64,000 nucleotides of DNA. Origin: a bacterium. GTDB taxonomy: Bacteria > Patescibacteriota > Minisyncoccia > UBA6257 > GWB1-50-10. Below are positions 1 through 64,000 of the stretch, in pieces. The DNA is taken from contig JAKAHD010000003.1 of assembly GCA_021815205.1 (NCBI GenBank), forward strand, positions 27,239 through 91,238. Reading direction: 5' to 3'. Position numbers and translations under genes: made by a program. Below the pieces are notes generated by a model. That model was not told the DNA's origin. It saw only the letters and a list, made by a program, of their open reading frames with translations, and did not search any database. Position 1 is the first letter of the stretch, and each line of letters opens with the position of its first letter.

Positions 1-619
1 TCTCCTCATTATCCCGGAGCGTTGTTGGGGAAAAGAGAAACTTCAAACACTTGGAGGATTTCTTGAAGTAAGGACCGCGCTCGCGATCCTTGAAGATATT
101 CTAAGGGAATATCGGAAGGATGGGACGATTATTCTCGGTGTCCATGTCGGCTACGCTGCGGGACAAAATACCGGGCATCTTCACTGGCATATTATCGAAT
201 TGCCACAGAAAAATCCGGATGACGTTACCGAAAAGAAAATACGAAAGTGCGCGAAAAATCCTTCTCTTCTCATACTCGATGACCGTGCAATCTCAGTAGT
301 CGCCGGAGGACAAAGGGGCGGCCAGTGTTTCTTTGTTCCAAAAGGAACCGAAAACACACTCCATGGTCTCGCGCTGAATCTTGTCGAGATTATACATATG
401 TACAACGATAAGTTCATGAGCACCGAGGGGCTCCCGCCGGAATACATGGTAGGGTTGAAATTCAGGAAAAGGGGGTTCATGTACGGGTTCTATATCCCTA
501 TCCTGAATCACCTCGGCTTTCCCGAATATTTTTCGCTCCTCGGCGAAGAACCAAGGTCAATCACTCTCCCGTGGCCGCACGAGAAAACGGTGGCCCATCT
601 AAAAGGGGCAGGGAGATAG
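1..619 (+). CDS. HIT-superfamily (histidine triad) protein, 5' end outside window
   Basis: Reading frame open from window edge; HLHWHII matches the H-phi-H-phi-H-phi-phi HIT motif; stop at 617-619; followed by hairpin plus T-run. Confidence 0.5.
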   Translation, partial: LLIIPERCWGKEKLQTLGGFLEVRTALAILEDILREYRKDGTIILGVHVGYAAGQNTGHLHWHIIELPQKNPDDVTEKKIRKCAKNPSLLILDDRAISVVAGGQRGGQCFFVPKGTENTLHGLALNLVEIIHMYNDKFMSTEGLPPEYMVGLKFRKRGFMYGFYIPILNHLGFPEYFSLLGEEPRSITLPWPHEKTVAHLKGAGR

Positions 620-626
620 AGATTTA

Positions 627-658
627 AAAGAATCGAATAACAATTCGATTCTTTTTAT
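627..658 (+). terminator. Rho-independent terminator (aagaatcgaat/attcgattctt stem then TTTTTATT)
   Basis: Perfect 11-bp stem, 4-nt loop, T-run directly after stop of upstream CDS. Confidence 0.6.
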
Positions 659-906
659 TATTCCTCTTCACTCGAATATCTCCGTCGCGTGCGATGAGGA
701 TGAATCCCGTGAGAAGCTCACATGGGGGTAGGAAACCCCGCGTTCGCCACGGGATGAGGCATTCACCCCCCACGAAATGAGTGTGGGGGTTCATCCACGT
801 GGCACGCCACGGGGTTTCCTGCTTCTCACGGGATGAAGGGCGAAGGAGCACCCTTCCGTAGTCTGCTCGAGGCGGACGAAGGAGGGGGAGGAAAAGAGCA
901 AGGGAG

Positions 907-948
907 CAGACACGGGGTGCTATGCTATAGCATAGCACCCCGTGTCTG
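907..948. repeat. 42-bp perfect palindrome (cagacacggggtgctatgctatagcatagcaccccgtgtctg)
   Basis: Read directly; sequence equals its own reverse complement; sits in 575-bp non-coding convergent intergenic region full of dyad symmetry. Confidence 0.9.
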
Positions 949-1081
949 TAGGAGTGGGGGTTATGTCCATGGGGGGAGGAGAATCTCGTGAACGTAAAGA
1001 TCCTTCTTCCGCCAAACAGCGATCTCAGGATGACGCGTAGCAAACGGGATTGGGATGACCACGAAAGAGATTGTGTTGGCA

Positions 1082-1107
1082 AGCGGGGTCTGGGTGCTAT
1101 GCTATAG
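1082..1107. repeat. Second copy of the GTGCTATGCTATAGCATAGCAC palindrome core (26 bp)
   Basis: Identical 26-bp palindromic core 176 bp from first copy, flanks diverge. Confidence 0.85.
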
Positions 1108-1230
1108 CATAGCACCCCTCCGTGGAGAGATACTTCTCTCCCTACGGGAGATCAGAAAGACGGAAAAAAGTTTAGAGCAGAGTAAAAATGACGGAAAATA
1201 CAAACAGATTCAGGATGACGGGAACGACCG

Positions 1231-1764
1231 TCAACCGATAATTTCCTCAATTTCCGCAAGCGTAGCGCACACGAAGTCGGGGGTGCATTTTTTCAATTCC
1301 TCAATGTTGTATTTATTTTTCAAGAACACGGTCTTCGCACCGATCGCCTCCCCCGCCTTCATATCCTTATCGCTGTCGCCTATGAAAAACGACTGCGCGG
1401 GATCGATGTCGAACTCCTTGATTGCGCGGAGCATGAGCCCCGGCTTCGGTTTCCTGCATTCGCACCCGTCCCCTTCTTTGTGCGGGCAATAATATACTTC
1501 ATCAAGCGTCCCGCGGAGCAGTTCGCGCATCTTCCTGTGAATTTCATGGAGGGTTTCGAGTCGCATCAGCCCCTTTGCAATCTGCGCCTGGTTCGTGATC
1601 ACAAAAAGCTTGTACCCCCTCTTTTTCGCGGATTCGAGCAATTCGAGAATCCCGCTCATCACCTTGAACTCGTCCCAGCGCACGAGATACTCACCGCGCG
1701 GCAATGCCTCGCAGATTATTCCATCGCGGTCGAGAAATAATGCTTTATGTGTCGCTGCGCTCAT
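1231..1764 (-). CDS. gmhB: D-glycero-D-manno-heptose 1,7-bisphosphate phosphatase (HAD family)
   Basis: FLDRDG motif at N-terminus, HAD IIIA architecture, CxHx...CxC zinc motif region; in heptose cluster. Confidence 0.75.
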   Translation of the reverse strand: MSAATHKALFLDRDGIICEALPRGEYLVRWDEFKVMSGILELLESAKKRGYKLFVITNQAQIAKGLMRLETLHEIHRKMRELLRGTLDEVYYCPHKEGDGCECRKPKPGLMLRAIKEFDIDPAQSFFIGDSDKDMKAGEAIGAKTVFLKNKYNIEELKKCTPDFVCATLAEIEEIIG

Positions 1765-1943
1765 GCTACGAAATACGAATTAAGTGCGAATATACGAATA
1801 ATGTCTTCTTCTGCCATCCTGAGCGGAGGAATAATCCTTTCAGTTCAGTATCAGTACACATCGGCCTCATCGGTATCAATCAGCGTCTTAGAGATCCTTC
1901 TCCGCCTACGGCGGATTCAGGATGACAACCTTCTAATACGGGC

Positions 1944-2705
1944 TCACTCATAGAACGGGCTTTCCTTTAATTTTGTGAGATACCACTGCTTTGCAAACTC
2001 GTACTTCTCGGGTGTGCCGATATCCAAAATGTTCTCATTGGCGGGGTAGCCGAAAATCCGCTCGCCTTGCGCGACGAGTTTGTTTAAGACGTGAATATCG
2101 AGCCGCAAGGGCGTGTGCGCGGGAATGAAATCCAGGATTCTCTTCGAGAGCGCGTAGAGCCCGCTGTTCACGTACGTATGCTCGTGAAACTCGTGAATGT
2201 CGTGCGGGCGCACGTGCCACTCGAGAATCCGCTTCGTTTCGGGATCGATCTTCGCGATCTCTCCCGCCTGCGGGTTGTCGGAGCGCTTCAAGACGACTGT
2301 CGCAAGCGCGCGGTTTTTCTCATGCGCCTCGACCAGCTTCCGGAAATCGAAAAAGTAGAGCTCGTCGCCGTAAATGAAGATGAAGTTTTTGCTCAAGGAG
2401 TTCGCCGCTTTCTTGATCGCCCCTGCCGTCTCCATAAGTCCCTTTGATTCGTCGCTGTATTCGATTGAAACGCCGAAACGGCTGCCATCCCCGAAATATT
2501 CGGTAATTTTTTCGGGAAGGTAGTGGACGTTAATAATGAAATTCGTGAAACCTTGTCGTTTCAGGAAGAGGATTTCATGCAAAAGAAGCGGCTTATCCTT
2601 GTAAATCGGCACCATCACTTTCGGGACGGTGTTTGTGAGCGGCCGGAGCCGCGTCCCAAGCCCCGCCCCGAGGATAAGAACTTTGTAGTTAGAGTAATCC
2701 GTCAT
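1944..2705 (-). CDS. Sugar-phosphate nucleotidyltransferase, likely D-glycero-D-manno-heptose 1-phosphate guanylyltransferase (HddC-like)
   Basis: VLILGAGLGTRLRPLT nucleotidyltransferase signature; ATG at 2705 with purine-rich upstream preferred over TTG at 2732; next to gmhA/hddA. Confidence 0.7.
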   Translation of the reverse strand: MTDYSNYKVLILGAGLGTRLRPLTNTVPKVMVPIYKDKPLLLHEILFLKRQGFTNFIINVHYLPEKITEYFGDGSRFGVSIEYSDESKGLMETAGAIKKAANSLSKNFIFIYGDELYFFDFRKLVEAHEKNRALATVVLKRSDNPQAGEIAKIDPETKRILEWHVRPHDIHEFHEHTYVNSGLYALSKRILDFIPAHTPLRLDIHVLNKLVAQGERIFGYPANENILDIGTPEKYEFAKQWYLTKLKESPFYE

Positions 2706-2758
2706 AAATAACTCTCTTCTAAAACCGCGCAATGAAATTCCGGTCTTTCAAACACAAG

Positions 2759-2834
2759 AAGCTGGGTAAGGTAAAAAGTGGGTAAGACTGGGGCTAGCGC
2801 CCCGGAGCGCACACTTTCTTACCTTACCCAGCTT
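2759..2834. repeat. Hairpin element with conserved 31-nt loop (copy 1 of 2)
   Basis: 16-bp perfect inverted arms aagctgggtaaggtaa/ttaccttacccagctt around core AAAGTGGGTAAGACTGGGGCTAGCGCCCCGGAGCGCACACTTT; same core at 50376-50460 with unrelated arms. Confidence 0.8.
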
Positions 2835-2850
2835 CATAATCCAGGGAAAA

Positions 2851-3459
2851 TTAATCCGCGCGGCCCCTCCTCTCCATCACGTGATTGAAGTAGTCCTTAA
2901 AATACTCCGTCATGAGGTGCAGGATCACGCCGTGCACACCCTCAACGATCCCGTACCTTCCCTTCTCGGTCGGCACGAAGATCTTCACATCCGCAAGCTC
3001 GTTTAATTTTCCCCCATCGAACCCCGAGACGCCGATCACGGGCACCTCGCACGACTTCGCATATTCCACGGCCTTCAAAATATTTACCGAGTTCCCGGAA
3101 CTCGAAATCGCGATGATCGCGTCTCCCTCCCGCATATAGTTCTGAAGCGGCCCCAGAAACACCATATCAAACCCCTCGTCGTTCGCCCACGCCGTGAGCT
3201 CGGACTCGGTCGTCGGGAGCCGGATCGCCTGGAAGCGTTTCACCTGCTTTCCGAGATGATGGCTGAAGACCGTTTTATTGAAATCGCTCACCCAATGAGT
3301 CGCCATCGCGAGCGATCCTCCGTTTCCGAACACATAAATCCGACCGTCACGCTCATAGACGGCCTGCAATACATTAAAGGCCTTCGCAATCTCCTTGATC
3401 GGAAGATTGTGTATTGATTCATCCGTTCGCGCGAGAAATTGTTTGATATATTCTTCCAT
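2851..3459 (-). CDS. gmhA: Sedoheptulose 7-phosphate isomerase (SIS domain)
   Basis: SIS-domain phosphoheptose isomerase, YVFGNGGSLAMATHWVSDF matches GmhA core. Confidence 0.8.
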   Translation of the reverse strand: MEEYIKQFLARTDESIHNLPIKEIAKAFNVLQAVYERDGRIYVFGNGGSLAMATHWVSDFNKTVFSHHLGKQVKRFQAIRLPTTESELTAWANDEGFDMVFLGPLQNYMREGDAIIAISSSGNSVNILKAVEYAKSCEVPVIGVSGFDGGKLNELADVKIFVPTEKGRYGIVEGVHGVILHLMTEYFKDYFNHVMERRGRAD

Positions 3460-3463
3460 AATT

Positions 3464-4483
3464 TTAGAATCCGTTTTGATAATGATTGTTCAAAAGGATA
3501 TCGGTTCCCGTATGAGTAAAGTGGATGGGAAGCTCTCTCCCCTCGGGGAGTTCATGCTCCTTAAAGAACGTCTGCATCCTTTCGCGGATCTTTCCCTGCG
3601 CGGGGGGCGGCGCGATAAACATCACGCATCCGCCGCCGCCCGCCCCAAGAATTTTTCCTCCCCACGCGCCGGCGCCGAGTCCCGCGTTATAGATTTCGTC
3701 CACAAGCATATTCGGCGCGCTCGACGACAAGCTCTTTTTCCGCGCCCATCCTTCGTGGAGCATCTTTGCTATCCCCTTTATGTCTCCCGCGAGGAGCCGC
3801 TCGTTGAACTCGAAGACAGAATCCGCCATCTGTATATAGGTTTCAAAATTTTTATCAATCTTCGATTTTTGATCCGAAAGCACGCTCGATGCGGGGCGCG
3901 TGATGCCCGTATAGAAAAGAAGGATGTGATCCTCAAACTCGAGCTTCTTCTTGTAATCGAGAAGGATTGATTCCACATCGACGGAATCGTCGGGATTGAA
4001 CTGAAAGATATTGAACCCGCCGAACGAGGCCGCGTACTGATCCTGCTTCCCGATCGGCTCGCCCAAGAGCTCAATCTCGAGACGGGACGCCGCCTCCGCC
4101 GCCTCTTCCCTGCTTAATGTCTTTCCAAGATACGCATTGAGGCCTTTCATGAGCGCCACGGCGAAACTCGAGGAAGAGCCGAGGCCCGTTTTCGCCGGAA
4201 GATCGGCAAACGATCCGATCTCGATGCCGCTCTTCGTGATGTCGAGATCAAGGAGCGCCGCCCTCACGCGGGTATGCTGAATGTCCTTCGGATGGTCCAC
4301 AAGCTCCGTTTTTTGGTACTTCACCATGAACTTATCAACCAAAGGCGTGGGATTCACGAGTACATAAATATACTTGTCAATCGTCGCCGAAAGCACCCGC
4401 CCCGGGGAACGATGATAGAAATCGGGGAGATCGGTTCCTCCTCCCACAAAGCTCATGCGTAACGGCGCGCGAATCATTATCAT
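3464..4483 (-). CDS. hddA: D-glycero-D-manno-heptose 7-phosphate kinase (GHMP kinase)
   Basis: IRAPLRMSFVGGGTD N-terminal GHMP motif typical of HddA; stop 4 nt from gmhA start. Confidence 0.75.
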   Translation of the reverse strand: MIMIRAPLRMSFVGGGTDLPDFYHRSPGRVLSATIDKYIYVLVNPTPLVDKFMVKYQKTELVDHPKDIQHTRVRAALLDLDITKSGIEIGSFADLPAKTGLGSSSSFAVALMKGLNAYLGKTLSREEAAEAASRLEIELLGEPIGKQDQYAASFGGFNIFQFNPDDSVDVESILLDYKKKLEFEDHILLFYTGITRPASSVLSDQKSKIDKNFETYIQMADSVFEFNERLLAGDIKGIAKMLHEGWARKKSLSSSAPNMLVDEIYNAGLGAGAWGGKILGAGGGGCVMFIAPPPAQGKIRERMQTFFKEHELPEGRELPIHFTHTGTDILLNNHYQNGF

Positions 4484-4683
4484 AATATAACTCTATGTGA
4501 AACGAGCAGTAAGGTCAATTGATATGAGAAATTTGCCCCTACAAAGCAGAGGAATTTAAACGCTGATTTATACTGATAAGGCTGATGTGTGCCGATAACG
4601 AAGATACTTCTCCGCCGAAGGCATATCAGCATGAATCAGCTATACTCCCAAACCTAATCATGGGTGGGAGGTAAATCGGCGCC

Positions 4684-5511
4684 TTAGAAGACCTTCCGTT
4701 TCAAGTGAGAGAGCGATGAATGCAATCCTCTACGGATAAAGAGCGGCAAGAACGAATACCAGTATGCGCCGAGATTCAAAAGATATGCAAAAATAAAATT
4801 CGGATATTCCCGTTTATGCCGCTTCAAAAACTCGAGAATCATCTTCCCTTGTGCGCGCTGATAGGTGAATGACTTATTCTGCCCCGCGAGCATATAGACC
4901 GCGAGGTATTCGGGAATATTATAGAGCTTTCCCTTCGTGCCCATCTTGAGCCATAAGTCCCAGTCCTCCGCAAAACGCCACGGCCCGTACCCGCCGACTT
5001 CGAGCGCGATATTCTTCCGGAACATCACCGTCGTGTGGGAAAAAGGATTTGCAAAAAGCGCGTGCCGTCTGATTTCGCCGTCATGTTCGCGCTTCAGATA
5101 CCTGAAAAGTTCCATTCCTTCCCCATTTATCACGATCACGCCACTTCCCACTACCATGAATGCGGGACGCGCATCAAGAAACTCAACTTGTTTTTTAAGC
5201 TTGTCTTTGCTGCACCAATAATCATCATCATCAAGCCGCGCGATATACTCTCCTTGAGCAAACTCCAGTCCTTTGTTCAATGTTTTCGAGATGTCGGGGT
5301 ACAAGTTTTCCGCGTTCGTGATGACCCGGATGCGCGCGTCCTTTTCCTGCCACTCTTTTAATATCTTTGGCGTCTCATCGGTCGAAGCATCGTCCACAAT
5401 AATAAGCTCCCAATCTTGAAATGACTGATCAAGCACGCTCTGAATCGCGCGCCCCAGAAGCTTCGCGCGATTGCAGGTCGGCATGAGAACGCTCACCTTT
5501 ACGTTCGTCAT
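4684..5511 (-). CDS. Family 2 glycosyltransferase
   Basis: VSVLMPTCNRAKLL...DQSFQDWELIIVDDASTD GT2 N-terminal signature; start chosen at MTNVKV (ATGA overlap with upstream gene). Confidence 0.75.
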   Translation of the reverse strand: MTNVKVSVLMPTCNRAKLLGRAIQSVLDQSFQDWELIIVDDASTDETPKILKEWQEKDARIRVITNAENLYPDISKTLNKGLEFAQGEYIARLDDDDYWCSKDKLKKQVEFLDARPAFMVVGSGVIVINGEGMELFRYLKREHDGEIRRHALFANPFSHTTVMFRKNIALEVGGYGPWRFAEDWDLWLKMGTKGKLYNIPEYLAVYMLAGQNKSFTYQRAQGKMILEFLKRHKREYPNFIFAYLLNLGAYWYSFLPLFIRRGLHSSLSHLKRKVF

Positions 5512-6479
5512 ACGTTTTTGAAAACAAGAAGATGTTTCAGACGATAATACCACCGTAAGAGCGCGGGGAAAAAAGAAGCGGGAATGATAAGAATAATAAG
5601 ATCGAGGATAAAGAAAAACGGCGCGCTCGGCGGATAGGCGCGGAAGGCGCGCCGCGCGAGAAGACGCGCATTTTCCTTGTCTCCGTTTGCAAGATACGCC
5701 GCCGAGGTTTTAAACCCATACACCGAGCGATAATAATCGAGTTTGGACGCACGCCGCGCGCGTTTTTCCATCTTCTCCGCGAGGCGATCAAGGATCTGAA
5801 GATTGGTAAGCTTCACCGCGGGCTGACTCTTCGCATCTTGAAGATTCCCGCTCTTCCGCATACGCAACTTCCCAAGTATCTCGGGGAGAAAACAGATCAC
5901 TCCTCCGGCAGACGCGACCCTGATCCAAAACTCCAGATCCTCGGAGCGGCGCATCGTCTCGTCGAAATATCCGAAACGATCAAACGCGCTTCTCCGTAAC
6001 ACAACCGCAAGCGGCGCAATAAAGTTTCCTTGTATAAGGTGAGGCAATACCTTATCTCCTGAATAATATTTATACTGCAGTTTCAGAAGATGATTCGGTT
6101 CGTCCTCGTAAAAATGATAGAGATCGCAGTACGAGATATCGCATTCGGGATGCGACTCAAGATGTTCAATCTGTTTTTCCATCTTTTCTGGGAGAAAGAA
6201 ATCGTCCGCATCGAGAAGCGCGATGTAGCTTCCCTTCGCTTCTCTGATAGCCGTATTTCTCGCTCCGGAAAGACCTTTATTCGCTTGGATTATGTATTTG
6301 ACTTTCCCGGATTGAATATACGGCGCAAGCACCTCTTTCGTATTGTCCGTCGATCCGTCGTCGATCACGATAACCTCCTTGTTGCCATAGGTCTGCGCAA
6401 GTGCGGATTCGACGGCGTCCGCCACATAGCGGGCGGCGTTGTAGGATGGTATGATTATCGAAACGAGAGGTTGTTCCAT
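5508..6479 (-). CDS. Family 2 glycosyltransferase
   Basis: VSIIIPSYNAARYV...VIVIDDGSTDNT, DAD motif LLDADD. Confidence 0.8.
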   Translation of the reverse strand: MEQPLVSIIIPSYNAARYVADAVESALAQTYGNKEVIVIDDGSTDNTKEVLAPYIQSGKVKYIIQANKGLSGARNTAIREAKGSYIALLDADDFFLPEKMEKQIEHLESHPECDISYCDLYHFYEDEPNHLLKLQYKYYSGDKVLPHLIQGNFIAPLAVVLRRSAFDRFGYFDETMRRSEDLEFWIRVASAGGVICFLPEILGKLRMRKSGNLQDAKSQPAVKLTNLQILDRLAEKMEKRARRASKLDYYRSVYGFKTSAAYLANGDKENARLLARRAFRAYPPSAPFFFILDLIILIIPASFFPALLRWYYRLKHLLVFKNV

Positions 6480-6517
6480 TGCGAATACAAGGTTGATAGT
6501 ACCACATCATTTCTCAC

Positions 6518-7822
6518 ATGCAACGCGCCGCAAAATTGTTCGTGCTCTTAGGAATCGGGAGTTTATTTTTTAGACGAGGGATTATAAAACCCTACACGCT
6601 CCAACCCTTTGAATTCTTTATCCTCCTTGCGGGCATCACGCTCGCACTCTTTTTTATTTTTCATAAAGAAAAGTGGGAAGAACTCAAGGCGCTCTCCGGC
6701 TGGTTCCTGTTTTTTCTCGCGATGGCGCTCTTCGCCGCAGCGGGAACGATAAACGGTTACCGCCTTTACGGTCTGGACGAGACGATACAGAAAGCAATCT
6801 TGATTGATTTCTTCTATATCGCAATAGGCGCCCTTGCATTCTTCCTTGTGTTTTACTTTTCGAGAGAAGCGCGTTTCAGAAAACACGCGGTGCTCACATT
6901 CCTCTCTCCGATAATTTTCACTCCGTTCTTGCTCTCTCGCTATCTTGCGGACAAGCTGGGATTCACCGAGGGGAGAACCCACTTCTGGGGTCTCACGACA
7001 AATCCGTCAGAGTTCGCTCTTCTATCGCTCTTTTCTTTAAGTATACTCGTTTTCCTTATACTAAAAGAAAAGAGAACTCTTATAAGAGTGTTCTTGTGGA
7101 TACTCATCGTTTTCTTAGTCGCGCTTATACTTTGGTCGGGATCAAGGACAGCGTGGGCCTCAATAGTTGCAGTGGCATTATTTGTAGGACTCTTTATCTT
7201 CTCAAAACATTATCCCAAAAACTGGAAGTCCGGTATCGGAAGAATTTTTCTGTATATCTTAGTTTCCATACTTACCGTAACCGCTTCATTTTTTATACTC
7301 CCCCATCGGGAGAAAATTATGGTGCTCGACAGGGTTTTTCCTCAAATAACAAACTACGATCCGACATTTTTCCGATTAGACGAGTTGGCGCTGGGAGATG
7401 CCATGTATAGCGTGATAAAAAGTGACGCGATTCAATTCCCCTACCAAAATAGGCAACGCATATGGCCTCAAGCGTTACATCTCGCTTTGAGCCACCCACT
7501 CTTAGGGCTAGGAGTTACTTACGACATATCGTCAAATAAAATAAGAGATGGGGCAGAGGTTGTAGGAGCCCATAATACTTTTCTGGAGGCCTTGCTTACG
7601 GGAGGTGTCGGACTTTTCTTGCTCCTTCTCTTGTTCTACGCAAAAGTATTGCGCCAATTAGAGACTTTAGAAAGGGATTATCAATTCGTTGGGCTCGTTT
7701 CGATGGTAACGAGTATTTTTTTATTTTCTCTTTTTGGAGATTATCTTTTCGCGCTCCCCTGGATGTGGGTCCCTTTTGCGCTCCTCTTTGGGAAGGGCGG
7801 CACAGAGCCCTCAAAGCTCTAG
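6518..7822 (+). CDS. O-antigen ligase/polymerase family membrane protein (Wzy_C-like)
   Basis: About 10 predicted TM helices, GSRTAWASIV motif typical of O-antigen ligase family. Confidence 0.65.
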   Translation: MQRAAKLFVLLGIGSLFFRRGIIKPYTLQPFEFFILLAGITLALFFIFHKEKWEELKALSGWFLFFLAMALFAAAGTINGYRLYGLDETIQKAILIDFFYIAIGALAFFLVFYFSREARFRKHAVLTFLSPIIFTPFLLSRYLADKLGFTEGRTHFWGLTTNPSEFALLSLFSLSILVFLILKEKRTLIRVFLWILIVFLVALILWSGSRTAWASIVAVALFVGLFIFSKHYPKNWKSGIGRIFLYILVSILTVTASFFILPHREKIMVLDRVFPQITNYDPTFFRLDELALGDAMYSVIKSDAIQFPYQNRQRIWPQALHLALSHPLLGLGVTYDISSNKIRDGAEVVGAHNTFLEALLTGGVGLFLLLLLFYAKVLRQLETLERDYQFVGLVSMVTSIFLFSLFGDYLFALPWMWVPFALLFGKGGTEPSKL

Positions 7823-8848
7823 TATTTTAAAGATGTCAGAAAATCTTCTCTCATAAGTGTGGTCGCGTAAAGTTCGTTCGTAACCACGGAGGGTTATGTT
7901 TTCTCTTTCTTCGTTATGCTGAAGGTAGTATTGAATCTTCACGATAAGATCTTCAAGGTCCTCGTAGATCACACACTCTTCTCCCGGTTTATAATATTCC
8001 GCGAGAGTATCCGCAATCTGCGTAAAAAGCAACGATCTGCACGCGGGAATTTCGAATATCCTCGCCTTAATCTGGGGAATGCTCTTTTGCCGCCACTCGC
8101 GCACATTATCAAAAAAATTCCAAAAATCGGGGACGATCCACCTCCCGGACCTCTTAAAGAAAAATCGTATTAATGGTTTTATTCCTATATATGCGGATGA
8201 TGGGTTGAGACCCAAACTTATTTTGCTTCTTCCGATGATTTCAACGAGTTCCTTTTGTTGTATGCGCCCATTTTTCCATCCGTTTCCATACACTTCGATG
8301 CGTATTCCGTGCTCTAATAACACCCGAATAACCCTCCCCCTTTCTTTATTCCAACTCCCCACAAAGCTTACGTCAATATCTTTGCTCTTCAAGGATGGCT
8401 TATAGGTACTCGTATTCGCGGCCCACTGCGAATGAATGACGTTCTGTATGCCGATTTCTTTATACTTCTCAACCGCCTTCGAATATGTTGTTACGACCCA
8501 TGAAAAGTGCGGGGCGTAGTATTTCGAATAGTTATCGAACCGCCAGTGATCGTCCGGAAACCACGCGACGCTCTTCGTAATGTTTTTTATCGCATCCAGC
8601 GTTTTTGTATCAAGCTCGTCGGTATACATAAAGGCAAAGAAGAGATCGGGCTTTTCATGGCGCACTGCCTCAAGGAGCTCCTGATTCATCTTTTCCTTCC
8701 CTACGTCGAGCATCCTTTCATACGGGAAGTAGAGCACCTCAGCTCCGGGGAAACGCGTGAGTGACTCATAAAAATTACTATGCTCAAAACTCAACCCTCG
8801 GGAGGGATTCATCTTATCGAATTGAAGAGCGGAATATACAATCTTCAT
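7811..8848 (-). CDS. CgeB-family (DUF3880-type) glycosyltransferase
   Basis: C-terminal ARIFEIPACRSLL...YYL-H-EER-I---G-ER-L-DHTYE-R pattern characteristic of CgeB-like GT1-fold proteins. Confidence 0.55.
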   Translation of the reverse strand: MKIVYSALQFDKMNPSRGLSFEHSNFYESLTRFPGAEVLYFPYERMLDVGKEKMNQELLEAVRHEKPDLFFAFMYTDELDTKTLDAIKNITKSVAWFPDDHWRFDNYSKYYAPHFSWVVTTYSKAVEKYKEIGIQNVIHSQWAANTSTYKPSLKSKDIDVSFVGSWNKERGRVIRVLLEHGIRIEVYGNGWKNGRIQQKELVEIIGRSKISLGLNPSSAYIGIKPLIRFFFKRSGRWIVPDFWNFFDNVREWRQKSIPQIKARIFEIPACRSLLFTQIADTLAEYYKPGEECVIYEDLEDLIVKIQYYLQHNEERENITLRGYERTLRDHTYERRFSDIFKILEL

Positions 8849-9558
8849 TGTTTCACTGCGCGCACAAAATACTCAAAACAAAGCAGTTCGCTTGACTTCT
8901 TATCGTGCGTACGCATCACACGGAGAAGAAAAAGCGCAGGCAGAACAAACATCCAAAGCGCTTTTGCGAGAGCGCTTCCTGAATATTGCTCGGCGATTGT
9001 CGGGAGTGTAATGAGCGCTTGGGATATCGAATCAAAATAGTCTCCGCTCGGAATAATCTGTGTTATGGTAAAACCAAGACGGCCAAGGTGCGTCTCATAG
9101 AAATACTTATTGAATCCCGTACAGAAGTGAAACGGAGAGAAATGAGTCATACTCACAAAGGGCGCGGAGAGAATAAGAACGCCTTTTTTCTTAAGGACCC
9201 TTGCAAATTCTTCAAGCGCTTTCACGGGATCAGGGACGTGCTCCAAAACCTCAGTACAAAGAACCGCGTCAAAAGAAGCATCGGGCACCGGTATCGCGGT
9301 TATATCGGATATGATATCAATCTTCGTTTGGTCCCATGCGCCGGTTTGTAACCCAACGCCATTTCCTTTCCCGTCATATCGCGCAAAATCTTGCGAGACA
9401 TACACTAAATGACTACACTCTTTCTTGAACGGACATTCACCCGCGCCGGCGTCGAGAATCCTTAATCCTCTGGGAAGTTTTCTCAATTCACTCGAGATCC
9501 ATGCAATCCTCGAATCTTCGTCCCTCGACGCAATTTTTAGTATTTTACCCTTGAGCAT
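8845..9558 (-). CDS. Class I SAM-dependent methyltransferase
   Basis: ILDAGAGEC motif I, VLCTEVLEHVPDP post-I region. Confidence 0.7.
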   Translation of the reverse strand: MLKGKILKIASRDEDSRIAWISSELRKLPRGLRILDAGAGECPFKKECSHLVYVSQDFARYDGKGNGVGLQTGAWDQTKIDIISDITAIPVPDASFDAVLCTEVLEHVPDPVKALEEFARVLKKKGVLILSAPFVSMTHFSPFHFCTGFNKYFYETHLGRLGFTITQIIPSGDYFDSISQALITLPTIAEQYSGSALAKALWMFVLPALFLLRVMRTHDKKSSELLCFEYFVRAVKQ

Positions 9559-9579
9559 ATTGGAAGGCGTTCCCCTGGG

Positions 9580-10353
9580 CTATCGCTTTTTCATAAACCA
9601 AAAACAACCACACCCATAATTCTCACGATCCGCCTGTGCACGAGTTGCGTGAGTAATGATGCCAATTCCGTTTTCCGAGAACTCAGGAATAAGCGAAAAT
9701 TCCTTTAACTCCAAATCGGAGAAATACTCCATAATTTGGCTAAAAGAATAGATGCGATGGGCGTTAAACATAACTTTTGGTTTCCCCACCGGCGTTACAA
9801 AGAGGAGCGATCCCCCAGGCGCAAGAACCCTTTTTAGTTCTTGTATCGCTTTCAGATCACCGTCGGGATCAATTGGGTCGCCGTAACGGCCGAGCCCCAC
9901 ATGTTCTACGGTATGCATACAAGAAAGGGAGCTCACTTCCCCGTCACGGAAGGGGAGCTTCATTAAATCTCCCGGAAGAACTTCGAGATTCGGCAACTCA
10001 AGAAGCGGCGGCCGATAATCATAAAATCTCACCGGGACAAATGCCGATATGATCGTGCAGAAATATAGACTGGACGCCACGTCCACATGCATCGAGGGAT
10101 GTATCTCCCTCACCTTCCGCGCGGCCCACGCGGTGTGGTACACATAATGTCGATCAAAACTCGTGGTCTTTGTTTTTTCGCGCACCTGCGGATACAAGTC
10201 CTTCCATAATGCCGTAAAGCGCGGGTTGCGCGCGCTCATCTTTCTAAACGCAAAGTAATCCGAGAGAATCAAAGCACGTGAGGCATAGTTGATTCCCACA
10301 TTCAAGAATCGATTTAATTTTTTGAGCATCTTCCTCATATACGGACTGTTCAC
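9580..10353 (-). CDS. Methyltransferase-fold protein (DUF268-like)
   Basis: HTVEHVGLGRYGDPIDPDGD motif typical of DUF268 methyltransferase-like proteins. Confidence 0.5.
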   Translation of the reverse strand: MNSPYMRKMLKKLNRFLNVGINYASRALILSDYFAFRKMSARNPRFTALWKDLYPQVREKTKTTSFDRHYVYHTAWAARKVREIHPSMHVDVASSLYFCTIISAFVPVRFYDYRPPLLELPNLEVLPGDLMKLPFRDGEVSSLSCMHTVEHVGLGRYGDPIDPDGDLKAIQELKRVLAPGGSLLFVTPVGKPKVMFNAHRIYSFSQIMEYFSDLELKEFSLIPEFSENGIGIITHATRAQADRENYGCGCFWFMKKR

Positions 10354-11363
10354 TCATCAATGAAAACTTGCTTATACGGCCTCTCAAGCGCCCGCCGCCT
10401 TCTTCTTTCAAGATACGCGTCCATGAACTTCGGCATCACGCCAGCGACTCGGGAATATCGGATGAACGCGCGGAATACCCGCTTTGTGAAAGTCAGAAGG
10501 ATTTCCGCCATCGCTCTTGGATGAAATATCTGTTCAAGGAAGAACGTGATGTGGGAAAAGCGGATTGGGAGGAGAATTCCTTCCCCGTTTCTAAACATAT
10601 GCGTCTGCCGATTGCACAAAATATCCATGCGGTACTTCCGGCATTCTCTAAGATACCTCTTGAATTTTAGGTCGGCAACCCCGCTTCTTAGTTCCTGCGC
10701 TCCCAATTGATTGTCGTGTATTCTTCCATAATTTGCCACCACAGGAAGAAAATAAGGAAGATATCCCCGGGTATGGAACGCGAGATTGAATTCAAGCCAC
10801 GTCTCAATATCCCGCGCGGCATTCGCCGTACGCGGAGGGAAACATTCTTCCATTACGCGCTTCCTCACCACAAAGTTCCCTTCGGGAAGCCAAAACTGGG
10901 TGCGGAGCCAGTAATAAAAAAACGCCTCTTTTTGCGGAGGCTGTCGCCGATGGAATTGCGGATAAGAGACGGCGAGCAACCGTCCGTCTTCGCTCATATA
11001 CCGGGGCAATCCCCACACCAAAGAAACATCGGCGTGCGTATCGAGCACTTCCGCGCATTGCGCGAACCAGGTTTTTCTAAGGTAGCCGTCCGAGACGGCA
11101 CACTGGGCTACATACTCTCCCCTTGCGAGCGCAAGCCCTTTCCTGAACGCCTCAAGATATCCGCTGTCTTTCTCGGAGATCCACTTGATTCCCGCGTAAT
11201 CCTTCAATATCTCGAGCGTTCCATCGGACGATCCGCCGTCAATCACCACACACTCAAAATTCTTATAGGTCTGACCGAGAATGGAATCCAGAGTAGCCCG
11301 CAGGAATTTTCCGGTATTGTACGAGGCGACGATAACGGTGAGTTTTGGATTTCCTTCCGCCAT
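10350..11363 (-). CDS. Family 2 glycosyltransferase
   Basis: LTVIVASYNTGKFLRATLDSILGQTY...VVIDGGSSDGT; start at MAEGNPK preferred. Confidence 0.75.
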   Translation of the reverse strand: MAEGNPKLTVIVASYNTGKFLRATLDSILGQTYKNFECVVIDGGSSDGTLEILKDYAGIKWISEKDSGYLEAFRKGLALARGEYVAQCAVSDGYLRKTWFAQCAEVLDTHADVSLVWGLPRYMSEDGRLLAVSYPQFHRRQPPQKEAFFYYWLRTQFWLPEGNFVVRKRVMEECFPPRTANAARDIETWLEFNLAFHTRGYLPYFLPVVANYGRIHDNQLGAQELRSGVADLKFKRYLRECRKYRMDILCNRQTHMFRNGEGILLPIRFSHITFFLEQIFHPRAMAEILLTFTKRVFRAFIRYSRVAGVMPKFMDAYLERRRRRALERPYKQVFIDE

Positions 11364-11367
11364 ATGC

Positions 11368-12363
11368 TTACAAAACAGGGGACCACACGACAACCGAATA
11401 ACCGTCTATGAAAAGACTCCCGATATAACTACGTCTCGCTTCAAGGATATTCACCTTCCCCTGCTGTTCGAGTTCCCGCAACGCGTCGAGAAATCCTGAG
11501 AGGTAGTTGCGCTTCTTAAAATAGCGGATTGAGAGAAAATCAAGGAGGTTTTCCTCATCTAAAAGCTCTCCCACGGGCTCGATATGCACGCAAACGGACG
11601 GCTTATTCTCGATGAGATAATCAAGGAATTCCTTGAAATGCGCGCCAACTTGTTCTAGGGCAGCGACTGTGACTACGCCGCTCTTCGGCGCGAGCTTGAA
11701 CGACATGTCCGGCGTGAACACGTTAAAAACCTTCCCTTCAACATTCGCATCAAGGCCGCTTGACGCGATACCGTTCACAAGCTCCGCGGACGACCGCGCC
11801 CAATCCAATCCATATAACCTTGCTGCGGGGTTCACTTCGCGGATTCTCCGAAGATTGTGTCCCGTACCACATCCGAATTCATATACGGAAGAAACTCCTT
11901 TGAGAAACTTGTCGAAAATCCAGTACTGGACCACCGAGAGCGAGTGTTGTTCGAAGTCGGGCGAGAGCGGTTTAATAAAGTCCTGTCTCCAGCGGACCAC
12001 CGGATATTTTCCGAAATACCGCGGCGTGAGGGCCTCCCACGAGGGAGCTTTCTTAAACGCCGCAAGGTTCTCTCCCCACCCCGTTTCCCACTGCCCGATA
12101 CGATGCTCACCTGAAAAAACAACGGAGTCCGCGGTGAGAAACTGCACGATCTTCAAAAGCCACGCGTCCCGCTCATCGAGCGTAAGCCGCGCATACTTGA
12201 AATGGTGCCGCGCGATCCTGGTCTTTACTTCCGTACTTAAGATATCGCCGAAAGCGGCTCCAAAATCTTCCGGCGTGAGAAAAAATTCCTCAAATGGTGC
12301 TGAATCATTTTTATTCATTGGACTTATTTCCTTTTTCGTCCTGGAACGCGAGATTCCACTCAA
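11368..12363 (-). CDS. SAM-dependent methyltransferase (start may be 12318)
   Basis: EFGCGTGHNL glycine-rich motif I, C-terminal half methyltransferase fold. Confidence 0.55.
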   Translation of the reverse strand: MSGISRSRTKKEISPMNKNDSAPFEEFFLTPEDFGAAFGDILSTEVKTRIARHHFKYARLTLDERDAWLLKIVQFLTADSVVFSGEHRIGQWETGWGENLAAFKKAPSWEALTPRYFGKYPVVRWRQDFIKPLSPDFEQHSLSVVQYWIFDKFLKGVSSVYEFGCGTGHNLRRIREVNPAARLYGLDWARSSAELVNGIASSGLDANVEGKVFNVFTPDMSFKLAPKSGVVTVAALEQVGAHFKEFLDYLIENKPSVCVHIEPVGELLDEENLLDFLSIRYFKKRNYLSGFLDALRELEQQGKVNILEARRSYIGSLFIDGYSVVVWSPVL

Positions 12364-13384
12364 GCATGCGCCTCAACCCCTCATCCAAGGAGACTTGCGG
12401 CGCGAATCCAAACTCGTTCTTCATCTTGCTCATGTCGAGGCATACTCGCGAGGGAGCGCCGATCACGCTCGCATCTTTTCCGGGACCGGGAATTACCTCG
12501 ACGCCCATGAGCCGGCCGATTTTTTCAGCGAGCTCCCTGACACTCACGGCCTCCTCCGAGGAACCTACATTATAAATAGTTTCTTTCCCAAAGAGAAGGA
12601 TAAGGAGAAGCTCCGTGAGTACGTCCGAAATATAACAAAAGGAGCGGAGATCGCGTCCGTCGTCCATCATCTCGATTTTCTTTTTCTCGATCGCCTTTTT
12701 GAAGAATTGACTAAGCACTCTTCCGTTTGTAAAGGTGAGGCCCGGACCGTATGAGAGAGCGGGGCGAGCGATTTTCACATGAAGCCCAAAAAGGTGTTTG
12801 TAGGCGAGGCAGATTACCTCGGAAAGCCGTTTTGATTCCACATAGCACGCGCGATTATTCGTGACAGAACTGTTTCCGGGAAATGTTTCGGGTGTCGGTA
12901 TGTGCGCCTCTTCGGGAGAACCGTAAATTTCACTACTGCTCAAATACAGGATCTTCGCCGCAGGATTGTGCTTCTTTGTTGATTCGAGAATACTTTTTAT
13001 ACCGATATAATTCACGTCGATCGTGGCAACCGGATCCTCAAGGAACACGGCGGGGGTTCCGTATCCCGCGGCATGGATCATAAAGTCGTATCGTTTTTCG
13101 TACTCTATGGGAGCTGCAAGGTCGCGCACTTCATAGCGGAACCCGGGCGATTTCCTAAGCAGCCAGATAACCGAAGTTGGCGTAAGAGGACGTTTCGTAA
13201 CAAGGTCAACCTCGATGCCGTAGGAGAGCTGGGTATTAAGATAATGAAAGAGGAACGCGAAGGAGGAACCGATAAGCCCGCTTCCCCCGGCAAGAAGTAT
13301 TCGCGAGTTACGAAACGCGTTCGTATCAACCCTCCCGATTACTTCCTTGATGTCATTGTTAAATATTTCGTGTGCAGATTTCAT
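12311..13384 (-). CDS. NAD-dependent epimerase/dehydratase (SDR, UDP-glucuronate decarboxylase / dTDP-glucose dehydratase-like)
   Basis: ILLAGGSGLIGSSF Rossmann motif, YxxxK-type SDR architecture; long-ORF N-terminus trimmed to MKSAHE. Confidence 0.6.
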   Translation of the reverse strand: MKSAHEIFNNDIKEVIGRVDTNAFRNSRILLAGGSGLIGSSFAFLFHYLNTQLSYGIEVDLVTKRPLTPTSVIWLLRKSPGFRYEVRDLAAPIEYEKRYDFMIHAAGYGTPAVFLEDPVATIDVNYIGIKSILESTKKHNPAAKILYLSSSEIYGSPEEAHIPTPETFPGNSSVTNNRACYVESKRLSEVICLAYKHLFGLHVKIARPALSYGPGLTFTNGRVLSQFFKKAIEKKKIEMMDDGRDLRSFCYISDVLTELLLILLFGKETIYNVGSSEEAVSVRELAEKIGRLMGVEVIPGPGKDASVIGAPSRVCLDMSKMKNEFGFAPQVSLDEGLRRMLEWNLAFQDEKGNKSNE

Positions 13385-14270
13385 GTACCGAGTGAATAAC
13401 CCCTTCTTTTGTAAGATCGTTGTCTCTACAATGTTCGGCGTATGTTCCGTAATTCGTAAGAAAACGGTCATGAATGCCCATTCGCTCATGGACGAACCGA
13501 ATGTTATCGCATACACGAGCTATTTCGTCGCCGATACCTCCAATTACGGAATGTTCTTCGACGGTAACTAACCGACCCGTTTTTTTCACGCTCTCGCGCA
13601 ACGTTTGCCGGGCTTTTTCAGAAAGAGGCTTGATAGTCGTACAATATATCAAGTCGCAGGAATATGTATTCTCAATCTCCTTGACTGCTTCGAACGCATT
13701 TTGGAGCTGGGGACCGGAAACCGCCACCGTGACGTCCCCTCCTTTGTGGAGCATCTCGACTTCCCCGAAACGGGGGTGTGTGGGAATTTCGTGAACGTGC
13801 TCCGGGAGGCGGAAGTAGGTCGGCATCCCGTTTGCGTACGTCTCCTTGAAAAGCGTATCGAACTCGTGCGGTGCGGCCGGGTATACAATCTGCATTCCGG
13901 GAAGCGCTCTTAAGATGGCGATATCGTCATAACAATGATGCGTACATCCGAGCGCCGCATAATCGAAGGCGCTCCCGATACTCACAATGTTCACGCCGAG
14001 CTTCTGATAACACAGGTCGTCTTTTATTTGCTCGAAGCACCGCTCTGTAATGAAGGGGGCGATACTGTGCACCACAGGAAAGAGACCGTTCATTGCAAGG
14101 CCCGCAGCTATACTCATCATTGATTGTTCCGCGATGCCGAGGTTATAGAAACGATCCTTATGGGCGGCTTCAAAATCCCGGAGCAGAAAATGACTAAGAT
14201 CGCCCAAGAGAACCACGAGACGGGGATCCTCACCGACTTCGAGCATGGTTTGTGCAAACTGTTTCCTCAT
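13359..14270 (-). CDS. Transketolase, C-terminal (pyrimidine-binding) subunit
   Basis: Transketolase Pyr and C-terminal domains, pairs with adjacent N-terminal subunit gene (4-bp overlap). Confidence 0.75.
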   Translation of the reverse strand: MRKQFAQTMLEVGEDPRLVVLLGDLSHFLLRDFEAAHKDRFYNLGIAEQSMMSIAAGLAMNGLFPVVHSIAPFITERCFEQIKDDLCYQKLGVNIVSIGSAFDYAALGCTHHCYDDIAILRALPGMQIVYPAAPHEFDTLFKETYANGMPTYFRLPEHVHEIPTHPRFGEVEMLHKGGDVTVAVSGPQLQNAFEAVKEIENTYSCDLIYCTTIKPLSEKARQTLRESVKKTGRLVTVEEHSVIGGIGDEIARVCDNIRFVHERMGIHDRFLTNYGTYAEHCRDNDLTKEGVIHSVHEICTRNI

Positions 14271-15031
14271 AGAGCATTCGAGTCGCTTTGGGATAAAATT
14301 TCTGCGCGGAACTTTTCGTACTCATCGGCTCCCGGCGCCTTATGGTGCCACGCCATGAAATTTTCCTCAAGCTCTCGGACTCCTTTTCCTTTCTTTGTGT
14401 TCGCGATGACGCAAAGCGGTTTTTCATGAGGTTCAAAGAGAACGCGTTTCAGCTCTTCGACTGAGTGGCCGTCGACCTCACGCACTTCCCAACCGAAGGA
14501 TTCGAACTTCGCGGGAAGGTGTATGGAGGTCATCGCGCGCACTTGGGAGTTATTCTTGTCGATAATACAAACGAAATTCGAGAGGTGTAATTGCTCCGCA
14601 TACATGGCAGTCTCCCATATCGTTCCCTCGTTCGATTCGCCGTCCCCGATGAGACAAAACACTTCTCCGGGTTCATGTTTTATCTTTCGTGAGAATGCAT
14701 ACCCCGCGGCGACGGGGAATCCATGCCAAAGGGAACCCGAGGAATTCATGACTCCCGGAACGGTACGATGGGGATGCCCGCCGAGCCGCGAATCGTACGC
14801 GCAATAGGAGAGAAGTTCCTGTTTCTCCAAAATACCGAAATGGGCGAGCGTTGCGAAGAGTGCGGCTCCCGCGTGCCCTTTACTTAGAAAAAAAACGTCG
14901 TGCTCATGTTTATTTGCATACACCGCATAGAGAGTTTCCACAATCGAGAAAGCGCTTGGGAGATGCCCCTCTCTTGAGGCAAAGACCATGCGAAGCACAT
15001 CAATCCTAATTTTCGCGCATTCATCGAGCAT
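14267..15031 (-). CDS. Transketolase, N-terminal (TPP-binding) subunit
   Basis: GHAGAALF...[11 protein letters not shown]-binding signature of split transketolases. Confidence 0.75.
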
Positions 15032-15977
15032 GCACCAGAGTCGGTTTTATCTCCCTTAAATAATACTCGATCGTCCTTTGAAGTCCCTCATGAAAACCGG
15101 TCTTTGCCTTAAACCCGAATTCTTGAAGTGCGCGGCTCGTGTCCAGGGATCTCCGCGGCTGGCCGTCGGGCTTGGATGGATCAAGCCTCATCTCTCCCTT
15201 ATACCCCATAAGTTCCGCGACGAGATGCGTGAGATCCTTGATGGATATCTCCATTCCCGATCCCAGATTCACTGGCATCGGCTTATCAAACCGCTCCGTC
15301 GCAAGCACAATTCCCTCTGCGGCGTCTTCCGCAAAAATAAACTCCCTCGTGGGGGTTCCCGTTCCCCACACCATCACGTAATCGGACCCCGAGTCGATCG
15401 CTTCATCTATCTTACGGATGATCGCGGGGATTACGTGGGAGCTTTCCGGATTGAAATTATCTCCGGGGCCGTAGAGATTCACCGGAAAGAGTGTAATCGC
15501 ATTGAATCCGTACTGCGCGCGATACGCCTGCGCCTGCACAAGGAGCATCTTCTTCGCAAGTCCGTAGGGCGCGTTCGTCTCTTCGGGGTAGCCATTCCAA
15601 ATATCGTCTTCCTTGAACGGAACGGGGGTGAATTTCGGATAGGCACAAATAGTCCCGACCGCAACGAATTTCTTTACCCCCGCGAGGCGAGCGGCTTCCA
15701 TCGTCTGCACGCCGATCATAATGTTGTTATAGAAAAGCTCGCCGGGGTGCTCCCGGTTATACCCGATCCCACCGACTTTCGCGGCGAGATGAATGACGAC
15801 ATCCTTCCCTTCAACCGCTTTTCTGCAATTACTCATTTCCCGCAAATCGAACTCGGATGCATGAGGAGCCGATATATTCTCCGGGGGAACACCGTGCGCG
15901 ATGAGTCGTTGCACTACGTAGGAACCAAGGAACCCGTTTCCTCCGGTTACCAGAATTTTTTTATCGGAAATATCCAT
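15021..15977 (-). CDS. fcl: GDP-L-fucose synthase (GDP-4-keto-6-deoxy-D-mannose 3,5-epimerase/4-reductase)
   Basis: [13 protein letters not shown]...[14 protein letters not shown]...LYGPGDNF matches Fcl; GGAG 10 nt upstream of ATG at 15977. Confidence 0.8.
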
Positions 15978-16010
15978 AGACACACTACTCCGCCTCGCGT
16001 ATGGCAAAAA

Positions 16011-17081
16011 CTACCGGGGGGTGAAGCCGTTCTCGTGAAGATGTCTTTCTCTCTCGGCTTCCTTCTTATCATGGGCAACCATCTCCTTCACCAGATCGTC
16101 AAAACTCACGGTTGGAGACCAACCGAGTTCACGCCTTGCTCTCGTCGCATCACCAAGCAGGGAATCTACCTCCGTAGGACGGAAGTATCTCTTATCTATC
16201 TCTACAACTGCCTTCCCTGTCTTTTCTTCGATGCCCTTCTCTGCCTCTTGTGACCCTTCCCATCTGATCGGCATACCTATCTCAAGAAAAACTCTCTCGC
16301 AGAACTCCCGCACCGAGTGCTGTTCGCCCGTTGCAATCACGTAATCGGATGGATTTTTTTGCTGTAACATCAAATACATAGCTCTCACGAAATCGCGCGC
16401 GTGCCCCCAATCGCGTTTCGCGTCCAAGTTTCCAAGATAGAGTTTCTCCTGAAGCCCGAGCGATATCCTTGTTGCGGCGCGAGTAATTTTTCTCGTGACA
16501 AAGGTCTCGCCGCGGCGTTCACTCTCATGGTTGAACAATACGCCGCTCACCGCGAATATGCCGTATGCTTCCCGGTAATTCACCGTAATCCAGTGCGCAT
16601 AGAGTTTTGCGGCGCCGTAGGGACTCCTCGGATAGAAGGGTGTCAATTCATTTTGTGGCGGCTTTGACGCGCCGAACATTTCGGAAGTCGAGGCCTGATA
16701 GAACTTCGTTTTCTTTTCCAATCCGAGTAATCTGATTGCTTCAAGAATTCTCAATGTCCCGACCGCATCGGCATTCGCGGTATACTCCGGGGTCTCGAAT
16801 GAGACCTGAACGTGCGATTGAGCACCGAGATTATAAATCTCATCGGGCTGTACCTCTCGGATCACGCGAATGAGATTTGTCGCATCACTCAGATCACCAT
16901 AATGAAGTTTCAGTTTCCGCTCCTCAATATGAGGGTCTTGGTATAAATGATCGATGCGCCCCGTATTAAAACTCGACGAACGGCGCACGATGCCGTGCAC
17001 TTCGTAGTCCTTCTCGAGAAGGAGTTCCGCGAGATAACTGCCGTCCTGCCCCGTGATTCCGGTAATGAGCGCCTTCTTCAT
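16011..17081 (-). CDS. gmd: GDP-mannose 4,6-dehydratase
   Basis: [39 protein letters not shown] canonical Gmd N-terminus. Confidence 0.9.
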
Positions 17082-17187
17082 GAATATGATGTCATTTTAC
17101 CGAACGGGCGGCAAAAGGCAATTATGCCATATCTTGAAAATTGAGCATCTTTAACGCGCGTTCGACATCATCTCCTTGAGCATGCGA

Positions 17188-17535
17188 TTATTGCGGACGC
17201 GAAAGCATCTCTTCCCTCGCACGACGAAGTTTTGCGGTACCCTGGTACCTTTTCCACGCGTGCCACTGAAACTCGCGGAACGCGTCTTCCGCGCCGGAAA
17301 TCACACGACCGTGTTTCATAATTTCAAATTGAAGAAGAGGCGATGCGGTATACGCGTCCACCAGGTCTATCTTCTCTTCGGGAATGGATAAAAGCTTCGC
17401 CGCGTTTTCGAGAGACGCAATCTTTTCCTCAAAAGAAAGGGGGCGGGCGGCATACACCGCCACATCAAAATCGGAGTGAGGGCTCGAAAAACCCGACGCC
17501 CGGGAACCGAATAAAATAAGAAGCGCGGACTGCAT
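17188..17535 (-). CDS. Pol-beta-superfamily nucleotidyltransferase (MNT-like)
   Basis: LFGSRASG...DFDV nucleotidyltransferase motif; no adjacent HEPN partner seen. Confidence 0.55.
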   Translation of the reverse strand: MQSALLILFGSRASGFSSPHSDFDVAVYAARPLSFEEKIASLENAAKLLSIPEEKIDLVDAYTASPLLQFEIMKHGRVISGAEDAFREFQWHAWKRYQGTAKLRRAREEMLSRPQ

Positions 17536-17550
17536 ACCTCCCATGGTACC

Positions 17551-18186
17551 CTACTTCCCCGCGGGAGTCGAGGTTGCGGTGCCGTTCACAAAGGCGGCCA
17601 TGTTCTTATCGCTCGGCCAGAGGGAAATAATTTTTTCACCCACCGTCTTCGCGTCCGCGGTTTTTCCCGCATCCATATAGAGTTGGTAGAGTCCGTAGAG
17701 GAACTGCGGACGTTTCGGGCTCAAGGCAAGCCCTTTCTCATAGAGCGCGAGGGCGGCATTATAATCTTTCTCACTCCTGTAATTTCTGAAATTCACCTCG
17801 TGGATATTCGCGAGCGTCATAAGCTCCTGCGTGTAGTTCAAGCCGTATCGCCCCGGCGCATTCGCGCGGGAAATAGAATCGGCGTAGGAGACGAGCGCGT
17901 CCGCGATCGCCTGCGGCGGTTTCTGCGCGATCACGCCGCCGATCTGGTTCTCTAAGAATCGGATGTTCTCGGCCTGCCCCACGGGAGAAGAGAAGTTCAG
18001 TGCCGTATTAAAAATACGCTCGTAATCCGCGACACTCCTCGCCTGATAGGAATTGTGCATCGCCTGAATAAAAAGCTGGGCCTTGCGGAACGGGAGGAAG
18101 GAGCCGTAGATCAAGGCGAGGACGGCAAGGATAATGCCGAGAGGAGCCGCAATTGTTTTGATTATTTTTTCTAGTGTAGTGTTCAT
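17551..18186 (-). CDS. Hypothetical membrane-anchored TPR-like protein
   Basis: N-terminal TM helix, helical repeat content; no recognisable catalytic motif. Confidence 0.4.
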   Translation of the reverse strand: MNTTLEKIIKTIAAPLGIILAVLALIYGSFLPFRKAQLFIQAMHNSYQARSVADYERIFNTALNFSSPVGQAENIRFLENQIGGVIAQKPPQAIADALVSYADSISRANAPGRYGLNYTQELMTLANIHEVNFRNYRSEKDYNAALALYEKGLALSPKRPQFLYGLYQLYMDAGKTADAKTVGEKIISLWPSDKNMAAFVNGTATSTPAGK

Positions 18187-18251
18187 TTTAAATTTTACAT
18201 TCTAAATTTTAATTCAATTTTAATTTTCTAATTTTAAAAACTTTTAGTGGT

Positions 18252-18614
18252 TTAATCTTTACCATTCATCGTTCCGACAATTTTTCCGAAAATCATAGAG
18301 AGTCCTTGGGCCTCGTTCCATAAAACTTTTATCTCATCCCGCTTATCTGGGGAATGTTTTGCAAACATTCTGAGCCAATGTTTTGTTTCTTGGGCTTCTT
18401 TTTTACAAATGTGTATTTTGTTTTTGAAATCTTTCCTCGAACTCGCGCCATTTGCTTCCATATAATTTGCTCCTACGCTTGTCGCTGCACGGACGAGCTG
18501 ACTGATAAGCGGCGTTGAAATGACATCTCTCGGTATGGATTTACAAAACATAATAACATTTTCCCCAAATACAGCTGTTCTTTCTTCTAAGTTGTACGGC
18601 GCTGTTTTGTTCAT
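18252..18614 (-). CDS. Four-helix-bundle protein ('23S rRNA intervening sequence' protein family)
   Basis: LEERT--F---V---C--IP------L--QL-RA-TSVGANY-EA---SS-KDF--K---C-KEA-ET--WL pattern; flanked on both sides by AT-rich spacers. Confidence 0.75.
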   Translation of the reverse strand: MNKTAPYNLEERTAVFGENVIMFCKSIPRDVISTPLISQLVRAATSVGANYMEANGASSRKDFKNKIHICKKEAQETKHWLRMFAKHSPDKRDEIKVLWNEAQGLSMIFGKIVGTMNGKD

Positions 18615-18660
18615 TTACCAATTTAAAATTCATTTAGAACTTAAAATTTGAAACTTAAAA

Positions 18661-20124
18661 TTAATTACTTGGGATTTGGTGCTTGGAATTTGGAATTTCC
18701 AAGAAGAGGTGTGTCGCGAATGCGAGGAAAAGAAATACATTGAGATAAATCGGGAGCACGTCGAAGAGCGCGATGCCTTGCCCTAGGTACGCGACGGGAA
18801 TCGCGAGGAGCCCCGCAGTGAGCACATACCCGTACGGATGGTGGTGCGCGACGATATCCTTCCTGCGCTTCACGAACTCGACGAAGAACGTGAGGTAGAT
18901 CCCGAGGAAGGCGAGGAATCCGACGATCCCCGTTTCCGCGAGGTAGTCAAAGAAGACGCTGTGCGCCCTATCAAACCATGTTTCCGAATTCTGCCCCGGC
19001 ACGTAGTGGCGCGGGTCGAAATACTTATCGAAGACCACGCTGAAATTCTCGGGGCCCCATCCGAGGAGCGGGCGCTCTTCGAATCCCTTGATTGCGGAGC
19101 CCCACGTCCAAAATCTTGTTTGTGCGGTCTGGTCGGATATCGAGACATCAAGAAGACGGCTTGAGGATTCGCAGAAAGGCACAAGCGGAATATTATTGCT
19201 CCGGAACGCGAAGGCGAGCCCCGCGAACACGATGCTTGCGCCCGCGAGGATCGCGGAGATCTTCTTCCCCTTTCCTTTGGGAAGCGCGAATGAGAGATAC
19301 AAGAGCCCCGTGATCACCGCGAGCCCGAGCCCGAGGAAAGAACCGCGCGTCTGCGAAAGAAGGAAGAAAAAGAGATAGGCGAGCATGAGTACGATAAACC
19401 CCCACACCTTCCCGTGGGGTATTATGCCCCGCGGGGATGATTTTAAATTACCATTCATCCCTGCCGTAGAACCACTGGATACTCTGGAAGGTGGGGGGGT
19501 AAAGAGCGCGTCGCGAGTGGGATTCCGCTTTTTTGTGAACCACAACCAAAGGCCGTAAAACATCATAAACATAAGATACGGCGCGAGGTACGCGGGATTG
19601 CCGAGCGAACCCTCGAACCTGCCGCAGAGCCCCGCAGGGCCGATGAACGACCCGACCTGAAACGATGCGGCAAGGCCGTAGAGAATCACGAAGCCCGATG
19701 CGACAAGTGAGAGTTTGAAGATGTGCCTCCACTCCAACTCCGTGCGGAAGAGTAAGAGGAGAAGCGTGAAGAAAATATAGAAATGGAGAATCTGCAGCCC
19801 TCCTTCGCCGCGTTCGAAGTTCGACCAGAATGCCGCCGCGGCATCGTAGGCGAAAAGGGACGCGAGGAGCGCCGCGAGCGTAAATATCGAGACGGCGATA
19901 AAAAGCGGATGATGAAACACCTTCTTCGCGCGCGCCTTCAATGCCTCCCACTCGTGGTTATGGAAGATCACTCCCAAGAGGAACGCGATAAGCGCGAGAT
20001 CCACCGCCGCGCGGAAAAACACATACTTCCCTACGATAAAAGGAAAGAGGGTGGAATTGGTAACCAAGATCACGCAGAAGACGGAGAGGTAGAGAAGAAT
20101 GCGGGAGAGCTTGAAGTAATTCAT
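18661..20124 (-). CDS. O-antigen ligase-like membrane protein
   Basis: Multi-TM, SQTRGSFLGLGLA (Wzy_C) motif, GWGPENF motif. Confidence 0.65.
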   Translation of the reverse strand: MNYFKLSRILLYLSVFCVILVTNSTLFPFIVGKYVFFRAAVDLALIAFLLGVIFHNHEWEALKARAKKVFHHPLFIAVSIFTLAALLASLFAYDAAAAFWSNFERGEGGLQILHFYIFFTLLLLLFRTELEWRHIFKLSLVASGFVILYGLAASFQVGSFIGPAGLCGRFEGSLGNPAYLAPYLMFMMFYGLWLWFTKKRNPTRDALFTPPPSRVSSGSTAGMNGNLKSSPRGIIPHGKVWGFIVLMLAYLFFFLLSQTRGSFLGLGLAVITGLLYLSFALPKGKGKKISAILAGASIVFAGLAFAFRSNNIPLVPFCESSSRLLDVSISDQTAQTRFWTWGSAIKGFEERPLLGWGPENFSVVFDKYFDPRHYVPGQNSETWFDRAHSVFFDYLAETGIVGFLAFLGIYLTFFVEFVKRRKDIVAHHHPYGYVLTAGLLAIPVAYLGQGIALFDVLPIYLNVFLFLAFATHLFLEIPNSKHQIPSN

Positions 20125-20223
20125 TTTTTTATACGGATGACCGCTGATTGCTGGCTGATTACCGCTGATTATCTTGCGGATGACCGCTGATAAAAGCGAT
20201 AAAAGGATTATACTATAAATGAG

Positions 20224-20640
20224 ATGACAACGGGAGATGGGGAAAATAGGGTAAACGATTTCTTATATGAAGACGCTTCGTACAAATTACGCGGGTGCGT
20301 TTTTAGAGTATACAACACTTTGGGTTTTGGACATAAGGAGGGCGTGTACCAAAAAGCTCTTGCGGAAGAATTCTTAAAATCGGGTTTAACATTCGAAAGG
20401 GAAAAAACAATTCCCATAATCTATAACGGAAAACAAGTAGGGACATATCGGCCCGATTTCACTATCGAGGGCACCATCATCCTTGAAATCAAAGCGGTTG
20501 AATTTATGCCGAAAAGCTACGAAACGCAACTCGTATATTATCTTAAAGGAACAAATTATAAGCTCGGCTTCCTTGTGAATTTCGGCGCCGCAAAGCTAGA
20601 TATGAGAAGACGAGTCTATACGCCTGCCGTATCAGTGTAA
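20224..20640 (+). CDS. GxxExxY family protein (PD-(D/E)xK-like)
   Basis: RPDF-IE---ILEIKA ... YY(L)K-T-YKLGFLVNFG signature of GxxExxY family. Confidence 0.7.
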   Translation: MTTGDGENRVNDFLYEDASYKLRGCVFRVYNTLGFGHKEGVYQKALAEEFLKSGLTFEREKTIPIIYNGKQVGTYRPDFTIEGTIILEIKAVEFMPKSYETQLVYYLKGTNYKLGFLVNFGAAKLDMRRRVYTPAVSV

Positions 20641-20662
20641 ATCAGCTTGCAATCAGCGGAAA

Positions 20663-23248
20663 TCAGTTAGGAAAAACCTGAATATTGGAATTACTCCCAC
20701 TTGAAGGTGATGTCGGGGAAGGCAACTGAATCCCCAGCTGATTGAACACGGGCTCGAGCTGGGACCACATCGGGGTCGCGCGGAGATCAATTTCCTTCGC
20801 GAGCGCTTCGAAGGCGGCTTTTGCCTCCGCGTTCTTCCCCCAGAGGTAGTACGCGACCGCGATCTTCAGCCGTATCTCGTTATGTTGGTTCGCACCCTGC
20901 GCCATCGCAAGCGCCTGGGTGTAATATCCGATCGCCGCGCCGTACTTCTGCTCCTCGTCGCCGAGAATATCCCCGAGCGCGGTCGCCTCCTCCACGGAGC
21001 GCGGCACGCGCCCCAACGCCTTCGCCTTCGCGATCTCCGCGTCTCCCGTCTTCGCATCCTTCAACTGGTACGCGAGAAGCCCGAGGAAAAAGTGCGGATC
21101 GCCCGCCTCTGGATTCAGACCCACCGCCGTTTTGAAGGCGTCGTAGGCGCCCTGCGTATCCCCCTCGAGCGCCTTCGTCTTCCCGATCACGTAGTACGTC
21201 TGCTGGCGATTGGGGCTCAACTCGAGTGCTTTTACTTCGAGCTCGCTCGCCTCTTTCAGATAGTTCGGGTTGAACGTATGAAACGTGTTCTTCACTTCCG
21301 CAAGCGTATCATAAAAGAGATAGTTCTTCGGATGATCGTCGACGACCGCCTGCATTTCGTCCACGACTTTCTTCTGGAGTGTCTGTATGTTGGGAAACTG
21401 GATGCCACTCTGATATCCTTGATTGATCACGCCCTCGAAGGTGAGCCGAATGTCATCGCGATACGGTGTCGGAACCGCAAGCGCCTCCTGCGCCGCACCG
21501 AGCGACTCCGGAATCATCCGGTTCAAGTAATAATTCGGAATCCAGTACTCCCTTCCCGCGCCGTACACCATCTGCCAGTTTAGAAAGATCACGGGGATGA
21601 GAGAGAGCACGAGGAATGGATATGCGAATGGCACAGATTTCCGCTGATTCTCTTGGACGCTGATTGATGCCGATTGGGCTGATTGATGCCGATACGCCGA
21701 ATCAATGAAGGCGATCACGAGAAAGAACATGAGGTACGTGCCGATCGTGTCGAAGATTACGAGATTCCGGACGAAGTATGCCGCGAGCATACCGAGAAGA
21801 ACGATACGTAGCCGATTACCGCTGATTGTAAGCTGATTACCACTGATTCCTCCGATGCCGCGGATTTTCAGAAGCTCATAGAGGAGCGTTACCCACACGC
21901 CGAGGTAGGCGAGGAGGCCCGCGATGCCGCCCGTAATCGCGTACTCGATAAGGACATTGTGCGGCTTGTCCCAGTAGGTTTCGCCGAAGGTGTTTGTGAG
22001 CAGCGCGGGGTTGTAGTGCTTCTGGAACGCGAGATTGAAGTTCTCCCATCCGAACCCGAATACGGGATGCGCCGGGAACGATTCCGCGGCGCTCTGCCAC
22101 GCGAGGAGGCGGTTCTCGAACTCGTTCCGCACCGTCCTAAAGTTTTGAATGCGATCGAGGCCCGGCACGTGGGACCAGAAAGATGCGCTACGGGTGAAAT
22201 AAAAAATACTGCCGAGGGCAATTACAATTACCAAGACGATGAGCCAGGGATTCTTGTAGACGGATGACCGCTGATTGCTTGCTGATTGCCGCTGATTCTC
22301 CATGACGGATGACCGCTGATTGCTTGCTGATTGCCGCTGATTCTCCATGACGGATGACCGCTGATTGCTTGCTGATTGCCGCTGATTCTCCATGACGGAT
22401 GACCGCTGATTGCTAGCTGATTGATGCTGATACCGGACGGCAAGAAGAAGAATGATAAGCAATAATCCCGCGAGGAGTCCCGCGATGTCGCCGCGGGTCT
22501 GGGTTTTGAAAATTGCCACTACATCCACCAAAGAGATACAAAGGTAGAGCCACCTATCCCTCACTCTTGATACCAGTTGAGGCCTACTATTCTGGACGCT
22601 GATTGATGCTGATTGGGCTGATTGATGCTGATCCATAAAAAGATGGATCCCAATGAAGACGTTAAAGAGTAGGTAGCCCGCGAGGAAGGTGGGGTTGCCG
22701 AACGAGGAGCCGGGGCGGGCGATCCCCTGCTCCAGAAAGAGATCATTCACGAAGGGAACGAAGGAAAAAAGAGCGCCCAGGGCGGCGGCGAGACTTGTCC
22801 ACACGCTCACGCGCCACACCTTTTTCCAGTCGATCGCGTCGCCAAGCGACGAGAGCGCGAGAAAGAGGAGCGCGAAGAACCAGAGCGAGACGACTCCCAA
22901 GGTGCGCGTCTCCTGCGACCATAAGCTGTTCAAAAGATCCTCGCCGAGGAACGCGGAGATCGTGAGAACGGACATAAAGACAAGCACTCCTATGGTGAGG
23001 GGGGTGAAGCGCACCCCCACGGATGACCGCTGATTGCGTGCTGATTGCCGCTGATTGCTAGCTGATGACCGCTGATAAAAAACAAGGGCGAGCCACAAAA
23101 GGATGATGATGCCCGTGAAGGACTGGAAGAGCGCGGTCTTTACGACGATAAAGGGGTTCATCGTCCACTTCCAGAAAAAAAGCGGGACGAGGACGACCAT
23201 TGAGTAGAGGCAACCTCTGATAATTTTGAGAACTGAGTTTTCGGACAT
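20663..23248 (-). CDS. O-antigen ligase-like membrane protein with C-terminal TPR domain and internal 15-aa tandem repeats
   Basis: Multi-TM N-terminal region with GFGWENF motif; C-terminal TPR repeats; MENQRQSASNQRSSV x3 encoded by perfect 45-bp DNA repeats. Confidence 0.65.
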   Translation of the reverse strand: MSENSVLKIIRGCLYSMVVLVPLFFWKWTMNPFIVVKTALFQSFTGIIILLWLALVFYQRSSASNQRQSARNQRSSVGVRFTPLTIGVLVFMSVLTISAFLGEDLLNSLWSQETRTLGVVSLWFFALLFLALSSLGDAIDWKKVWRVSVWTSLAAALGALFSFVPFVNDLFLEQGIARPGSSFGNPTFLAGYLLFNVFIGIHLFMDQHQSAQSASISVQNSRPQLVSRVRDRWLYLCISLVDVVAIFKTQTRGDIAGLLAGLLLIILLLAVRYQHQSASNQRSSVMENQRQSASNQRSSVMENQRQSASNQRSSVMENQRQSASNQRSSVYKNPWLIVLVIVIALGSIFYFTRSASFWSHVPGLDRIQNFRTVRNEFENRLLAWQSAAESFPAHPVFGFGWENFNLAFQKHYNPALLTNTFGETYWDKPHNVLIEYAITGGIAGLLAYLGVWVTLLYELLKIRGIGGISGNQLTISGNRLRIVLLGMLAAYFVRNLVIFDTIGTYLMFFLVIAFIDSAYRHQSAQSASISVQENQRKSVPFAYPFLVLSLIPVIFLNWQMVYGAGREYWIPNYYLNRMIPESLGAAQEALAVPTPYRDDIRLTFEGVINQGYQSGIQFPNIQTLQKKVVDEMQAVVDDHPKNYLFYDTLAEVKNTFHTFNPNYLKEASELEVKALELSPNRQQTYYVIGKTKALEGDTQGAYDAFKTAVGLNPEAGDPHFFLGLLAYQLKDAKTGDAEIAKAKALGRVPRSVEEATALGDILGDEEQKYGAAIGYYTQALAMAQGANQHNEIRLKIAVAYYLWGKNAEAKAAFEALAKEIDLRATPMWSQLEPVFNQLGIQLPSPTSPSSGSNSNIQVFPN
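22261..22420 (-). repeat. Perfect 45-bp tandem repeat x3 plus partial 4th (CTGATTG-rich), in-frame in CDS
   Basis: ggatgaccgctgattgcttgctgattgccgctgattctccatgac repeated head-to-tail with 100% identity. Confidence 0.95.
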
Positions 23249-23368
23249 GAGTACAGATTAACATTGATTTCTTCTCCTGTCATTTTTGGGGACGCGGATT
23301 TATGCTGATTTCACTGATTTATGCCGATACGACATCAGCACCCATCAGCCTTATCAGCATCTATCAGC

Positions 23369-23403
23369 GAAACAACCCCGACCGAAGTCGGGGTTGTTTT
23401 TAC
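23369..23403. terminator. Intrinsic terminator hairpin (aaacaaccccgac/gtcggggttgttt) with T-run
   Basis: 13-bp perfect stem, 4-nt loop, TTTTT; immediately 3' of surface protein gene. Confidence 0.6.
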
Positions 23404-23424
23404 TCCAAACTAAGAGGAAGTTTC

Positions 23425-26400
23425 CTAGTTGGTGTACGTGACGTGCGCCAGGTTCAAGGGGACGCTCACGTCGCTTGAAAGATTCAAGCCGTTTGCCGTC
23501 GAGCCCGAAACCGCGCCGTCGCCCCAGTTCACGTCAGTCGCCGCATTCAAGTTGACATCCATGGACTGGCCAAGGTTCGCCGAGACAAAGTAGTTCGACG
23601 AGTCAACCTTGATCGCTACTCCCTTCGTGGAACCCGATGAAACCGGAGTTCCCGTGAAGGAGAACGTTACCGAGCAGGAGTTCCCCGTCGGCGTGCAGGA
23701 TTGCTGGGAAGAACCATCGTATGCCGATCCCGTTGAAGGATCGATGAGGTTCACGTTGAAGGCGCTTGCGGTCGAGAGCGCACCACCCACGAACCGGAGG
23801 GACAAGGTGTTTACCTTGACTTCCTGGCCCGAAGGATCAGCGCTGATCTTCAAGCAACCCACATAGTCGGTCGTCGTCCTCGAGCGAGCGGTTGTGGAAC
23901 CGCCGGTGTAGCTTCCGCACGCGCTATCCGAACCAAGCGAGGTACCCGCAAGCGTGAGCTTGCTCCTCAAGGTTGTGAGGGTCGCGAAGGAAGGCGTACC
24001 GGTTACCGTCACCGAGGTGTTCGATGACTTGCCGTACGCTACGACGCTCGAAGTCGCCGAAATCGCGATCGAGGTGGTTGCATTTTCAATACTGCCACCG
24101 CCGACCACGAACGGAGCCACGTTACCGCGAAGCTCTACCGCGAGTGTTCCGGCCTGCGGCACCGTAAGGGTCGCCGCCGTGCCGAAGTTGAAGTCAGCCA
24201 CGAACGAAGGAGCCGCACTCGTCATCGAGACGGGACCCGCGCCAGCAATGGCGTTTCCGTTCGCATCATAGAGCTGCAAGTTGGTGAACGCAGCGCCGAC
24301 CGAGGATCCGGTATTCAAGTTAAACTTGATTTCCTGGAGCCGGATCGGTTCGATGCCGGCCGTATCGGTCAAGAGAATCTTCCCCAAGCTTACGCCCGTC
24401 GAACCCAAAACCACCTGGCGCGACGCGCCGGAGTTGTTGTTTGAGATCGTAAGCGTAGGACCGGTAGATACCGTAACCGTCTGGCCCGCCGGCGTACCGC
24501 TGCAGGAGACACTGGTGTTTGTAGTCGCACCGGTTCCCGTGCAGGAGACGAACGACGTCACCGAGCCCATCGCACCGGTATTCGTGGTCAAGATATCCGC
24601 ATAGATATCGACAACCGCGGTACCGCCCACCGGGACAGCAAAGTTGTTGCCCGAGAAGGTGTAGTTTCCAGACGAGAGCGTGCTGTAGGTCGAGCCGACC
24701 TTGGTCGATCCGATCATCGCTTTCAAGTTCTGGAAGTTCGTGGACGAGGAGTTCACGCTCACCGTGAAGTTCGAGACGTTCACGCCTTCAGCCGAAGACG
24801 CCGTGAAGACATACGAGCCGATCTTTACGGCTGATGCACCCTTCGCGTACGTCTGGTTCGCGAACGCGCCGTTCTTCGTCACCGTAAGAGGCGTCGTAGA
24901 AAGCGTGAGCGCGGAACCGGTCGCCGAGCCGCTCGAGCTCGTCTGGCTTGAGGTCAAGCCCTGCAAGTTCGAGGAGTTGCCCGGCAAGCTTGCCGTCACG
25001 GTCGTGAAGTCGGCGCCGGTCTGTACGTCAGCCCTTACCGAGATCACGCGAGTCGTGTTCGCGGGAATCGTGTAGACGATCGGCGAACCGCTCGTGCCGA
25101 AGTGGCACGTAACGTTATTCGCATCGGTCAAGGTACACGCGCCGCTATTCGAGGAGGTGGTGCCTCCCGTCGTCGAGATCGTGGTACCGATCTGGTTCCC
25201 TTGATCGTCAACGAGACGAAGGTTCTGAAGATCGGTATCAAAGCCCGCAGAGCTCGCGGTATTCCAGTTGTGCGTACCGCCGGTCTTCGTGAGCTTCACA
25301 TCCAAGAACTTGATCTTTACGGCTTCACCCGCCGCGTAAATATCGAATTTCGCGAGGGTCGTACCCGATCCGCCGAGCGCGATATTGCCCGTCGGGGTCG
25401 CGGTATCGACAGAAGTCGTAATCTGTCCCTGGTTGATTGTGACTGACACACCGGAACCGCCGTTTACGGTTACGGAGACAGGAACGTTGTACTGCGTGTC
25501 TACCGCATAGATATCGTACGAGTTCAAGAGCTCGAACTGGAAGTTAAAGCTCGGGGAACCCATGATATCGGCATAGATCTGGATATTGTTCGATCCGGTC
25601 TGAAGCTTTACGGGAGACGCGGAGAAATCGAAGTACGCGGAGCCGTCAGATGCGACGGAAGCCAAGGTCGAGCCGACCTGATTGCCGTTCACCATAAACT
25701 TCACGTTCTTCAAATCGGTCTTCGTCGCGGAGCCAACCACCTTGAAGTTCACCGAGGTGAGGTTTACCGGGCTGTTGTTCACAGTCGCGGTCCACTGCGA
25801 GGCCAATACGCCGGTTGTGCCGGCATATACCGTCGTACCGACCGAGGACGATGCAAAGGTTACCGATGCAATCGAGGGGTTCGATACGGATGTGACGGTG
25901 AAGGTGTTGCCGTTCAACGGGAACGCGCCCGAGGCGGTTACCGCGGCATTCGTGGCATCCGTCGCCGTCACGTCGCTTGCGCCGGTCATCGCGAACGAGA
26001 TCGTGTTTCCCGCCGAGAGATTCGTTGCCGGATCAATCGCGAGCGTCAAGTTCACGGTCTGACCTGCCGCAATATTCAAGGCAATTCCGGAGAAATCAAC
26101 CACGCCGGCATTCACCGAGGTGTATTGATAGAGTACCTTGCCGTTCTGGACGAGGTACGCGCCCGAGATTGCCGAATCGGCTACTACGCCGGTCTTGTGG
26201 AACTTCAAGTCCGTGACCGTTACGCCGCTCGCGGTGCCCGCGGTTAAGTTCACCGCAAGTACCGGAACGCGAGCCGCCGCCGAAGAGGCGCTCGAAATCA
26301 ACGCACCCGAGGCGGGATTGTTCGAGGCAACACTTACCACGAGTCCGGAAGCCGGAGCTGTAGGACCAGGCGTCGGTGTTGGCGTCGGGGTTACTACCGC

Positions 26401-26832
26401 CGAAGCATTCACGACTGCCCGAGTTTTAGGCCCGAAGTAGCCGACCGAGGGGGTGATACCCTTTGCCGCCTGATATTTCGCGAGAGCTGCTTTGGTGGCA
26501 GGACCGAAGTATTCGGTTTCCATGCCCTTCGAGCCGGCGCCCGTCGCGGCAACGGTGTATCCGTTTGCGTTCAAGAACTGCTGCAAGGCCTTTACGTCAG
26601 CTCCTTTGCTTCCAAGGGTGAGGTCCTTAGAGAAGGTGTAGGAAGAAGTCGTGTTTCCTTGTGCAGCATTCAACTGCGCCTGCAAGGTCTGGATCTGCGC
26701 CAAGAGCGCGGCGATCTGGGCCTGCAAGTCTGAGGTTGTAGCTGCGGAGGCCGAAAGGACCGAACCACCGAACCATGCGGCGGTCGCGATCGCGAGACCT
26801 ACTGCAGCTGCTTTTCGACTAAAATTACTCAT
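23425..26832 (-). CDS. Large secreted surface protein: signal peptide, coiled coil, peptidoglycan-binding domain, long Thr/Ser/Gly/Val-rich beta-repeat region
   Basis: N-terminal signal peptide ending ASA; LQAQIAALLAQIQTLQAQL coiled coil; PG_binding_1-like GSKGADVKALQQFLNANGY...AKYQAAKG; about 900 aa low-complexity T/S/G/V. Confidence 0.7.
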   Translation of the reverse strand: MSNFSRKAAAVGLAIATAAWFGGSVLSASAATTSDLQAQIAALLAQIQTLQAQLNAAQGNTTSSYTFSKDLTLGSKGADVKALQQFLNANGYTVAATGAGSKGMETEYFGPATKAALAKYQAAKGITPSVGYFGPKTRAVVNASAVVTPTPTPTPGPTAPASGLVVSVASNNPASGALISSASSAAARVPVLAVNLTAGTASGVTVTDLKFHKTGVVADSAISGAYLVQNGKVLYQYTSVNAGVVDFSGIALNIAAGQTVNLTLAIDPATNLSAGNTISFAMTGASDVTATDATNAAVTASGAFPLNGNTFTVTSVSNPSIASVTFASSSVGTTVYAGTTGVLASQWTATVNNSPVNLTSVNFKVVGSATKTDLKNVKFMVNGNQVGSTLASVASDGSAYFDFSASPVKLQTGSNNIQIYADIMGSPSFNFQFELLNSYDIYAVDTQYNVPVSVTVNGGSGVSVTINQGQITTSVDTATPTGNIALGGSGTTLAKFDIYAAGEAVKIKFLDVKLTKTGGTHNWNTASSAGFDTDLQNLRLVDDQGNQIGTTISTTGGTTSSNSGACTLTDANNVTCHFGTSGSPIVYTIPANTTRVISVRADVQTGADFTTVTASLPGNSSNLQGLTSSQTSSSGSATGSALTLSTTPLTVTKNGAFANQTYAKGASAVKIGSYVFTASSAEGVNVSNFTVSVNSSSTNFQNLKAMIGSTKVGSTYSTLSSGNYTFSGNNFAVPVGGTAVVDIYADILTTNTGAMGSVTSFVSCTGTGATTNTSVSCSGTPAGQTVTVSTGPTLTISNNNSGASRQVVLGSTGVSLGKILLTDTAGIEPIRLQEIKFNLNTGSSVGAAFTNLQLYDANGNAIAGAGPVSMTSAAPSFVADFNFGTAATLTVPQAGTLAVELRGNVAPFVVGGGSIENATTSIAISATSSVVAYGKSSNTSVTVTGTPSFATLTTLRSKLTLAGTSLGSDSACGSYTGGSTTARSRTTTDYVGCLKISADPSGQEVKVNTLSLRFVGGALSTASAFNVNLIDPSTGSAYDGSSQQSCTPTGNSCSVTFSFTGTPVSSGSTKGVAIKVDSSNYFVSANLGQSMDVNLNAATDVNWGDGAVSGSTANGLNLSSDVSVPLNLAHVTYTN

Positions 26833-27625
26833 TTTCTATTTTCTGAACACTTCCCCATACTGCCATAAATTGCTCGTCCTTATGCGCCGTATGAAGATTT
26901 GTTCTTTTGTTTGTTCGACAATTTTGTTTTTCTGTTCGGTCATGGCACGTCTTTTTCCGTGCCAGCCGCCGACCTTTGGGGTTTCAGGAACGTCATGCGC
27001 CTCCCTTTTCGACCCGCGCCTTGTGAGGTTAGGTGGCGGAAGAAGAGGAGATGACGGGTAGTATCTAACTGAAATTTTTAATTCCTAATTTTTAATTTCT
27101 AAACCCGAATTAAAAACTGGGATCCTGCATAACAAAAATCTCGCTTGTGGAGCGAGATTGTAAAACTCATGAATACACAGAACACCTCCGGCAGAGACAT
27201 CCGTCGCCAAATCGAGCTATTCAGCAAGGGGTGACTCAGCCAAAGGGCCGCGTGCTTCATCAGTTTGGCCTCACTCCAAACTAATTGATGCCTTCGTCGT
27301 TATCAGTATACATCAGCTCACATCAGCACTATCAGCGTCAAGAACTCAATAGAGATGGGACGCCGATACATGGCCGATAAGGCCGATACATACTGAACTT
27401 GACAGTATGATTATACCAAATTACAGCTCTTTTCGGAAGATTGCAAGAAGATCCCTCTCTCTCGTCGTGGCGGTATACTACCTATAACGAAGATGCCCCC
27501 TCCCCGTTACGGGGGCATACAGATTTTCACAGATCTACAACAGATGCTCACGGATCACAAAATAACTACGAACCGATGTATCTGTGATCCGCGAAAATCC
27601 GCAGTCATCCGTGCCGATCTGTCGT

Positions 27626-28411
27626 TCAAGGGAGAAACCACGGGGCGGTGGCGAAGAGGATGCTCGAGAATACCGCGAAAAACGTCAGCTGTTTCAGGAT
27701 GAAGGAGAACCCAAGATTCCCCTCAAAGTGGGCAAGAAAGGTATCCCGGAGCATGATGAGAAAGAGAGCGAGAAACGCCCCGGCGCTTATGAAGCCGAGG
27801 GGGAGAAAGAGCGCGAGGGCGGAGACCTCAAGCGCAAGCAGTGCGAACGCGAACGAGAGGAGTCGCACGGTGCGGGGCCTCCCCGCCTCCAAAAACCCGA
27901 ACGCTTCTTTCATAAGAAGCGTAAGAAGAAGCGCCATCCCCCCGAACCAGAAAAAAAGCGGAAAAAAGGACGCATTCCCCAGCGAAGGAGCGTAGAGAAA
28001 AAACTCCGCCATCACGAAGAAAAGTATCCCGCTGTGCACCACACGATACAAAAGCGCGCGGTCCGTAAACGCAAGACGCGAAAGCCCGAGAAGAATATAA
28101 AGCACCGCGCCGTAGAGAAGCGCGATCATTCCCTTCACTATAGAGGGGATAAGAAGCGCGGGAAGGAACGAGACGCTCCAGAACGCGAGGAACGCCGCGA
28201 CCGCGATCGTCCAGAAGGAGACGCGGAGCGCCGTGCGTTCCGGGGGCTCCGAAAAATAAATATACCCGACGAGGGCGAAATATACCGCACCACCCCAGAA
28301 CGAGAACCGAAAAAGGAGCGCGAGGAGAAGCGCAATGACGCCCAGGAGGGCCCTACGCGGCAACCTCCACCCGATTTCCTTTGGTAAGTATGACCGTAGC
28401 TTTGGTGCCAT
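27626..28411 (-). CDS. Hypothetical polytopic membrane protein (start uncertain; overlaps clpB 3' end)
   Basis: About 8 hydrophobic helices; opposite-strand ORF is K/E/R low complexity mirror. Confidence 0.45.
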   Translation of the reverse strand: MAPKLRSYLPKEIGWRLPRRALLGVIALLLALLFRFSFWGGAVYFALVGYIYFSEPPERTALRVSFWTIAVAAFLAFWSVSFLPALLIPSIVKGMIALLYGAVLYILLGLSRLAFTDRALLYRVVHSGILFFVMAEFFLYAPSLGNASFFPLFFWFGGMALLLTLLMKEAFGFLEAGRPRTVRLLSFAFALLALEVSALALFLPLGFISAGAFLALFLIMLRDTFLAHFEGNLGFSFILKQLTFFAVFSSILFATAPWFLP

Positions 28412-31001
28412 CCTTCAGCGATCCCCGAATGATCTTATCCGCCAAGGCGTCGACGATCACCTTCTGGATCATGCGCCGTATGGGGCGCGCGCCGTAATCC
28501 GGGTCGAATCCGTGCGCCACAATGTGCTTCTTGACCTCCGGTGTTATCTGGAGCGCGACCCCTTTTTCGGAGAGGCGCGTCTTCACTTCCTCAAGCTGGA
28601 TATCCACGATTTTTTCGATGTCCTGCGGGGTCAGCGAATTGAAGATGATGATCTCGTCGAGGCGATTCAGAAACTCCGGCTTGAAGGTGTCTCGAAGCGA
28701 ATTCATGACGCGTTCACCGAACTGCTCCTCTTTTTCTTTGAGTTCCTCTCCCGCGTGCCCCACTTTGAATCCCAAGTTCGACATCTCGCGGAAATACTCG
28801 CTTCCCACGTTCGAGGTAAGGATGATGATCGCGTTCTTGAAGTTTGCCACCTTCCCTTTGGAATCGGTGAGCCGTCCGTTATCCAGAACCTGGAGCAGTA
28901 TGTTAAATACCTCGGGGTGCGCTTTTTCGATCTCATCGAAGAGAATCAAGCTGTACGGCCTGTGGCGGATCGTATCCGTAAGCCGACCCCCTTCGTCGTA
29001 CCCCACATAGCCGGGAGGCGAACCGATAAGACGCGACACGGAGTGCCGCTCCATATATTCGGACATATCAATCCGGACGAGCGCCTTTTCGTCATTGAAC
29101 ATAAATTCCGCGAGCGCCCGCGCGAGTTCCGTCTTCCCGACTCCCGTGGGCCCCAGAAACATGAACGACCCCGCGGGGCGATCCTCGTCCGCGAGCCCCG
29201 CCCGCGAGCGGCGCAAGGCGCGCGAGACGGCATTAATCGCCTCTTCTTGTCCCACGACACGGCGCTTCAAGTCTTCCTCGATGCGGGAAAGTTTTTTCAT
29301 CTCGGATTCAAGCATGCGAGACACGGGAATCCCCGTCCAGCGCGAGACGACCGCGGCGATATCCTCCTCGTCAACAACCTCTTTGATAAAATGCTCCCCA
29401 TTTTTCTTTCTCTGTTTTGCATGCTCCTCGATTGCCTTTTCAAACTCCGCGTATTTTTTCGAAAGTTTCGGGATCTCACCATAGCGGATCTCCGCGACGC
29501 GCTCGAAATTGCCTTCGCGCTCGGCGACCTCCGCCGCACGGCGCAGATCTTCAAGCGATGTCCGGAGCGCGTGCAGGGATTCGACGCTCGTTTTCTCTTC
29601 CTCCCACCGCGAGGTAAGCCTCGCGTTTTGATCCTTTAGTTTTTTCAGGTTCCGCGCAACCTCCTTGAGACGAGCGGCTTTCTTCACGTGCTGTTCCTTT
29701 CCGAGCGCGGACTTCTCGATTTCAAGCCGCGTGATGTCCCTTCTTATTTTCTCGAGATCGGCGGGAATGCTGTCGGATTCGAGCCGGCGCGCGGCGGCGG
29801 CCTCATCAATGAGGTCAACCGCCTTGTCGGGAAGAAACCGCTCCGTGATGTAGCGCGCGCCGAGCTGGACCGCGGCCATGATCGCGCCGTCCGTAATCTT
29901 CAAACCATGATGCGTCTCGTACTTCTCTTTGAGGCCCCGCAGGATCGCGATCGAGTCCTCAATCGATGGTTCCTCGACGAAGATCGGCTGGAACCGGCGC
30001 TCGAGCGCGGTATCTTTCTCGATGTACTTCTGGTATTCCTTCAAGGTTGTCGCGCCGATCGCATGCAATTCGCCTCTTGCCAACGCGGGCTTTAACATAT
30101 TCGAGGCGTCGATCGCGCCCTCCGCGGCGCCCGCGCCCACGATCATGTGGATCTCGTCTATGAAGAGGATGATGCGCCCCTGGGATTCGCGCACTTCTTT
30201 CATAAACGCCTTGAACCGATCTTCGAACTCGCCGCGGAATTTTGTCCCCGCGATCAAGGAGCCGAGATCGAGCATCACAATCTCTTTTTCTTTGAGGGAC
30301 TCCGGCACGTCGCCCGAGACGATGCGCTGGGCGAGTCCTTCGACAATCGAGGTCTTCCCGACGCCCGGCTCGCCGATCAAAACGGGATTGTTCTTCGTGC
30401 GGCGCGAAAGAATTTGCATTACGCGGCGAAGCTCATCTTCCCTTCCTATCACGGGGTCAAGCTTCCCTTCGCGCGCCTTATTCGTCACATTCACCGCGTA
30501 CTTTTCGAGCACCTGGAACTTCGACTCGGGCGTCTCATCCGTCACGCGCGTCGCGCCGCGAAGCTCATGGAGCGCGCGCCCGAGCGCGTCTTTCTTCGCG
30601 CCCGAACGGGAGAGGGATTCCTGCGCAAGAGACGGCACGTCTGCAAGCGCGAGCAAGAGATGCTCGCACGAGACGAACTCATCCTTCTGCTTCATCGCAA
30701 TCTCTCCCGCCCTATCCAAGATTCGCATGAGCTCCTGCGAGAGGTAGAGCTGCCCCACCATTCCGTGGGACGCAAAGATCTTCGGAAGCTTCTCGAGGGT
30801 TTTCGCGACCCCGCGTTCAAGATTGGGAAGCTCGACGTTTGCTCTTAGAAGCATGGGGCGCACGAGCGTCGTCTCGTCATCTAAGAGCGCGGCTAAGAGA
30901 TGCAGCGCCTTGAGCTCGCCGTGGTTGTAGCGCGCGACCATCTCCTGCGCGTTCTGAAGCGCTTCTTGCGCCTTGATGGTAAACCGTTGAAAGTTGGGCA
31001 T
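28353..31001 (-). CDS. clpB: ATP-dependent chaperone ClpB
   Basis: Two AAA+ modules with Walker A GEPGVGKT and GPTGVGKT, long coiled-coil middle domain, N-terminal Clp_N repeats. Confidence 0.95.
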
Positions 31002-31184
31002 AGGATGAAAATTTTTAATTTAAAATTTGAAATTTTTATTGGATTTTAAAATTGATTAAAAATTAAGAATTTCAAATTAAAAATTAAAACTCTTCAGTTA
31101 TTATAAGGTATCCTACTCCTTTTGGGTAAGATTAGCAAATGGGTACTCTGAGTGCTAATTAACTTCCCCGAGAGATATTGGGGA

Positions 31185-32450
31185 CTATTGTCCCTTCGGG
31201 CGTTCGGCGAGTGTGACGGGGATCGTAAGCTCCTGGTTCCCCCGCCGCACCTTGAGGGTCACCGTATCCCCTACATTGTACTGATTCACGAGGTTCTGGA
31301 GAGGATGATCCGCGTTAATCGCCGTACCGTTTACCTCAAGAATGATGTCCTCCGCCTGGAGCCCCGCTTTTGCGGCGGGCGAGCCGGGCACGATCGCGGG
31401 GCCCGCCTCGGAACCGCGGAGCAGAGCGCCGCGACTGACTGGAAGATGCTGGGCTTTCGCGAAATCGGAGGTGATTATCGTGTAGCGCACCCCGAGATAC
31501 GGCGTTGTGATTACGCCGGTCGTTTCGACGGAATGGATATCCCGCTTCGCCTCATTGATCGGGATTGCAAACCCGATGTTCTGCGCGCCCGAGACGATCG
31601 CGGTATTAATGCCGATCACCTCTCCCTCAAGATTCAAGAGCGGCCCTCCCGAGTTCCCGGGATTGATTGCCGCATCCGTCTGGATCACCCCTTGGATTGT
31701 CTCCGCGCCGAAGCCGGCGCCCGAGGCGGTAATCGTGCGCTGAAGCCCCGAGATCACGCCCACCGAGACCGTGTTCGAAAACTGCCCGAGCGAGTTTCCG
31801 ATCGCGATCGCGGTTTGGCCGAGCTGAAGCCCGTTCGAATCGCCAAGCCGCATCACGGGCAATCCCTCCGCGTTGATCTTCAAGACGGCGAGATCCTGCA
31901 CCGGATCGCGCGCCACAACCTTCGCGGCGTATTTTTTCCCGTCGCTCGTAAGCACAGTGTAGCTTGCGGAGGTATCCGCTACCACATGCTTGTTGGTAAG
32001 TATGAGACCGCTCGATGACACGACAAACCCGGAGCCGCCGCCCACTTGCTGTTCCTGCGTTCCTTTCTGGCACGGCTGGGTGAACTGAAAACCGGAACCG
32101 TTCCCGAAGAAATCCTGGAAGCCCGGCGGAAGGTTCGAGAAGGGATTATAGGGGCACTGCTCGATCACAGGCAGGTCCTTCGTAATCACAATCGAGACGA
32201 CCGAGGGCGATGCCTGTTTCACCGCTTGCACAACCGCTTGTTCGTACGAGTTCGCCGACACATACGACGTGGTCGTGGAGGTTGCGTTTGTATTCGGATT
32301 ACTGCGCTTTGAAGCGGAAGAAGTTCCATTCAAAAAATCCCACACGTCGCTCCACACGCTCGCGTGCGCGAACCCAGAGCTCACGAGCGACCCGAACACT
32401 CCGCCCACAAGGCCGGCGACAATGATTGTAATGAGTAATTTCTTCTGCAT
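31185..32450 (-). CDS. S1C serine protease (HtrA/DegP family) with PDZ domain
   Basis: Signal/TM N-terminus, catalytic GNSGGPL, C-terminal PDZ (GLQAEDIILEVNG). Confidence 0.85.
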   Translation of the reverse strand: MQKKLLITIIVAGLVGGVFGSLVSSGFAHASVWSDVWDFLNGTSSASKRSNPNTNATSTTTSYVSANSYEQAVVQAVKQASPSVVSIVITKDLPVIEQCPYNPFSNLPPGFQDFFGNGSGFQFTQPCQKGTQEQQVGGGSGFVVSSSGLILTNKHVVADTSASYTVLTSDGKKYAAKVVARDPVQDLAVLKINAEGLPVMRLGDSNGLQLGQTAIAIGNSLGQFSNTVSVGVISGLQRTITASGAGFGAETIQGVIQTDAAINPGNSGGPLLNLEGEVIGINTAIVSGAQNIGFAIPINEAKRDIHSVETTGVITTPYLGVRYTIITSDFAKAQHLPVSRGALLRGSEAGPAIVPGSPAAKAGLQAEDIILEVNGTAINADHPLQNLVNQYNVGDTVTLKVRRGNQELTIPVTLAERPKGQ

Positions 32451-32520
32451 AGTTCTTATTACTTCTCTCCTAAAATACTACGTGTTCCCATAAAACACAG
32501 GTGTGTGGTAGTTATATGCC

Positions 32521-32646
32521 ATAGAAGCAGGTTACCTGCCCGAATGACCGTCATTCGGTCGGGCGGGCGCAGAAACGTACGCGGATTCACGCTGACGCGT
32601 TCTGCGTTTATCTGCGTTTTCATCTGCGTGATCCGCTTCTACGATA
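32521..32646. repeat. About 126-bp MITE-like element with TAGAAGCAG terminal inverted repeats (copy 1)
   Basis: About 85% identical to 44287-44410; internal palindrome cgaatgaccgtcattcg; CTGCGTT repeats. Confidence 0.8.
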
Positions 32647-32649
32647 TGT

Positions 32650-33426
32650 TTACTTGATTTCGTACTGTAATGTTACCGTTACGTCCGTTTCCTGGGAGCC
32701 GGGCTCGATCGTGGGAGCCGCGGATTCCATCATCGCGCCCCCTTGTGCTGCGCCCGCAGCTCTCATCGCGTTATAGTACACGGGTACCGAACCGGACTCG
32801 CTGATCGAGAGCAGGCGTCCCACCGAAAATCCCGCGGCCTTGGCGATTTCCTGCGCTTGGGCTTGGGCCTTCTTGATCGCATCCGCACGCGCCGCTTCTT
32901 TCACCTTCGTCGGGTCATCAATCGTGAACTGAAGCTGGGACACGGAATTCGCGCCCTGTTTCACAATACCTGAAAGGAGACCGCCAATCTTCGTGAAATC
33001 GCGGATTGTTACGTCCACATTCTGCGTCACGGTGTACCCCACGATTACGGGCGGAGGACAGACGGCCGTCGCATACATGCCGCAATCCGAATACTGGTAT
33101 CTCGGGCTTATCGTATACCCGCTCGTCTTCACATCCTTCGCGTCCACTCCTTCCGACTTCAGGAAGTCAATCGCCTTATTCATACTCGCGGTATTCATCT
33201 CCTGAAGCGACGCGAGGTCTTTCCCTCCCTGCGTCACCACACTGAAGGTGAATCTCGCGATGTCCGGAACCGCGATCGTCTTTCCTTGCGCCGTCACCGA
33301 GAAACTCCGGTATGACGAGGGTTGAATCGAACTTGAATACGCATTCACATACGTGAGCGCCGCGTAGGCGCCGACGAGGAGCGCAATCGTAAGCGCGAAA
33401 TGCACATACTGCTTTGTTTTTTCCAT
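32650..33426 (-). CDS. SIMPL-domain (DUF541) periplasmic protein
   Basis: TM anchor then DUF541/SIMPL-like sequence pattern (…GYTVTQNVDVTIRD…). Confidence 0.6.
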   Translation of the reverse strand: MEKTKQYVHFALTIALLVGAYAALTYVNAYSSSIQPSSYRSFSVTAQGKTIAVPDIARFTFSVVTQGGKDLASLQEMNTASMNKAIDFLKSEGVDAKDVKTSGYTISPRYQYSDCGMYATAVCPPPVIVGYTVTQNVDVTIRDFTKIGGLLSGIVKQGANSVSQLQFTIDDPTKVKEAARADAIKKAQAQAQEIAKAAGFSVGRLLSISESGSVPVYYNAMRAAGAAQGGAMMESAAPTIEPGSQETDVTVTLQYEIK

Positions 33427-33575
33427 ATATTTTTTATGTTTCCTTCGACAAGATATAGTATAGCATAAAAACGACGGAATTTTAAATTTCAAGTTCTACG
33501 TTTTAAATTAATTTTAATTTTTTCAATTTTAAAATTCGCTCATTCAATTAAAATCTGAAATTTAGAATTTAAAAT

Positions 33576-35183
33576 TTATTCAAGTATTTTCTTCATCCTC
33601 TTCACCGCCTCCCTTATTTCCGCTTTCGTGGTATAGATCCCGAAACTGAAACGGACGCTTCCCCGCACGCGCTCCGAAGGGAGATGAAGCGCCTCTAACA
33701 CATGAGACGGGGCATACGATCTTGCACTACACGCGGAGCCGGAAGATGCCGCAATTCCCGCCATATCCATCTTCGTGAGCAGATCTCCCGCAAACTCCGT
33801 CGGAAAATAGACGTTCAGGATATGCGGCGCCGTATCGCTTCTTCCTTTATTCCTCCTTCCTGATTCCTGATTCCCGTTTATCGATGCCGGCGGATACACC
33901 TTCTTCAATGCTCTCCAAAAGTAATCTCTGATCTCCGTCACCCTCTTCACGTTTCTTGCGCGCTCCTTTTCCGCAAGGCGCGCCGCCTCACCGAACCCCG
34001 CGATCGCGGGCACGTTTTCCGTGCCTGAACGAAGGCCGAACTCCTGGCCGCCCCCCGTCACGAGCGGCTGCACCGCCCGCAAATCCGAATTTCGAAATCC
34101 GAAATCCGAAACCACGCTCTTCCCATTATTCTGAGTTCGCCTACCGGCGAACGAAGAATCTCCACGTAGAGATCCTTCACTCCACTCAGGATGACGTACT
34201 ACTCTCGAATTTCGTACATAGAGTGCTCCCGTTCCCTTCGGGCCGTAGATCTTCTGCGAGGAGAGCGTCATAAGGTCGACGCCGAGCTTTGCCGTATCAC
34301 AATTGAAATACTCGAATGCCTGCGCGGCATCAACGTGGAACAACGGATACGTTGTTCCAAAATCCGAATTTCGAAATCCGAAATCCGAAATACCGTTTCG
34401 TGCTTTTAATTTCGTGCTTCGAATTTGTTTCGAATTTCGTGCTTCGAATTTCGTATTTTGATAGTTGCGGATAATATCCGCAATTTGAGCGATGGGTTGT
34501 ATGGAACCAATCTCGTTATTCACGTACATCACCGACACAAGCACGGTGCGTTCATCGAGCGATGATTCGAGTTTCTTCATGTCCACAATTCCCTTCTTAT
34601 CGACGGGGAGCACCGCAATTTCCACTCCTTCTCTCTCGAGCGAGTACGCGGTGTCGAGCACGGATTCGTGTTCGATCGCCGAAACAATTATTTTAGGACG
34701 CTGATTTACGCTGATTGCTAGCTGATGACCGCTGATTTTATTTTTTATACCAGAGATCCTCCGCCTCGCGTGTTTTTCAAGGAATATCTCGGAGCTCTCA
34801 CGAGCTTGGTCTCCGAAGGAACCATGAGAGCGAGAGCGCATGACGTCTTCCGCCGCTGGAGCGGAAGAACGGCCGGTTCCGCGAGAAGCAAAAAGAGCGC
34901 TTCTCGCCACCCCGCGGAGCGCAAGGTTGTTCGCCTCGGTCGCGCCCGAGGTAAAGATCACCTCGCGGAACCTCCCGTTAATCGCCTTCGCGATCGTCTC
35001 CCGCGCCTTGTCCACTGCGCTCATCGCCTTTTGCCCGAAGGAATGCAAAGAACCAGGATTCCCGAAGTTGTCGGAAAAATACGGGAGCATTATTTTTCTC
35101 GCCTCGCTCCGCACCGGAGTCGAAGCGGCGTAGTCCAAATAAATCCTTCTCATTAAGATTGAATAACGGTAATGAGGCGGCAA
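33576..35183 (-). CDS. Cysteine desulfurase (NifS/IscS family) carrying four in-frame low-complexity insertions (true start may be 35153)
   Basis: YLDYAASTP, FTSGATEANN, PLP-lysine region SSQKIYGPKG, GGGQE-GLRSGTENV, C-terminal active-site SSGSACS; 535 aa vs about 385 typical; inserts map onto DNA repeat elements. Confidence 0.8.
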   Translation of the reverse strand: MPPHYRYSILMRRIYLDYAASTPVRSEARKIMLPYFSDNFGNPGSLHSFGQKAMSAVDKARETIAKAINGRFREVIFTSGATEANNLALRGVARSALFASRGTGRSSAPAAEDVMRSRSHGSFGDQARESSEIFLEKHARRRISGIKNKISGHQLAISVNQRPKIIVSAIEHESVLDTAYSLEREGVEIAVLPVDKKGIVDMKKLESSLDERTVLVSVMYVNNEIGSIQPIAQIADIIRNYQNTKFEARNSKQIRSTKLKARNGISDFGFRNSDFGTTYPLFHVDAAQAFEYFNCDTAKLGVDLMTLSSQKIYGPKGTGALYVRNSRVVRHPEWSEGSLRGDSSFAGRRTQNNGKSVVSDFGFRNSDLRAVQPLVTGGGQEFGLRSGTENVPAIAGFGEAARLAEKERARNVKRVTEIRDYFWRALKKVYPPASINGNQESGRRNKGRSDTAPHILNVYFPTEFAGDLLTKMDMAGIAASSGSACSARSYAPSHVLEALHLPSERVRGSVRFSFGIYTTKAEIREAVKRMKKILE

Positions 35184-35271
35184 CTAAGTAGCAATTAAGT
35201 AGAAATTTATTGTACGAAATACGGACAACTTGATTTCCGTTCATTACCACCTCATTACTATTAATTATCGC

Positions 35272-35751
35272 CTACTCTTTTGAGACCTCCTTATCCAAAA
35301 AGTTATTGAACGCGGGGAGCCGCAAGATCCACAGGACCGCCGTCATACCCACCGCGGAGACCACGGCGAAACTCAAGAGCCCGATGCCGCACAAAACCCC
35401 GATCGCCGCAACGAACCACACGGTCGCCGCGGTTGTGAGCCCTTTCACGTGGACACCGTGCTTCACAATAATGCCGGCGCCCAAGAACCCGACGCCCACC
35501 ACCACATTCGCAATGGCGCCAAGAAATCCGCTATTCCGCGCGATCACCTCGGCGAGATTGTCGGGAGAGAGCGCCACGATATAAGGAAGGGTGATGCCTA
35601 CAATCGAGAAGATCGCGGCGCCCGCGGAGACCATCATGTCCGTGCGAAGCCCCGCCTCCTTTCCCGCGAACTGCCGCTCGGCGCCCACCACGAGCCCCAA
35701 GAGCGCGGCGAGCCCCAAACGAAGCATCATTTCACCTAAGGTTAACATAGG
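35272..35751 (-). CDS. MgtC/SapB family membrane protein
   Basis: LRLGLAALLGLVVGAERQ N-terminal MgtC signature. Confidence 0.75.
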   Translation of the reverse strand, partial: PMLTLGEMMLRLGLAALLGLVVGAERQFAGKEAGLRTDMMVSAGAAIFSIVGITLPYIVALSPDNLAEVIARNSGFLGAIANVVVGVGFLGAGIIVKHGVHVKGLTTAATVWFVAAIGVLCGIGLLSFAVVSAVGMTAVLWILRLPAFNNFLDKEVSKE

Positions 35752-35847
35752 TTTATTATAAATTTTAATTCTAAATTTCAAATTTTAAATCAATTTAAAA
35801 ATTTTAAAATTTAAACATTACGTTATTGAATAAAAATTTAAAATTCG

Positions 35848-36495
35848 TCATTTATATTTCGGGTGTTCTTCCTTCGCCTTGAGCAGGTAGTTTGCGTACC
35901 GCGCGAGCGCGAAGAGCATGCTTGAGAGACGATTCAGAAACTGGAGGAACTCGGGGGAAAGCTTCGCGCGTTTCCCAAAAACGATCGCGGAGCGCTCGGC
36001 GCGGCGCGCGATTGCGCGCGCGATATCGAGCTTCGCGGAGAGTTCGCTTCCTCCCGGAAGCACGAAGTTCCGGAGCGTGGGGAGCAGAGCATCAATCTTC
36101 TGGATCATGTGTTCAAGTCGCGCGGTCTTTGCCTCGGTGATACGCGGAATTTCTTTCACGGAATAGGTAAACCCAATCGAGGCGATCTCCGCCTGCGCGA
36201 TGAAGAGGTCTTCTTGCAGATCCTCGAGCGACCGCAGAACGAGCGCGCCCGACCCGTTAGGAATCTCGTCTCCTCCAGATGACCCAAGCGGCTTCCGGGG
36301 CGGGCTATTTCTAACGGGGCCCGCTTTCTTCTTTATGAAAACCTTTTTCGCCTCGATGCGGCACAGTCCGAACCACGAGTTCAGTTCGTCGAGGTTCCCC
36401 AAGAGCTCAAAAAGTGCATCGTCTTTTTCAAGGCGCTTGTTACCGAAGGAGCTTCTTCCCCCATCCCCTTTTCCGGTAAAAAACTGGGTCTTCAT
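35848..36495 (-). CDS. PduO-type ATP:cob(I)alamin adenosyltransferase family protein
   Basis: TGKGDGG N-terminal motif and LEDLQEDLF helical signature of PduO/MMAB family; contains a low-complexity insert. Confidence 0.6.
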   Translation of the reverse strand: MKTQFFTGKGDGGRSSFGNKRLEKDDALFELLGNLDELNSWFGLCRIEAKKVFIKKKAGPVRNSPPRKPLGSSGGDEIPNGSGALVLRSLEDLQEDLFIAQAEIASIGFTYSVKEIPRITEAKTARLEHMIQKIDALLPTLRNFVLPGGSELSAKLDIARAIARRAERSAIVFGKRAKLSPEFLQFLNRLSSMLFALARYANYLLKAKEEHPKYK

Positions 36496-36525
36496 GGCTT
36501 TTCTTCATTATAGCATGGCATCTCC

Positions 36526-36575
36526 CATCAACTCCCTATCGAAGTTCAACTTCACTATTTCTAGTGAAGTTGAAC
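36526..36575. promoter_or_regulatory. 21-bp perfect inverted repeat (cctatcgaagttcaacttcac ... gtgaagttgaacttcgatagg) in divergent promoter region
   Basis: Read directly; lies between divergently transcribed adenosyltransferase and tmk genes; no T-run, so operator-like rather than terminator. Confidence 0.4.
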
Positions 36576-36696
36576 TTCGATAGGAGAGCGTATGTGTCTT
36601 CTTATTCTGTGTTGCGCGCGCCCTGCTTCTTGTACCTTGTGTTTTTCCCCGCGTTGTTCTTTCATTACTCCATCTGCTATTTTAAAAGTAAGGAGA

Positions 36697-37335
36697 ATGG
36701 AAGTGAAAAAAACACAGATACTTATCGCATTTGAAGGGATAGACGGCGCAGGAAAATATACCGTGCTCTCCTCCGTCCGCGCATGGCTCAAGTCGCTTGG
36801 GTATCGCGTGGAGTGCTCCAGTGAGCCGAATGGAGAATCAAGTCCTTTGGGGAAACATATTAGGGCGATCTTGAAGGGCGAGCTGCCGATGCCCGAACCG
36901 CTCGAGATGCAGCGGCTCTACGTCTTGGACCGCGCGCAGGATATCGCCTGCCTCATCAATCCGTTCCTTAGACAAGGCGGTGTGTATCTCATCGAGCGAT
37001 TCGCGTTTTCGACGATCGCCTACGGCATGTGTGAGGGCATTCCGCTTGAAAAGCTGGTAGCGCTCCACACGGAAGTCATGGGAGACTCCATGCGCTGGCC
37101 AGACCTCACCGTAATTCTTGACCTCTCGGGAAGAGAAGCGGTACAGCGGATCGCGGCGGGGCGCGATCACTTTGAGTATTTCGAAAAAGAAGAGAAGCTT
37201 GAGACGATCAGGCAAAATTACCTCGCAATCGCCGCACATCCGCGATTCAAAGATGCCACGGTAGTAATAGACGGCGCTCCTTCCCCCGAGGAGGTTTTTA
37301 AAAAAACGAAAGAGGCCCTTGTTGCGCGATTCTAA
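36697..37335 (+). CDS. tmk: Thymidylate kinase
   Basis: ILIAFEGIDGAGK P-loop, DR(Y/A) region; AAGGAGA RBS 6 nt upstream of ATG at 36697. Confidence 0.8.
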   Translation: MEVKKTQILIAFEGIDGAGKYTVLSSVRAWLKSLGYRVECSSEPNGESSPLGKHIRAILKGELPMPEPLEMQRLYVLDRAQDIACLINPFLRQGGVYLIERFAFSTIAYGMCEGIPLEKLVALHTEVMGDSMRWPDLTVILDLSGREAVQRIAAGRDHFEYFEKEEKLETIRQNYLAIAAHPRFKDATVVIDGAPSPEEVFKKTKEALVARF

Positions 37336-37433
37336 GGGTGCCCTAAGGGTGTCCAACCTCCTTAGGAGGTTGGACACCCTTAGGCCTTAGGATATCTCAC
37401 CCCCCTGGACACTCCTTCCCGTCTAGGGGATTT

Positions 37434-38093
37434 TTATATACCGCGAAGATATGCGGGGAGCGACTCGACGGAAGGAATAAAGGGAAATATGTGATCCGGC
37501 TTCACGGGAGAAATATGCACGACGGCGAGCCCGAGCCGGTGCGCCGGAAGAATGTCCGTGAGAAGAGAATCTCCCGTCATGAGCGCCTCGGATGGCGCAC
37601 AGCCGAACGCACCGCATACGCGTTCAAATACCTCTCCCGTCCCATCTTTTGGAATTTTCTTCCCGCGCTCCCATCCGACAAAAACGCGGAATATGTTCTT
37701 ATGAACCCCTATTGCATCAAGGACGCGCTCCGCCTGCGGCGTCGGGCTGTCCGTAACTATACCGAGCGCATACCCTTCGTTCCGCAACGTCTCGAGCATC
37801 GCAACGATCGATGGCATTGGCTTCAAAAACTCACTCGGGTCGACGCGTACGATCGCATCATACCAGCGCTCCAACCCGAAATCGCGCCGCGCATCAAGAT
37901 CGGCCGGCGCTCGTCCTTCAAGGAACGCAAGGTGCCGCTCGACGTACTCTTTCGCTCTTTCATACTCGATCCCGAGGTGCCGCGCGAATGCATCCCGCAC
38001 GAGCCATGGAAACCGCCGATAATACACATCGGCCGCGCGCCCCGCAACGAGCGTGTGATCAATGTCGAAAAGAATAAGTTTTGGATGTTGCAC
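37434..38093 (-). CDS. HAD-superfamily hydrolase (start approximate; long ORF 5' extension is the tRNA-His gene)
   Basis: LILFDIDHTLV motif I, later GD--LTDI motif; apparent N-terminal 25 aa are the reverse complement of a tRNA. Confidence 0.55.
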   Translation of the reverse strand: MQHPKLILFDIDHTLVAGRAADVYYRRFPWLVRDAFARHLGIEYERAKEYVERHLAFLEGRAPADLDARRDFGLERWYDAIVRVDPSEFLKPMPSIVAMLETLRNEGYALGIVTDSPTPQAERVLDAIGVHKNIFRVFVGWERGKKIPKDGTGEVFERVCGAFGCAPSEALMTGDSLLTDILPAHRLGLAVVHISPVKPDHIFPFIPSVESLPAYLRGI

Positions 38094-38113
38094 GAAAGAT
38101 GAAACGATTTTTG

Positions 38114-38187
38114 GGTGCTTGATGGGGATTGAACCCACGACCCTCTGCTCCACAGGCAGATGCTCTACCAACTGAGCTACAAGCACC
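38114..38187 (-). tRNA. tRNA-His (GTG) with encoded G-1, no encoded CCA
   Basis: Cloverleaf built by hand: G-1, acceptor GTGCTTG/CAAGCAC, D GCTC/GAGC, anticodon loop CTGTGGA, T-arm GTGGG TTCAATC CCCAT, C73. Confidence 0.8.
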
Positions 38188-38252
38188 ATTCTCTCTTCTT
38201 ATCGCCCTCATTAATGTACAACAGCGATACGCGGCTGTAAAATATGAAACAT

Positions 38253-39050
38253 ATGCAAAAATATACTATTACTCTCCTTAAAAAGGAGGAGGTTGCAACA
38301 GGAACGATGTCCTTTCTTCTCTCCCGCCCCGAAGGGTTCGTATTCAAGGCCGGCCAGCACATTGATCTCACCATCCCGAATCCGCCCGAAAACGACGACG
38401 AGGGGAATGTCCGCACCTTCTCGCTCGCGAGCGCACCAGAGGAAGAAGGGCTTCTCGTCGCGACACGGATGCGCGACACCGCCTTCAAGCGAGTATTGAA
38501 ATCCATGCCGGAGGGAAGCGCGCTCGAGATGGACGGACCCTACGGCAACATGATCCTCCAGTCGAACACCTCACGTCCCGCGGTCTTCCTCGCGGGCGGG
38601 ATCGGCATCACGCCCTTCCGCAGTATGATATTCGAAGCGGCCTTGAAGGGCCTGCCGCATAAGATATTCCTCTTCTACTCCAATAGGAAGATTGAGGACG
38701 CCGCGTTTCTCGCTGAGCTTCGCGCACTCGAGAAAAAGAATGAAAATTACAAACTCATCACGACGCTCACCGCGCCCGAAGCGGCGCAATCCGGAAAGAG
38801 CGACGAGACGGGCTATATCACGGAGGCGATGGTGAGAAAATACATCCCCGACTTCCTCTCTCCCGTTTCCCCCCGCACCGAAAGAGCTGTTCACAACCTA
38901 TCTACAACAAAGGGTGGTAACCCGCTTTCTGGTGTGGGGGTGTATTACCTCGCGGGCCCGCCCGCGATGACGGGCGCGATGCGCGAGATGCTCTCGAGAA
39001 GCGGCGTGAGCGAAGATGATATACGAATGGAAGAATTTTCCGGATACTAA
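38253..39050 (+). CDS. FNR-like FAD/NAD(P)-binding oxidoreductase
   Basis: RTFSLAS (RxYS-type FAD site), VFLAGGIGITPF NAD(P)-binding motif. Confidence 0.6.
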   Translation: MQKYTITLLKKEEVATGTMSFLLSRPEGFVFKAGQHIDLTIPNPPENDDEGNVRTFSLASAPEEEGLLVATRMRDTAFKRVLKSMPEGSALEMDGPYGNMILQSNTSRPAVFLAGGIGITPFRSMIFEAALKGLPHKIFLFYSNRKIEDAAFLAELRALEKKNENYKLITTLTAPEAAQSGKSDETGYITEAMVRKYIPDFLSPVSPRTERAVHNLSTTKGGNPLSGVGVYYLAGPPAMTGAMREMLSRSGVSEDDIRMEEFSGY

Positions 39051-39183
39051 AACTTAGAAGCAGATAACGCCACTGAAACGCGGATACACGCAGAAACATT
39101 TCCGTATCACTCTGCGAGACCGGATGCGCGCATGCGGTGCGTGCGATGTGATATTATTCTAAGATACATTGATTGATCGTGTA

Positions 39184-39303
39184 TTTATCCCGTTAGAAAT
39201 CGCGATTGCGGTTTATGATGGGATATCAACAATAACATCATGAATACAAGTCGCAATAGAATACATACCGCGAATTGCACAATCGCGATCTATTTCTAAC
39301 GGG
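39184..39303. repeat. 120-bp palindromic element with CCCGTTAGAA terminal inverted repeats
   Basis: cccgttagaaatcgcgattgcgg ... ccgcgaattgcacaatcgcgatctatttctaacggg; shorter relative at 49305-49346. Confidence 0.75.
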
Positions 39304-39969
39304 ATGAATACTTTTTTCGATTCCCTTGGCACGCTCGTCGTGCAGTATCCCGCGTGGAGCCACTGGCTTATCGCGCTCGGGATGGCGCTTCAGGGGGAGA
39401 TCACCATCTTCGTCTCGATGTACCTCATTGCGAACCGCTCGCTCGGATGGACGGACTTCCTGATTCCCGCATTCGCTTCCGTGATCATCGTGGACTACTT
39501 CCTGTACCTCCTTGGTCGCGCGCTTCGCACCACGCGATTCGGGTGGAAGTTCTATAAAAAAATAAAGGCGAAGAGGCGCACGCAATGGTACCTCTATTAC
39601 GTGCGAGAGAATCTGAACAAGCTCATTCTCATCTCGAAGTTCCTTTTGGGAGGCAACATTATCATCCTGACCGCGGTCGGTTGGGCAAAAACGAAGTTTG
39701 GAAGATTCGCGCGCGCACACTTCTTGAGCGTGAGCTTGTGGCTCGGATGCATGATCGCGATCATGTATTCGATGGCGTCCGGGCTCTTCTATCTCAAATC
39801 CACGGCCTCTTTGAAGCAGGTTGAGATCGGCATTGGTATTTTCGTGCTCATTATCTTCTTAGGAGAGTACATCCTGAAGCGCGCGCTCGGAAAACGGGTT
39901 GGGTTCGAGGCGATCTCGAAGGATCTTAAGGATGAGGACGAGGAGGAAGAGGAGAGTAGAGAGAATTGA
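39304..39969 (+). CDS. DedA/VTT-domain family membrane protein
   Basis: Multi-TM with VIIVDYFLYLLGRALR DedA-like core; acidic C-terminal tail. Confidence 0.5.
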   Translation: MNTFFDSLGTLVVQYPAWSHWLIALGMALQGEITIFVSMYLIANRSLGWTDFLIPAFASVIIVDYFLYLLGRALRTTRFGWKFYKKIKAKRRTQWYLYYVRENLNKLILISKFLLGGNIIILTAVGWAKTKFGRFARAHFLSVSLWLGCMIAIMYSMASGLFYLKSTASLKQVEIGIGIFVLIIFLGEYILKRALGKRVGFEAISKDLKDEDEEEEESREN

Positions 39970-40023
39970 TTTATAAAAAGTCCCGCTTTTTATAAGTCAA
40001 TTCTCCATTCCTGGCTGGGTTGG

Positions 40024-40356
40024 CTACGAAAACAACTTATCTATCTTTGCCGCAAGAATAAAGTCATTCTCCGAAAGCCCGCCCAAGGCGTGCGTTGAGA
40101 GCTCGAGTTTCACGCGATTATAGAATATGTAAATGTCAGGGTGGTGTCCCTCGCGCTCCGCAAGGTCCGCGACTTTATTGATAAACGCCATCGCTTGCCT
40201 GAAATCCGCGAATTTGAACTCGCGCGAAATCGCGGTGTAATCCGCATTCGGTTTCCATTCGGGAACCTGCGGAAGATACATTGCGGCGCCCTCTTTCCCC
40301 AAGGGAGGAATCCCTCCTTCGCAGGCAACGCACTTCTTTTGAGTAAGGTCTTGCAT
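40024..40356 (-). CDS. Pterin-4a-carbinolamine dehydratase (PCD/DCoH)
   Basis: EREGHHPD motif and length about 110 aa. Confidence 0.8.
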   Translation of the reverse strand: MQDLTQKKCVACEGGIPPLGKEGAAMYLPQVPEWKPNADYTAISREFKFADFRQAMAFINKVADLAEREGHHPDIYIFYNRVKLELSTHALGGLSENDFILAAKIDKLFS

Positions 40357-40451
40357 ATAAAGTAATACGATAAAAATACAATAGTGACACGGTGGAAATA
40401 CAATCGCACAACTGCATCACTATTGTATCACCACCGTATCACTTTCTCTTG

Positions 40452-40752
40452 TGCCGCGGGGGTGAGTTGAACACCCGACGCCCGCCTCTTCCAAAGCGAC
40501 TGGACTATCTCATCACCCACCGCAACTAGATAAGAGTTGGGTGGGGCTGGGCGCTATTGCAGGATTATTGTTGGGACTCACCTGCTAGTCTCTACACCTT
40601 CCGAAGAACCGTAGCCCTCTTCGGCTTGGCTCGGGATTGTTTCTCATACAACATCGAGAAGTTTTCCCCGAGTTCACCCAGTTTTTAATTTTGCATTACT
40701 GCAAAATGCCCCAAAGATCTAGGGCGGCGCTCTACCGCTGAGCTACCGCGGC
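40452..40752 (-). tRNA. tRNA-Phe (GAA) interrupted by a 229-nt group I intron after U33
   Basis: 5' exon 40721-40752 and 3' exon 40452-40491 join into canonical cloverleaf (acceptor GCCGCGG/CCGCGGC, A73, anticodon loop CU/GAAGA, T GGGTG TTCAACT CACCC). Confidence 0.75.
40492..40720 (-). ncRNA. Group I self-splicing intron in tRNA-Phe anticodon loop
   Basis: Follows exon U; P1 CCCU/GGGG with U-G at splice site; 3' terminal G; R-like GUAGAGACUAG and S-like GAUAGUCC able to form P7; P2 and P8 hairpins. Confidence 0.65.
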
Positions 40753-40793
40753 ATATCCCGCGTTGCTTACTATACCAAAGGAGCTCCTCTCTT

Positions 40794-42020
40794 TCAATTC
40801 TTCATCGCCTCCACGACCCTCGAAACGCCGACCGCATAGGCGGCCATTCTGAAACTTATAGTATGGGATTCCTTGTATGCGAAGATTTCTTCAGATGCCG
40901 AGTTCATCTTCTTTTTTAACTCTTCAAACACTTTTTCCTTGCTCCAGTGCTCGTGATGCATATTCTGATACCACTCAAAATATGAAACACTCACGCCTCC
41001 CGAGTTCGCAAGCACGTCGGGAATAACGGGAATCCCCTTTTTCTCAAGTATCATATCCGCATCGCTCGTCACGGGGCCGTTCGCCATCTCGAGCACATAC
41101 TTCGCCTTGATGGCTTCCGCATTCTCCGAGGTAATCACGTTCTCGGTCGCGGCCGGAATAAACACGTCGACGGGGAGTGTAAGAAGATTGTCGTTTGAAA
41201 TCGCCGTGGTACCGGGCATCCCCTCAAGCGACCCGTGCGTTTTTTTGAACTCGATCGCGGCATCGACGTCGATTCCTTGATCGTTTTTGATCGCATGCTT
41301 CGAATCGGCAATCGCAATCACGCGGTAGCCGGCATCGTGCGCGTAACGCGCGGTATAATACCCGACATTTCCTATCCCCTGCACCGCAACCGTCGTCTGT
41401 TTCGGATCGAGATGTTCCCGCTCCGCGAGGTTCTGAAGCACATAAAACCCCCCAAGCCCCGTTGCCTCGGTTCTCCCCTCGCTGCCATCTTTTTCGAGCG
41501 GCTTTGCCGTAATGACCGCGGGAGCGTATCCGTGCGCGAGTTTTCCGTATTCATCCGCCATCCATCCCATCATCTCCGAGGTCGTGTACATATCAGGAGC
41601 AGGTATATCCTTCGTTGGTCCTATAATCTCATAGATCGCCCTAAGGTACGCACGGGAAAGGCGTTCTAGTTCAGATTCCGAAAGTGTCTTCGTATCAACT
41701 ATCACGCCGCCTTTCCCTCCACCGAACGGGATATCCGCAATCGCGCACTTCCACGTCATCCACATGGAGAGCGCGCGGATCTCCGAAGGGTTCACGAAAG
41801 GACTGAAACGGATGCCTCCCTTATAGGGACCCCGCACATTCGAGTGCTGGGCGCGATACCCCGTGAATAGTTTCACCGATCCGTCATCCATCGTGACGGG
41901 AAAGTGCACCTCGAGAAACTTGTCATGCACCGAGAGGCGCGTAACGATATCGGACGGAAGTTTTAATATCTCCGCGATTTTTTTGAGTTGTGCAACGCTC
42001 GTAGCGTAGGGATCATTCAT
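40794..42020 (-). CDS. gdhA: Glu/Leu/Phe/Val dehydrogenase (glutamate dehydrogenase)
   Basis: GGIRFSP...KCAIADIPFGGGKGG glycine-rich GDH signature; Rossmann GIGNVG. Confidence 0.9.
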   Translation of the reverse strand: MNDPYATSVAQLKKIAEILKLPSDIVTRLSVHDKFLEVHFPVTMDDGSVKLFTGYRAQHSNVRGPYKGGIRFSPFVNPSEIRALSMWMTWKCAIADIPFGGGKGGVIVDTKTLSESELERLSRAYLRAIYEIIGPTKDIPAPDMYTTSEMMGWMADEYGKLAHGYAPAVITAKPLEKDGSEGRTEATGLGGFYVLQNLAEREHLDPKQTTVAVQGIGNVGYYTARYAHDAGYRVIAIADSKHAIKNDQGIDVDAAIEFKKTHGSLEGMPGTTAISNDNLLTLPVDVFIPAATENVITSENAEAIKAKYVLEMANGPVTSDADMILEKKGIPVIPDVLANSGGVSVSYFEWYQNMHHEHWSKEKVFEELKKKMNSASEEIFAYKESHTISFRMAAYAVGVSRVVEAMKN

Positions 42021-42081
42021 ATACCTCGAAAGACAAACTCTTATATCTTACCTTTCGGTTATGAGGAATATTACCCTTGTG

Positions 42082-42155
42082 CGCCCCCGCCAGGACTTGA
42101 ACCCGGAACCTTCTCCTTAGAACGGAGCCGCTCTATCCAGTTGAGCTACAGGGGC
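42082..42155 (-). tRNA. tRNA-Arg (TCT), no encoded CCA
   Basis: Acceptor GCCCCTG/CGGGGGC, D GCTC/GAGC, anticodon loop GTTCTAA, T CCGGG TTCAAGT CCTGG, G73. Confidence 0.65.
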
Positions 42156-42283
42156 CCTCCTGATGTACAATATATATTCCCTCATCTAGAATGTAAACAA
42201 ATTGGAGAGTAGCACCCGTCTGCAACGCATATGCGTAGCATTGCGGGCAGGTACCGGCAGTACGTCTGCTTCTTGCCCGCCCA

Positions 42284-42354
42284 CCTTTCGTATCGGGATA
42301 TAGTGTAACGGTAGCACGAGTCCTTTGGGAGGATTTAGTCTCGGTTCAAGTCCG
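42284..42354 (+). tRNA. tRNA-Pro (TGG), no encoded CCA
   Basis: Acceptor CGGGATA/TATCCCG, anticodon loop TTTGGGA with G37, T CTCGG TTCAAGT CCGAG, A73. Confidence 0.75.
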
Positions 42355-42661
42355 AGTATCCCGACAAAAATCAATTACCGCACCGCGAGCCGTGCGGTAT
42401 GAAAGAAACCCTTCGACTCGCCTCCGGCTCGCTCAGGGTATTTTTCTCCTGCCATTCATCCTCGCCGCGAGCGGCGAGGTATTCTGATGAAAAATAAAAG
42501 GTGGGCGGGTGAAGGAGCAGGTAGACCGGGTTCCTCGCCTGCTATGCATATGCGTAGCAGGCGGGCAGGGATTCCCGGCTCTCCGACAAATTTTTCTCGC
42601 CGAATAAACCCACACCTTCGCCGCAGGGTATCCTGAGGGTGTACAGTACGCAGGAGATCTC

Positions 42662-44215
42662 CTATTCTTCCGCGAGGAGTTGCGGCAGTACACTCTCCCC
42701 CGTCATTTCTTTGGGTTTCGGAATCCCCATAAGATCGAGGATTGTGGGCGCCACATCCGAGAGCATTCCAATTGTTGGGATGGGTGCCATGGGATCGATG
42801 GGATTCTTCTTTTGAAACTGCCTGCCGACAAGATAGATCGGCACGGGACTCGCGTCATGCTTCGTCTCCGGCTCTCCCGTCTTCAGATCAAGGAGTTTCT
42901 CGGCATTCCCGTGATCCGATGTGACGATCATGATACCGTCCTCCTCGAAGATCGCCTTCACGAGCTTCCCCACTTCCTCGTCGATAATTTTCACCGCCCG
43001 AAGCGTCGCCGCGTAATTCCCCGTGTGCGCGATGATGTCGGGGTTCGCGTAGTTTACAAGAATAAAATCATACGTTCGCTCATGAAGCGCCGCGAGGACG
43101 CGGTCGGTAATCGGGCCCGCCATCATCTCGGGATGCTCATCGTGCCGCACGACGCTCTGCGAAGGCAGGAGCACTCGGAATTCATTTTTGTACGGCGTCT
43201 CTTTCAATCCGTTAAAGAAGTAGGTGATGTGCGCATACTTTTCTGTCTCCGCGATCCGGAGCTGGGTCTTTCCCTCGTCCGACAACACTTTCCCGAGGGG
43301 ATACTCTATAACCTCGTCCGGAAAAGCGACCTCCGCCTTGAGCGACGGGTCGTACTCCGTCATCGTAACGATGTGCGCATTTCCGTACGGGTGCACGGAG
43401 AAGTGAGCAAATCCGGGATCCGTAAATGCGCGCGCGAGTTCCCGCATTCTGTCTTCTCTGAAGTTGAAAAAGATAATCGAATCACCGTCCCGTATCGGAT
43501 GCGGCGTTCCTATAACCGAAGGGATGATGTATTCATCGCTCAAATCGCGCGCGTATGCCTCCTGCGCCGCATCATGAATCGTGGTACTTTTCCCCTTCGC
43601 TTCCGTGAGCACGCGGTACGCCATCTCGAGCCGATCCCAATGCTTGTCGCGATCCATACCGTAGTAACGCCCCCCGATGCTCGCGATATGCGGCATGACG
43701 TCGATCCCCGTTCTCCGTGAGAGCTCGCCCACGAGCCTTTCGACTGACTGCGGCGCGCTGTCCCTTCCATCCGAAAAAAGCTGGAGAAAGAACGGCACGT
43801 TTTTCTCTTTCGCGATTGCAATAAGCGCGACGAGATGATCGAGCGATGCATGCACATTTCCCTCGGAAAGAAGCCCCACAAGGTGCACCGCGCTCGCATG
43901 CGCCTCCGCATACGCGAACGCCTCCTGAAGCATGGAATTTTTTGAGAAACTTCCGTCCTGTATCGCGAGTGAGATTCTTGGAAAGTGCTGATACATCACC
44001 TTCCCCGCGCCCATCGTGAGATGCCCCACTTCGCTGTTCCCTTCTTCCTCCCACGGAAGCCCTACCGAGATGCCCGAGGCCTGGAGCGCCCCGGTCGGAA
44101 AATGGCTCCGCAAGTATTGCATCACCTGCGGCGCGGCGCGATAGATCGGATTACTTTCATCCAAGGCCCCGATGCCCCATCCGTCCAAGACGACGAGCAA
44201 AAGCGTGCGTTTCAT
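42662..44215 (-). CDS. gpmI: 2,3-bisphosphoglycerate-independent phosphoglycerate mutase
   Basis: LLVVLDGWG N-terminus, metalloenzyme and iPGM_N domains, catalytic S in SDHGN region (VTSDHGNAE). Confidence 0.85.
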   Translation of the reverse strand: MKRTLLLVVLDGWGIGALDESNPIYRAAPQVMQYLRSHFPTGALQASGISVGLPWEEEGNSEVGHLTMGAGKVMYQHFPRISLAIQDGSFSKNSMLQEAFAYAEAHASAVHLVGLLSEGNVHASLDHLVALIAIAKEKNVPFFLQLFSDGRDSAPQSVERLVGELSRRTGIDVMPHIASIGGRYYGMDRDKHWDRLEMAYRVLTEAKGKSTTIHDAAQEAYARDLSDEYIIPSVIGTPHPIRDGDSIIFFNFREDRMRELARAFTDPGFAHFSVHPYGNAHIVTMTEYDPSLKAEVAFPDEVIEYPLGKVLSDEGKTQLRIAETEKYAHITYFFNGLKETPYKNEFRVLLPSQSVVRHDEHPEMMAGPITDRVLAALHERTYDFILVNYANPDIIAHTGNYAATLRAVKIIDEEVGKLVKAIFEEDGIMIVTSDHGNAEKLLDLKTGEPETKHDASPVPIYLVGRQFQKKNPIDPMAPIPTIGMLSDVAPTILDLMGIPKPKEMTGESVLPQLLAEE

Positions 44216-44286
44216 ATTCTTTATCTTACCAAGAGATGGATGAAAAGCGTAGTTTGTACCGTAGCACAGCAAAGAAGCTTTTCGAA

Positions 44287-44410
44287 TATAGAAGCAGATA
44301 ACCTGCCCGAATGACCGTCATTCGGTCGGGCGGGCGCAGAAATACACGCGGATAGACGCAGATAATGTTTCTGCGTTTTCTGCGTGCTCGTGGCGTTCTG
44401 CTTCTACGAT
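44287..44410. repeat. About 124-bp MITE-like element with TAGAAGCAG TIRs (copy 2)
   Basis: Matches 32521-32646; partial third copy at 39055-39100. Confidence 0.8.
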
Positions 44411-44509
44411 ACAAATCCTTGCAAAGTGTTTCTCACCCTCCTATACTTCATAGGGAGAACAATCAACAAAAGTCGATGCAAAACAATAGAAATCAAATTT
44501 TTATCACCT

Positions 44510-46033
44510 ATGAATCTTACCCCCTTAGAGGCGGGCGGCTTGGCGATCATCGGACTCGCAGTCGGATATGCGATCCGCTTTGGCATCGCGAAGAAACTCC
44601 GGGGTTCTCTCGAGCAGAAAGCCGAGGAGGAACTCGAGGCCGCAAAAAGTAAAGCGAAGGAGATCATCGTCGAAGCAAGAAACGAAGCTACGTTGGTTCT
44701 TGCTCAAGCCCAAAAAGACGAGCGCGAACGAAAGCAGGAGCTCCGTCGCCTCGAGGAGCGCCTCACAAAGAAAGAAGACTCACTCGATGAGCGCGCCCGC
44801 GAATTCGACGCCCAGCTCATAGGCCTTTCAGCTAAAGAGAATAAGCTTAAAGAACTCGAGGAGGAGATAAAAGGCCTTCATGAAAAAGCGGTTGGTGAAC
44901 TTGAGCGCGTCGCGGGACTCTCGCGCGAAGACGCGAAGCAAGCGATCTTCGAGGAACTTGAAACCTCATACCGCAAAGAACTTACGGGCGACCTCGTGCG
45001 TCTTGAGCGTGAACGCAGGGATGCAATCGAGGCAAAAGGCATGGAGATCCTTGAAACCGCGATCCAGCGGTACGCGAGAAACTCGATCGCAGACGTGACG
45101 ACGAGTATCGTGAACCTCCCCGACGAAGATATTAAAGCGAAGATCATCGGCCGCGAAGGAAGGAATATTCGCACGTTCGAGCGGCTTACGGGCGTCGAAC
45201 TTATCATCGACGAGACGCCGGAGAGCGTGATCCTCTCCTCGTTCGATCCCATGCGCCGCGAACTCGCAAAGATGGCGCTTGAAAAACTTCTCAAGGACGG
45301 GCGTATTCAGCCCGCAAAAATCGAGGAGAAGGTTGAGGAGGCGCGGCGGGAACTCGAGGACAGGGTTCAAAAAATCGGAGAGGAAGCGGTATACGAAGTG
45401 GGAATCCTCGATCTTCCGAAAGAAATTATCTATCTCTTGGGACGCCTGAACTTCCGCACGAGCTACGGGCAGAACGTGCTCCTGCACTCGATCGAGATGG
45501 CGCATATTTCAGGGATGATCGCCTCGGAACTGGGGCTTAACCCCGAGATCGCGAAGAAAGGAGCGCTCCTCCACGACATCGGAAAGGCGGTGGACCACGA
45601 AGTTGAAGGGACGCACGTCGAGATCGGGCGCAAGCTTCTTAAAAAGTACAACGTACAGGAGGAGGTGATCCGCGCGATGGAATCTCATCACGACGATTAC
45701 CCTTTCTCGTCGCCCGAGTCCTATATCGTCGCGGCGGCGGACGCGATCTCCGCGGCGCGTCCCGGCGCGCGGCGCGATACGCTTGAGAAGTACATCAAGC
45801 GGCTCGAGGACATCGAAAAGACGGTGAACGAGTTCGACGGCGTGAAGCAATCCTATGCGGTTTCCGCGGGGCGCGAGGTACGCGTCTTCGTGGTACCCGA
45901 AAAAATCGACGATTTCGGGGCGCTGGAACTTGCAAAAAAGATCGCACAAAAAATTCAAACGAACGTGCAGTACCCCGGCGAAATCAAAGTAACGGTGATA
46001 CGGGAGGTGAAGGCGGTGGAGTATGCGAGATAG
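44510..46033 (+). CDS. rny: Ribonuclease Y
   Basis: N-terminal TM, coiled coil, KH domain (IIGREGRNIRTFE), HD domain (HSIEMAHISG...LLHDIGK). Confidence 0.9.
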   Translation: MNLTPLEAGGLAIIGLAVGYAIRFGIAKKLRGSLEQKAEEELEAAKSKAKEIIVEARNEATLVLAQAQKDERERKQELRRLEERLTKKEDSLDERAREFDAQLIGLSAKENKLKELEEEIKGLHEKAVGELERVAGLSREDAKQAIFEELETSYRKELTGDLVRLERERRDAIEAKGMEILETAIQRYARNSIADVTTSIVNLPDEDIKAKIIGREGRNIRTFERLTGVELIIDETPESVILSSFDPMRRELAKMALEKLLKDGRIQPAKIEEKVEEARRELEDRVQKIGEEAVYEVGILDLPKEIIYLLGRLNFRTSYGQNVLLHSIEMAHISGMIASELGLNPEIAKKGALLHDIGKAVDHEVEGTHVEIGRKLLKKYNVQEEVIRAMESHHDDYPFSSPESYIVAAADAISAARPGARRDTLEKYIKRLEDIEKTVNEFDGVKQSYAVSAGREVRVFVVPEKIDDFGALELAKKIAQKIQTNVQYPGEIKVTVIREVKAVEYAR

Positions 46034-46034
46034 C

Positions 46035-46345
46035 TACGAAATACGAAAACATACGAATATACGAAAGAAAGTACGCCTCATCTTGCCAAAATTAACATGG
46101 AACTTGTGTATAATTCTTGCATAGCGGGACGTTTTTCTTTAATTTGGTTCCATATTCGTATATTCGTAGAAAATTCGTATTTCGTAGCAAAAGAGTAGGA
46201 AAACAGAGGGTGGTCTGCTATAATAAACCCGTAAAGAAAAAGGTCGGAGGTTGGCTACGAAATACGAAAACATACGAATATACGAAAGTGCCGAATGCGC
46301 AATCGATTTGTATATTCATACTTCATTCGTAATTCGTAGAGAAAC
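46035..46345. repeat. Cluster of TACGAA-box elements (two identical direct 34-mers, two inverted copies) upstream of hup
   Basis: ctacgaaatacgaaaacatacgaatatacgaaag at 46035 and 46254; inverted versions at 46146-46184 and 46318-46345; related copy at 1765-1800. Confidence 0.8.
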
Positions 46346-46347
46346 AT

Positions 46348-46623
46348 ATGAAAAAAGACGGATTGGTCGAGGCGGTGATGAAAAACGCCGGAATCGAGAC
46401 CAAGAAACAGGCAACCCAGGCGGTTGAAGCGGTATTCGACGCTATCGTAAAGACGATGTCGCGCGGCGAAGAGGTGGCAATCACCGGATTCGGCACCTTC
46501 CGCGTTGCGAAGCGCGCGGCGCGCATGGGCGTAAACCCCAAGACCGGCGAAAAAATTCAAATTAAGGCTTCGACGAAACCGAAGTTCCGCGCCGGGAAAC
46601 TCTTGAAGGAAGCGGTATTGTAA
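46348..46623 (+). CDS. hup: DNA-binding protein HU
   Basis: 91 aa, GFGTF...R.GRNP.TGE HU/IHF signature. Confidence 0.9.
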   Translation: MKKDGLVEAVMKNAGIETKKQATQAVEAVFDAIVKTMSRGEEVAITGFGTFRVAKRAARMGVNPKTGEKIQIKASTKPKFRAGKLLKEAVL

Positions 46624-46650
46624 CCTGACTCTTGTGAGCTTAAAAAATCA

Positions 46651-46690
46651 AAAAACTCCCTCCGCCAACCGGCGGATGAGGAGTTTTTTG
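46651..46690. terminator. Bidirectional intrinsic terminator between hup (+) and downstream minus-strand gene
   Basis: A-run, GC-rich imperfect hairpin tccgcc/ggcgga extended by aactcc/ggagtt, then TTTTTT. Confidence 0.55.
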
Positions 46691-46712
46691 ATGCTACTAC
46701 TGTTCGTTGGCC

Positions 46713-47612
46713 CTACTGGCCGAGCAACTTCCTCACTAAGTTGCTAATATCGATAAAATTCTGATACGCGCCTTTGATGCGATCAAGGGACGACCGTATC
46801 ACGTCCTTTATCGATATCGCGGGTTGGGATGGGAGGGTAGACGTCGCGTGCTGCGCCGTCGACGAGGGGGTTGAGGTCGCACTCTGGATCGGGATCGAGG
46901 TTGCGGTTCCGGTTGCCATCTCGTTCGTGCTCGTCACCACGTACTGGGCGACGAATGCGGTAGCGGCCTTCCGGTTCAGATTAGCCGCATCCGCGATCGC
47001 CCTACCGGCGCTCGCGACGAGTGCGCCGAAGTGCTTTCCTTGGGGCGCATATCCCAAGGAGGAGAGGTTCTCATTTATTTTCTGAAGGCGCAATGATGCA
47101 ATTTGAATCGCCTTCGCCTCCTGTTTCAAAAGAATGAAATCTTGGATCTGGGTCACGAGCGGAATATAAGTCGCGTCCCTCCAACTTTTGAAATCTTCCG
47201 CAATGCGCTTAATCTTCGCCGCATCGACGGAACTCGGATCGCTTACAAGACTCCGTTCCGAATCGTAGTAGACGAGCGCCTTCGTGAGCCCGTCAAGCGC
47301 CTGTTGTTTCCACGGCTCGAAGGCATCGTCCTTGTCAATCGTGAGTAGTTTATACTCATAGTCCTTCGCCTCCGCTGAGGAAAGATCGAGCACTTGCTTG
47401 AAGGTTTCGATGCGGAGCGTGGTATCGTTCGCCGCATTATCATCTTTTGCGGTCACGAGATCGTCAATGTACGCTTTGGCGCTCTCCAGCGCTTTCTGCA
47501 CGGGAGGAGTCGAGGTGCCGCTCGCGGCATACGCGGAGGAGGGCGCCCGCCCAAAAATTCCCATCGCGAAGAGGGCGAGAATTGATAGGACTATGAGAGG
47601 TTGCTTTTGCAT
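46713..47612 (-). CDS. Hypothetical secreted protein
   Basis: Signal peptide ending AYA; no recognisable domain; in operon with anti-sigma and sigma. Confidence 0.45.
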   Translation of the reverse strand: MQKQPLIVLSILALFAMGIFGRAPSSAYAASGTSTPPVQKALESAKAYIDDLVTAKDDNAANDTTLRIETFKQVLDLSSAEAKDYEYKLLTIDKDDAFEPWKQQALDGLTKALVYYDSERSLVSDPSSVDAAKIKRIAEDFKSWRDATYIPLVTQIQDFILLKQEAKAIQIASLRLQKINENLSSLGYAPQGKHFGALVASAGRAIADAANLNRKAATAFVAQYVVTSTNEMATGTATSIPIQSATSTPSSTAQHATSTLPSQPAISIKDVIRSSLDRIKGAYQNFIDISNLVRKLLGQ

Positions 47613-47618
47613 CGGCAG

Positions 47619-48077
47619 TTAAAAAATTACTCTATTAAGAAGCGTGTCGATCTGGGGGTTGCTGCTTGTTCCCGGGTTCTGATTGATGGTCTGCTGTTCG
47701 GCTTTCAGTACACGCTGATTCAAATGGCGCATTGCATTAGTCGAAATCTCGGAGAGCGCCGATGCGATCGTCTGATCAACGCTCTGCTGATATGATATCG
47801 CTTGCAGGGCGACGTTGATCTTTAAATTATTAAACTCCTGATGCAACGCCTCCGGGGTCGCAAGCGCGGTTGCGGCGCGCTTGCTATGCACCAACGAGGA
47901 AAAACCGACGATCGAGACGGCGAGCATCGCGACCGCCGTCGCCCACATCGAGAGAAGCCCCCACGCGGGCGGCATAGCCGGACGAACCGCCAAGATACCG
48001 CGGCGAGACGCTGCGACGAACGCTTCGTCCGGTGCGATGTTCGCGAGCATCTTCAGTTGCCGTTTAAGATTGTCCAT
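47619..48077 (-). CDS. Putative anti-sigma factor (single-pass membrane protein)
   Basis: Immediately downstream and overlapping ECF sigma gene, short cytoplasmic N-terminus, single TM. Confidence 0.5.
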   Translation of the reverse strand: MDNLKRQLKMLANIAPDEAFVAASRRGILAVRPAMPPAWGLLSMWATAVAMLAVSIVGFSSLVHSKRAATALATPEALHQEFNNLKINVALQAISYQQSVDQTIASALSEISTNAMRHLNQRVLKAEQQTINQNPGTSSNPQIDTLLNRVIF

Positions 48078-48615
48078 AACGTTCGTTGATATATTTTTTG
48101 AGTTGTTTCAGCGCACGGTGCTGGATAACCCGTATCGCCCCTTCGGTTTTTTCGAGTGCGGAGGCCATCTCCTTATTCGTCTTCTCTTCAATAAATTTCA
48201 TAATGAGCACGTCCTGGTACACCGGCTCGAGGAGCCCGAGGCACTCCCGAATCCTTCCGAGATCGAGTGCGATATCAAACTTCTCCTCCTCGGATGTGGG
48301 GGAAACCACCACATGTTCCGGTACCTGTTCGAGCGCCACCACCGGCTTTGCCATACGGTAGTAATCAATGACCGCATTTCGAGCGATCCGATAGAGCCAG
48401 CTCGAGAAGGGAAACCCTTTGAACTCGTAGCGCTTGATATTTTTCCACGCGTTCAGGAAAACCTCGTGGGTGATGTCTTCCGCATCCCCTTTCTTCCCGC
48501 CAATTTTAAGAAAGACGAAACGATAAATTGCGGATACGTGACGATCATAGAGAATTCCAAAGGCCTCTTCTTTGCCCTCTTTTGCTTTCTCTATGAGCTT
48601 TTCTTCGTCTTTCAT
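48064..48615 (-). CDS. RNA polymerase ECF-type sigma-70 factor
   Basis: Region 2 (ITHEVFLNAWKNIKRY..FSSWLYRIARNAVIDYYR) and region 4 (DVLIMKFIEEKTNKEMASALEKTEGAIRVIQHRALKQL). Confidence 0.85.
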   Translation of the reverse strand: MKDEEKLIEKAKEGKEEAFGILYDRHVSAIYRFVFLKIGGKKGDAEDITHEVFLNAWKNIKRYEFKGFPFSSWLYRIARNAVIDYYRMAKPVVALEQVPEHVVVSPTSEEEKFDIALDLGRIRECLGLLEPVYQDVLIMKFIEEKTNKEMASALEKTEGAIRVIQHRALKQLKKYINERYGQS

Positions 48616-49508
48616 AGGATAGAACGATGCATGCGCCTCTTTGTTTCTCAACTCAAAAAGAGAACTGTAACGACCCTGTAACGTTACAGAAGACCCCGAC
48701 TTCCTCATGGTAGCAGAGGGGGGTGGATTGGGCTACCCAATTAGTCTCTTTCTCCGGAATGCAATGCCCGATGAGGTCTTCAAATACAATTCAAACGCCA
48801 CCGCTTTTTTCTTATTCAGAAAACCACAAACCCAGATAATTTTCCATGGCATGAACTTTGAGGTGTGTTTATTGGCGCAGCGTAGCGAGTGAAATGCAAA
48901 AGTGAAACTTTTGCGTTTCCGAGCACGCAAGCCAAGAAGGGGTTTAATGCCCCGCGGCGTGCCGCAACGGAAGTGCGCGAAGCACTCCATTATACTGGGC
49001 CCCGAGGTCGGATACCCTTCATTTGCGCCACTATTAAGAATTTAAAAACGGGCGCACGCAAAAACAAAAAATGTAAAGGCAATTTTTCTGCGAGGCAGCG
49101 CCGCTTGGCGGCACGGCGACGGGGCGGAGAGCGTGCGATTTAGTTTCGCTTCACCACGCGCTCCGCGCGTGGCACATTGTCAGCGATTTTGAAAATAGGT
49201 GCGAGCTTGGTAAAATAGAGACACACATCATAAAGAAACCACCCCTCGCGATTGAGGGTGGTTTCTTTTGAGTGCGGAATGGGAGAATCTCACTGCTCGC
49301 TCCTCGATAAATCCCGTTAGAAGCTCACGCGGGGCTTTCTGCTTCTAACGGGATAAACTCGGAGCTGCGCCTTGAGAACCCTCGGTTCTCAATACTCTCC
49401 AACACGGGGAACCGACCACGGTTCCCCGACCCCCTCCACTTGTTCGACTCTCCCATATGCTCACAAGAAAACCATCTGCACGAATACAGATGGTTTTCTT
49501 GTGAGCAG

Positions 49509-49579
49509 TGCGGAATGGGAGAGTCGAACTCCCGACTTCAGTTTGGAAAACTGACATTTTACCGCTAAACTAATCCCGC
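49509..49579 (-). tRNA. tRNA-Gly (TCC) (alternative fold would give Trp-CCA; Gly favoured), no encoded CCA
   Basis: Acceptor GCGGGAT/ATTCCGC with G1-C72,C2-G71,G3-C70; D-loop AGCGGTA; G26; anticodon stem TCAGT/ACTGA loop TTTCCAA; T GGGAG TTCGACT CTCCC; A73. Confidence 0.55.
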
Positions 49580-49740
49580 CTACTCCGCCTTCGTCGGATC
49601 CGGCGGGCAAGCCCGCAAAAAGACGCGAAGGGCGAAGTTTCTTTTTACTGTACCATAGTGCCTAAAAATAAGATCGGGTGCAAGAAGATGCCCCGCATGG
49701 AAATGCCAGAAATCCTATGCTATCATCGAAGGAGAATGAT

Positions 49741-50334
49741 ATGCGTGCATCGTGGAAAAGAATAGGCGTCATCATCACTGCGCTCCTTCTTCTCGCGGGG
49801 GGGATAGTGTATTTCGCCGTTCATACATGGGAGTCGCCGGTTCCCGTTGATTTTACGACGGCACGCAACCACGCGGCGACCGTGAGTCAGAGTATCGTAA
49901 CGCTTACGGAAGATACCAACAAAACGATTCAAGACATTCACACCGCCCAAACCGCCGGAACGACGGACCAGGTGCTCAGCCTTATCGACAACGCGAGAGG
50001 CACGAATGCACAGGCGTATGAGAAGGCCCTCGAGCTCTCGAAGGATCTCCAACGGATGACCGAGTCGCTACACCAGATACAGCCGCGGGCGCGCCAGCAG
50101 ATCGCCTACGAAGCGATCGCGATCGAGCTTTCCCTGACAAGCGAGTTCATCACCTACACCGGCGCCCTGAATGACTTCCTGAACACGCTTGCAAAAACGG
50201 TCACGGCGGGAGGATTCGAAAATCAAAGAGCGCTTTCGGGTAAGCTCGCGACGGTGAATGGGAAGGTGGCGATCATCAACAATCTGAACCGCGAATTCAA
50301 CCAAAAGATGCAGAAATTCGACGCCTCCTTATAA
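49741..50334 (+). CDS. Hypothetical membrane-anchored protein
   Basis: AAGGAGA RBS before ATG 49741; N-terminal TM helix; no known domain. Confidence 0.45.
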   Translation: MRASWKRIGVIITALLLLAGGIVYFAVHTWESPVPVDFTTARNHAATVSQSIVTLTEDTNKTIQDIHTAQTAGTTDQVLSLIDNARGTNAQAYEKALELSKDLQRMTESLHQIQPRARQQIAYEAIAIELSLTSEFITYTGALNDFLNTLAKTVTAGGFENQRALSGKLATVNGKVAIINNLNREFNQKMQKFDASL

Positions 50335-50375
50335 CAACCTCACCTCCTATATAATAGAATCTTAAAAATGAGCAC

Positions 50376-50460
50376 ACGCACAGTTTATATGGCAAAAAAG
50401 TGGGTAGGACTTGGGCTAGCGCCCCGGAGCGCACACTTTTTTGCCATATAAACTGTGCGT
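50376..50460. repeat. Hairpin element with conserved 31-nt loop (copy 2 of 2)
   Basis: 24-bp perfect arms acgcacagtttatatggcaaaaaa / ttttttgccatataaactgtgcgt around same core as 2759-2834 (2 substitutions). Confidence 0.8.
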
Positions 50461-50468
50461 CAACTAAT

Positions 50469-50834
50469 ATGAGACTCATCGGAAAACTATTATTTCACAT
50501 CTTCTCGAACGCGATGGCGCTCCTCATCGCCGCCCAGTTCGTGCAAGGATTCTCGGTGAGCATGGACGTGATCTCGCTCTTCATCGCCGCAGTGATTCTC
50601 ACGGCAATCAACCTGCTCATCCGCCCGATCGTGAAACTCATCCTCGGCCCCCTTATCTTCCTCACATTCGGACTCATTATTATCGCAATTAACGCACTTT
50701 CCCTCTTTATTCTTGACACGGTAAGTTCCTCGATTACAATTCAAGGGATACTTCCCCTTCTTCTTGCGACCCTCATTGTAGGAGCGGTAAATATCATAGT
50801 GGGCGCCGCCGCAAAAGCGGCGTACAAAAACTAA
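50469..50834 (+). CDS. Phage-holin-family-IV-like small membrane protein
   Basis: About 120 aa, 4 TM helices, LINALALL...LRPI pattern reminiscent of Phage_holin_4_2 family. Confidence 0.45.
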   Translation: MRLIGKLLFHIFSNAMALLIAAQFVQGFSVSMDVISLFIAAVILTAINLLIRPIVKLILGPLIFLTFGLIIIAINALSLFILDTVSSSITIQGILPLLLATLIVGAVNIIVGAAAKAAYKN

Positions 50835-50904
50835 ACCCACAAAACCAATCCCGCGCGTTTCCGCGTATCATCCGCGTAAATCCGCGGTTTTGTAAAACAA
50901 AACA

Positions 50905-51114
50905 ATGTTATTCATCGGACAAATCGTCGTCTCCTTTATACTCATCGTGCTCATCCTGCTTCAAGAGCGAACAAGCGGGCTCTCGGGGGTCTTCGGAGGC
51001 GCGGGTGCCACGCCGTACCAAACGCGGCGCGGCCTTGAAAAAACAATCTACTGGGGCACAATCATCGCCGCCGCTATTTTCGCGGTACTCGCCGTACTGA
51101 ATCTGGTCGCGTAA
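50905..51114 (+). CDS. secG: Preprotein translocase subunit SecG
   Basis: 69 aa, two TM, LLQ...GLSGVFGGAG glycine-rich loop. Confidence 0.7.
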   Translation: MLFIGQIVVSFILIVLILLQERTSGLSGVFGGAGATPYQTRRGLEKTIYWGTIIAAAIFAVLAVLNLVA

Positions 51115-51150
51115 ACGCGCCGATTTTGGGACGCGGGTCCGCGCCGCATA

Positions 51151-52767
51151 ATGGCTTTCCTTAAGAAAATATTCTTAAATCTTTCCGCGCAGGAACGGAA
51201 GTTCTTTTTTGTTTCACTTGCGCTATTCGTCATAGCGCTCGCGACCGAAACCGCATTCGCGATACACGATCACAGTGTCTTCGTACCCATCCGAGGCGGC
51301 AGTTACCACGAGGGGTTTGTGGGGCAGCCCATCGCCTTGAACCCGATCGTCTCGAACAATCCGATTGATCAGGAAATGAGCGCCCTTCTCTTCACCCGTC
51401 TCGGCAACCTTCTCTCGGGCTACGACGTAAGCCGTGACGGGAAGAGCTACACCTTGAATCTCAAGGAAAATCTCTTGTGGAGCGATGGACAGCCGCTTAC
51501 GTCTGATGACGTCGTGTTTACCATACACACTATCCAAAACCCCATGAGCAACTCGCCGCTCGCGAAAAATTGGCAGGGAGTTGCCGTTGCACGCGTGAGC
51601 CAGCTCCAGACGAAACTCACGCTTCCCTCCTCGTATGCGTTCTTTCCGGATAATTTCTTGAACCTGCCGGTCATCCCGCAGCACAGCTACGGAAGCATTC
51701 CCGTCGAAAACTTCCGCCTCTCTTCCTACAACCTCGAGCCGGTGGGAAACGGCCCCTACGTCTTCAAAAGTTTTTCGAAACGAAAAGACGGATTCATCAC
51801 CACCTACCATCTTGTTATGAACAAAAACTATGCGGGAGCAAAGCCCTATATCACCGATTTTTACTTCGACTTCTTCCAGAGCACCAAAGATCTTCTCGCG
51901 GCGCTCACGACGCATGACGTAAACGCCTATGGCACGGCGGCGCCCCTTCCTTTCGACGCATCCCAAATGAAAGGGCTCGTCGTGGAACGGATCCCGACGC
52001 CGAACTACTACGCCGTCTTCTTCAATGAAACCAGCAACCCATTCCTGAAGGATAAGTCCCTCCGCGAAGCGCTCATAGAGGCGGTAGATCAGCAGGCGAT
52101 CGTACAAGACGCCCTAGGAGGAAATGCAACTCCCGTGTACGGGCCGCACCTCACGTTCCAGAACGGAACAATCGCACCCGGCAACCCCACCTCGAACCCG
52201 ACGGACGCCGCATCGCGCATCGCCGCGTTTAAGGCGGCGCACCAACGGGAGACGATCGCGCTCACGCTTTCGGTCCCCGACGCGCCTTTCCTGAAAAAAG
52301 TCGCGGACGACATCACGCGGGCGTGGACCAATGCCGGAATCGACAGCGTAAACATTCAGACGTTCAATCCGAACGACCTCTCGGATACTACCGTATCCGC
52401 GAGGAGCTACGATGCGCTCCTCTTCGGAAACGTATTCCAAAATCAGGACGATCTCTTCCCGTTCTGGCACTCTTCCCAACGCGCGTACCCGGGGTACAAT
52501 CTCGCGCTCTACGCGAATCAAAACGTTGATACCGCGATCGAAACGGCGCGTGAGACGCAGAACGATACAACGCGCGCCGCCGCCATCAAAGAAGCGACCT
52601 CGCGCATCACGAACGACGCGCCCGCGCTCTTCCTCTTCTCGCTCCCGTATACGTACGTGCACACGCCCTCGCTTCACGGATTTTCCACTAAGCCGATCAC
52701 GGTTCCCGCCGGCCGTTTTGCAAACGCCGACCAATGGTACACCGCGCAGGTGCGGGTAATCCGATAA
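51151..52767 (+). CDS. Extracellular solute-binding protein, family 5 (peptide/nickel-type SBP)
   Basis: N-terminal anchor, about 530 aa, family 5 SBP-like conserved segments. Confidence 0.55.
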   Translation: MAFLKKIFLNLSAQERKFFFVSLALFVIALATETAFAIHDHSVFVPIRGGSYHEGFVGQPIALNPIVSNNPIDQEMSALLFTRLGNLLSGYDVSRDGKSYTLNLKENLLWSDGQPLTSDDVVFTIHTIQNPMSNSPLAKNWQGVAVARVSQLQTKLTLPSSYAFFPDNFLNLPVIPQHSYGSIPVENFRLSSYNLEPVGNGPYVFKSFSKRKDGFITTYHLVMNKNYAGAKPYITDFYFDFFQSTKDLLAALTTHDVNAYGTAAPLPFDASQMKGLVVERIPTPNYYAVFFNETSNPFLKDKSLREALIEAVDQQAIVQDALGGNATPVYGPHLTFQNGTIAPGNPTSNPTDAASRIAAFKAAHQRETIALTLSVPDAPFLKKVADDITRAWTNAGIDSVNIQTFNPNDLSDTTVSARSYDALLFGNVFQNQDDLFPFWHSSQRAYPGYNLALYANQNVDTAIETARETQNDTTRAAAIKEATSRITNDAPALFLFSLPYTYVHTPSLHGFSTKPITVPAGRFANADQWYTAQVRVIR

Positions 52768-52769
52768 TC

Positions 52770-53774
52770 ATGAACTCTTACGAGAAGAACATCCTCGCGT
52801 TCTCGAACCAGCTTGAAGGAAGAGGGCTCTCCGGGCACGGCATCGAAGCGCTCCGGGGATTTGTTCCCGACGGTATCGTGGTGTGCGGCATGGGCGGATC
52901 CGGAACTATCGGCACCTTCCTTGAACACATGGCGCGCTCGATCGGAATACGCATACCGATCTTGACCGTGAAGGATATCGCGCTCCCTAAGGTCCCCTTC
53001 GCGCATCCACTCTTCATATGCATCTCATTCTCCGGCAACACCAAGGAGACGATCGGCGTGGCACGGGCGGCCTTGAAGGTGCGCGGCGCAAAAGTCGCGC
53101 TCGTCACGACGGGGGGCGCGTTGCTTCGCCTCGCGCTCGCAAAAAAACTGCCCCACGTCACCTTCGATCCTGGGGGCTTGACACCGAGGGGCGCTTCTGG
53201 TTATATGTATTATGCCACGCTTGAGATTATAAAAAAGGTGCTCCCCATGCGAGTACCGAAGATCTCAAAGCTAATCTCTCCTTCGCGTATTCGGACACAA
53301 GGAAAAGAACTTGCGAGAAAGTTCGCGGGAACGAACGTCTTGGTCTACAGTTCTTTCCGAAATGCGCACATCGGGTATATTTGGAAAACGAATCTGAATG
53401 AAACGGGGAAGGTGCCCGCTTTCGCGAATACCTACCCCGAGATCTACCACAACGAGATTGTGGGGTTTGAAAAAACAAGAGTCGGATGGAGCGCGCTATG
53501 GCTCATAGAGCGACACATCGCACCGCACGAGGCGCGGCGTCTCAAGAGCGTGCGGGAACTGCTTACGTCACGCGGAATACGGCACATCGTCGTGCCACTC
53601 AAAGGAAAGAACCCGCTCGAGGAGCTGTGGTATGCGGTCATTCTTTCGCATTGGGCAAGCATGTATCTCGCGGAGATGCGGCATATCGACCCCACGGCGA
53701 CACGCGCGATCGATACATTAAAAAATAAATCATCCTCCGAAGGAGGATCCGCCTCCGGAGGAAAAAAAGAATAG
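52770..53774 (+). CDS. Bifunctional phosphoglucose/phosphomannose isomerase-like SIS protein
   Basis: Two SIS-like halves, CGMGGSGTIG motif; ATG 52770 overlaps upstream stop by 1 codon spacing. Confidence 0.5.
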   Translation: MNSYEKNILAFSNQLEGRGLSGHGIEALRGFVPDGIVVCGMGGSGTIGTFLEHMARSIGIRIPILTVKDIALPKVPFAHPLFICISFSGNTKETIGVARAALKVRGAKVALVTTGGALLRLALAKKLPHVTFDPGGLTPRGASGYMYYATLEIIKKVLPMRVPKISKLISPSRIRTQGKELARKFAGTNVLVYSSFRNAHIGYIWKTNLNETGKVPAFANTYPEIYHNEIVGFEKTRVGWSALWLIERHIAPHEARRLKSVRELLTSRGIRHIVVPLKGKNPLEELWYAVILSHWASMYLAEMRHIDPTATRAIDTLKNKSSSEGGSASGGKKE

Positions 53775-53853
53775 TTGCGGAGATGGCGAAATTGGCAGGC
53801 CTGCCTGCGGCAGGCGGGCACGCAGGGTTACCCCGTACTTTCCAAAAGCATAA

Positions 53854-53935
53854 GGGGATGTGGCGAAATTGGCAGACGCGCACGCTTCAGGGGCGTGTGA
53901 GGCAACTCATGTGGGTTCAAGTCCCACCATCCCCA
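53854..53935 (+). tRNA. tRNA-Leu (CAG), class II with long variable arm, no encoded CCA
   Basis: Acceptor GGGGATG/CATCCCC, 3-bp D stem, anticodon loop TTCAGGG, variable hairpin TGAG GCAA CTCA, T GTGGG TTCAAGT CCCAC, A73. Confidence 0.75.
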
Positions 53936-54152
53936 CAAAAAAGGAATTTTTAATTTACAATTTCTAATTTTTAATCAATTTTTAAGACAAAAATGTTTTA
54001 ATTTTTAAAATTAGAACATTCGCTCATTGATTAAAAATTTCAAATTAAAAATTCAAAAATTCTTCAATGAAGTAATCGGTTTTTCGCGTTTTCCTGAATT
54101 CAATCAGCAGTGAAGAAAATTCTAGAGACTTGCGCGAAGAGCTAAATAACGT

Positions 54153-55952
54153 ATGCCTCACACGGCACCACGGAGCAGAAAAAAGGCCGGAGAAAGAAGG
54201 TCCTCGTACGGGCCGCCTTCCGCGTACGCCGGACCCGCACGCGAAAGAGCGCACGCCGCCCCCAAAGAACGGGAAGAAAAAGAGAACGAACGCGATCACG
54301 TGAATTTGGTTGCGCTGGGCGGGCTCGAGGAAATCGGCCGCAATATGTCCTACATCGAGTACAAGGATGAGATTGTCATCGTTGATATGGGGATCCAGTT
54401 TCCCGAAGAGACGACGCCGGGAATCGACTTTATCATCCCGAACGTCTCCTCGCTCGAGCCGAAGAAATCGCGTATCAAGGCGCTTGTTTTGACGCACGCG
54501 CATTTCGATCATATCGGCGCGCTCCCGTATCTCATGGAGAAGATCGGAAATCCTCCCGTCTACACGATGGAACTCACGAAAGCCATGATCCAAAAACGGC
54601 AGGAGGAATTCACGAATGCCCCGAAATTGCACGTCGAAACGGTGAAGTACCGGGATAAAAAGAAAATCGGCCAGTATCTCGAGCTTGAATTTTTCGGCGT
54701 GGATCATACGGTGCCCGAGACGACGGGCGTCGTCATAAAAACGCCGGTCGGGAACATCGTGCACTTTGCCGATTTCCGGATCGAGTATAACGAGAAGGGA
54801 GAGGCGCAAAACATCAGCGAGTTCAAACGCATCGGCGAATTGGGCATTCACACGTTCATGATCGACAGCACGAACGCGGATATAGAAGGACGCTCACTCT
54901 CCGAAAAAAACATCGAAAAAAACCTTGAGGAAATATTCACGCGGGCCCAAGGGCGCATTATTCTCACGACATTTTCCTCGATGCTCACCCGCATCGCGGA
55001 GATTATCAAGATCGCCGAACGCCTCGGAAAAAAGGTGGCGATTAACGGCCGTTCGATGAAAGAGGGTGTGCAGATCGCGCAATCCTTGGGCTACATCAAG
55101 GCGAAGAAAGATACGTTGATCCCCGTCGAGGATGTCCACAAATATGCGGATAATAAGATATTAGTCCTCACGACCGGCTCGCAGGGGCAGGAAAACGCCG
55201 GCCTCATGAGAATCATCATGGGCGAGCATCGTCATATACGCATAAAGGCGGGCGATATGGTGCTTTTCTCCTCTTCCGCGATTCCGGGAAATGAGCGGAG
55301 TATCCAGAACCTCAAGGATAATCTCTGCCGCCAAGGCGCAATCGTGATCACTTCATCGATCATTGATATCCACGTAAGCGGACACGCTCCCAAGGATGAT
55401 CTTGAGGCGGTCATCAAGCTCATCAAGCCGAAATTTCTTATGCCTGTGCACGGCCATTACTTTAAACGAATGGCAAATGGACAGAATGGCGTTGCGGCGG
55501 GCATGAAACCGGATCAGATACGGCTTTTGGATAACGGTCAGATCGCGCATCTTACGAAGGACGAGTTTGTTGTCACAAAAGAGTTCGTCCCCGCGAATTA
55601 CGTCATGGTGGACGGCCTTGGCGTGGGAGATGTGGGGGAGATTGTGCTCCGCGATCGGCGCATGCTCGCGCAGGAAGGAATGTTCGTCATTATCACGACC
55701 CTCGACAAAAAGACGGGGCGGGTTTTGAAGAATCCGGATATTATCTCGCGCGGCTTCATCTATCTCAAGGAAAACCAGATACTCCTGGATGAAATCAGAA
55801 AAAGGGTGCGCGGCATCATCGGCCGCATCCCCCGCTATCAACCTCCGGATCCCGACTATGTGAAATCGTTGATCCGCGACCAGATCGGGCAATTCTTGTA
55901 CAACAAAACGAAAAGACGCCCTATGGTATTGCCCGTTTTAATCGAAATCTAG
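54153..55952 (+). CDS. rnj: Ribonuclease J (metallo-beta-lactamase/beta-CASP) with basic N-terminal extension
   Basis: LGGLEEIGRNM, HAHFDHIGALPYL motif II, beta-CASP and C-terminal domain. Confidence 0.85.
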   Translation: MPHTAPRSRKKAGERRSSYGPPSAYAGPARERAHAAPKEREEKENERDHVNLVALGGLEEIGRNMSYIEYKDEIVIVDMGIQFPEETTPGIDFIIPNVSSLEPKKSRIKALVLTHAHFDHIGALPYLMEKIGNPPVYTMELTKAMIQKRQEEFTNAPKLHVETVKYRDKKKIGQYLELEFFGVDHTVPETTGVVIKTPVGNIVHFADFRIEYNEKGEAQNISEFKRIGELGIHTFMIDSTNADIEGRSLSEKNIEKNLEEIFTRAQGRIILTTFSSMLTRIAEIIKIAERLGKKVAINGRSMKEGVQIAQSLGYIKAKKDTLIPVEDVHKYADNKILVLTTGSQGQENAGLMRIIMGEHRHIRIKAGDMVLFSSSAIPGNERSIQNLKDNLCRQGAIVITSSIIDIHVSGHAPKDDLEAVIKLIKPKFLMPVHGHYFKRMANGQNGVAAGMKPDQIRLLDNGQIAHLTKDEFVVTKEFVPANYVMVDGLGVGDVGEIVLRDRRMLAQEGMFVIITTLDKKTGRVLKNPDIISRGFIYLKENQILLDEIRKRVRGIIGRIPRYQPPDPDYVKSLIRDQIGQFLYNKTKRRPMVLPVLIEI

Positions 55953-56121
55953 ACGCAGGAAATATACACGAATTGCTCACAAATTTCACGAACGACTTGG
56001 GTTTGCGTTGTTCGTGGAGCCATCCCCCACATTATTATGTGGGGGATTGACTTATGAGTAAACAAGTGCTATTATACCGTCAGCAAAATTAACAATTCTA
56101 TAATCAATAAATTAAAGGAGG

Positions 56122-57327
56122 TTGTTCATGGAACAACAAGAAACTAGTATCACAACGGAAACTTTCACGCCGAATCCGAACATTAAATTGGTTCTGAATG
56201 GCGGGAAAACTACGCTTGACAGCGCAACTGTGCCGGTCGAGTGGCATTTTTCGGATGAACTCATCGCAAAAAAGCCGCGCTACATTGTGATCTGCGATCA
56301 CGAAATGCCGATTGAGAAGCTGAAAGATAAGATCTCCTACTGTGGAGGTTATCGAACTGCATTCTCAGTGAGAGATCTCGCAGGTTACATACAAATCCAC
56401 AAACCGGGAAGTCACCATTTTATTGCAATCGTTTTCTACGATTATAATGACGGTAAGGGGTTATCTGGATTGTCACGCGCAAGACAATGGATTTCCGGGA
56501 AGAACGGACAATATGATTACGGCATCTTCTACGATTGTCTCAAGGACGACTCCATGGCTACATGGAACGCGGAAGTGACTGCGGTCGAATTCGAAGTTCC
56601 GAAGGAACTCTTCGCCGAAAAATCGGAGACATGGTTTGGCACATTAACATGGAAATGGGTAAATCGGTGGTTCTCTCATGCGCCCGTCGATCAATGCGAA
56701 TACCGGAAAAGAAAGGTTTTCGCATTCACCGCGCAGCCTTTCCTGCTGTTCATTGGTCGTTTGATCGCGGGAATATTCTGTACCTTTTATTCATTGGTCG
56801 GGGCTTTGTGTCTACTTTTCATCGGCTTTCAACCGAGTAATATCTTCAAAAATCTTCTACACTCTTGGTGGAACTTGAATTTGTTCGACTTAGACCTTCG
56901 AAACACCAATGAGTGGGGCTATAAGAACGACTGGAGGAAATGGACGAGAAAGGACCGCTCGCGAAGAAAAATCCCCCTATTTGCCGTGCCAGCACTAGAT
57001 GTAGTCGCACTTGGAGCGATGGCGGGACTTATTTTTCTTGTTGTACATCATACCATGATGTTCCTTTTCTTATCTCTTATTGCAATCTACGCCTCCGTAG
57101 TTGCAAAAATATACAGCAATGTAGTAAAATCGCGTGAAAAGAAAGAAGAGGTAAAGAAGGAGATTATGGACTTCCACCTTGAATACTTAAAAAAGAATGC
57201 TGGCATGAGTTCGGTGCCGGCAAGCGTGGACATAAGGAGCATCATCCCGAAAGTGGATAATAGAACAAAATTGCATTTAAGCTTTTGGGCTATGAAAGCG
57301 AAAGTGTGCAAACCTTTCGCAAATTGA
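56122..57327 (+). CDS. Hypothetical protein: about 190-aa soluble N-domain plus C-terminal TM helices, in lower-GC islet
   Basis: Strong AAAGGAGG RBS; sigma70-like TTGACT-17-TATTAT upstream; noticeably lower GC than neighbours; no recognisable domain. Confidence 0.5.
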   Translation: MFMEQQETSITTETFTPNPNIKLVLNGGKTTLDSATVPVEWHFSDELIAKKPRYIVICDHEMPIEKLKDKISYCGGYRTAFSVRDLAGYIQIHKPGSHHFIAIVFYDYNDGKGLSGLSRARQWISGKNGQYDYGIFYDCLKDDSMATWNAEVTAVEFEVPKELFAEKSETWFGTLTWKWVNRWFSHAPVDQCEYRKRKVFAFTAQPFLLFIGRLIAGIFCTFYSLVGALCLLFIGFQPSNIFKNLLHSWWNLNLFDLDLRNTNEWGYKNDWRKWTRKDRSRRKIPLFAVPALDVVALGAMAGLIFLVVHHTMMFLFLSLIAIYASVVAKIYSNVVKSREKKEEVKKEIMDFHLEYLKKNAGMSSVPASVDIRSIIPKVDNRTKLHLSFWAMKAKVCKPFAN

Positions 57328-57433
57328 CGCGGGAGGAAATTTGGATCAATTTTAAGAGCCGATTTTTTCGGCTCTTCCATTTTGATAAACCCGTTAAACC
57401 CTATATACTATAAATGAATCCCTATATACGCGT

Positions 57434-57790
57434 ATGGTCACAAAACCCATCCTCGTCTCCGACACCATTACCGAAGAAAAGGTAAAAGAGCTTGCTCGAG
57501 AATGGTTCGATTCGATCATAAAAGGCGCCATTGATATCAGGAGGGAGATTATTGCGCTCGGAGGGGAGTACCATATCGATGCGCAGGACATACTAATTGA
57601 GAATGGTTCAAATCCGGAAGATACGTGGGGATTCAACATACTCCTCGACTCCGACAAGGTGCTCGCGGAACGGATTGAGTTCATATCCCTCATCAATATC
57701 CGTCCCGCAGAGGGAAATCGGGGCATGGAGATACAAGACGAGGAGATAAAAAAGAAAATAAGGACGATTATAGAGAAACGAATATCATGA
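57434..57790 (+). CDS. Small hypothetical protein (DUF5674-like pattern)
   Basis: 118 aa; ...IALGGEYHIDAQDILIENGS...WGFNIL pattern; 4-bp overlap with next ORF. Confidence 0.4.
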   Translation: MVTKPILVSDTITEEKVKELAREWFDSIIKGAIDIRREIIALGGEYHIDAQDILIENGSNPEDTWGFNILLDSDKVLAERIEFISLINIRPAEGNRGMEIQDEEIKKKIRTIIEKRIS

Positions 57791-58083
57791 TGGGAGCGCG
57801 CACCACAACTTTTTATATGGCGAATCTTGGGAGCGAACTCCTGCGGATGCTTGCCGCACGAGAAAGGAATGATGAAAAAGCGTTCCGTGAATCGGCGAGA
57901 CGGTCGCTCGCGCTCGCCGACTCCGCGCTCGCGCGTGAACACGCAAGAGGACGGGAGGAAATACTCACGCTCAAAAAAATAATCAACGACTTCCTTGGGG
58001 GCGAGGCGCGGTATGCCATCACAAAAAAAGAGATAGAATCTTATTTCTTCCCCTTCGCAATAAAACAAATGGAAATGTCGTAA
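57787..58083 (+). CDS. Small hypothetical helical protein, translationally coupled to previous ORF
   Basis: 98 aa, ATGA overlap, predicted all-helical. Confidence 0.35.
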   Translation: MMGARTTTFYMANLGSELLRMLAARERNDEKAFRESARRSLALADSALAREHARGREEILTLKKIINDFLGGEARYAITKKEIESYFFPFAIKQMEMS

Positions 58084-58118
58084 GTGCCACCTGCCGATTA
58101 CTCATTGCTACAAATATC

Positions 58119-59111
58119 ATGAAACCAATATTAGTCTCCGGCATTCAGCCGACCGGAAAGTTGCATATCGGCAACTACCTCGGGGCATTGAAGAACTTTG
58201 TGGAGCTTCAGAATTCCGGGAAGTACCAGTGCTTCTTTTTCGTTGCGGATCTTCACTCCCTGACCAAAGAGTACGACCCGAAGGAAAAGCCGAAGCAGAT
58301 CGAGAACCTCATTCTCGACTTTTTTGCGGCGGGCATCGACCCTAAGAAATCGGTGACCTTTGTCCAGTCCGCAATTCCCGCTCACAGCGAGCTCGCATGG
58401 ATTTTGAATACCATCACCCCGTTCGGAGAACTGCTCCGCATGACCCAGTTCAAGGACAAGTCCGGCGCGGCGCCGCAAAACATCAACGCCGGCCTCTTCG
58501 ACTACCCCGTGCTTATGGCGGCGGATATCTTCCTCTATAACGCGCGGTTCGTGCCTGTGGGAGAAGATCAACTGCAGCACCTCGAGCTCGCCCGTACGCT
58601 CACACGAAAATTTAATTCGAAATTCGGCAAAATATTTATGGAACCCTTCCCCGTGATGACCGAGGTGCCGCGCCTCATGAGTATGGACGATCCGACGCAC
58701 AAGATGTCGAAGTCGCGGCCCGAAGGATGCCTCTTTTTAGACGATGAGCCCGACGTGATTCGAAAGAAGATTACGCGCGCCGTAACCGATTCCGAAACCG
58801 AGGTGCGAATGGACGTGGAACGAAAGCCCGCGATTTCGAACCTGATGCGCATCTACTCCGCGATGACCGGAAAGAACTTCATGGAGATTGAGGAATGTTT
58901 CAAAGGTAAGGGTTACGGCGAGTTCAAGAAAGCACTTGCGGAAGCGGCCGTGAAGGGCCTCGCGCCGTTCCAAAAGAAGAAAAAAGAACTTAAAAAACAC
59001 CGCGCCGCACTCCAAAAAATCATCACGGCGGGAAATAAAAAAGCGAGTGTAATCGCATCGAAAAAACTCCTTACCATCAAGAGAAAACTGGGGCTTTCCG
59101 CTTTTTCTTAG
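58119..59111 (+). CDS. trpS: Tryptophan--tRNA ligase
   Basis: GIQPTGKLHIGNYLGA (HIGH), KMSKS present, class I TrpRS length. Confidence 0.9.
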   Translation: MKPILVSGIQPTGKLHIGNYLGALKNFVELQNSGKYQCFFFVADLHSLTKEYDPKEKPKQIENLILDFFAAGIDPKKSVTFVQSAIPAHSELAWILNTITPFGELLRMTQFKDKSGAAPQNINAGLFDYPVLMAADIFLYNARFVPVGEDQLQHLELARTLTRKFNSKFGKIFMEPFPVMTEVPRLMSMDDPTHKMSKSRPEGCLFLDDEPDVIRKKITRAVTDSETEVRMDVERKPAISNLMRIYSAMTGKNFMEIEECFKGKGYGEFKKALAEAAVKGLAPFQKKKKELKKHRAALQKIITAGNKKASVIASKKLLTIKRKLGLSAFS

Positions 59112-59114
59112 AGA

Positions 59115-59942
59115 TTAAATAAAAATGCGGAGGTTCGCTTGTATGTCTTCAAACACCCTATCGCGCATTCCACTGTCTGGAATGTGTTTTTCTTTCTCCC
59201 GAAGAATCTCTCTAAAAAGCTTCGCCGATTTCTCATACACAGCCGTAATGTTGTGTTTTTTCAACTTCGCGGCATACGCCCCGAACGTCTCAAGTTGCAT
59301 AATGATTTCCTCAAGTATTTGAAACTGGATCGGGTGTATGGCAAGTTTTTTATTTTCCCGTTCAAGCCACAATTCAGAGAGTTCTTTCACCGTAGCAACA
59401 TCAGCGCCAATTACTACCCTTGGAATCTGCCCTAATTCGCCGCGGATATTCATATGATCAGAGATAAAATATTTCACCGTGGCAAGTTTCCCTTGCACGA
59501 GCTCTTCTTTTATGCGATCAAATTTTTTCTGCGTGTCGGAACTAAATGTGGCGTCAATTGCGAGCGCGAGATATGAAGCGGATGATTCCGTTTCACGGAG
59601 CTCAGCGACGCTGTCTACTCCGTTCTTCACATCATCAAAACGCGATGTTTTTATGGTTGTCACATTGGGCCCAAGCCACTCATTCAACTCTGCCTGTTCA
59701 TGCAACACGCATTCGAAAATGGTGGCTAATTTTTCCGTATGTGCGCGTGATGGATCTTCCTGCACTCTGAATTTTCTTTCCATCTCTGCAACATATTTTT
59801 CATCTTGTACAATATTTTCTTCACCGTATAAATCCTTGAAATCGCCTAATGGTATGCGTTCGCGCGCGAGCGTTTTTTCTGCGGTAATATACGCTTGATC
59901 TATCGCTAAATTCTCGTAGATATCAGACTCAAAATTTTTCAT
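59115..59942 (-). CDS. Hypothetical protein (lower-GC, no recognisable domain)
   Basis: 275-aa ORF with coding-like composition; between trpS and ileS. Confidence 0.4.
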   Translation of the reverse strand: MKNFESDIYENLAIDQAYITAEKTLARERIPLGDFKDLYGEENIVQDEKYVAEMERKFRVQEDPSRAHTEKLATIFECVLHEQAELNEWLGPNVTTIKTSRFDDVKNGVDSVAELRETESSASYLALAIDATFSSDTQKKFDRIKEELVQGKLATVKYFISDHMNIRGELGQIPRVVIGADVATVKELSELWLERENKKLAIHPIQFQILEEIIMQLETFGAYAAKLKKHNITAVYEKSAKLFREILREKEKHIPDSGMRDRVFEDIQANLRIFI

Positions 59943-59946
59943 AGCG

Positions 59947-62900
59947 CTATTGCAACTTTCTCAATCCAATCCAAATATCGGATTCGTTGATTTTTGTGTC
60001 ACACTCCGCATCGAACTTCTCGGAGCGCTTCCACTCGACCGATGCGGCATTCGTTTCTTTCTTAATAAGGGCGGTGTTCTTCTCGACGATACTCGCGAAC
60101 TCCTTGTCCCCCTCCATCATGAGCGCGATCGTGTCCTTCGGCTCAAGCCTCGCGTCCTGGCGCAATCCCTGGATCGTGCGCATAAGCTCGCGGAGCATTC
60201 CCTCTTCGCGGAGTTCGTGTGTAATCTCCGCATCGAGCACGAAGTCCTCCTTGAGATTTTTGTCGAAACTGATTGTCTTCACATTGATTTCGTCTTTGAG
60301 TATCTCCAAAAGTTCTTTCTGGCCGCTTAATTCCTGATTCCTAATTCCTAATTCCCGTAAAGGTTGTCTCACCTTTATTCCCCGTTCCGCCCGCTTCGCG
60401 AGGACCGCGCTCGCCAAGTCGCGTACTTTCGCCATATCGGTCAATAATTTTTGATTTTTGATTTTTGATTTTTGATCTACCTTCGTCCACTCCGCCATAT
60501 GCACCGAGAGCCCTTTCCCGTCGAGCGAGAGGTAGAGCGATTCGGCAAAGAAGGGGGTAAAGGGCGCCATAAGTTTCGCGGTCTCAAGAAGCGCATACCG
60601 GAGCGTCGCGGATGCCGCCGCGTAGTCCTCTTGACTTTCCGGTTTCTGGAGCCGCCGCCGCGACCGGCGGATATACCAGCGCGAGAGGTCCCCCGCAAAA
60701 TTCTCGATGTTCCGCGCCGCGGTCCCTATGTCGTAGACATTCAAACTCTTTGTCACCACATTGATCGTCTCATTGAGCCGCGCAAGGACCCATCTGTCAA
60801 GAATGTGCGAAGGTTTTAGGTTTAAGGTCTTAGGTTTTAGGTTTCTATCGGAATATGTTTCGCAGAAGACATAGGAGTGATACAAAAGTTGGAAGAACTG
60901 GCGCGAAACTTTTCCGAGATCCGCCTCATCAAACCGCTTGGGCTCGCCCGGCGGATTCACGGTGTAGCAATACCACCGGACGACATCAACGCCGTACTTC
61001 GCGATCATGTCCCACGGGCTTACGATATTCCCCTTCGACTTCGACATCTTCTGCCCGTGCTTATCGAGAATAAGCCCTAAGGCGATCACGTTCTTATAGG
61101 GTGCCTCAAGTCCCAAGAGCGTCGCGAGCGCGAGGAGCGTATAAAACCAGCCGCGCGTCTGATCAATTCCCTCGACGATATAGTCGGCGGGAAAATCGAT
61201 CTTCTTTATGAGCGCTTTGAGATTCTGCGGGGTGAGCTTTGGTGTCTTGGCAGTGAGCTTCAAATTGAACCTGAAGGGAAAGTGTTCCTGGGCGAAGGGC
61301 ATCGCACCAGAATCAAACCACACGTCCATCACTTCCGGTACTCGATGCATCGCGGTTTTGCACTTCGGGCACTCCACGGAAAATTCGTCAATGTAGGGAC
61401 GATGCAGATCAAACTCGCCCGTCTCGCTTCTCGGTACGGAACGCAGGGTGCCATACTCCACCTCGCCGTTCTTTACGTAATCCTCGCCGCGCCTATCCTT
61501 CTCGGCGACCGCGTCCGTACTCGTCCATCCCTGCATAATATGCTGGAGCATCCAGACGCACGATTCGTGCGTCACAATAAGAATCGTCTTCCCTTGATAT
61601 TTCTTCTCCATCTCACGCACAAAATCATAGAGTCGCGCGCGCAAATCGGCGAAGCTCTCCCCGTTCGGCGCCCGCTTCAGAAACTTCTCGTGGCGCGAAC
61701 CGTAGTATCCTCGGTACGCGTCATACGGCATGTCGTTGAAGTCGCCAAAATCGAACTCGCGGATACGCGCATCGAACACGATCTTCGGAAGCGAGAGCTT
61801 CTCCTTGAGCACCTCGGCGCTCTCCTTGGTGCGCGTGAGATCGGAGGCAAAAAAGAGATCAATCTTTTCCTTCTTTATTTTTCGTGCGGCGGCCTCGATC
61901 TGCGTTCTCCCCTTCAAGGTGAGGTGGTACGGCTTCTTCTCGGGCCAGCTCACGACCATATGCTTTGTATTGCTCTCCGCCTCGCCGTGGCGGATGAAGA
62001 TGTACTTGTTTGTGCTCTTCGGCGCAAGTGATTCAAGATCCTTCACGCTCCCCGGCACATGCGCCTTCCCGCACTGCTCGCACTGCCAGATCGGCAAGGG
62101 AGTGCCCCAGTACCGCTCGCGGGAAACCGCCCAATCCTTCACCTCGCGAAGCCACTCGCCGAAACGCCCGTCCTTAATTGTTTCCGGAACCCAGTTGATC
62201 TTTTTATTTGAAGCGAGGAGTTTCGAGCGAAGCGAGCTCATCGCGATAAACCACGAGTCGCGCGCATAGTAGAGGAGCGGCGTACCGCACCGCCAGCAGT
62301 ACGGGTAATCGTGCGTATATTCTTCGGTACGGAGGAAGAGGTTTTTTGACTTTAAATATTCAAATATCAGTTCCTCCGTTTCTTTGCTTTTCACGGAGCG
62401 TCCCTCAAGTTCCTTCACGTCCTTTGTAAACTTCCCTTGTTCATCCACCGTGTGGTGCTGCGGGAGACCGATTCTTTTTCCGAGATTATAATCGTCTTCT
62501 CCGTACATCACGGCGGTGTGCACGACGCCTGTGCCGTCCGTCGTCGTCACGAAATCAGCGGGATACACTTTATATGAGGTGTCGGATTTAAGCGCAGGCA
62601 CGTCGAAAAGCGGCTCGTACTCTAAACCGATCAGATCCTTTCCTTGTATCGTAGTAAGTATTTTGTATTCAGTAGTAAGCACCTTGCTCGCTAAATCTTG
62701 AGCAACAATGTAATTCTCCCCCGTATCCTTACTGCGCACTACTTGATATGTAATACTTTTCCCCACGGCGAGCGCGACATTCCCGGGAAGCGTCCACGGG
62801 GTTGTGGTCCAGGAAAGAACATAAATGTCTCCTCGAGTTTTTAGTTTCGAGTTTTTAGTTTTTAGTTTGAATTTTATATAGACTGAAGTATCCTTCACTT

Positions 62901-63501
62901 CCTTGTATCCCAACGCGAGTTCGTGCGAAGAAAGCGCGGTGCCGCATCGCGTGCACCACGGCACTACCTTATGGCCCTTGTAGAGCAGTTTCTTCTCCCA
63001 AATTTGTTTCAAAAGAAACCACACCGATTCGATGTAGTTGTTCTCATAGGTTATGTAGGGATTTTTAAGATCGAGCCAGAAGCCCATACGGCGCGTAAGA
63101 CGCTCCCACTCGTCTTTGTACTGCCAGACGGACTGTCTGCACGCCTCGTTGAACTTCGCGATACCGTACTGTTCGATCTCCTTCTTCGATTTCAGGCCGA
63201 GTTTTTTCTCGACCTCGAGCTCCACGGGAAGCCCGTGCGTATCCCACCCCGCGCGGCGCGGGACGTAGTAGCCGGACATTGATTTATAGCGAAGTATTAT
63301 GTCCTTGAAACTTCGCGAGAGTACGTGATGGATGCCGGGGCGGCCGTTTGCGGTGGGAGGTCCTTCATAAAACACGAATTTTCTTCCCCTACTCTCTCTT
63401 CGTGCGGCAAGGGATTTTTCGAATACCGAATTTTCTCGCCAAAATGAAAGTATTTTTTCTTCTATTTCGGGGAGAGAAAATTTCTCAAGTCTGCGCAACA
63501 T
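59947..63501 (-). CDS. ileS: Isoleucine--tRNA ligase with inserted histidine-phosphatase (PGM-like) domain and several micro-repeat insertions
   Basis: HIGH-region PPTANGRPGIHH, editing domain (TTPWTLPGN), KMSKS; aa about 531-735 form RHG-type phosphatase domain (IFIRHGEAESN...ILIVTHES). Confidence 0.85.
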   Translation of the reverse strand: MLRRLEKFSLPEIEEKILSFWRENSVFEKSLAARRESRGRKFVFYEGPPTANGRPGIHHVLSRSFKDIILRYKSMSGYYVPRRAGWDTHGLPVELEVEKKLGLKSKKEIEQYGIAKFNEACRQSVWQYKDEWERLTRRMGFWLDLKNPYITYENNYIESVWFLLKQIWEKKLLYKGHKVVPWCTRCGTALSSHELALGYKEVKDTSVYIKFKLKTKNSKLKTRGDIYVLSWTTTPWTLPGNVALAVGKSITYQVVRSKDTGENYIVAQDLASKVLTTEYKILTTIQGKDLIGLEYEPLFDVPALKSDTSYKVYPADFVTTTDGTGVVHTAVMYGEDDYNLGKRIGLPQHHTVDEQGKFTKDVKELEGRSVKSKETEELIFEYLKSKNLFLRTEEYTHDYPYCWRCGTPLLYYARDSWFIAMSSLRSKLLASNKKINWVPETIKDGRFGEWLREVKDWAVSRERYWGTPLPIWQCEQCGKAHVPGSVKDLESLAPKSTNKYIFIRHGEAESNTKHMVVSWPEKKPYHLTLKGRTQIEAAARKIKKEKIDLFFASDLTRTKESAEVLKEKLSLPKIVFDARIREFDFGDFNDMPYDAYRGYYGSRHEKFLKRAPNGESFADLRARLYDFVREMEKKYQGKTILIVTHESCVWMLQHIMQGWTSTDAVAEKDRRGEDYVKNGEVEYGTLRSVPRSETGEFDLHRPYIDEFSVECPKCKTAMHRVPEVMDVWFDSGAMPFAQEHFPFRFNLKLTAKTPKLTPQNLKALIKKIDFPADYIVEGIDQTRGWFYTLLALATLLGLEAPYKNVIALGLILDKHGQKMSKSKGNIVSPWDMIAKYGVDVVRWYCYTVNPPGEPKRFDEADLGKVSRQFFQLLYHSYVFCETYSDRNLKPKTLNLKPSHILDRWVLARLNETINVVTKSLNVYDIGTAARNIENFAGDLSRWYIRRSRRRLQKPESQEDYAAASATLRYALLETAKLMAPFTPFFAESLYLSLDGKGLSVHMAEWTKVDQKSKIKNQKLLTDMAKVRDLASAVLAKRAERGIKVRQPLRELGIRNQELSGQKELLEILKDEINVKTISFDKNLKEDFVLDAEITHELREEGMLRELMRTIQGLRQDARLEPKDTIALMMEGDKEFASIVEKNTALIKKETNAASVEWKRSEKFDAECDTKINESDIWIGLRKLQ

Positions 63502-63748
63502 GGTAGTTATTGTAATGGGGAAGCGGAATTTTCGCAAAACACGGACACCGAATTTTAAATATCCATCATATGAGAAAACCCACCATAATATGCGCACACA
63601 TCCGCCCCTCAAAAGTAACGATTACTAAATCAATTTAGTACAACGGAAGGAGGTCTTGCCTCAATATGATGTATTGAAGCGAGGCGTCCTGATTTTAGAG
63701 TACGTGTATCCGCGTAAATCAGTTTTAAATCCGCGGTAATCCGTTTTT

Positions 63749-64000
63749 TTACATTCTCTCCACCACTTCGATCCCCAGAAGCTCTAAACCCTTCCTCAGC
63801 ACATCCGCAGCAACGCTGAGGAGCGCGAGCCGTGCAGCACGCACCTTCTCATTCGCCCTCAAGACAGGCAGTGTTTGATAAAAATAATTTGCGTCTTTCG
63901 CGAGCGCATAGAGATAATCCGAAAGGTGATTTGGGTAGTACGAGCGCGTAATCTCCTCAACCACCTGGGGAAATTCAAAAAGGTCCATAATAAGCTTCTC
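63749..64000 (-). CDS. argS: Arginine--tRNA ligase, C-terminal DALR anticodon-binding domain (5' part beyond window)
   Basis: Frame open to window end; ...RLALLSVAADVLRKGLELLGIEVVERM terminal ArgRS signature. Confidence 0.7.
   Translation of the reverse strand, partial: EKLIMDLFEFPQVVEEITRSYYPNHLSDYLYALAKDANYFYQTLPVLRANEKVRAARLALLSVAADVLRKGLELLGIEVVERM

Follow-up and report, generated by a model that had tools for sequence, protein, structure and literature searches.

Hairpin-forming repeat elements in frame at four predicted surface loops of a patescibacterial cysteine desulfurase gene

In the 64-kb stretch of patescibacterial DNA analysed here (the window), a cysteine desulfurase gene carries four in-frame inserts (sites A to D), and we consider it probable, if some way from certain, that permissive surface loops of a functional enzyme were colonised by small, non-autonomous, hairpin-forming repeat elements resembling the Rickettsia palindromic elements (RPEs). 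At least three families would have contributed, namely a 138-nt three-way junction, a ~100-nt heptamer-armed hairpin and a GCTGAT-box array. The inserts also include a short heptamer tract (site D) and a set of nested GC hairpins (site C; Table 1).

Table 1. Positions of the host gene, its inserts and related elements in the window
Feature	Position	Strand	Remarks
Host gene, NifS/IscS-type (group I) cysteine desulfurase	33576..35153	-	525 aa from ATG 35153
Site A, part 1: 138-nt element	34761..34898	-	closing helix and two internal hairpins, forming a three-way junction
Site A, part 2: GCTGAT-box array	34693..34745	-	box spacing ~10-11 nt
Site B: heptamer-armed imperfect hairpin, ~100 nt	34357..34454	-	complete copy
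Site C, part 1: hairpin family, right arm	34078..34115	-	31 nt identical to the arm at site B
Site C, part 2: nested GC-rich hairpins	34116..34205	-	replace the hairpin's left arm
Site D: one-armed heptamer tract (GAATCAG)n	33834..33880	-	TRF 33849-33874, period 7, 3.7 copies
PD-(D/E)XK nuclease gene with boxes	20134..20666	+	gene 20224-20640; Pfam PDDEXK_3, E = 9e-35
Five in-frame GCTGAT-box arrays	21643..23076	-	in Wzy_C/TPR membrane-protein ORF 20663-23248
Intergenic hairpin of opposed GCTGAT-box arrays	23295..23368	+	fold z = -4.15, 0/200 shuffles

A cysteine desulfurase with four hypervariable sites

The open frame extends over 33576..35183(-), giving 535 aa when counted from an upstream in-frame TTG at 35183, and the database version of the protein begins at the ATG given in Table 1. 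The product matched Pfam Aminotran_5 in four stretches (E = 1e-65, 222 bits against a curated cut-off of 21.5) and aligned with a solved IscS in blocks 3-85, 154-226, 271-316 and 361-523, which amounts to three large gaps plus about 9 extra aa. The PLP lysine K301, the catalytic C475 in the SGSAC loop, and H162, D275, Q278 and R501 were invariant in an alignment of 108 orthologs, and the AlphaFold model (pTM 0.81) has the fold of class-V aminotransferases, Foldseek placing it close to NFS1, IscS and NifS (TM by target 0.84-0.92). The original prediction of a canonical NifS/IscS enzyme with four in-frame inserts stands. As insert-free orthologs are 376-385 aa long, the excess is ~140 aa (~150 aa in the original prediction). 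Because the NCBIfam equivalog cut-offs were missed (NifS, 344 bits vs 531; IscS, 321 vs 548 and 643), the sequence is best named a cysteine desulfurase family protein, neither IscS nor NifS proper; for brevity the gene is called IscS below.

The intact frame and residues indicate a functional, uninterrupted cysteine desulfurase. A housekeeping gene would not normally be so long or so rich in repeats, yet we give hardly any credence to a decaying pseudogene or to inserts created by misassembly, given that the ORF is open throughout, every catalytic and PLP-binding residue is kept, and the coding signature of the core is strong (identity at the three codon positions 0.76/0.83/0.42). The exact same protein was present on 9 contigs, an independent public assembly (GCA_027460805.1) is identical to the window over 21,578 nt, and the phenomenon recurs in more than 100 orthologs from many projects. 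The 90% protein cluster of the host has one member and close strains are absent from the databases, so that a recent insertion event was nowhere directly observed. The inserts measure 36-200 nt, and searches for inteins and self-splicing introns gave neither a Hint/intein Pfam domain nor an Rfam intron match.

Across 120 Patescibacteria orthologs, the alignment comprised 384 core columns and the same four hypervariable sites as here, with inserts of at least 5 aa at sites A, B, C and D in 69, 80, 90 and 68 orthologs, respectively. Identical peptide families turned up at different sites, unrelated families occupied one site in different lineages, and insert carriers were scattered over the core-gene tree. 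The original prediction had held that lineage-typical loops unrelated to intergenic repeats would speak against it; the four positions are indeed hypervariable throughout the 120 orthologs, but the loop content is repeat-derived and differs between lineages. In 24 genes identified independently of gene calling, all inserts of at least 10 aa were in frame and stop-free (28/28), the insert elements were depleted in stop codons, and the insert DNA did not share the third-codon-position relaxation of the core gene. In the AlphaFold model the four inserts form low-confidence loops (pLDDT 41-63) on a confident IscS fold (core pLDDT 90-97), and are accordingly predicted to occupy structurally tolerated surface positions. 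Neighbouring genes, including those for ClpB, HtrA and GDH, had no inserts, and the richness of IscS in inserts is not obviously accounted for by random insertion followed by filtering.

A structured 138-nt element at site A

The larger part of insert A, which the original prediction did not mention, is a structured element free of repeats. It is read in frame as ALFASRGTGRSSAPAAEDVMRSRSHGSFGDQARESSEIFLEKHARR and matched its covariance model with 120.9 bits. Among eight copies, 44 of the 51 base pairs showed compensatory double changes, and 91% of cells were paired, compared to 43-50% with the partners slid; the observed pairing and covariation values were reached by 0/500 shuffles. The earlier description of the inserts as simple-sequence-like fails for this element, the largest of them, with its three-way junction and strong covariation. 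Identity was flat over the codon positions (0.73/0.66/0.64), against the core profile given above, and the peptide was less conserved than the core (amino-acid identity 0.50 vs 0.70). Wobble pairs were asymmetric (18 G.U vs 6 A.C), and in five genomes the strand that they favour corresponds to the mRNA sense; scored on the opposite strand, the copies reached just 9-35 bits. The Rfam 15 search returned no structured RNA family, the best matches scoring 12-26 bits where the gathering scores are 34-211.

Another genome, L215, has three copies of this type within 11.5 kb: one intergenic (81 bits), one antisense at site A of IscS (62 bits) and one sense at site B (46 bits). The closing stems are unrelated in sequence both among these three copies and among five site-A copies, the internal core being conserved and the terminal helix free to vary. 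A classification as a MITE does not fit this element, as its terminal inverted repeats are not conserved between copies. The element is single-copy in the window, with none outside IscS there, and when 863 kb of other loci were searched with a broader model, copies of this type did not turn up again, which indicates a low copy number.

Several of these properties would also be expected if the inserts, rather than being selfish or mobile DNA, acted in cis within the IscS mRNA under host selection, for example on its stability or processing or by making translation pause at domain boundaries, and lay in frame because they are within a coding region. Conservation at the nucleotide level without third-position relaxation, strong covariation with conserved loop sequences, the mRNA-sense preference in five genomes, the reuse of four positions of one gene across a wide clade and the scarcity of copies elsewhere all fit such a role. 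We nevertheless regard it as unlikely, since the L215 site-A copy is antisense and another copy lies in an intergenic spacer, the hairpin family described below occurs in unrelated spacers and genes, many orthologs lack an insert at each site while carriers are scattered, and a single site holds different, unrelated families by lineage.

A further reading has the inserts absent from the mature protein, either because they are excised from the mRNA, their ends brought together by the closing helix, or because the ribosome bypasses them, which would leave an enzyme of canonical length. The closing helix does join the 5' and 3' ends of the site-A element, its peptide lacks protein-type constraint, as the amino-acid identity and flat codon profile show, and the inserts are predicted to be disordered. 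Removal would, however, make both the frame-keeping of 28/28 inserts and the depletion of stop codons needless, no known ribozyme or intron family was matched, and no such mRNA splicing is known in bacteria; this reading therefore seems to us very unlikely.

Rather unlikely, in our judgement, is the bolder proposal that the 138-nt element, and perhaps the heptamer hairpin, represents a new class of strand-specific structured mobile element, with a functional core rather than functional ends, which would spread through a single-stranded DNA or RNA intermediate into hairpin loops and coding loops across Patescibacteria. The PD-(D/E)XK-type nuclease could then mobilise it; alternatively, such elements would be removed from mRNA and constitute the first small intervening sequences in bacterial protein genes.

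GCTGAT boxes, heptamer hairpins and tracts

The repeat features listed in the original prediction were all recovered at the predicted positions or a few bases away. The CTGATT region placed at 34693-34741 contains GCTGATT boxes at 34700, 34710 and 34731; the two copies of the SDFGFRNSD-type repeat correspond to an exact 31-mer, AAATCCGAATTTCGAAATCCGAAATCCGAAA, at 34081-34111 and 34360-34390; the array expected at 34400-34450 is a period-14 array of TTTCGTGCTTCGAA (34396-34454, 4.4 copies); and the tract at 33845-33880 contains ATTCCTG x3.7 at 33849-33874. The 31-mer occurs exactly twice in the window, where the chance expectation is zero (0/100 shuffles).

The box array of site A, read as ISGIKNKISGHQLAISVNQR, is 94.6% identical over 37 nt to 23040-23076, 11 kb away, and also matches intergenic DNA at 20142-20170 and 20641-20666. 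It is missing from the four orthologs that share the 138-nt element, and is open in its present orientation only. Throughout the window there are 38 copies of GCTGATT (9.5 +/- 3.0 expected) and 9 box clusters, with no cluster in 23 related loci, so the family appears, from these counts, to be expanded in the source genome. Four direct boxes precede the PD-(D/E)XK gene and four inverted boxes follow it; this was the sole gene of its kind in all DNA compared. One of the arrays in the Wzy ORF is a 45-nt unit x3.8 (97% identity, 22259-22431), and an intergenic hairpin of opposed boxes similar to that in Table 1 lies at 4562-4650.

The site-B hairpin consists of a left arm containing CGAAGCACGAAAT, an A-rich loop and a (CGGATTT)n-like right arm, and is read in frame as TKFEARNSKQIRSTKLKARNGISDFGFRNSDF. 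Its fold is stable (dG -33.5, z = -5.06, 0/200 shuffles), it scored 97.9 bits against the hairpin model R3, its third-position identity exceeds that of the core (0.74 vs 0.48), and 4/6 of its frames are open, compared with 0.61 in shuffles. At site C, the right arm is read as VSDFGFRNSDL, with six of six frames open. Insert C also holds two GC-rich hairpins beyond those features originally listed (GAAGGATCTC..GAGATTCTTC and GTTCGCC..GGCGAAC), read as RVVRHPEWSEGSLRGDSSFAGRRTQNNGKS and single-copy among all DNA compared; the fold of 34075-34205(-) had z = -3.82 (0/200 shuffles), and in ortholog L082, from Hainich groundwater, a complete hairpin occupies this site. No fold was found for the site-D tract, which is read as NGNQESGRRNKGR and whose ESGIRN family recurs in L084 (sites A, C and D) and in other orthologs (site D). 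Predicted tryptic peptides inside the inserts include SSAPAAEDVMR and NSDFGTTYPLFHVDAAQAFEYFNCDTAK.

The hairpin family shows 82% mean column identity over nine copies from six genomes, against 66% in the core of the host genes and 39% at their third positions. RNAalifold found almost no covariation, in a register that differs from the single-sequence fold, and support for this family therefore comes from sequence conservation and folding energy, not covariation. The hairpin occurs in intergenic spacers of the sister genomes L084 and L209, has no copy outside IscS in the window, and its copies at sites B and C are mutual best matches within genomes. A 19-mer of the arm was found in frame in the genes for GatA, UvrD, MtnA, YggS and UppS, and also in BioA-type, GT4, TsaD, CHAT and kinase genes. 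A phmmer search with the 40-aa site-B peptide, which has low power, gave two matches: a spurious-looking ORF with the element twice and a translated repeat array.

Period 7 is favoured more widely, with 9 such tracts in the window, seven of them inside ORFs, compared with 0-3 for periods 4-6 and 8-12; per 100 kb, the window has 14, related Patescibacteria loci 5.2 and other bacteria 1.0. Among the inserts, only site D and the hairpin arms are heptanucleotide repeats. Four tracts in the IleRS gene are one-armed tandem arrays with no fold, and an insert in the cobalamin adenosyltransferase gene folds no better than shuffles (z = 0.04). The AT-rich heptamer tracts of the window's spacers contain stop codons in six of six frames. 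Low-GC islands were discarded as a proxy for inserts, as the wide GC variation between genes makes them far too noisy.

The claim that the inserts are the repeats found between genes holds in part. GCTGAT boxes are intergenic in the window itself, the hairpin lies in L084 and L209 spacers and the site-A element in an L215 spacer; within the window, however, the AAATCCG hairpin has no intergenic copy, and the AT-rich spacer heptamers differ from the repeats inside ORFs.

Alternatively, each insert might have grown at its own site from a short seed, through slippage during replication and strand switching templated by hairpins. The inserts would then be low-complexity loops typical of their lineage, and nothing would have been copied from one locus to another. 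The specific period-7 enrichment, graded from the window to other bacteria, the attribution of heptamer excess to polymerase slippage in the literature (PMC4679880, PMC4692102), the one-armed, tandem and unfolded tracts of site D and IleRS, and the 45-nt array of the Wzy gene, a recent tandem duplication, agree with this. As an account of the inserts we find it improbable, because slippage cannot make a 138-nt non-repetitive element or its copies at another locus and in opposite orientation, the non-repeated hairpin parts CGAAGCACGAAAT and AAACAAAT are conserved in six genomes, the same hairpin stands in sister-genome spacers, and the site-A box array has its near-identical copy 11 kb off.

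Under the colonisation model that we prefer, the elements would reside mainly between genes, and intragenic copies would arrive by landing or by recombinational copying. Such copies would survive only where their length is a multiple of three, in-frame stops are absent and the loop tolerates added residues, and would then be translated as disordered loops. The constraint on their sequence would come from nucleic-acid structure on one particular element strand, not from the peptide, and gene conversion would homogenise copies within one gene. No target-site duplication was seen by eye at the insert junctions, no transposase was present among the window ORFs scanned, and no conserved terminal repeat was identified for these elements.

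Relation to known repeats and implications

RPEs are palindromic elements of ~100-150 bp that fall into several families and lie between genes as well as in frame within unrelated housekeeping genes, at places where the protein fold tolerates insertion (PMC10969869). The original analogy with them stands well: palindromic structure occurs here at a similar size (138-nt element, ~100-nt hairpin), copies are both intergenic and genic in frame (L215; L084 and L209; the arm in ten unrelated gene families), and GCTGAT boxes are shared by spacers, Wzy and IscS. Unlike RPEs, the present elements belong to another phylum and are presumably unrelated in sequence, one family is built of heptanucleotide repeats, a single gene accommodates several of the families, stacked at four hot spots that recur clade-wide, copy numbers look low (within 64 kb only the GCTGAT boxes are multi-copy), and there is clear continuing structural constraint in the form of covariation, with both orientations within one gene.

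Like MITEs, REP, BIME, ERIC, BOX and Correia elements, those described here are short, non-coding, hairpin-forming, dispersed and mostly intergenic, and the GCTGAT arrays inverted around a gene and in spacers recall MITEs and other small interspersed repeats; classical MITEs differ from the site-A element, whose core is conserved and whose closing stems differ completely between copies. Disordered, fast-changing surface loops also mark conserved housekeeping enzymes of AT-rich parasites such as Plasmodium, where the inserts are homopolymer-like and driven by composition, in contrast to the defined DNA families, conserved secondary structure and intergenic relatives seen here. For ERIC and others, occasional in-frame intragenic copies have been reported (PMC10969869). 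Bacterial heptanucleotide repeats have been hypothesised to result from slippage over a 7-nt polymerase footprint (PMC4679880, PMC4692102). The published examples (cyanobacterial STRR, Xanthomonas/Nostoc GGGNATC, Beggiatoa TAACTGA) likewise favour period 7, multiples of three aside, but lie mostly between genes and are less frequent in coding DNA than expected, whereas those studied here are often hairpin-paired and vary in unit sequence by genome.

The spread of palindromic repeats into the reading frames of housekeeping genes has hitherto mostly been seen as a Rickettsia curiosity, and a 2024 review regarded the same process elsewhere as merely conceivable (PMC10969869). On our reading it now appears in the candidate phyla radiation (CPR), in an essential enzyme, with inserted DNA that keeps constraint at the nucleic-acid level while being read as protein. 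If general, this process would account for a large share of the length differences and low-complexity segments of CPR proteins that so far lack an explanation, and would caution against modelling such segments as protein features. It would also provide three element models, one of which covaries very strongly and has no equivalent in Rfam, for genome-wide searches on the interplay of selfish DNA with protein evolution in minimal genomes.

Four in-frame inserts in a cysteine desulfurase

The original prediction described a cysteine desulfurase lengthened by four in-frame insertions, and this observation held: the frame is open throughout, comparison with solved IscS structures left four gaps, three of them large and one of about 9 aa (aligned blocks 3-85, 154-226, 271-316 and 361-523), and the reported repeats were all found, including a 31-mer in two copies where chance predicts none. 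The Pfam Aminotran_5 match was broken into four pieces (E = 1e-65), and the PLP lysine, catalytic cysteine and remaining active-site residues were invariant among IscS orthologs. As the protein scored below both the NifS and IscS equivalog cut-offs of NCBIfam, we refer to it as a NifS/IscS-type cysteine desulfurase family protein. The AlphaFold model (pTM 0.81) gave pLDDT values of 90-97 in the core and 41-63 in the four inserts, and matched solved NFS1, IscS and NifS folds with TM-scores of 0.84-0.92 (normalised by target). Because GCA_027460805.1 is identical to the window across 21.6 kb (100%) and the exact protein was found on nine contigs, an assembly artefact is an unlikely source of the inserts.

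Coordinates of the features in the window
Feature	Position (strand)	Details
IscS ORF	33576-35183 (-)	uninterrupted; database start ATG at 35153, 525 aa (P0001)
Site-A structured element	34761-34898 (-)	138 nt
Site-A GCTGAT-box array	34693-34745	
GCTGATT boxes	34700, 34710, 34731	
31-mer	34081-34111, 34360-34390	AAATCCGAATTTCGAAATCCGAAATCCGAAA
Period-14 array	34396-34454	
Heptamer tract	33849-33874	
Insert in cobalamin adenosyltransferase gene	36247-36345 (-)	33 aa
Insert in NAD-binding protein gene	38865-38940 (+)	25 aa
IleRS gene	59947-63612 (-)	1221 aa
IleRS heptamer tract	60325-60358	RELGIRNQELS
IleRS heptamer tract	60441-60481	VDQKSKIKNQKLL
IleRS heptamer tract	60811-60845	NLKPKTLNLKP
IleRS heptamer tract	62836-62871	FKLKTKNSKLKT
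PD-(D/E)XK nuclease gene	20224-20640	PDDEXK_3
GCTGAT boxes around nuclease gene	20134-20666	four direct, four inverted
Wzy_C/TPR membrane protein gene	20663-23248 (-)	five in-frame GCTGAT-box arrays
Array in Wzy_C/TPR gene	22259-22431	45-nt unit x3.8, 97% identity, (NQRQSASNQRSSVME)n
23S-rRNA-intervening-sequence-type four-helix-bundle protein	18252-18614 (-)	
Pol-beta-type nucleotidyltransferase	17188-17544 (-)	
AT-rich spacers	33478-33578, 35755-35819, 31008-31089, 54030-54062, 18185-18238	

Homologs came exclusively from Patescibacteria (Wolfe-, Lipton-, Ryan- and Giovannonibacteria and Minisyncoccia) and ranged from 376 to 569 aa. Across 120 orthologs compared over 384 core columns, length variation was focused on the same four sites as in the window, with at least 5 extra aa at sites A, B, C and D in 69, 80, 90 and 68 orthologs, respectively, and at least 15 in 49, 60, 65 and 19, while some orthologs lacked any insert. 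The insert peptides formed recurring families, a given family occupying different sites in different orthologs, and insert carriers were dispersed over the core tree, which as a single-protein neighbour-joining tree is indicative only. The alternative that the extra segments are loops typical of the lineage holds for their position, the four sites being clade-wide hot spots, but not for their content, which consists of recurring element families with copies outside genes. Within a 21-kb syntenic block of three genomes, ClpB, HtrA, GDH and MgtC showed no large indels, IscS showed four and two other genes one each. Relative to syntenic orthologs, inserts were seen in the cobalamin adenosyltransferase gene, sharing an exact 21-mer with a sequence just upstream of IscS in another genome (L001), and in the NAD-binding protein gene, with a hairpin fold (z = -2.5). 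At site A the closest ortholog (L084, 10001-11500) carries a different palindrome, CCTGCCTGCGCAGGCCTGCCTGCGCAGGCAGGCAGG, read as PAQACLRRQAG (z = -5.6), and another ortholog (P0061) has the related peptide DACLRRQG at yet another position.

A structured element at site A

The complex part of insert A is common to five syntenic orthologs. Pairwise nucleotide identity at codon positions 1, 2 and 3 was 0.76, 0.83 and 0.42 in the core and 0.73, 0.66 and 0.64 in the element, a flat profile by which the insert lacks a coding signature. RNAalifold predicted a closing helix and two hairpins with 51 pairs in total, and covariation was compared with slid pairing partners and 500 shuffles. In the five sequences aligned by MAFFT, 90.6% of cells were paired (slid, 42-49%), 25 pairs had double changes (4-9) and the covariation score was 0.48 (at most 0.19); eight copies in a model-fitted alignment, which is biased toward the structure and with which the five-sequence alignment independently agrees, gave 91% (43-50%), 44 of 51 pairs (15-21) and 0.70 (at most 0.21). 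In both data sets, all 500 shuffles fell short of the observed values on every measure: percent paired, pairs and cells with double changes, and covariation score. The earlier likening of the inserts to Rickettsia palindromic elements (RPEs) stands, but their description as simple-sequence-like covers only part of them, given this covarying structure.

The covariance model found a single copy in the window (121 bits) and three in a Wolfebacteria locus (L215): one intergenic, immediately 3' of a stop codon (81 bits), one antisense at IscS site A (62 bits) and one sense at IscS site B (46 bits). Since the opposite strand of every copy scored far lower (9-35 bits), G.U pairs outnumbered A.C pairs (18 against 6) and copies occur in both orientations, we infer an intrinsic polarity independent of host-gene direction, suggesting a form in which one given strand is single-stranded. 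Conservation lies in the internal loops and in one helix, and the closing stems are unrelated among copies. No Rfam family matched the element, and a broader model retrieved zero additional copies from 863 kb of other loci, so that the family is low-copy and patchy.

Heptamer hairpins, tracts and GCTGAT boxes

A heptamer-armed hairpin of about 100 nt is complete at site B, and its right arm recurs at site C. The predicted folds are a long imperfect hairpin for insert B (dG -33.5, z = -5.06) and three hairpins for insert C (z = -3.82), against z of -0.2 to +1.2 for three core coding segments, and both strands fold, as expected of DNA palindromes. The site-B inserts of the window and a related locus (L082) have equal lengths and are clear homologs; in L082 the hairpin is complete at either site, B or C, and two GC-rich hairpins replace the left arm at site C of the window. 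Between genomes, host cores are 66% identical (39% at third positions) and hairpin copies 82-95%, with third-position identity of 0.74 in the element and 0.48 in the core; an alignment of nine copies, drawn from six genomes, had a mean column identity of 82% and 49 invariant columns. Copies at B and C, about 280 nt apart, are usually mutual best matches within a genome, a likeness that we read as gene conversion. A covariation test of this family was uninformative, as the heptamer arms can pair with each other in several alternative registers.

The hairpin model also recovered full-length spacer copies in sister genomes (MgtC-IscS in L084, HtrA-ClpB in L209). Some twenty unrelated metagenome contigs contained further copies, and 9 of 23 examined matches had no open frame across them. 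An arm 19-mer occurred in at least 120 metagenome stretches, and in low-GC contigs it lay in frame in genuine GatA, UvrD, MtnA, YggS, UppS, aminotransferase, GT4, TsaD, CHAT and kinase genes. The (CGGATTT)n array and full hairpins made from it were seen in metagenome contigs (L087-L166) of 0.35-0.70 G+C, the high-GC ones having unreliable ORF calls; the family, or convergent look-alikes, therefore reaches well beyond Patescibacteria.

At site D lies a one-armed (GAATCAG)n tract without a fold, relatives of which form hairpin arms at sites A, C and D of L084. The density of period-7 tracts per 100 kb was 14 in the window, compared with 5.2 for related and 1.0 for control loci. The isoleucyl-tRNA synthetase (IleRS) gene has four further in-frame heptamer tracts, one-armed and unfolded, and its product carries a complete histidine-phosphatase domain (His_Phos_1, aa 538-696) between the catalytic-domain halves; the alignment with solved IleRS structures is split in two, leaving this domain out, and the PDB phosphatase 1ebb matches aa 539-686.

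The second part of insert A, the GCTGAT-box array, shares 94.6% identity across 37 nt with a copy within a Wzy-like ORF and is also similar to intergenic copies, which are foldable opposed arrays (z = -4.15). The window holds 38 boxes (9.5 expected) and nine clusters, with 0 clusters in 23 related loci; as the array is not present in the other four orthologs with the structured element, it is a lineage-specific addition. One pair of opposed arrays encloses the PD-(D/E)XK gene in the manner of terminal inverted repeats, and this locus could be a cassette, or its enzyme tied to the box family. In the Wzy_C/TPR gene, the 45-nt array is a candidate length-variable loop. Adjoining the nuclease, the four-helix-bundle protein and nucleotidyltransferase genes lie between two O-antigen-ligase-like genes, forming a cluster of small genes of accessory type.

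Reading frames and likeness to RPEs

Repeats with a period coprime to three encode an identical peptide in all three frames. Four of six frames are open in the hairpin (0.6 on average in shuffles), all six in its arm and three of six in the structured element (1.25 in shuffles), and GCTGAT boxes are open solely in the orientation seen in genes. The AT-rich intergenic spacers (6-20% G+C against about 52% window-wide) consist mostly of degenerate AATTTTA-type heptamers with none of six frames open. In 24 tblastn-defined IscS genes, every one of the 28 inserts of at least 10 aa was in frame and stop-free, which argues for their translation.

Heptamer excess in bacteria and its explanation by slippage have been published (PMC4679880, PMC4692102), but those cases are mainly intergenic, unlike the in-frame tracts of IscS. 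Our literature search found no report of such in-frame repeat inserts in Patescibacteria. RPEs are palindromic elements of about 150 bp in several families, about half of them in frame within unrelated genes at tolerated positions (PMC10969869), and this description fits the IscS insert elements. With the mechanism of spread and translation put forward as proposals, we consider it fairly probable that IscS underwent an RPE-like colonisation, in which at least three element families would have settled in four permissive loops and would stay under nucleic-acid-level constraint after insertion.

Follow-up and report, generated by a model that had tools for sequence, protein, structure and literature searches.

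A tRNA-Phe(GAA) gene in two exons

The window, by which we mean the whole stretch of 64,000 nucleotides that was analysed, carries on its minus strand a tRNA-Phe(GAA) gene that is divided in two by 229 nt. The surrounding genes are housekeeping genes, encoding glutamate dehydrogenase (gdh), pterin-4a-carbinolamine dehydratase, cofactor-independent phosphoglycerate mutase, RNase Y, and dTMP kinase. The 5' exon (40721..40752, minus; GCCGCGGUAGCUCAGCGGUAGAGCGCCGCCCU, read from 40752 to 40721) comprises the 5' strand of the acceptor stem, the D arm, the 5' strand of the anticodon stem, C32, and U33, and it terminates in GCCCU. The 3' exon (40452..40491, minus; GAAGAGGCGGGCGUCGGGUGUUCAACUCACCCCCGCGGCA, read from 40491 to 40452) provides the anticodon GAA, G37, A38, the 3' strand of the anticodon stem, the variable loop, the T arm, the 3' strand of the acceptor stem, and A73. 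Joined together, the two exons form a 72-nt cloverleaf, which ARAGORN identified as tRNA-Phe(gaa). When this program was applied to the native DNA with introns allowed, it returned the same tRNA, now interrupted after 'gccct' by an intron of 229 nt that is followed by 'gaaga', which places the insertion point between U33 and G34 (33/34) of the anticodon loop. The first-pass annotation, which had read the minus-strand segments 40721-40752 and 40452-40491 as a split tRNA-Phe(GAA), was therefore exact in coordinates and sequence. Both exons also align without gaps with an intron-less gene from a relative (see below).

A few other observations were made on the gene and its surroundings. CCA is not encoded, the sequence found after A73 being CAAG (40449..40452, minus). 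Position 37, which is an A in E. coli tRNA-Phe, is a G in the tRNA-Phe of the window and is also a pairing partner in P10. A sigma-70-like promoter match, TTGAAA-17-TATAGT with a TG extension (40769..40797, minus), overlaps the stop codon of gdh at a distance of 16 nt upstream from where the tRNA begins; with 1 match found versus 0.6 expected, it is only a weak indication of a promoter. A near-perfect hairpin of about 30 bp (40359..40445, minus; dG -41.6 kcal/mol, z = -6.4) lies in the interval from the 3' end of tRNA-Phe to where the pterin dehydratase gene begins. It may represent either a terminator or a repeat, and its match to a miRNA model was at chance level.

Structure and conservation of the intron

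The group I covariance-model search that had been proposed as a check of the intron gave a match to Rfam RF00028 (Intron_gpI) of 63.0 bits (E = 1.3e-13), above the gathering score of 50 bits, at 40730..40482 (minus), with model positions 1-253 all matched. The group I intron itself occupies 40492..40720 (minus; AGAUCUUUGGGGC ... GUCGCUUUG). No homing endonuclease or maturase-like ORF was found in its 229 nt, every ORF overlapping it being mechanical and shorter than 46 amino acids. We assigned the helices by hand and checked each pair as a standard pair in the window sequence. All core helices form, and there are no broken pairs in the intron's own structure.

The internal guide sequence UCUUUGGGGC (intron nt 4-13; 40708..40717, minus) makes 10 of 10 pairs in the window. 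Its GGGGC part forms P1 with exon GCCCU (40721..40725), with a U33.G pair at the splice site, and its UCUUU part makes 5 pairs with exon GAAGA (40487..40491) in P10, so that a single 10-nt guide aligns both exon ends. Next to it comes P2, an 8-bp hairpin (AUUUUGCA-GUAA-UGCAAAAU; 40688..40707, minus). P3 is formed by CUGGGUG (40675..40681, minus) and CGCCCAG (40547..40553, minus), and the P4-P5-P6-P6a domain, delineated by the Rfam alignment and by covariation, extends over intron nt 50-125 (40596..40671, minus). P7, the guanosine-binding helix, which matches the conserved R/S core of Rfam, is made of the strands G-A-GACUA (40586..40592, minus) and UAGUCC (40502..40507, minus); it consists of GACUA/UAGUC plus a G-C pair across a bulged A, and is in a pseudoknot with P3. 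Between P7 and the 3' strand of P3 (P3') stands an extra hairpin, GCAGG-UGAGUCCCAACAAUAAU-CCUGC (40559..40585, minus), with a loop of 17 nt; this element is not in the Rfam consensus and was aligned as a 30-nt insertion. P8 is a hairpin of 11 bp with one bulge (40516..40545, minus). The 3' tail, AGUCGCUUUG (40492..40501, minus), ends with the omega-G at 40492. Because only 10 nt extend from the 3' strand of P7 (P7') to the intron end, there is no room for a separate P9.

The minimum free energy (MFE) fold of the 301-nt precursor (z = -4.58 versus shuffles), which was computed in ignorance of group I introns, contained three tRNA arms (acceptor, D, and T) together with P1, P2, P3, P4, P5, P6a, the extra hairpin, and P8. 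The R/S segments able to form P7 that were anticipated by the first-pass annotation were recovered by the Rfam alignment and the pair check, the P2 and P8 hairpins also by the MFE fold, and the expected intron-terminal G was found at 40492. The protein-spliced tRNA introns of archaea and eukaryotes are short, are usually inserted at 37/38, and have a bulge-helix-bulge motif and no ribozyme core; an intron of this kind is ruled out here by the insertion at 33/34 and the complete group I core.

We scanned one genome per species (185,579 species) for AGAGACU, then AnAGUCC, then an intron-final G directly before GAARA, and then a T-loop at tRNA-Phe spacing. The tRNA-Phe 33/34 intron arrangement was found at no fewer than 119 loci, each in a species-representative genome. 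ARAGORN reported tRNA-Phe(gaa) with an intron in 104 of the 119 listed loci, and, with the 3' splice site fixed before GAARA, 108 listed loci have a 5' exon of 31-34 nt ending in U and an intron ending in G. The genome of the window was not itself among the matches listed; the closest intron among them was in L023 (84% identity), the similarity being confined to the tRNA region.

The guide and the exons covary. Among the matches listed, taken together with the window, the G37 class (59 loci, including the window) has the exons ..CCCU|GAAGA and the guide UCUUYGGGGC, while the A37 class (50 loci) has the exons ..GGACU|GAAAA and the guide UUUUCGGUCC. The change of guide coincides exactly with the change of exons, the P10 part of the guide being UUUUC where the exon is GAAAA. 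The intron has thus co-evolved with two different tRNA-Phe anticodon arms. The splice-site U.G pair, which had been predicted for the window as part of a CCCU/GGGG P1, was indeed present in 109 of 109 of these loci, and at least 9 of the 10 P1 and P10 pairs could be formed with the locus's own junction in 105 of them. On average, these 109 loci made 9.6 such pairs with their own junction versus 7.8 with the junctions of other loci.

Conservation of the fold was assessed on a MAFFT alignment of the 59 G37-class sequences, on which the hand-assigned structure of the window was projected. Standard pairs occupied 88.7% of the structure cells, as compared with 74.4% after shuffling and 38-50% when the partners were slid by 1-3 columns, and the covariation score was 0.401 versus 0.150 (shuffled) and at most 0.112 (slid); taking the structure from one member gives it a bias in its favor over the slid versions. 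None of 500 shuffles matched any of the observed pairing or covariation measures, though these counts are not probabilities since the sequences are related. Changes on both sides were observed in 47 of the 73 pairs, the pair counts being underestimates in the variable P8 tip and the tail, which are poorly aligned. Compensatory changes occurred in P2 (at 8 of 8 pairs), P3 (3 pairs changed on both sides, 99.5% of cells paired), P4 (4 covarying pairs, 100% paired), P5 and P6a (at every pair), and in the stem of the extra hairpin, whose loop is conserved. P7 was invariant and 100% paired in the 59 sequences; in P8, the outer pairs covaried and the inner part was variable in length. The element between P7 and P3' exists in two versions, a single hairpin with a conserved GUGAGnCCAACAAUAAU loop in 89 of these 109 loci, including the window, and two small hairpins starting with GACUAUCCCGAAAGGGAGUAC in the other 20.

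Hosts, relatives, and published introns

Almost all carriers among the listed matches are Patescibacteria. By record title, the hosts at the listed loci belong to Moran-, Falkow-, Magasanik-, Uhr-, Peregrini-, Gracili-, Berkel-, Doudna-, Yanofsky-, Wolfe-, Harrison-, Jorgensen-, and Vogel-bacteria and to Microgenomat- lineages. Fifteen listed loci are titled Gammaproteobacteria or Bdellovibrionales (L013, L016, L022, L024, L029, L052, L067, L076, L077, L091, L092, L095, L100, L113, and L114). The proteins flanking most of these are 55-89% identical to those of CPR-labelled loci, which suggests that most of the 15 titles are probably wrong. A spread beyond CPR was consequently rejected as unsupported, L016, L095, L100, and L113 being excepted from this argument. 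The named homologues of the gdh gene adjacent to the tRNA of the window are all from Patescibacteria (Dojkabacteria, Shapirobacteria, and Paceibacterota). Together with the relatives of the intron, this gene points to a CPR bacterium as the host.

The gdh protein of the window was found unchanged on the MAG contigs DAIBZG010000015.1 (GCA_027460805.1) and DAIESD010000014.1 (GCA_027346485.1) and in several raw-read assemblies, and the 301-nt precursor was identical in five independent assemblies. DNA of this organism is present in the read sets SRR13240876, SRR13241953, and SRR17201078. Three relatives (L126, L128, and L130) encode gdh proteins that are 79-83% identical to that of the window. 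L130 (GCA_027310235.1) has a tRNA-Phe with a homologous intron of 209 nt (4513..4794), and L128 has a group I intron that is ended by the contig edge (4346..4567). The syntenic relative L126 (GCA_027423885.1) contains a tRNA-Phe(GAA) without intron (6867..6939), which indicates that the intron is polymorphic among close relatives. This intron-less gene could be aligned without gaps with the joined exons of the window; its anticodon stem differs by compensatory changes only and its anticodon loop, CTGAAGA, is identical. As this loop is the one predicted to result from splicing, the predicted junction was confirmed. The locus has been rearranged, since in both L126 and L130 a pair of ABC-transporter genes separates gdh from the tRNA, which is encoded on the strand opposite to that in the window.

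The classical bacterial tRNA introns of subgroup IC3 are found in cyanobacterial tRNA-Leu(UAA) (34/35) and tRNA-fMet (33/34), Azoarcus tRNA-Ile, and Agrobacterium tRNA-Arg. The window intron resembles them by its location in the anticodon loop, its small size, the absence of an ORF, and its U.G and omega-G boundaries, and it has the same insertion site as the tRNA-fMet intron. The core is nearly alike (CAAUCCyGAGCCAAGCCGAAG...CGGAAGGUGyAGAGACU), with 77% identity to the Anabaena tRNA-Leu intron over aligned positions. It differs from them by its host tRNA, by the insert of 27-30 nt after P7, and by the lack of P9, and it does not have the compact core plus P9 that characterizes these introns. 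The signals on its subgroup appear mixed, since the P4-P6 and P7 sequences look like IC3, while the additional element between P7 and P3' fits what we take to be the IA hallmark in the classification of Michel and Westhof, P7.1/P7.2.

A survey of 95 complete Patescibacteria genomes and 4,934 complete bacterial genomes was published by Nakagawa et al. 2026 (mSystems; PMC13011429). [quoted passage not shown] The survey includes a group I intron at 33/34 of tRNA-Phe(GAA) in Doudnabacteria GCA_016699995.1 (Table 1; sequence in supplementary Table 3). With this intron, that of the window shares 88% identity over 190 aligned positions, the host tRNA, the 33/34 site, the P4-P6 and P7 core, and the GUGAGnCCAACAAUAAU hairpin after P7, and the guides follow the same logic (UCUUC/GGGC in GCA_016699995.1, UCUUU/GGGGC in the window). 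The window intron is longer (229 versus 211 nt), as are its P8 and P5, and it comes from a different genome and lineage, with tRNA exons that differ, including in the anticodon stem. Compared with the self-splicing intron at 35/36 of tRNA-Asn(GUU) from GCA_016700035.1, the identity was 83% over aligned positions, and the P7-P3' insert and the P4-P6, J6-7, and P7 sequences are shared; the Asn intron has a 28-nt tail and a proper P9, whereas the window intron has a 10-nt tail and no P9.

Judged by its sequence, the window intron is a member of the family of Patescibacterial tRNA introns with an extra P7-P3' hairpin. It has the host tRNA, the site, the homology to the published member, and the Patescibacterial host of the tRNA-Phe 33/34 type; this type being already published, the window intron is a further example of it. 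The first-pass annotation was thus right in describing a tRNA-Phe split at 33/34 by a group I intron, as borne out by Rfam, ARAGORN, and covariation, but not in regarding such a host as unusual, in view of the published case and of the 119 or more species found here. Its list of established hosts (tRNA-Leu, -fMet, -Ile, and -Arg) corresponds to the knowledge before 2020; according to Williams 2020 (bioRxiv 10.1101/2020.01.27.920355), the known combinations of tRNA and site were raised from 4 to 21. What is added here is modest, namely how widespread the family is, an allele without intron, and the tail hairpin described below. From one published case, the arrangement now reaches at least 119 species in many lineages of CPR, and an allele that naturally lacks the intron is available for comparison; this makes a good data set for intron gain, intron loss, and the co-evolution of guide and exons and leaves the known picture unchanged.

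Predicted splicing, the 3' tail, and alternative readings

Every feature of a group I intron that can be tested on the sequence was found: the RF00028 score, P1 with its U.G pair, the omega-G with P10, and the P3-P8 and P4-P6 helices with the P3/P7 pseudoknot. Very probably, then, a tRNA-Phe(GAA) of a Patescibacteria (CPR) bacterium is split at U33/G34 by an ORF-less group I intron of 229 nt that would follow the standard pathway. The primary transcript would have to be spliced to yield a functional tRNA. P1, with the U.G wobble at the splice site, would form between the guide UCUUUGGGGC and the terminal GCCCU of exon 1, and an external guanosine bound in P7 would attack after U33. The omega-G (40492) would then take the same site while the UCUUU part of the guide holds GAAGA of exon 2 in P10; attack by the 3'-OH of U33 would ligate the exons, giving the anticodon loop CUGAAGA. 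That the intron would catalyze these steps, and do so independently of proteins, we infer from the family to which it belongs and from the activity that its close relatives show in vitro. If this is the only tRNA-Phe gene of the organism, the decoding of all phenylalanine codons would hang on RNA-catalyzed splicing.

The one less-expected detail is a covarying hairpin formed by the tail and the 3' exon. Seven pairs are possible between 40493..40499 of the intron, the last 7 bases before the omega-G, and 40482..40488 of exon 2 (minus strand; tRNA positions 37-43), which leaves the omega-G and GAA in the loop (GGAA), and the Rfam 'P9' was aligned precisely to GCUUU-GGAA-GAGGC, across the 3' splice site. 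In the G37 class, the longest helix between tail and exon had a mean length of 6.0 bp with the own exon versus 4.3 bp with other exons. When only the variable positions 39-43 were considered, these values were 3.98 and 3.15 bp, a difference matched by 0 of 2000 permutations; with one representative per stem type (n = 22), the observed complementarity was matched by 1 of 5000 permutations, these statistics ignoring phylogeny and the signal being statistical rather than universal. The signal was strongest where a separate P9 is lacking: introns in which P7' is followed by 16 nt or fewer gave 4.26 bp, and those with long tails 3.08 bp. In the A37 class, the same comparison of own and other exons gave no signal of complementarity between tail and exon. 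The helix, which is incompatible with both the anticodon stem and a full P10, might represent a conformer that is regulatory or specific to one step, or a mimic of the anticodon stem. It is conceivable, though we would not count on it, that in the short-tailed tRNA-Phe introns, that of the window included, the hairpin acts as a built-in switch between a splicing-competent and a tRNA-like fold: it would mimic the anticodon stem, thereby freeing the true 5' strand for P1, conceal the 3' splice site along with the omega-G until the first step is over, and replace P9.

The experimentally validated relatives do have a P9 hairpin, which the window intron, with its 10 nt after P7', lacks, and the efficiency with which such a P9-less form would splice without help is in our opinion the main uncertainty of the splicing explanation. 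A genuine group I intron that has lost P9 might not be autonomous in vivo and might need help in folding, either from the tRNA body or from a protein of the host (chaperone or tRNA-binding factor). Such a dependence would agree with the shortness of the sequence after P7', with the pairing of the tail with exon 2 in place of an independent P9, and with an MFE fold in which three tRNA arms (acceptor, D, and T) persist next to the intron. We nevertheless find it unlikely, because the core helices and the guide are complete and covarying, the intron has no maturase-like ORF, and close Patescibacterial tRNA introns self-splice in vitro (PMC13011429). The chances are much smaller still that the locus is a decaying intron remnant in a tRNA-Phe pseudogene, with an intact tRNA-Phe elsewhere in the genome doing the work. 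The view of the genome is limited to 64 kb and the close relative L126 lives with an intron-less gene, which would be compatible with this idea; yet no core element is damaged and no pair is broken, five assemblies have an identical sequence, and the arrangement has been maintained with compensatory changes in more than 100 species.

ARAGORN at its default settings gives an uninterrupted tRNA-Pro(tgg) at 40451..40526 (minus), which, if it were a real tRNA-Pro(UGG) gene, would mean that there is no split gene. We rejected this call and consider the reading based on it to be extremely improbable. At 40451..40526, no match to the Rfam tRNA model was obtained with a cutoff as loose as E <= 0.1. 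P8, P7', and the tail of the intron, which are conserved as a group I core, make up the 5' half of the supposed gene. Furthermore, a proper tRNA-Pro(TGG) is present at 42294..42364, and similar mis-calls by ARAGORN are described in PMC13011429 and in Williams 2020 ('ghost exons', bioRxiv 10.1101/2020.01.27.920355). The call appears to be assembled from P8, P7', and the tail of the intron and from the genuine 3' exon of tRNA-Phe. Default tRNA finders thus miss or mis-call the tRNA-Phe at this locus, and with ARAGORN a false tRNA-Pro is added, so that the genome would seem to be without tRNA-Phe.

Follow-up and report, generated by a model that had tools for sequence, protein, structure and literature searches.

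A predicted histidine phosphatase domain inserted into the CP3 zinc knuckle of a patescibacterial isoleucyl-tRNA synthetase

Introduction

Aminoacyl-tRNA synthetases are among the best-studied enzymes, and the accessory domains known from them serve in editing, tRNA binding or assembly. Several domains are inserted in the synthetase core itself, namely the CP1 editing domain of IleRS, ValRS and LeuRS, the leucine-specific domain of LeuRS and the INS domain of ProRS. These are aminoacyl-ester hydrolases or tRNA-binding modules, and none is a phosphatase. A curated precedent for an IleRS with an extra, unrelated catalytic domain is the NCBIfam family NF040702 (ileS_w_GNAT). In the E. coli CCA-adding enzyme, the HD domain has 2',3'-cyclic phosphodiesterase as well as phosphatase activity. 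The histidine phosphatases PhoE, CobC, PspA (phosphoserine phosphatase) and GpgP (Rv2419c) are free-standing, soluble proteins, mostly with defined small-molecule substrates.

The CP3 element of Thermus thermophilus (Tt) IleRS contains a Cys4 zinc motif, and CP3 is the most variable of the CP elements, with topologies differing among the Tt, Sa and Ca enzymes (PMC7191050). The linker between CP2 and CP3 forms the lining of the tRNA A76 pocket in yeast IleRS (PMC7955072).

Here we analyzed an ileS gene on a stretch of patescibacterial DNA of 64,000 nucleotides (the window), in which a complete RHG-type histidine phosphatase is inserted internally and in frame into the Rossmann-fold core of IleRS.

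Results

An Intact IleRS Hosts the Insert

The gene and the IleRS motifs that frame the insert are located as follows.

59947..63501, minus strand: ileS coding sequence, 1184 aa plus stop; type-2 (eukaryote-like, MupA/MupB-like) IleRS carrying the insert
63325..63336, minus strand: class I signature, non-canonical G-I-H-H, aa 56-59; same form as 'PGVHHAL' in 8c8w
62104..62136, minus strand: CP2-CP3 linker DWAVSRERYWG, about 30 residues ahead of the insert
62071..62082, minus strand: C474 and C477, first CxxC half of the zinc knuckle in CP3, located upstream of the insert
61360..61371, minus strand: C711 and C714, second CxxC half of the zinc knuckle in CP3, located downstream of the insert
61036..61050, minus strand: KMSKS motif, intact, aa 818-822 (alignment and sequence)

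Analysis of the open reading frames of the window yielded one minus-strand frame (59947..63612) uninterrupted by stop codons or frameshifts, confirming the single continuous 1184-aa frame of the original prediction. The start was assigned to the ATG at 63501, and the resulting N-terminus agrees with homologues (MLxxLxKFSLPE). Pfam detected tRNA-synt_1 (E = 1.9e-116), His_Phos_1, Anticodon_1 and DUF5915 in the protein, and the NCBIfam ileS equivalog TIGR00392 was reached with 898.4 bits (cut-off 621.4). The top PDB match was the IleRS2 structure 8c8w (E = 2.6e-242), with Tt 1ile also among the best matches, and the CP1 editing region aligned to 1wk8/1ue0. The full-length protein was modeled by AlphaFold2 with a pLDDT of 91.4 and a pTM of 0.85.

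Pfam, TIGR00392, alignment and structure model agree that the IleRS motifs are intact and speak against a terminal fusion and a pseudogene alike, both of which had been denied on inspection of the sequence. In an alignment of 102 homologous sequences, C474 is invariant and C477 is conserved in at least 90%. From the intact motifs and the conservation across the lineage, we infer that Ile-specific aminoacylation is kept despite the insert.

The Phosphatase Domain Is Inserted at the Zinc-Knuckle Tip of CP3

61417..62022, minus strand: His_Phos_1 insert, aa 494-695, 202 aa (Pfam, 8c8w alignment, AlphaFold2, Foldseek)
61417..61437, minus strand: C-terminal junction motif VPRSETG, family consensus PRDExG (alignment)

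Both Pfam families proposed for a check, His_Phos_1 (PF00300) and tRNA-synt_1, were matched, the former with 110.8 bits over aa 501-659 (E = 8.7e-32; gathering cut-off 21.7). In the structure-sequence alignment, residues 494-695 of the IleRS replace just residues 479-484 of the 8c8w chain, and we therefore delimit the insert to about 200 aa at nt 61417-62022. The domain is placed between C474/C477 and C711/C714 and displaces about 6 residues at the knuckle tip. Thus, Pfam, the 8c8w alignment and AlphaFold2 all bear out the earlier claim of a complete RHG-type phosphatase inserted in frame, which lies between the two CxxC halves.

The landmark strings quoted in the original prediction each occur exactly once in the protein: PIWQCEQCGK at aa 470-479, IFIRHGEAESN at 501-511, LTLKGRTQ at 527-534, DLFFASDLTRTKESAEVL at 548-565, ILIVTHESCVWML at 640-652 and DLHRPYIDE at 698-706. 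Of the span that it gave, 61408-63022, the start stands, being the last base of the D698 codon, whereas the end falls at codon 160-161, about 1 kb past the insert. The number 63022 looks like a slip for 62022, since the latter is the first base of the insert.

The linkers joining the domain to IleRS have at most 6 residues and are conserved, and the pLDDT of 88-97 over the junctions indicates a rigid mounting. P690, R691 and G695 are almost invariant among embedded copies, which keep the PRDExG junction motif, whereas stand-alone proteins end without it. The length of embedded copies is tightly held (196-214 aa).

These data leave next to no probability that the arrangement stems from chimeric assembly, from an intein or another mobile element, or from a pseudogene in decay, in favor of which there is the unusual length and nothing else. 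A chimera is excluded because many studies have yielded the same architecture, in more than 100 independent assemblies, and the GC content is even over both insert junctions. The continuous reading frame with all IleRS motifs intact rules out a pseudogene. An intein was rejected as well, as the junctions (...SLAPKSTNKY and ...SETGEFDLH) lack a Cys/Ser start and a His-Asn end and the fold is PGM-like; this agrees with the absence of intein motifs noted before, and Pfam gave no match to Hint, intein or LAGLIDADG/endonuclease domains in the ileS protein. The suggestion of a selfish insertion was not upheld, given the lack of mobility or splicing features, the purifying selection apparent across the lineage and the conserved junction motif. 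The other idea of the original prediction, a regulatory or moonlighting module with a phospho-substrate or a tRNA end as its target, may still hold.

The Insert Is Predicted to Be a Catalytically Competent Phosphatase

61984..61992, minus strand: RHG motif, R504 H505 G506; aligns to PhoE R9/H10
61831..61833, minus strand: R557, second phosphate-binding Arg (SDLTR motif); aligns to PhoE R59; 351/351 copies
61756..61758, minus strand: E582, predicted general acid (RIREF motif); aligns to PhoE E83; E/D in 349/351 copies
61567..61569, minus strand: H645, second catalytic His (IVTHES); aligns to PhoE H151; 350/351 copies

The top PDB sequence match of the insert was PhoE/YhfR of Geobacillus stearothermophilus (1EBB, 1H2E; E = 8e-12), and all six PhoE active-site residues (R9, H10, N16, R59, E83, H151) have their counterparts in the insert (R504, H505, N511, R557, E582, H645). 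RHG is invariant in the alignment of 102 sequences, and its R and H are found in 351 of 351 domain copies; the full catalytic set is retained in about 350 of the 351, tandem copies included. The catalytic residues are thus under selection and the domain is under purifying selection lineage-wide, as judged from the sequences compared. H505 is the predicted phospho-accepting nucleophile, and the kept catalytic set indicates that the phosphatase is apparently active.

Modeled by itself, the insert reached a pLDDT of 96.7. Foldseek returned GpgP, PspA, PhoE and CobC as its neighbors, with probability 1.00 and TM scores of 0.7-0.79 to 6s2q, 4ij5, 1h2e and 6e4b. The insert hence models as a compact PhoE/CobC/PspA-like phosphatase and not as a mutase. 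Profile score, RHG motif with catalytic set and the alpha/beta PGM-like fold all place it in branch 1 of the histidine phosphatase superfamily (PF00300, His_Phos_1). No named NCBIfam equivalog was reached by the insert at curated cut-offs; the best named match, the CobC alpha-ribazole-5'-phosphate phosphatase model TIGR03162, stayed below threshold (86.6 bits, cut-off 162.9). A search of the PADLOC-DB defense models with the insert gave zero matches at E up to 0.01.

The PGM-like superfamily, and automatic pipelines that call fragments gpmB/K15634, might suggest that the domain is the cofactor-dependent phosphoglycerate mutase (dPGM) of glycolysis, merely housed in IleRS. We regard this as very improbable. 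The insert scored below all equivalog cut-offs (dPGM_arch, 73.5 vs. 225; PRK01295, 48.9 vs. 316; PRK01112, 29.6 vs. 320), reads RIREFDFG and VTHES where dPGMs have ERHYG and HGN, and has 202 aa as opposed to about 230-250, without the dPGM insert and tail. Moreover, the lineage with the insert in ValRS has two iPGM genes and an enolase gene beside valS. In KEGG-style pipelines, the insert can be counted as gpmB, which may falsely fill the phosphoglycerate-mutase step in reconstructions of Candidate Phyla Radiation (CPR) metabolism.

The Embedded Domain Is Widespread and Alternates with a Stand-Alone Gene

PF00300 is present at the same site in all 120 of the 120 closest homologues (54-76% identity), as looked for at the suggestion of the original prediction, and the embedded domain occupies this site in 68 of 80 sampled GTDB species loci. 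An exhaustive search traced embedded copies to IleRS proteins whose flanks are just about 40% identical. The segment is not a normal CP insertion devoid of catalytic residues; close relatives carry it with the RHG and His catalytic residues invariant, and the recurrence in more than 100 assemblies also disposes of a chimera confined to this contig. Across the sequences compared, the trait is old and lineage-wide in Patescibacteria and is kept over a large part of the CPR. IleRS proteins with 2-4 phosphatase copies exist, and one relative (P0243) has both the phosphatase and a GNAT domain. The NCBI pipeline downgrades many insert-bearing IleRS to 'class I tRNA ligase family protein'.

In related lineages, the same phosphatase has a gene of its own, located between argS and an ileS that lacks the insert. 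The stand-alone genes looked up (4/4) lie downstream of argS and 1-17 nt upstream of the insert-less ileS, and at 7 further GTDB loci the stand-alone phosphatase directly follows argS. Embedded and stand-alone forms have complementary distributions over the GTDB loci, with no second copy near any embedded locus of the GTDB sample. The window retains the argS-ileS order, with the phosphatase within ileS:

63749..64000, minus strand: argS, 3' end (truncated at the window edge), immediately upstream of ileS

This fragment was identified by tblastn with the ArgRS of another locus (L001; 41% identity over 81 aa, E = 4e-16). An ArgRS with a C-terminal phosphatase fusion was found at the same syntenic position, a ValRS clade of at least 33 clusters has the phosphatase at the homologous CP3 site, and one Sua5 protein has a C-terminal phosphatase fusion. 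From this comparative genomics we infer a functional coupling between the phosphatase and class Ia synthetases.

The domain could also be a hitch-hiker, i.e., an unrelated housekeeping phosphatase of the argS-ileS operon that became fused into tolerant loops or termini of essential neighbors, with co-expression or genome compaction as the sole benefit and a substrate unrelated to translation. We take this seriously while leaning against it. It would suit the compact CPR genomes, the variable topology of CP3 in the Tt, Sa and Ca enzymes (PMC7191050) and a domain without features beyond those of a generic PhoE-like phosphatase, and the ArgRS fusion would be the trivial result of stop-codon loss between adjacent genes. 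However, insertion 1.5 kb into a neighboring gene is no read-through and requires two in-frame junctions, and ValRS has the domain at the homologous CP3 site although valS of that lineage is not adjacent to a stand-alone phosphatase gene. The conserved junction motif, the controlled length, the synthetases with up to 2-4 copies and the complementary distributions also argue against passive hitch-hiking.

Discussion

The best explanation, to which we assign a probability of roughly 0.3, is a CP3-nested, synthetase-coupled phosphatase that would act in cis on the 3' end of the bound tRNA. The same subfamily would be supplied either in trans, from the gene between argS and the insert-less ileS, or in cis, within IleRS, within ValRS at the homologous CP3 site or on the C-terminus of ArgRS. 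The domain would work as a cis-acting phosphomonoesterase to which the synthetase scaffold presents the substrate. The most probable substrate would be a 2'/3'-phosphate or pyrophosphate that blocks the 3'-terminal ribose of the bound tRNA. The phosphate would pass to His505, water would then release it, and a chargeable CCA end would be regained beside the synthetic site. A macromolecular substrate is suggested because tethering raises the effective concentration only of scaffold-bound substrates, and the synthetase binds tRNA. The position would favor the tRNA end, since CP3 comes after the CP2-CP3 linker that lines the A76 pocket.

More tentatively still, Patescibacteria class Ia synthetases may carry their own tRNA-end repair enzyme, with the CP3 phosphatase stripping a 2'/3'-phosphate or pyrophosphate from A76. 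Such blocks could stem, for example, from ribotoxin cleavage or toxSAS-type 3'-pyrophosphorylation, and repair and charging would share one enzyme.

Several points count against the tRNA end as target. To our knowledge, no member of the histidine phosphatase superfamily acts on RNA ends, and the reading is weakened because the nearest relatives in sequence and fold (PhoE, CobC, PspA, GpgP) are small-molecule phosphatases. Embedded domains do not stand out in net charge. As no CP element varies more than CP3, repeated insertion at this site might be a matter of tolerance and not of function. Linkage in an operon is a weak argument for shared function where genomes are streamlined, and a role at tRNA 3' ends is no obvious match for the Sua5 fusion.

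The same relatives would agree with a phosphatase for small molecules that is linked to the adenylate chemistry of the host enzymes. It might pull the reaction forward, recycle products or detoxify by acting on a small phosphate compound that every partner enzyme produces or encounters, such as PPi, AMP or another NMP, or a phosphorylated amino-acid analogue. PhoE and CobC take nucleotide-like substrates, and every fusion partner splits ATP, as IleRS, ValRS, ArgRS and Sua5/TsaC all convert ATP to AMP and PPi. We take this reading seriously as well, while leaning against it. Tethering would bring little kinetic gain for a freely diffusing molecule, we know of no established PPi hydrolysis among branch-1 histidine phosphatases, and AMP dephosphorylation would be wasteful where purines cannot be made. 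The rigid, conserved CP3 mounting would also be left unexplained.

A built-in phosphoprotein phosphatase, which would remove an inhibitory phosphate from the synthetase and make it self-resetting or immune, appears unlikely. The superfamily includes the protein phosphatases PGAM5, Sts-1 and SixA. In GltX and TrpS, the KMSKS region is where HipA and HipT place a phosphate, so that a KMSKS-loop Ser hit by HipA/HipT-type kinases is a conceivable target. A cis tether fits an intramolecular substrate, and the synthetase hosts are all class I. Yet Sua5 is not a class I synthetase, the domain is no closer to SixA, PGAM5 or Sts than to metabolic phosphatases, the PADLOC search was empty, and a Hip-like kinase is absent from the window and the loci examined.

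With tRNA or the synthetase as its target, the domain would give ultra-small symbionts a new level of quality control in translation or of toxin resistance; with a metabolite as its target, it would link translation to phosphate or nucleotide metabolism in organisms of minimal metabolism. Should tRNA-end repair be its role, it would be the first RNA-end phosphatase among the histidine phosphatases and would endow synthetases with a new quality-control activity. The alternation of embedded and adjacent forms offers a clean natural experiment on the transition from a gene to an internal domain.

A predicted catalytically intact phosphatase in the IleRS core has no described counterpart and is seemingly undescribed. 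We found no published account of a phosphatase inside IleRS in the searchable full-text literature, in line with the remark on novelty in the original prediction.

Among known systems, PhoE, CobC, PspA and GpgP share the fold and the size of about 200 aa with the insert; unlike them, it is nested in a synthetase and adds a C-terminal helix-strand and the PRDExG junction. The host belongs to the same family and has the same domain order as Priestia megaterium IleRS2 (8C8U/8C8W) and Thermus thermophilus IleRS (1ILE). Like type-2 IleRS, it has a CP1 editing domain, a CxxC...CxxC knuckle in CP3 and KMSKS, as well as GxHH in the form seen in 8c8w. Where 8C8W/1ILE-type IleRS have about 6-35 residues between the CxxC pairs, however, the window IleRS adds a 202-residue catalytic domain.

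In NF040702, the accessory domain is GNAT and not His_Phos, and in P0243 the GNAT domain is placed elsewhere, after the DVWFDSG segment. The window protein itself was rejected as a member of that family (335.6 bits, cut-off 1999; no acetyltransferase match in Pfam).

The Mycobacterium tuberculosis RNase H/CobC-like acid phosphatase Rv2228c (NF005567), a weak match to the insert (68.7 bits), and the CCA-adding enzyme each join a phosphatase module to an enzyme that handles RNA or tRNA, as the window IleRS does. Both are terminal fusions and not insertions, though, the HD fold is unrelated to the insert, and the phosphatase role of Rv2228c is tied to cobalamin or acid phosphatase activity and not to tRNA. 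The CP1, leucine-specific and INS domains, by comparison, are likewise spliced into the synthetase core, and they act on a ligand held by the synthetase.

A complete histidine phosphatase domain lies within IleRS

The ileS gene of the window encodes, as the original prediction had claimed, an isoleucyl-tRNA synthetase (IleRS) with a complete histidine phosphatase domain in frame. The open reading frame (59947..63612, minus strand) is uninterrupted, and comparison with homologues places the start at the ATG at 63501, resulting in a protein of 1184 aa. Its Pfam domains are tRNA-synt_1, His_Phos_1, Anticodon_1 and DUF5915, with His_Phos_1 (PF00300) matching aa 501-659 (E = 8.7e-32, 110.8 bits versus a cut-off of 21.7). 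NCBIfam identified the protein as ileS (TIGR00392, 898 bits versus a cut-off of 621), followed by the type-2 MupA and MupB models. In an alignment to IleRS2 (8c8w), the best match among solved structures, residues 494-695 of the window protein occupy the place of its residues 479-484, and the insert is therefore 202 aa long. The lower boundary proposed originally (61408) fits this result, but the upper one (63022) overshoots by 1 kb; 62022 was probably meant. The landmark strings quoted with it are each present once, at the expected residues.

Features of the window around ileS
59947-63501, minus strand: ileS, type-2 IleRS
61417-62022, within ileS: phosphatase insert
63749-64000: 3' end of argS
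59115-59942, minus strand: 275-aa ORF immediately downstream of ileS
56122-57327, plus strand: 401-aa ORF near ileS

An assembly chimera is ruled out by the continuous reading frame, the level GC content across both insert junctions and the presence of the same architecture in more than 100 assemblies; the frame and the recurrence also exclude a pseudogene. The domain is not an ordinary connective peptide (CP) insertion lacking catalytic residues, since these are kept across the family copies. A selfish origin, considered in the original prediction, was rejected together with an intein, both being ruled out by the Pfam domain content and the junction sequence. We regard the artefact, intein and selfish readings as effectively excluded.

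The insert resembles PhoE and keeps its catalytic residues

Among solved proteins, PhoE, a phosphatase of broad specificity (1EBB/1H2E), is closest in sequence to the insert (E = 8e-12); its R9, H10, N16, R59, E83 and H151 align to R504, H505, N511, R557, E582 and H645. Retention was surveyed across embedded, tandem and free-standing forms.

Catalytic residues kept in 351 domain copies
RHG Arg and His: 351/351
Second Arg: 351/351
Second His: 350/351
Acid (Glu or Asp): 349/351

Judged from these sequences, the catalytic residues of the predicted phosphatase are clearly under purifying selection. Fold neighbours of the insert are GpgP, PspA, PhoE and CobC (compact, about 200 aa; TM 0.7-0.79). 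The insert scores below every curated dPGM and CobC cut-off of NCBIfam and is missing the dPGM substrate motifs; by sequence, it is a predicted phosphatase-type member of the superfamily, not a mutase. A glycolytic dPGM is effectively excluded by these scores and by the two iPGM genes near valS in the lineage with a phosphatase-bearing ValRS. PADLOC gave no match for the insert as a defence-system component, and net charge and pI revealed no distinctive electrostatic RNA-binding signature in embedded or stand-alone domains.

The embedded phosphatase is widespread in Patescibacteria

PF00300 was found in all 120 best whole-protein homologues (54-76% identity); those with a named source belong to Jorgensenbacteria, Wolfebacteria, Paceibacterota, Minisyncoccia or the "Patescibacteria group". 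An exhaustive HMMER search with the insert alone against 1.8 billion representatives yielded 1310 matches at E <= 1e-10; the top 150 consist to about 60% of IleRS, full-length or contig-truncated, in which the domain occupies the identical site and the flanks go down to about 40% identity. Scanning GTDB with one genome per species revealed at least 113 relatives, many under automatic record titles such as "uncultured Saccharibacteria" or "Bdellovibrionales", and the domain is embedded in IleRS at 68 of the 80 loci kept. The embedded phosphatase is thus no oddity of a single contig; it is an ancient trait, found lineage-wide in a large part of the Candidate Phyla Radiation.

Stand-alone copies are located between argS and ileS

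About one-third of the best matches are stand-alone proteins (185-210 aa; 33-43% identity with the insert). Each of the four stand-alone genes inspected precedes an insert-less ileS (931-968 aa) by 1-17 nt and has a same-strand argS upstream of it (gap 2 nt to about 1.6 kb), the order being argS-(x)-phosphatase-ileS-x-recO. At 7 further GTDB loci, a free-standing copy directly follows argS. The window keeps the succession argS to ileS with no intervening gene, and the phosphatase is located 1.5 kb inside ileS instead of between the two. Embedded and stand-alone states are complementary. No embedded locus examined has a second copy nearby; tblastn found neither a second copy nor a remnant elsewhere in the window. 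The 248-nt argS-ileS spacer contains no leader RNA or T-box at the Rfam gathering threshold.

Further genes were observed at these loci. Two relatives with stand-alone copies (L003, 4915-6004; L005, 499-948) have a NUDIX hydrolase gene in the neighbourhood of the phosphatase gene; in L003 it lies with a 205-aa gene between argS and the phosphatase gene, and in L005 about 2.4 kb upstream of argS. The IleRS of another relative (L069, ~8081-11600) has 1164 aa despite an upstream stand-alone phosphatase, with about 150 extra aa in its N-terminal half that are not a His_Phos domain. Neither the 275-aa nor the 401-aa ORF of the window has a Pfam or PADLOC match; in relatives, ileS is followed by a different small ORF and then recO.

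The insertion site is the CP3 subdomain

The insert separates the zinc-knuckle CxxC halves C474/C477 and C711/C714, whose four Cys are all conserved in the family. Recent structural work on IleRS names this subdomain CP3; it is directly preceded by the CP2-3 linker (DWAVSRERYWG in the window IleRS), which in yeast IleRS contributes to the pocket that receives the tRNA 3' end (PMC7955072). The insert-less IleRS of a relative (L001) has ...GSIKELEKLSSVKVTDLHKHFID... at the position of ...GSVKDLESLAPKSTNKY(phosphatase)...PRSETGEFDLHRPYID... in the window, so that the linkers are at most about 6 residues long. AlphaFold2 predicted the whole protein with a mean pLDDT of 91.4 and a pTM of 0.85 (pLDDT 88-97 over insert and junctions) and the insert alone with a pLDDT of 96.7; these values point to an extra lobe that would be rigidly docked.

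In Thermus IleRS, CP3 has a zinc motif, and no other connective peptide is as variable (PMC7191050). That the phosphatase is a hitch-hiker in a tolerant loop is nevertheless doubtful in our estimation; insert length is confined to 196-214 aa (n = 102 sequences), and embedded copies share a conserved motif, PRDExG, at the C-terminal junction, which free-standing ones lack.

Other synthetases carry the phosphatase, some in several copies

An ArgRS with a C-terminal phosphatase fusion occupies the syntenic position of the stand-alone gene. In ValRS, the domain is found at the homologous point, between WFGHRIPVYY and DTWFSSG, in a clade that comprises at least 33 clusters (52-100% identity) and whose closest insert-less relatives are Magasanikbacteria ValRS. 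The operon of this gene has the order valS-tyrS-argS, with enolase and two iPGM genes in its vicinity. In two such loci (L088, 108-8001; L089, 264-8164), the operon is immediately preceded by enolase, a 1105-aa Laminin_G/Calx-beta/PG-binding protein and the tandem iPGM paralogues (522 and 523 aa); a PemK toxin gene is located downstream of it in this lineage.

Some IleRS and ValRS contain 2-4 phosphatase copies, part of them at a second site (proteins P0124, P0145, P0160, P0230, P0231 and P0239). P0124 consists of the N-part of a ValRS with 4 tandem copies behind it; in P0230 and P0231 the second site, occupied by one copy, immediately precedes the anticodon-binding domain. A Sua5/YrdC-phosphatase fusion is encoded on one contig. 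A single IleRS, P0243 (JGI contig, 1066 aa), bears both phosphatase and GNAT domains; an IS200-like Y1 transposase domain (aa 340-461) precedes them in its N-terminal part. P0243 could be an IleRS with many added domains, or the product of misassembly or of a wrong gene call.

A neighbor-joining tree of the phosphatase domain, calculated without support values, contains a coherent free-standing clade that includes the ArgRS fusion. In the corresponding tree of IleRS minus the insert, likewise without support values, IleRS with an adjacent phosphatase are scattered among those with an embedded one, which hints, as a lead only, at more than one switch between the two states.

Other features of the IleRS and the window

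61198-61275, minus strand: second, smaller extra segment of IleRS (aa 743-768)
63325-63336, minus strand: class I "HIGH" signature of IleRS (aa 56-59)
40451-40752, minus strand: tRNA-Phe(GAA) gene
40482-40730: group I intron (Rfam RF00028, 63 bits)

The "HIGH" signature reads G-I-H-H, the non-canonical GxHH form also present in 8c8w, and is kept family-wide (consensus GRPGIHHVL). A preprint links this form to mupirocin hyper-resistance (bioRxiv 10.1101/2023.01.31.526100). The second extra segment, RFNLKLTAKTPKLTPQNLKALIKKID, lies between FPF and FPADY and exceeds the corresponding 8c8w loop by about 15 residues; the GNAT domain of P0243 is inserted in about the same region. The anticodon loop of the tRNA-Phe gene is interrupted by a 229-nt intron, a full-length group I intron, and default ARAGORN mistakes the 3' part of the gene for tRNA-Pro. 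Bacterial tRNA genes with group I introns are known chiefly in cyanobacteria and in a few proteobacteria.

Possible role of the phosphatase

It is firmly supported that class Ia synthetases of Patescibacteria recruited an intact predicted phosphatase of the PhoE/CobC type, here as a rigid lobe on CP3 of a housekeeping IleRS. That this recruitment reflects function, beyond mere co-expression, is reasonably supported (roughly two chances in three), because the cis and trans distribution is complementary, insertion at the homologous ValRS site was independent and stable, the junction is conserved and the copy number expanded. Since tethering helps only if the scaffold binds the substrate, the synthetase would present the substrate to the phosphatase. 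This would most probably be a phosphate that blocks the ribose at the 3' end of the bound tRNA, because CP3 adjoins the segment lining the A76 pocket. We hold this tRNA-end reading tentatively: the closest relatives of the domain are small-molecule enzymes, and we know of no RNA-end phosphatase in the histidine phosphatase superfamily. A small-molecule role tied to adenylate chemistry is doubtful to a similar degree, as is the hitch-hiker reading, and a phosphoprotein phosphatase resetting the synthetase would be improbable.

Comparison with known systems

Proteins of this architecture are already in public databases; we found no description of it in the open-access literature and bioRxiv. In NCBI annotation these phosphatase-bearing synthetases are often downgraded to "class I tRNA ligase family protein"; one has the JGI label "valyl-tRNA synthetase/broad specificity phosphatase PhoE", and gpmB scores are given to fragments. 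Catalytic domains added to a synthetase, within the chain or at an end, are known, such as the CP1 editing domain and the INS domain of ProRS, and the curated NCBIfam family ileS_w_GNAT is a precedent for an IleRS with an added catalytic domain. The host is an ordinary type-2 IleRS and the guest an ordinary His_Phos_1 domain close to PhoE; it is their combination that is unusual.
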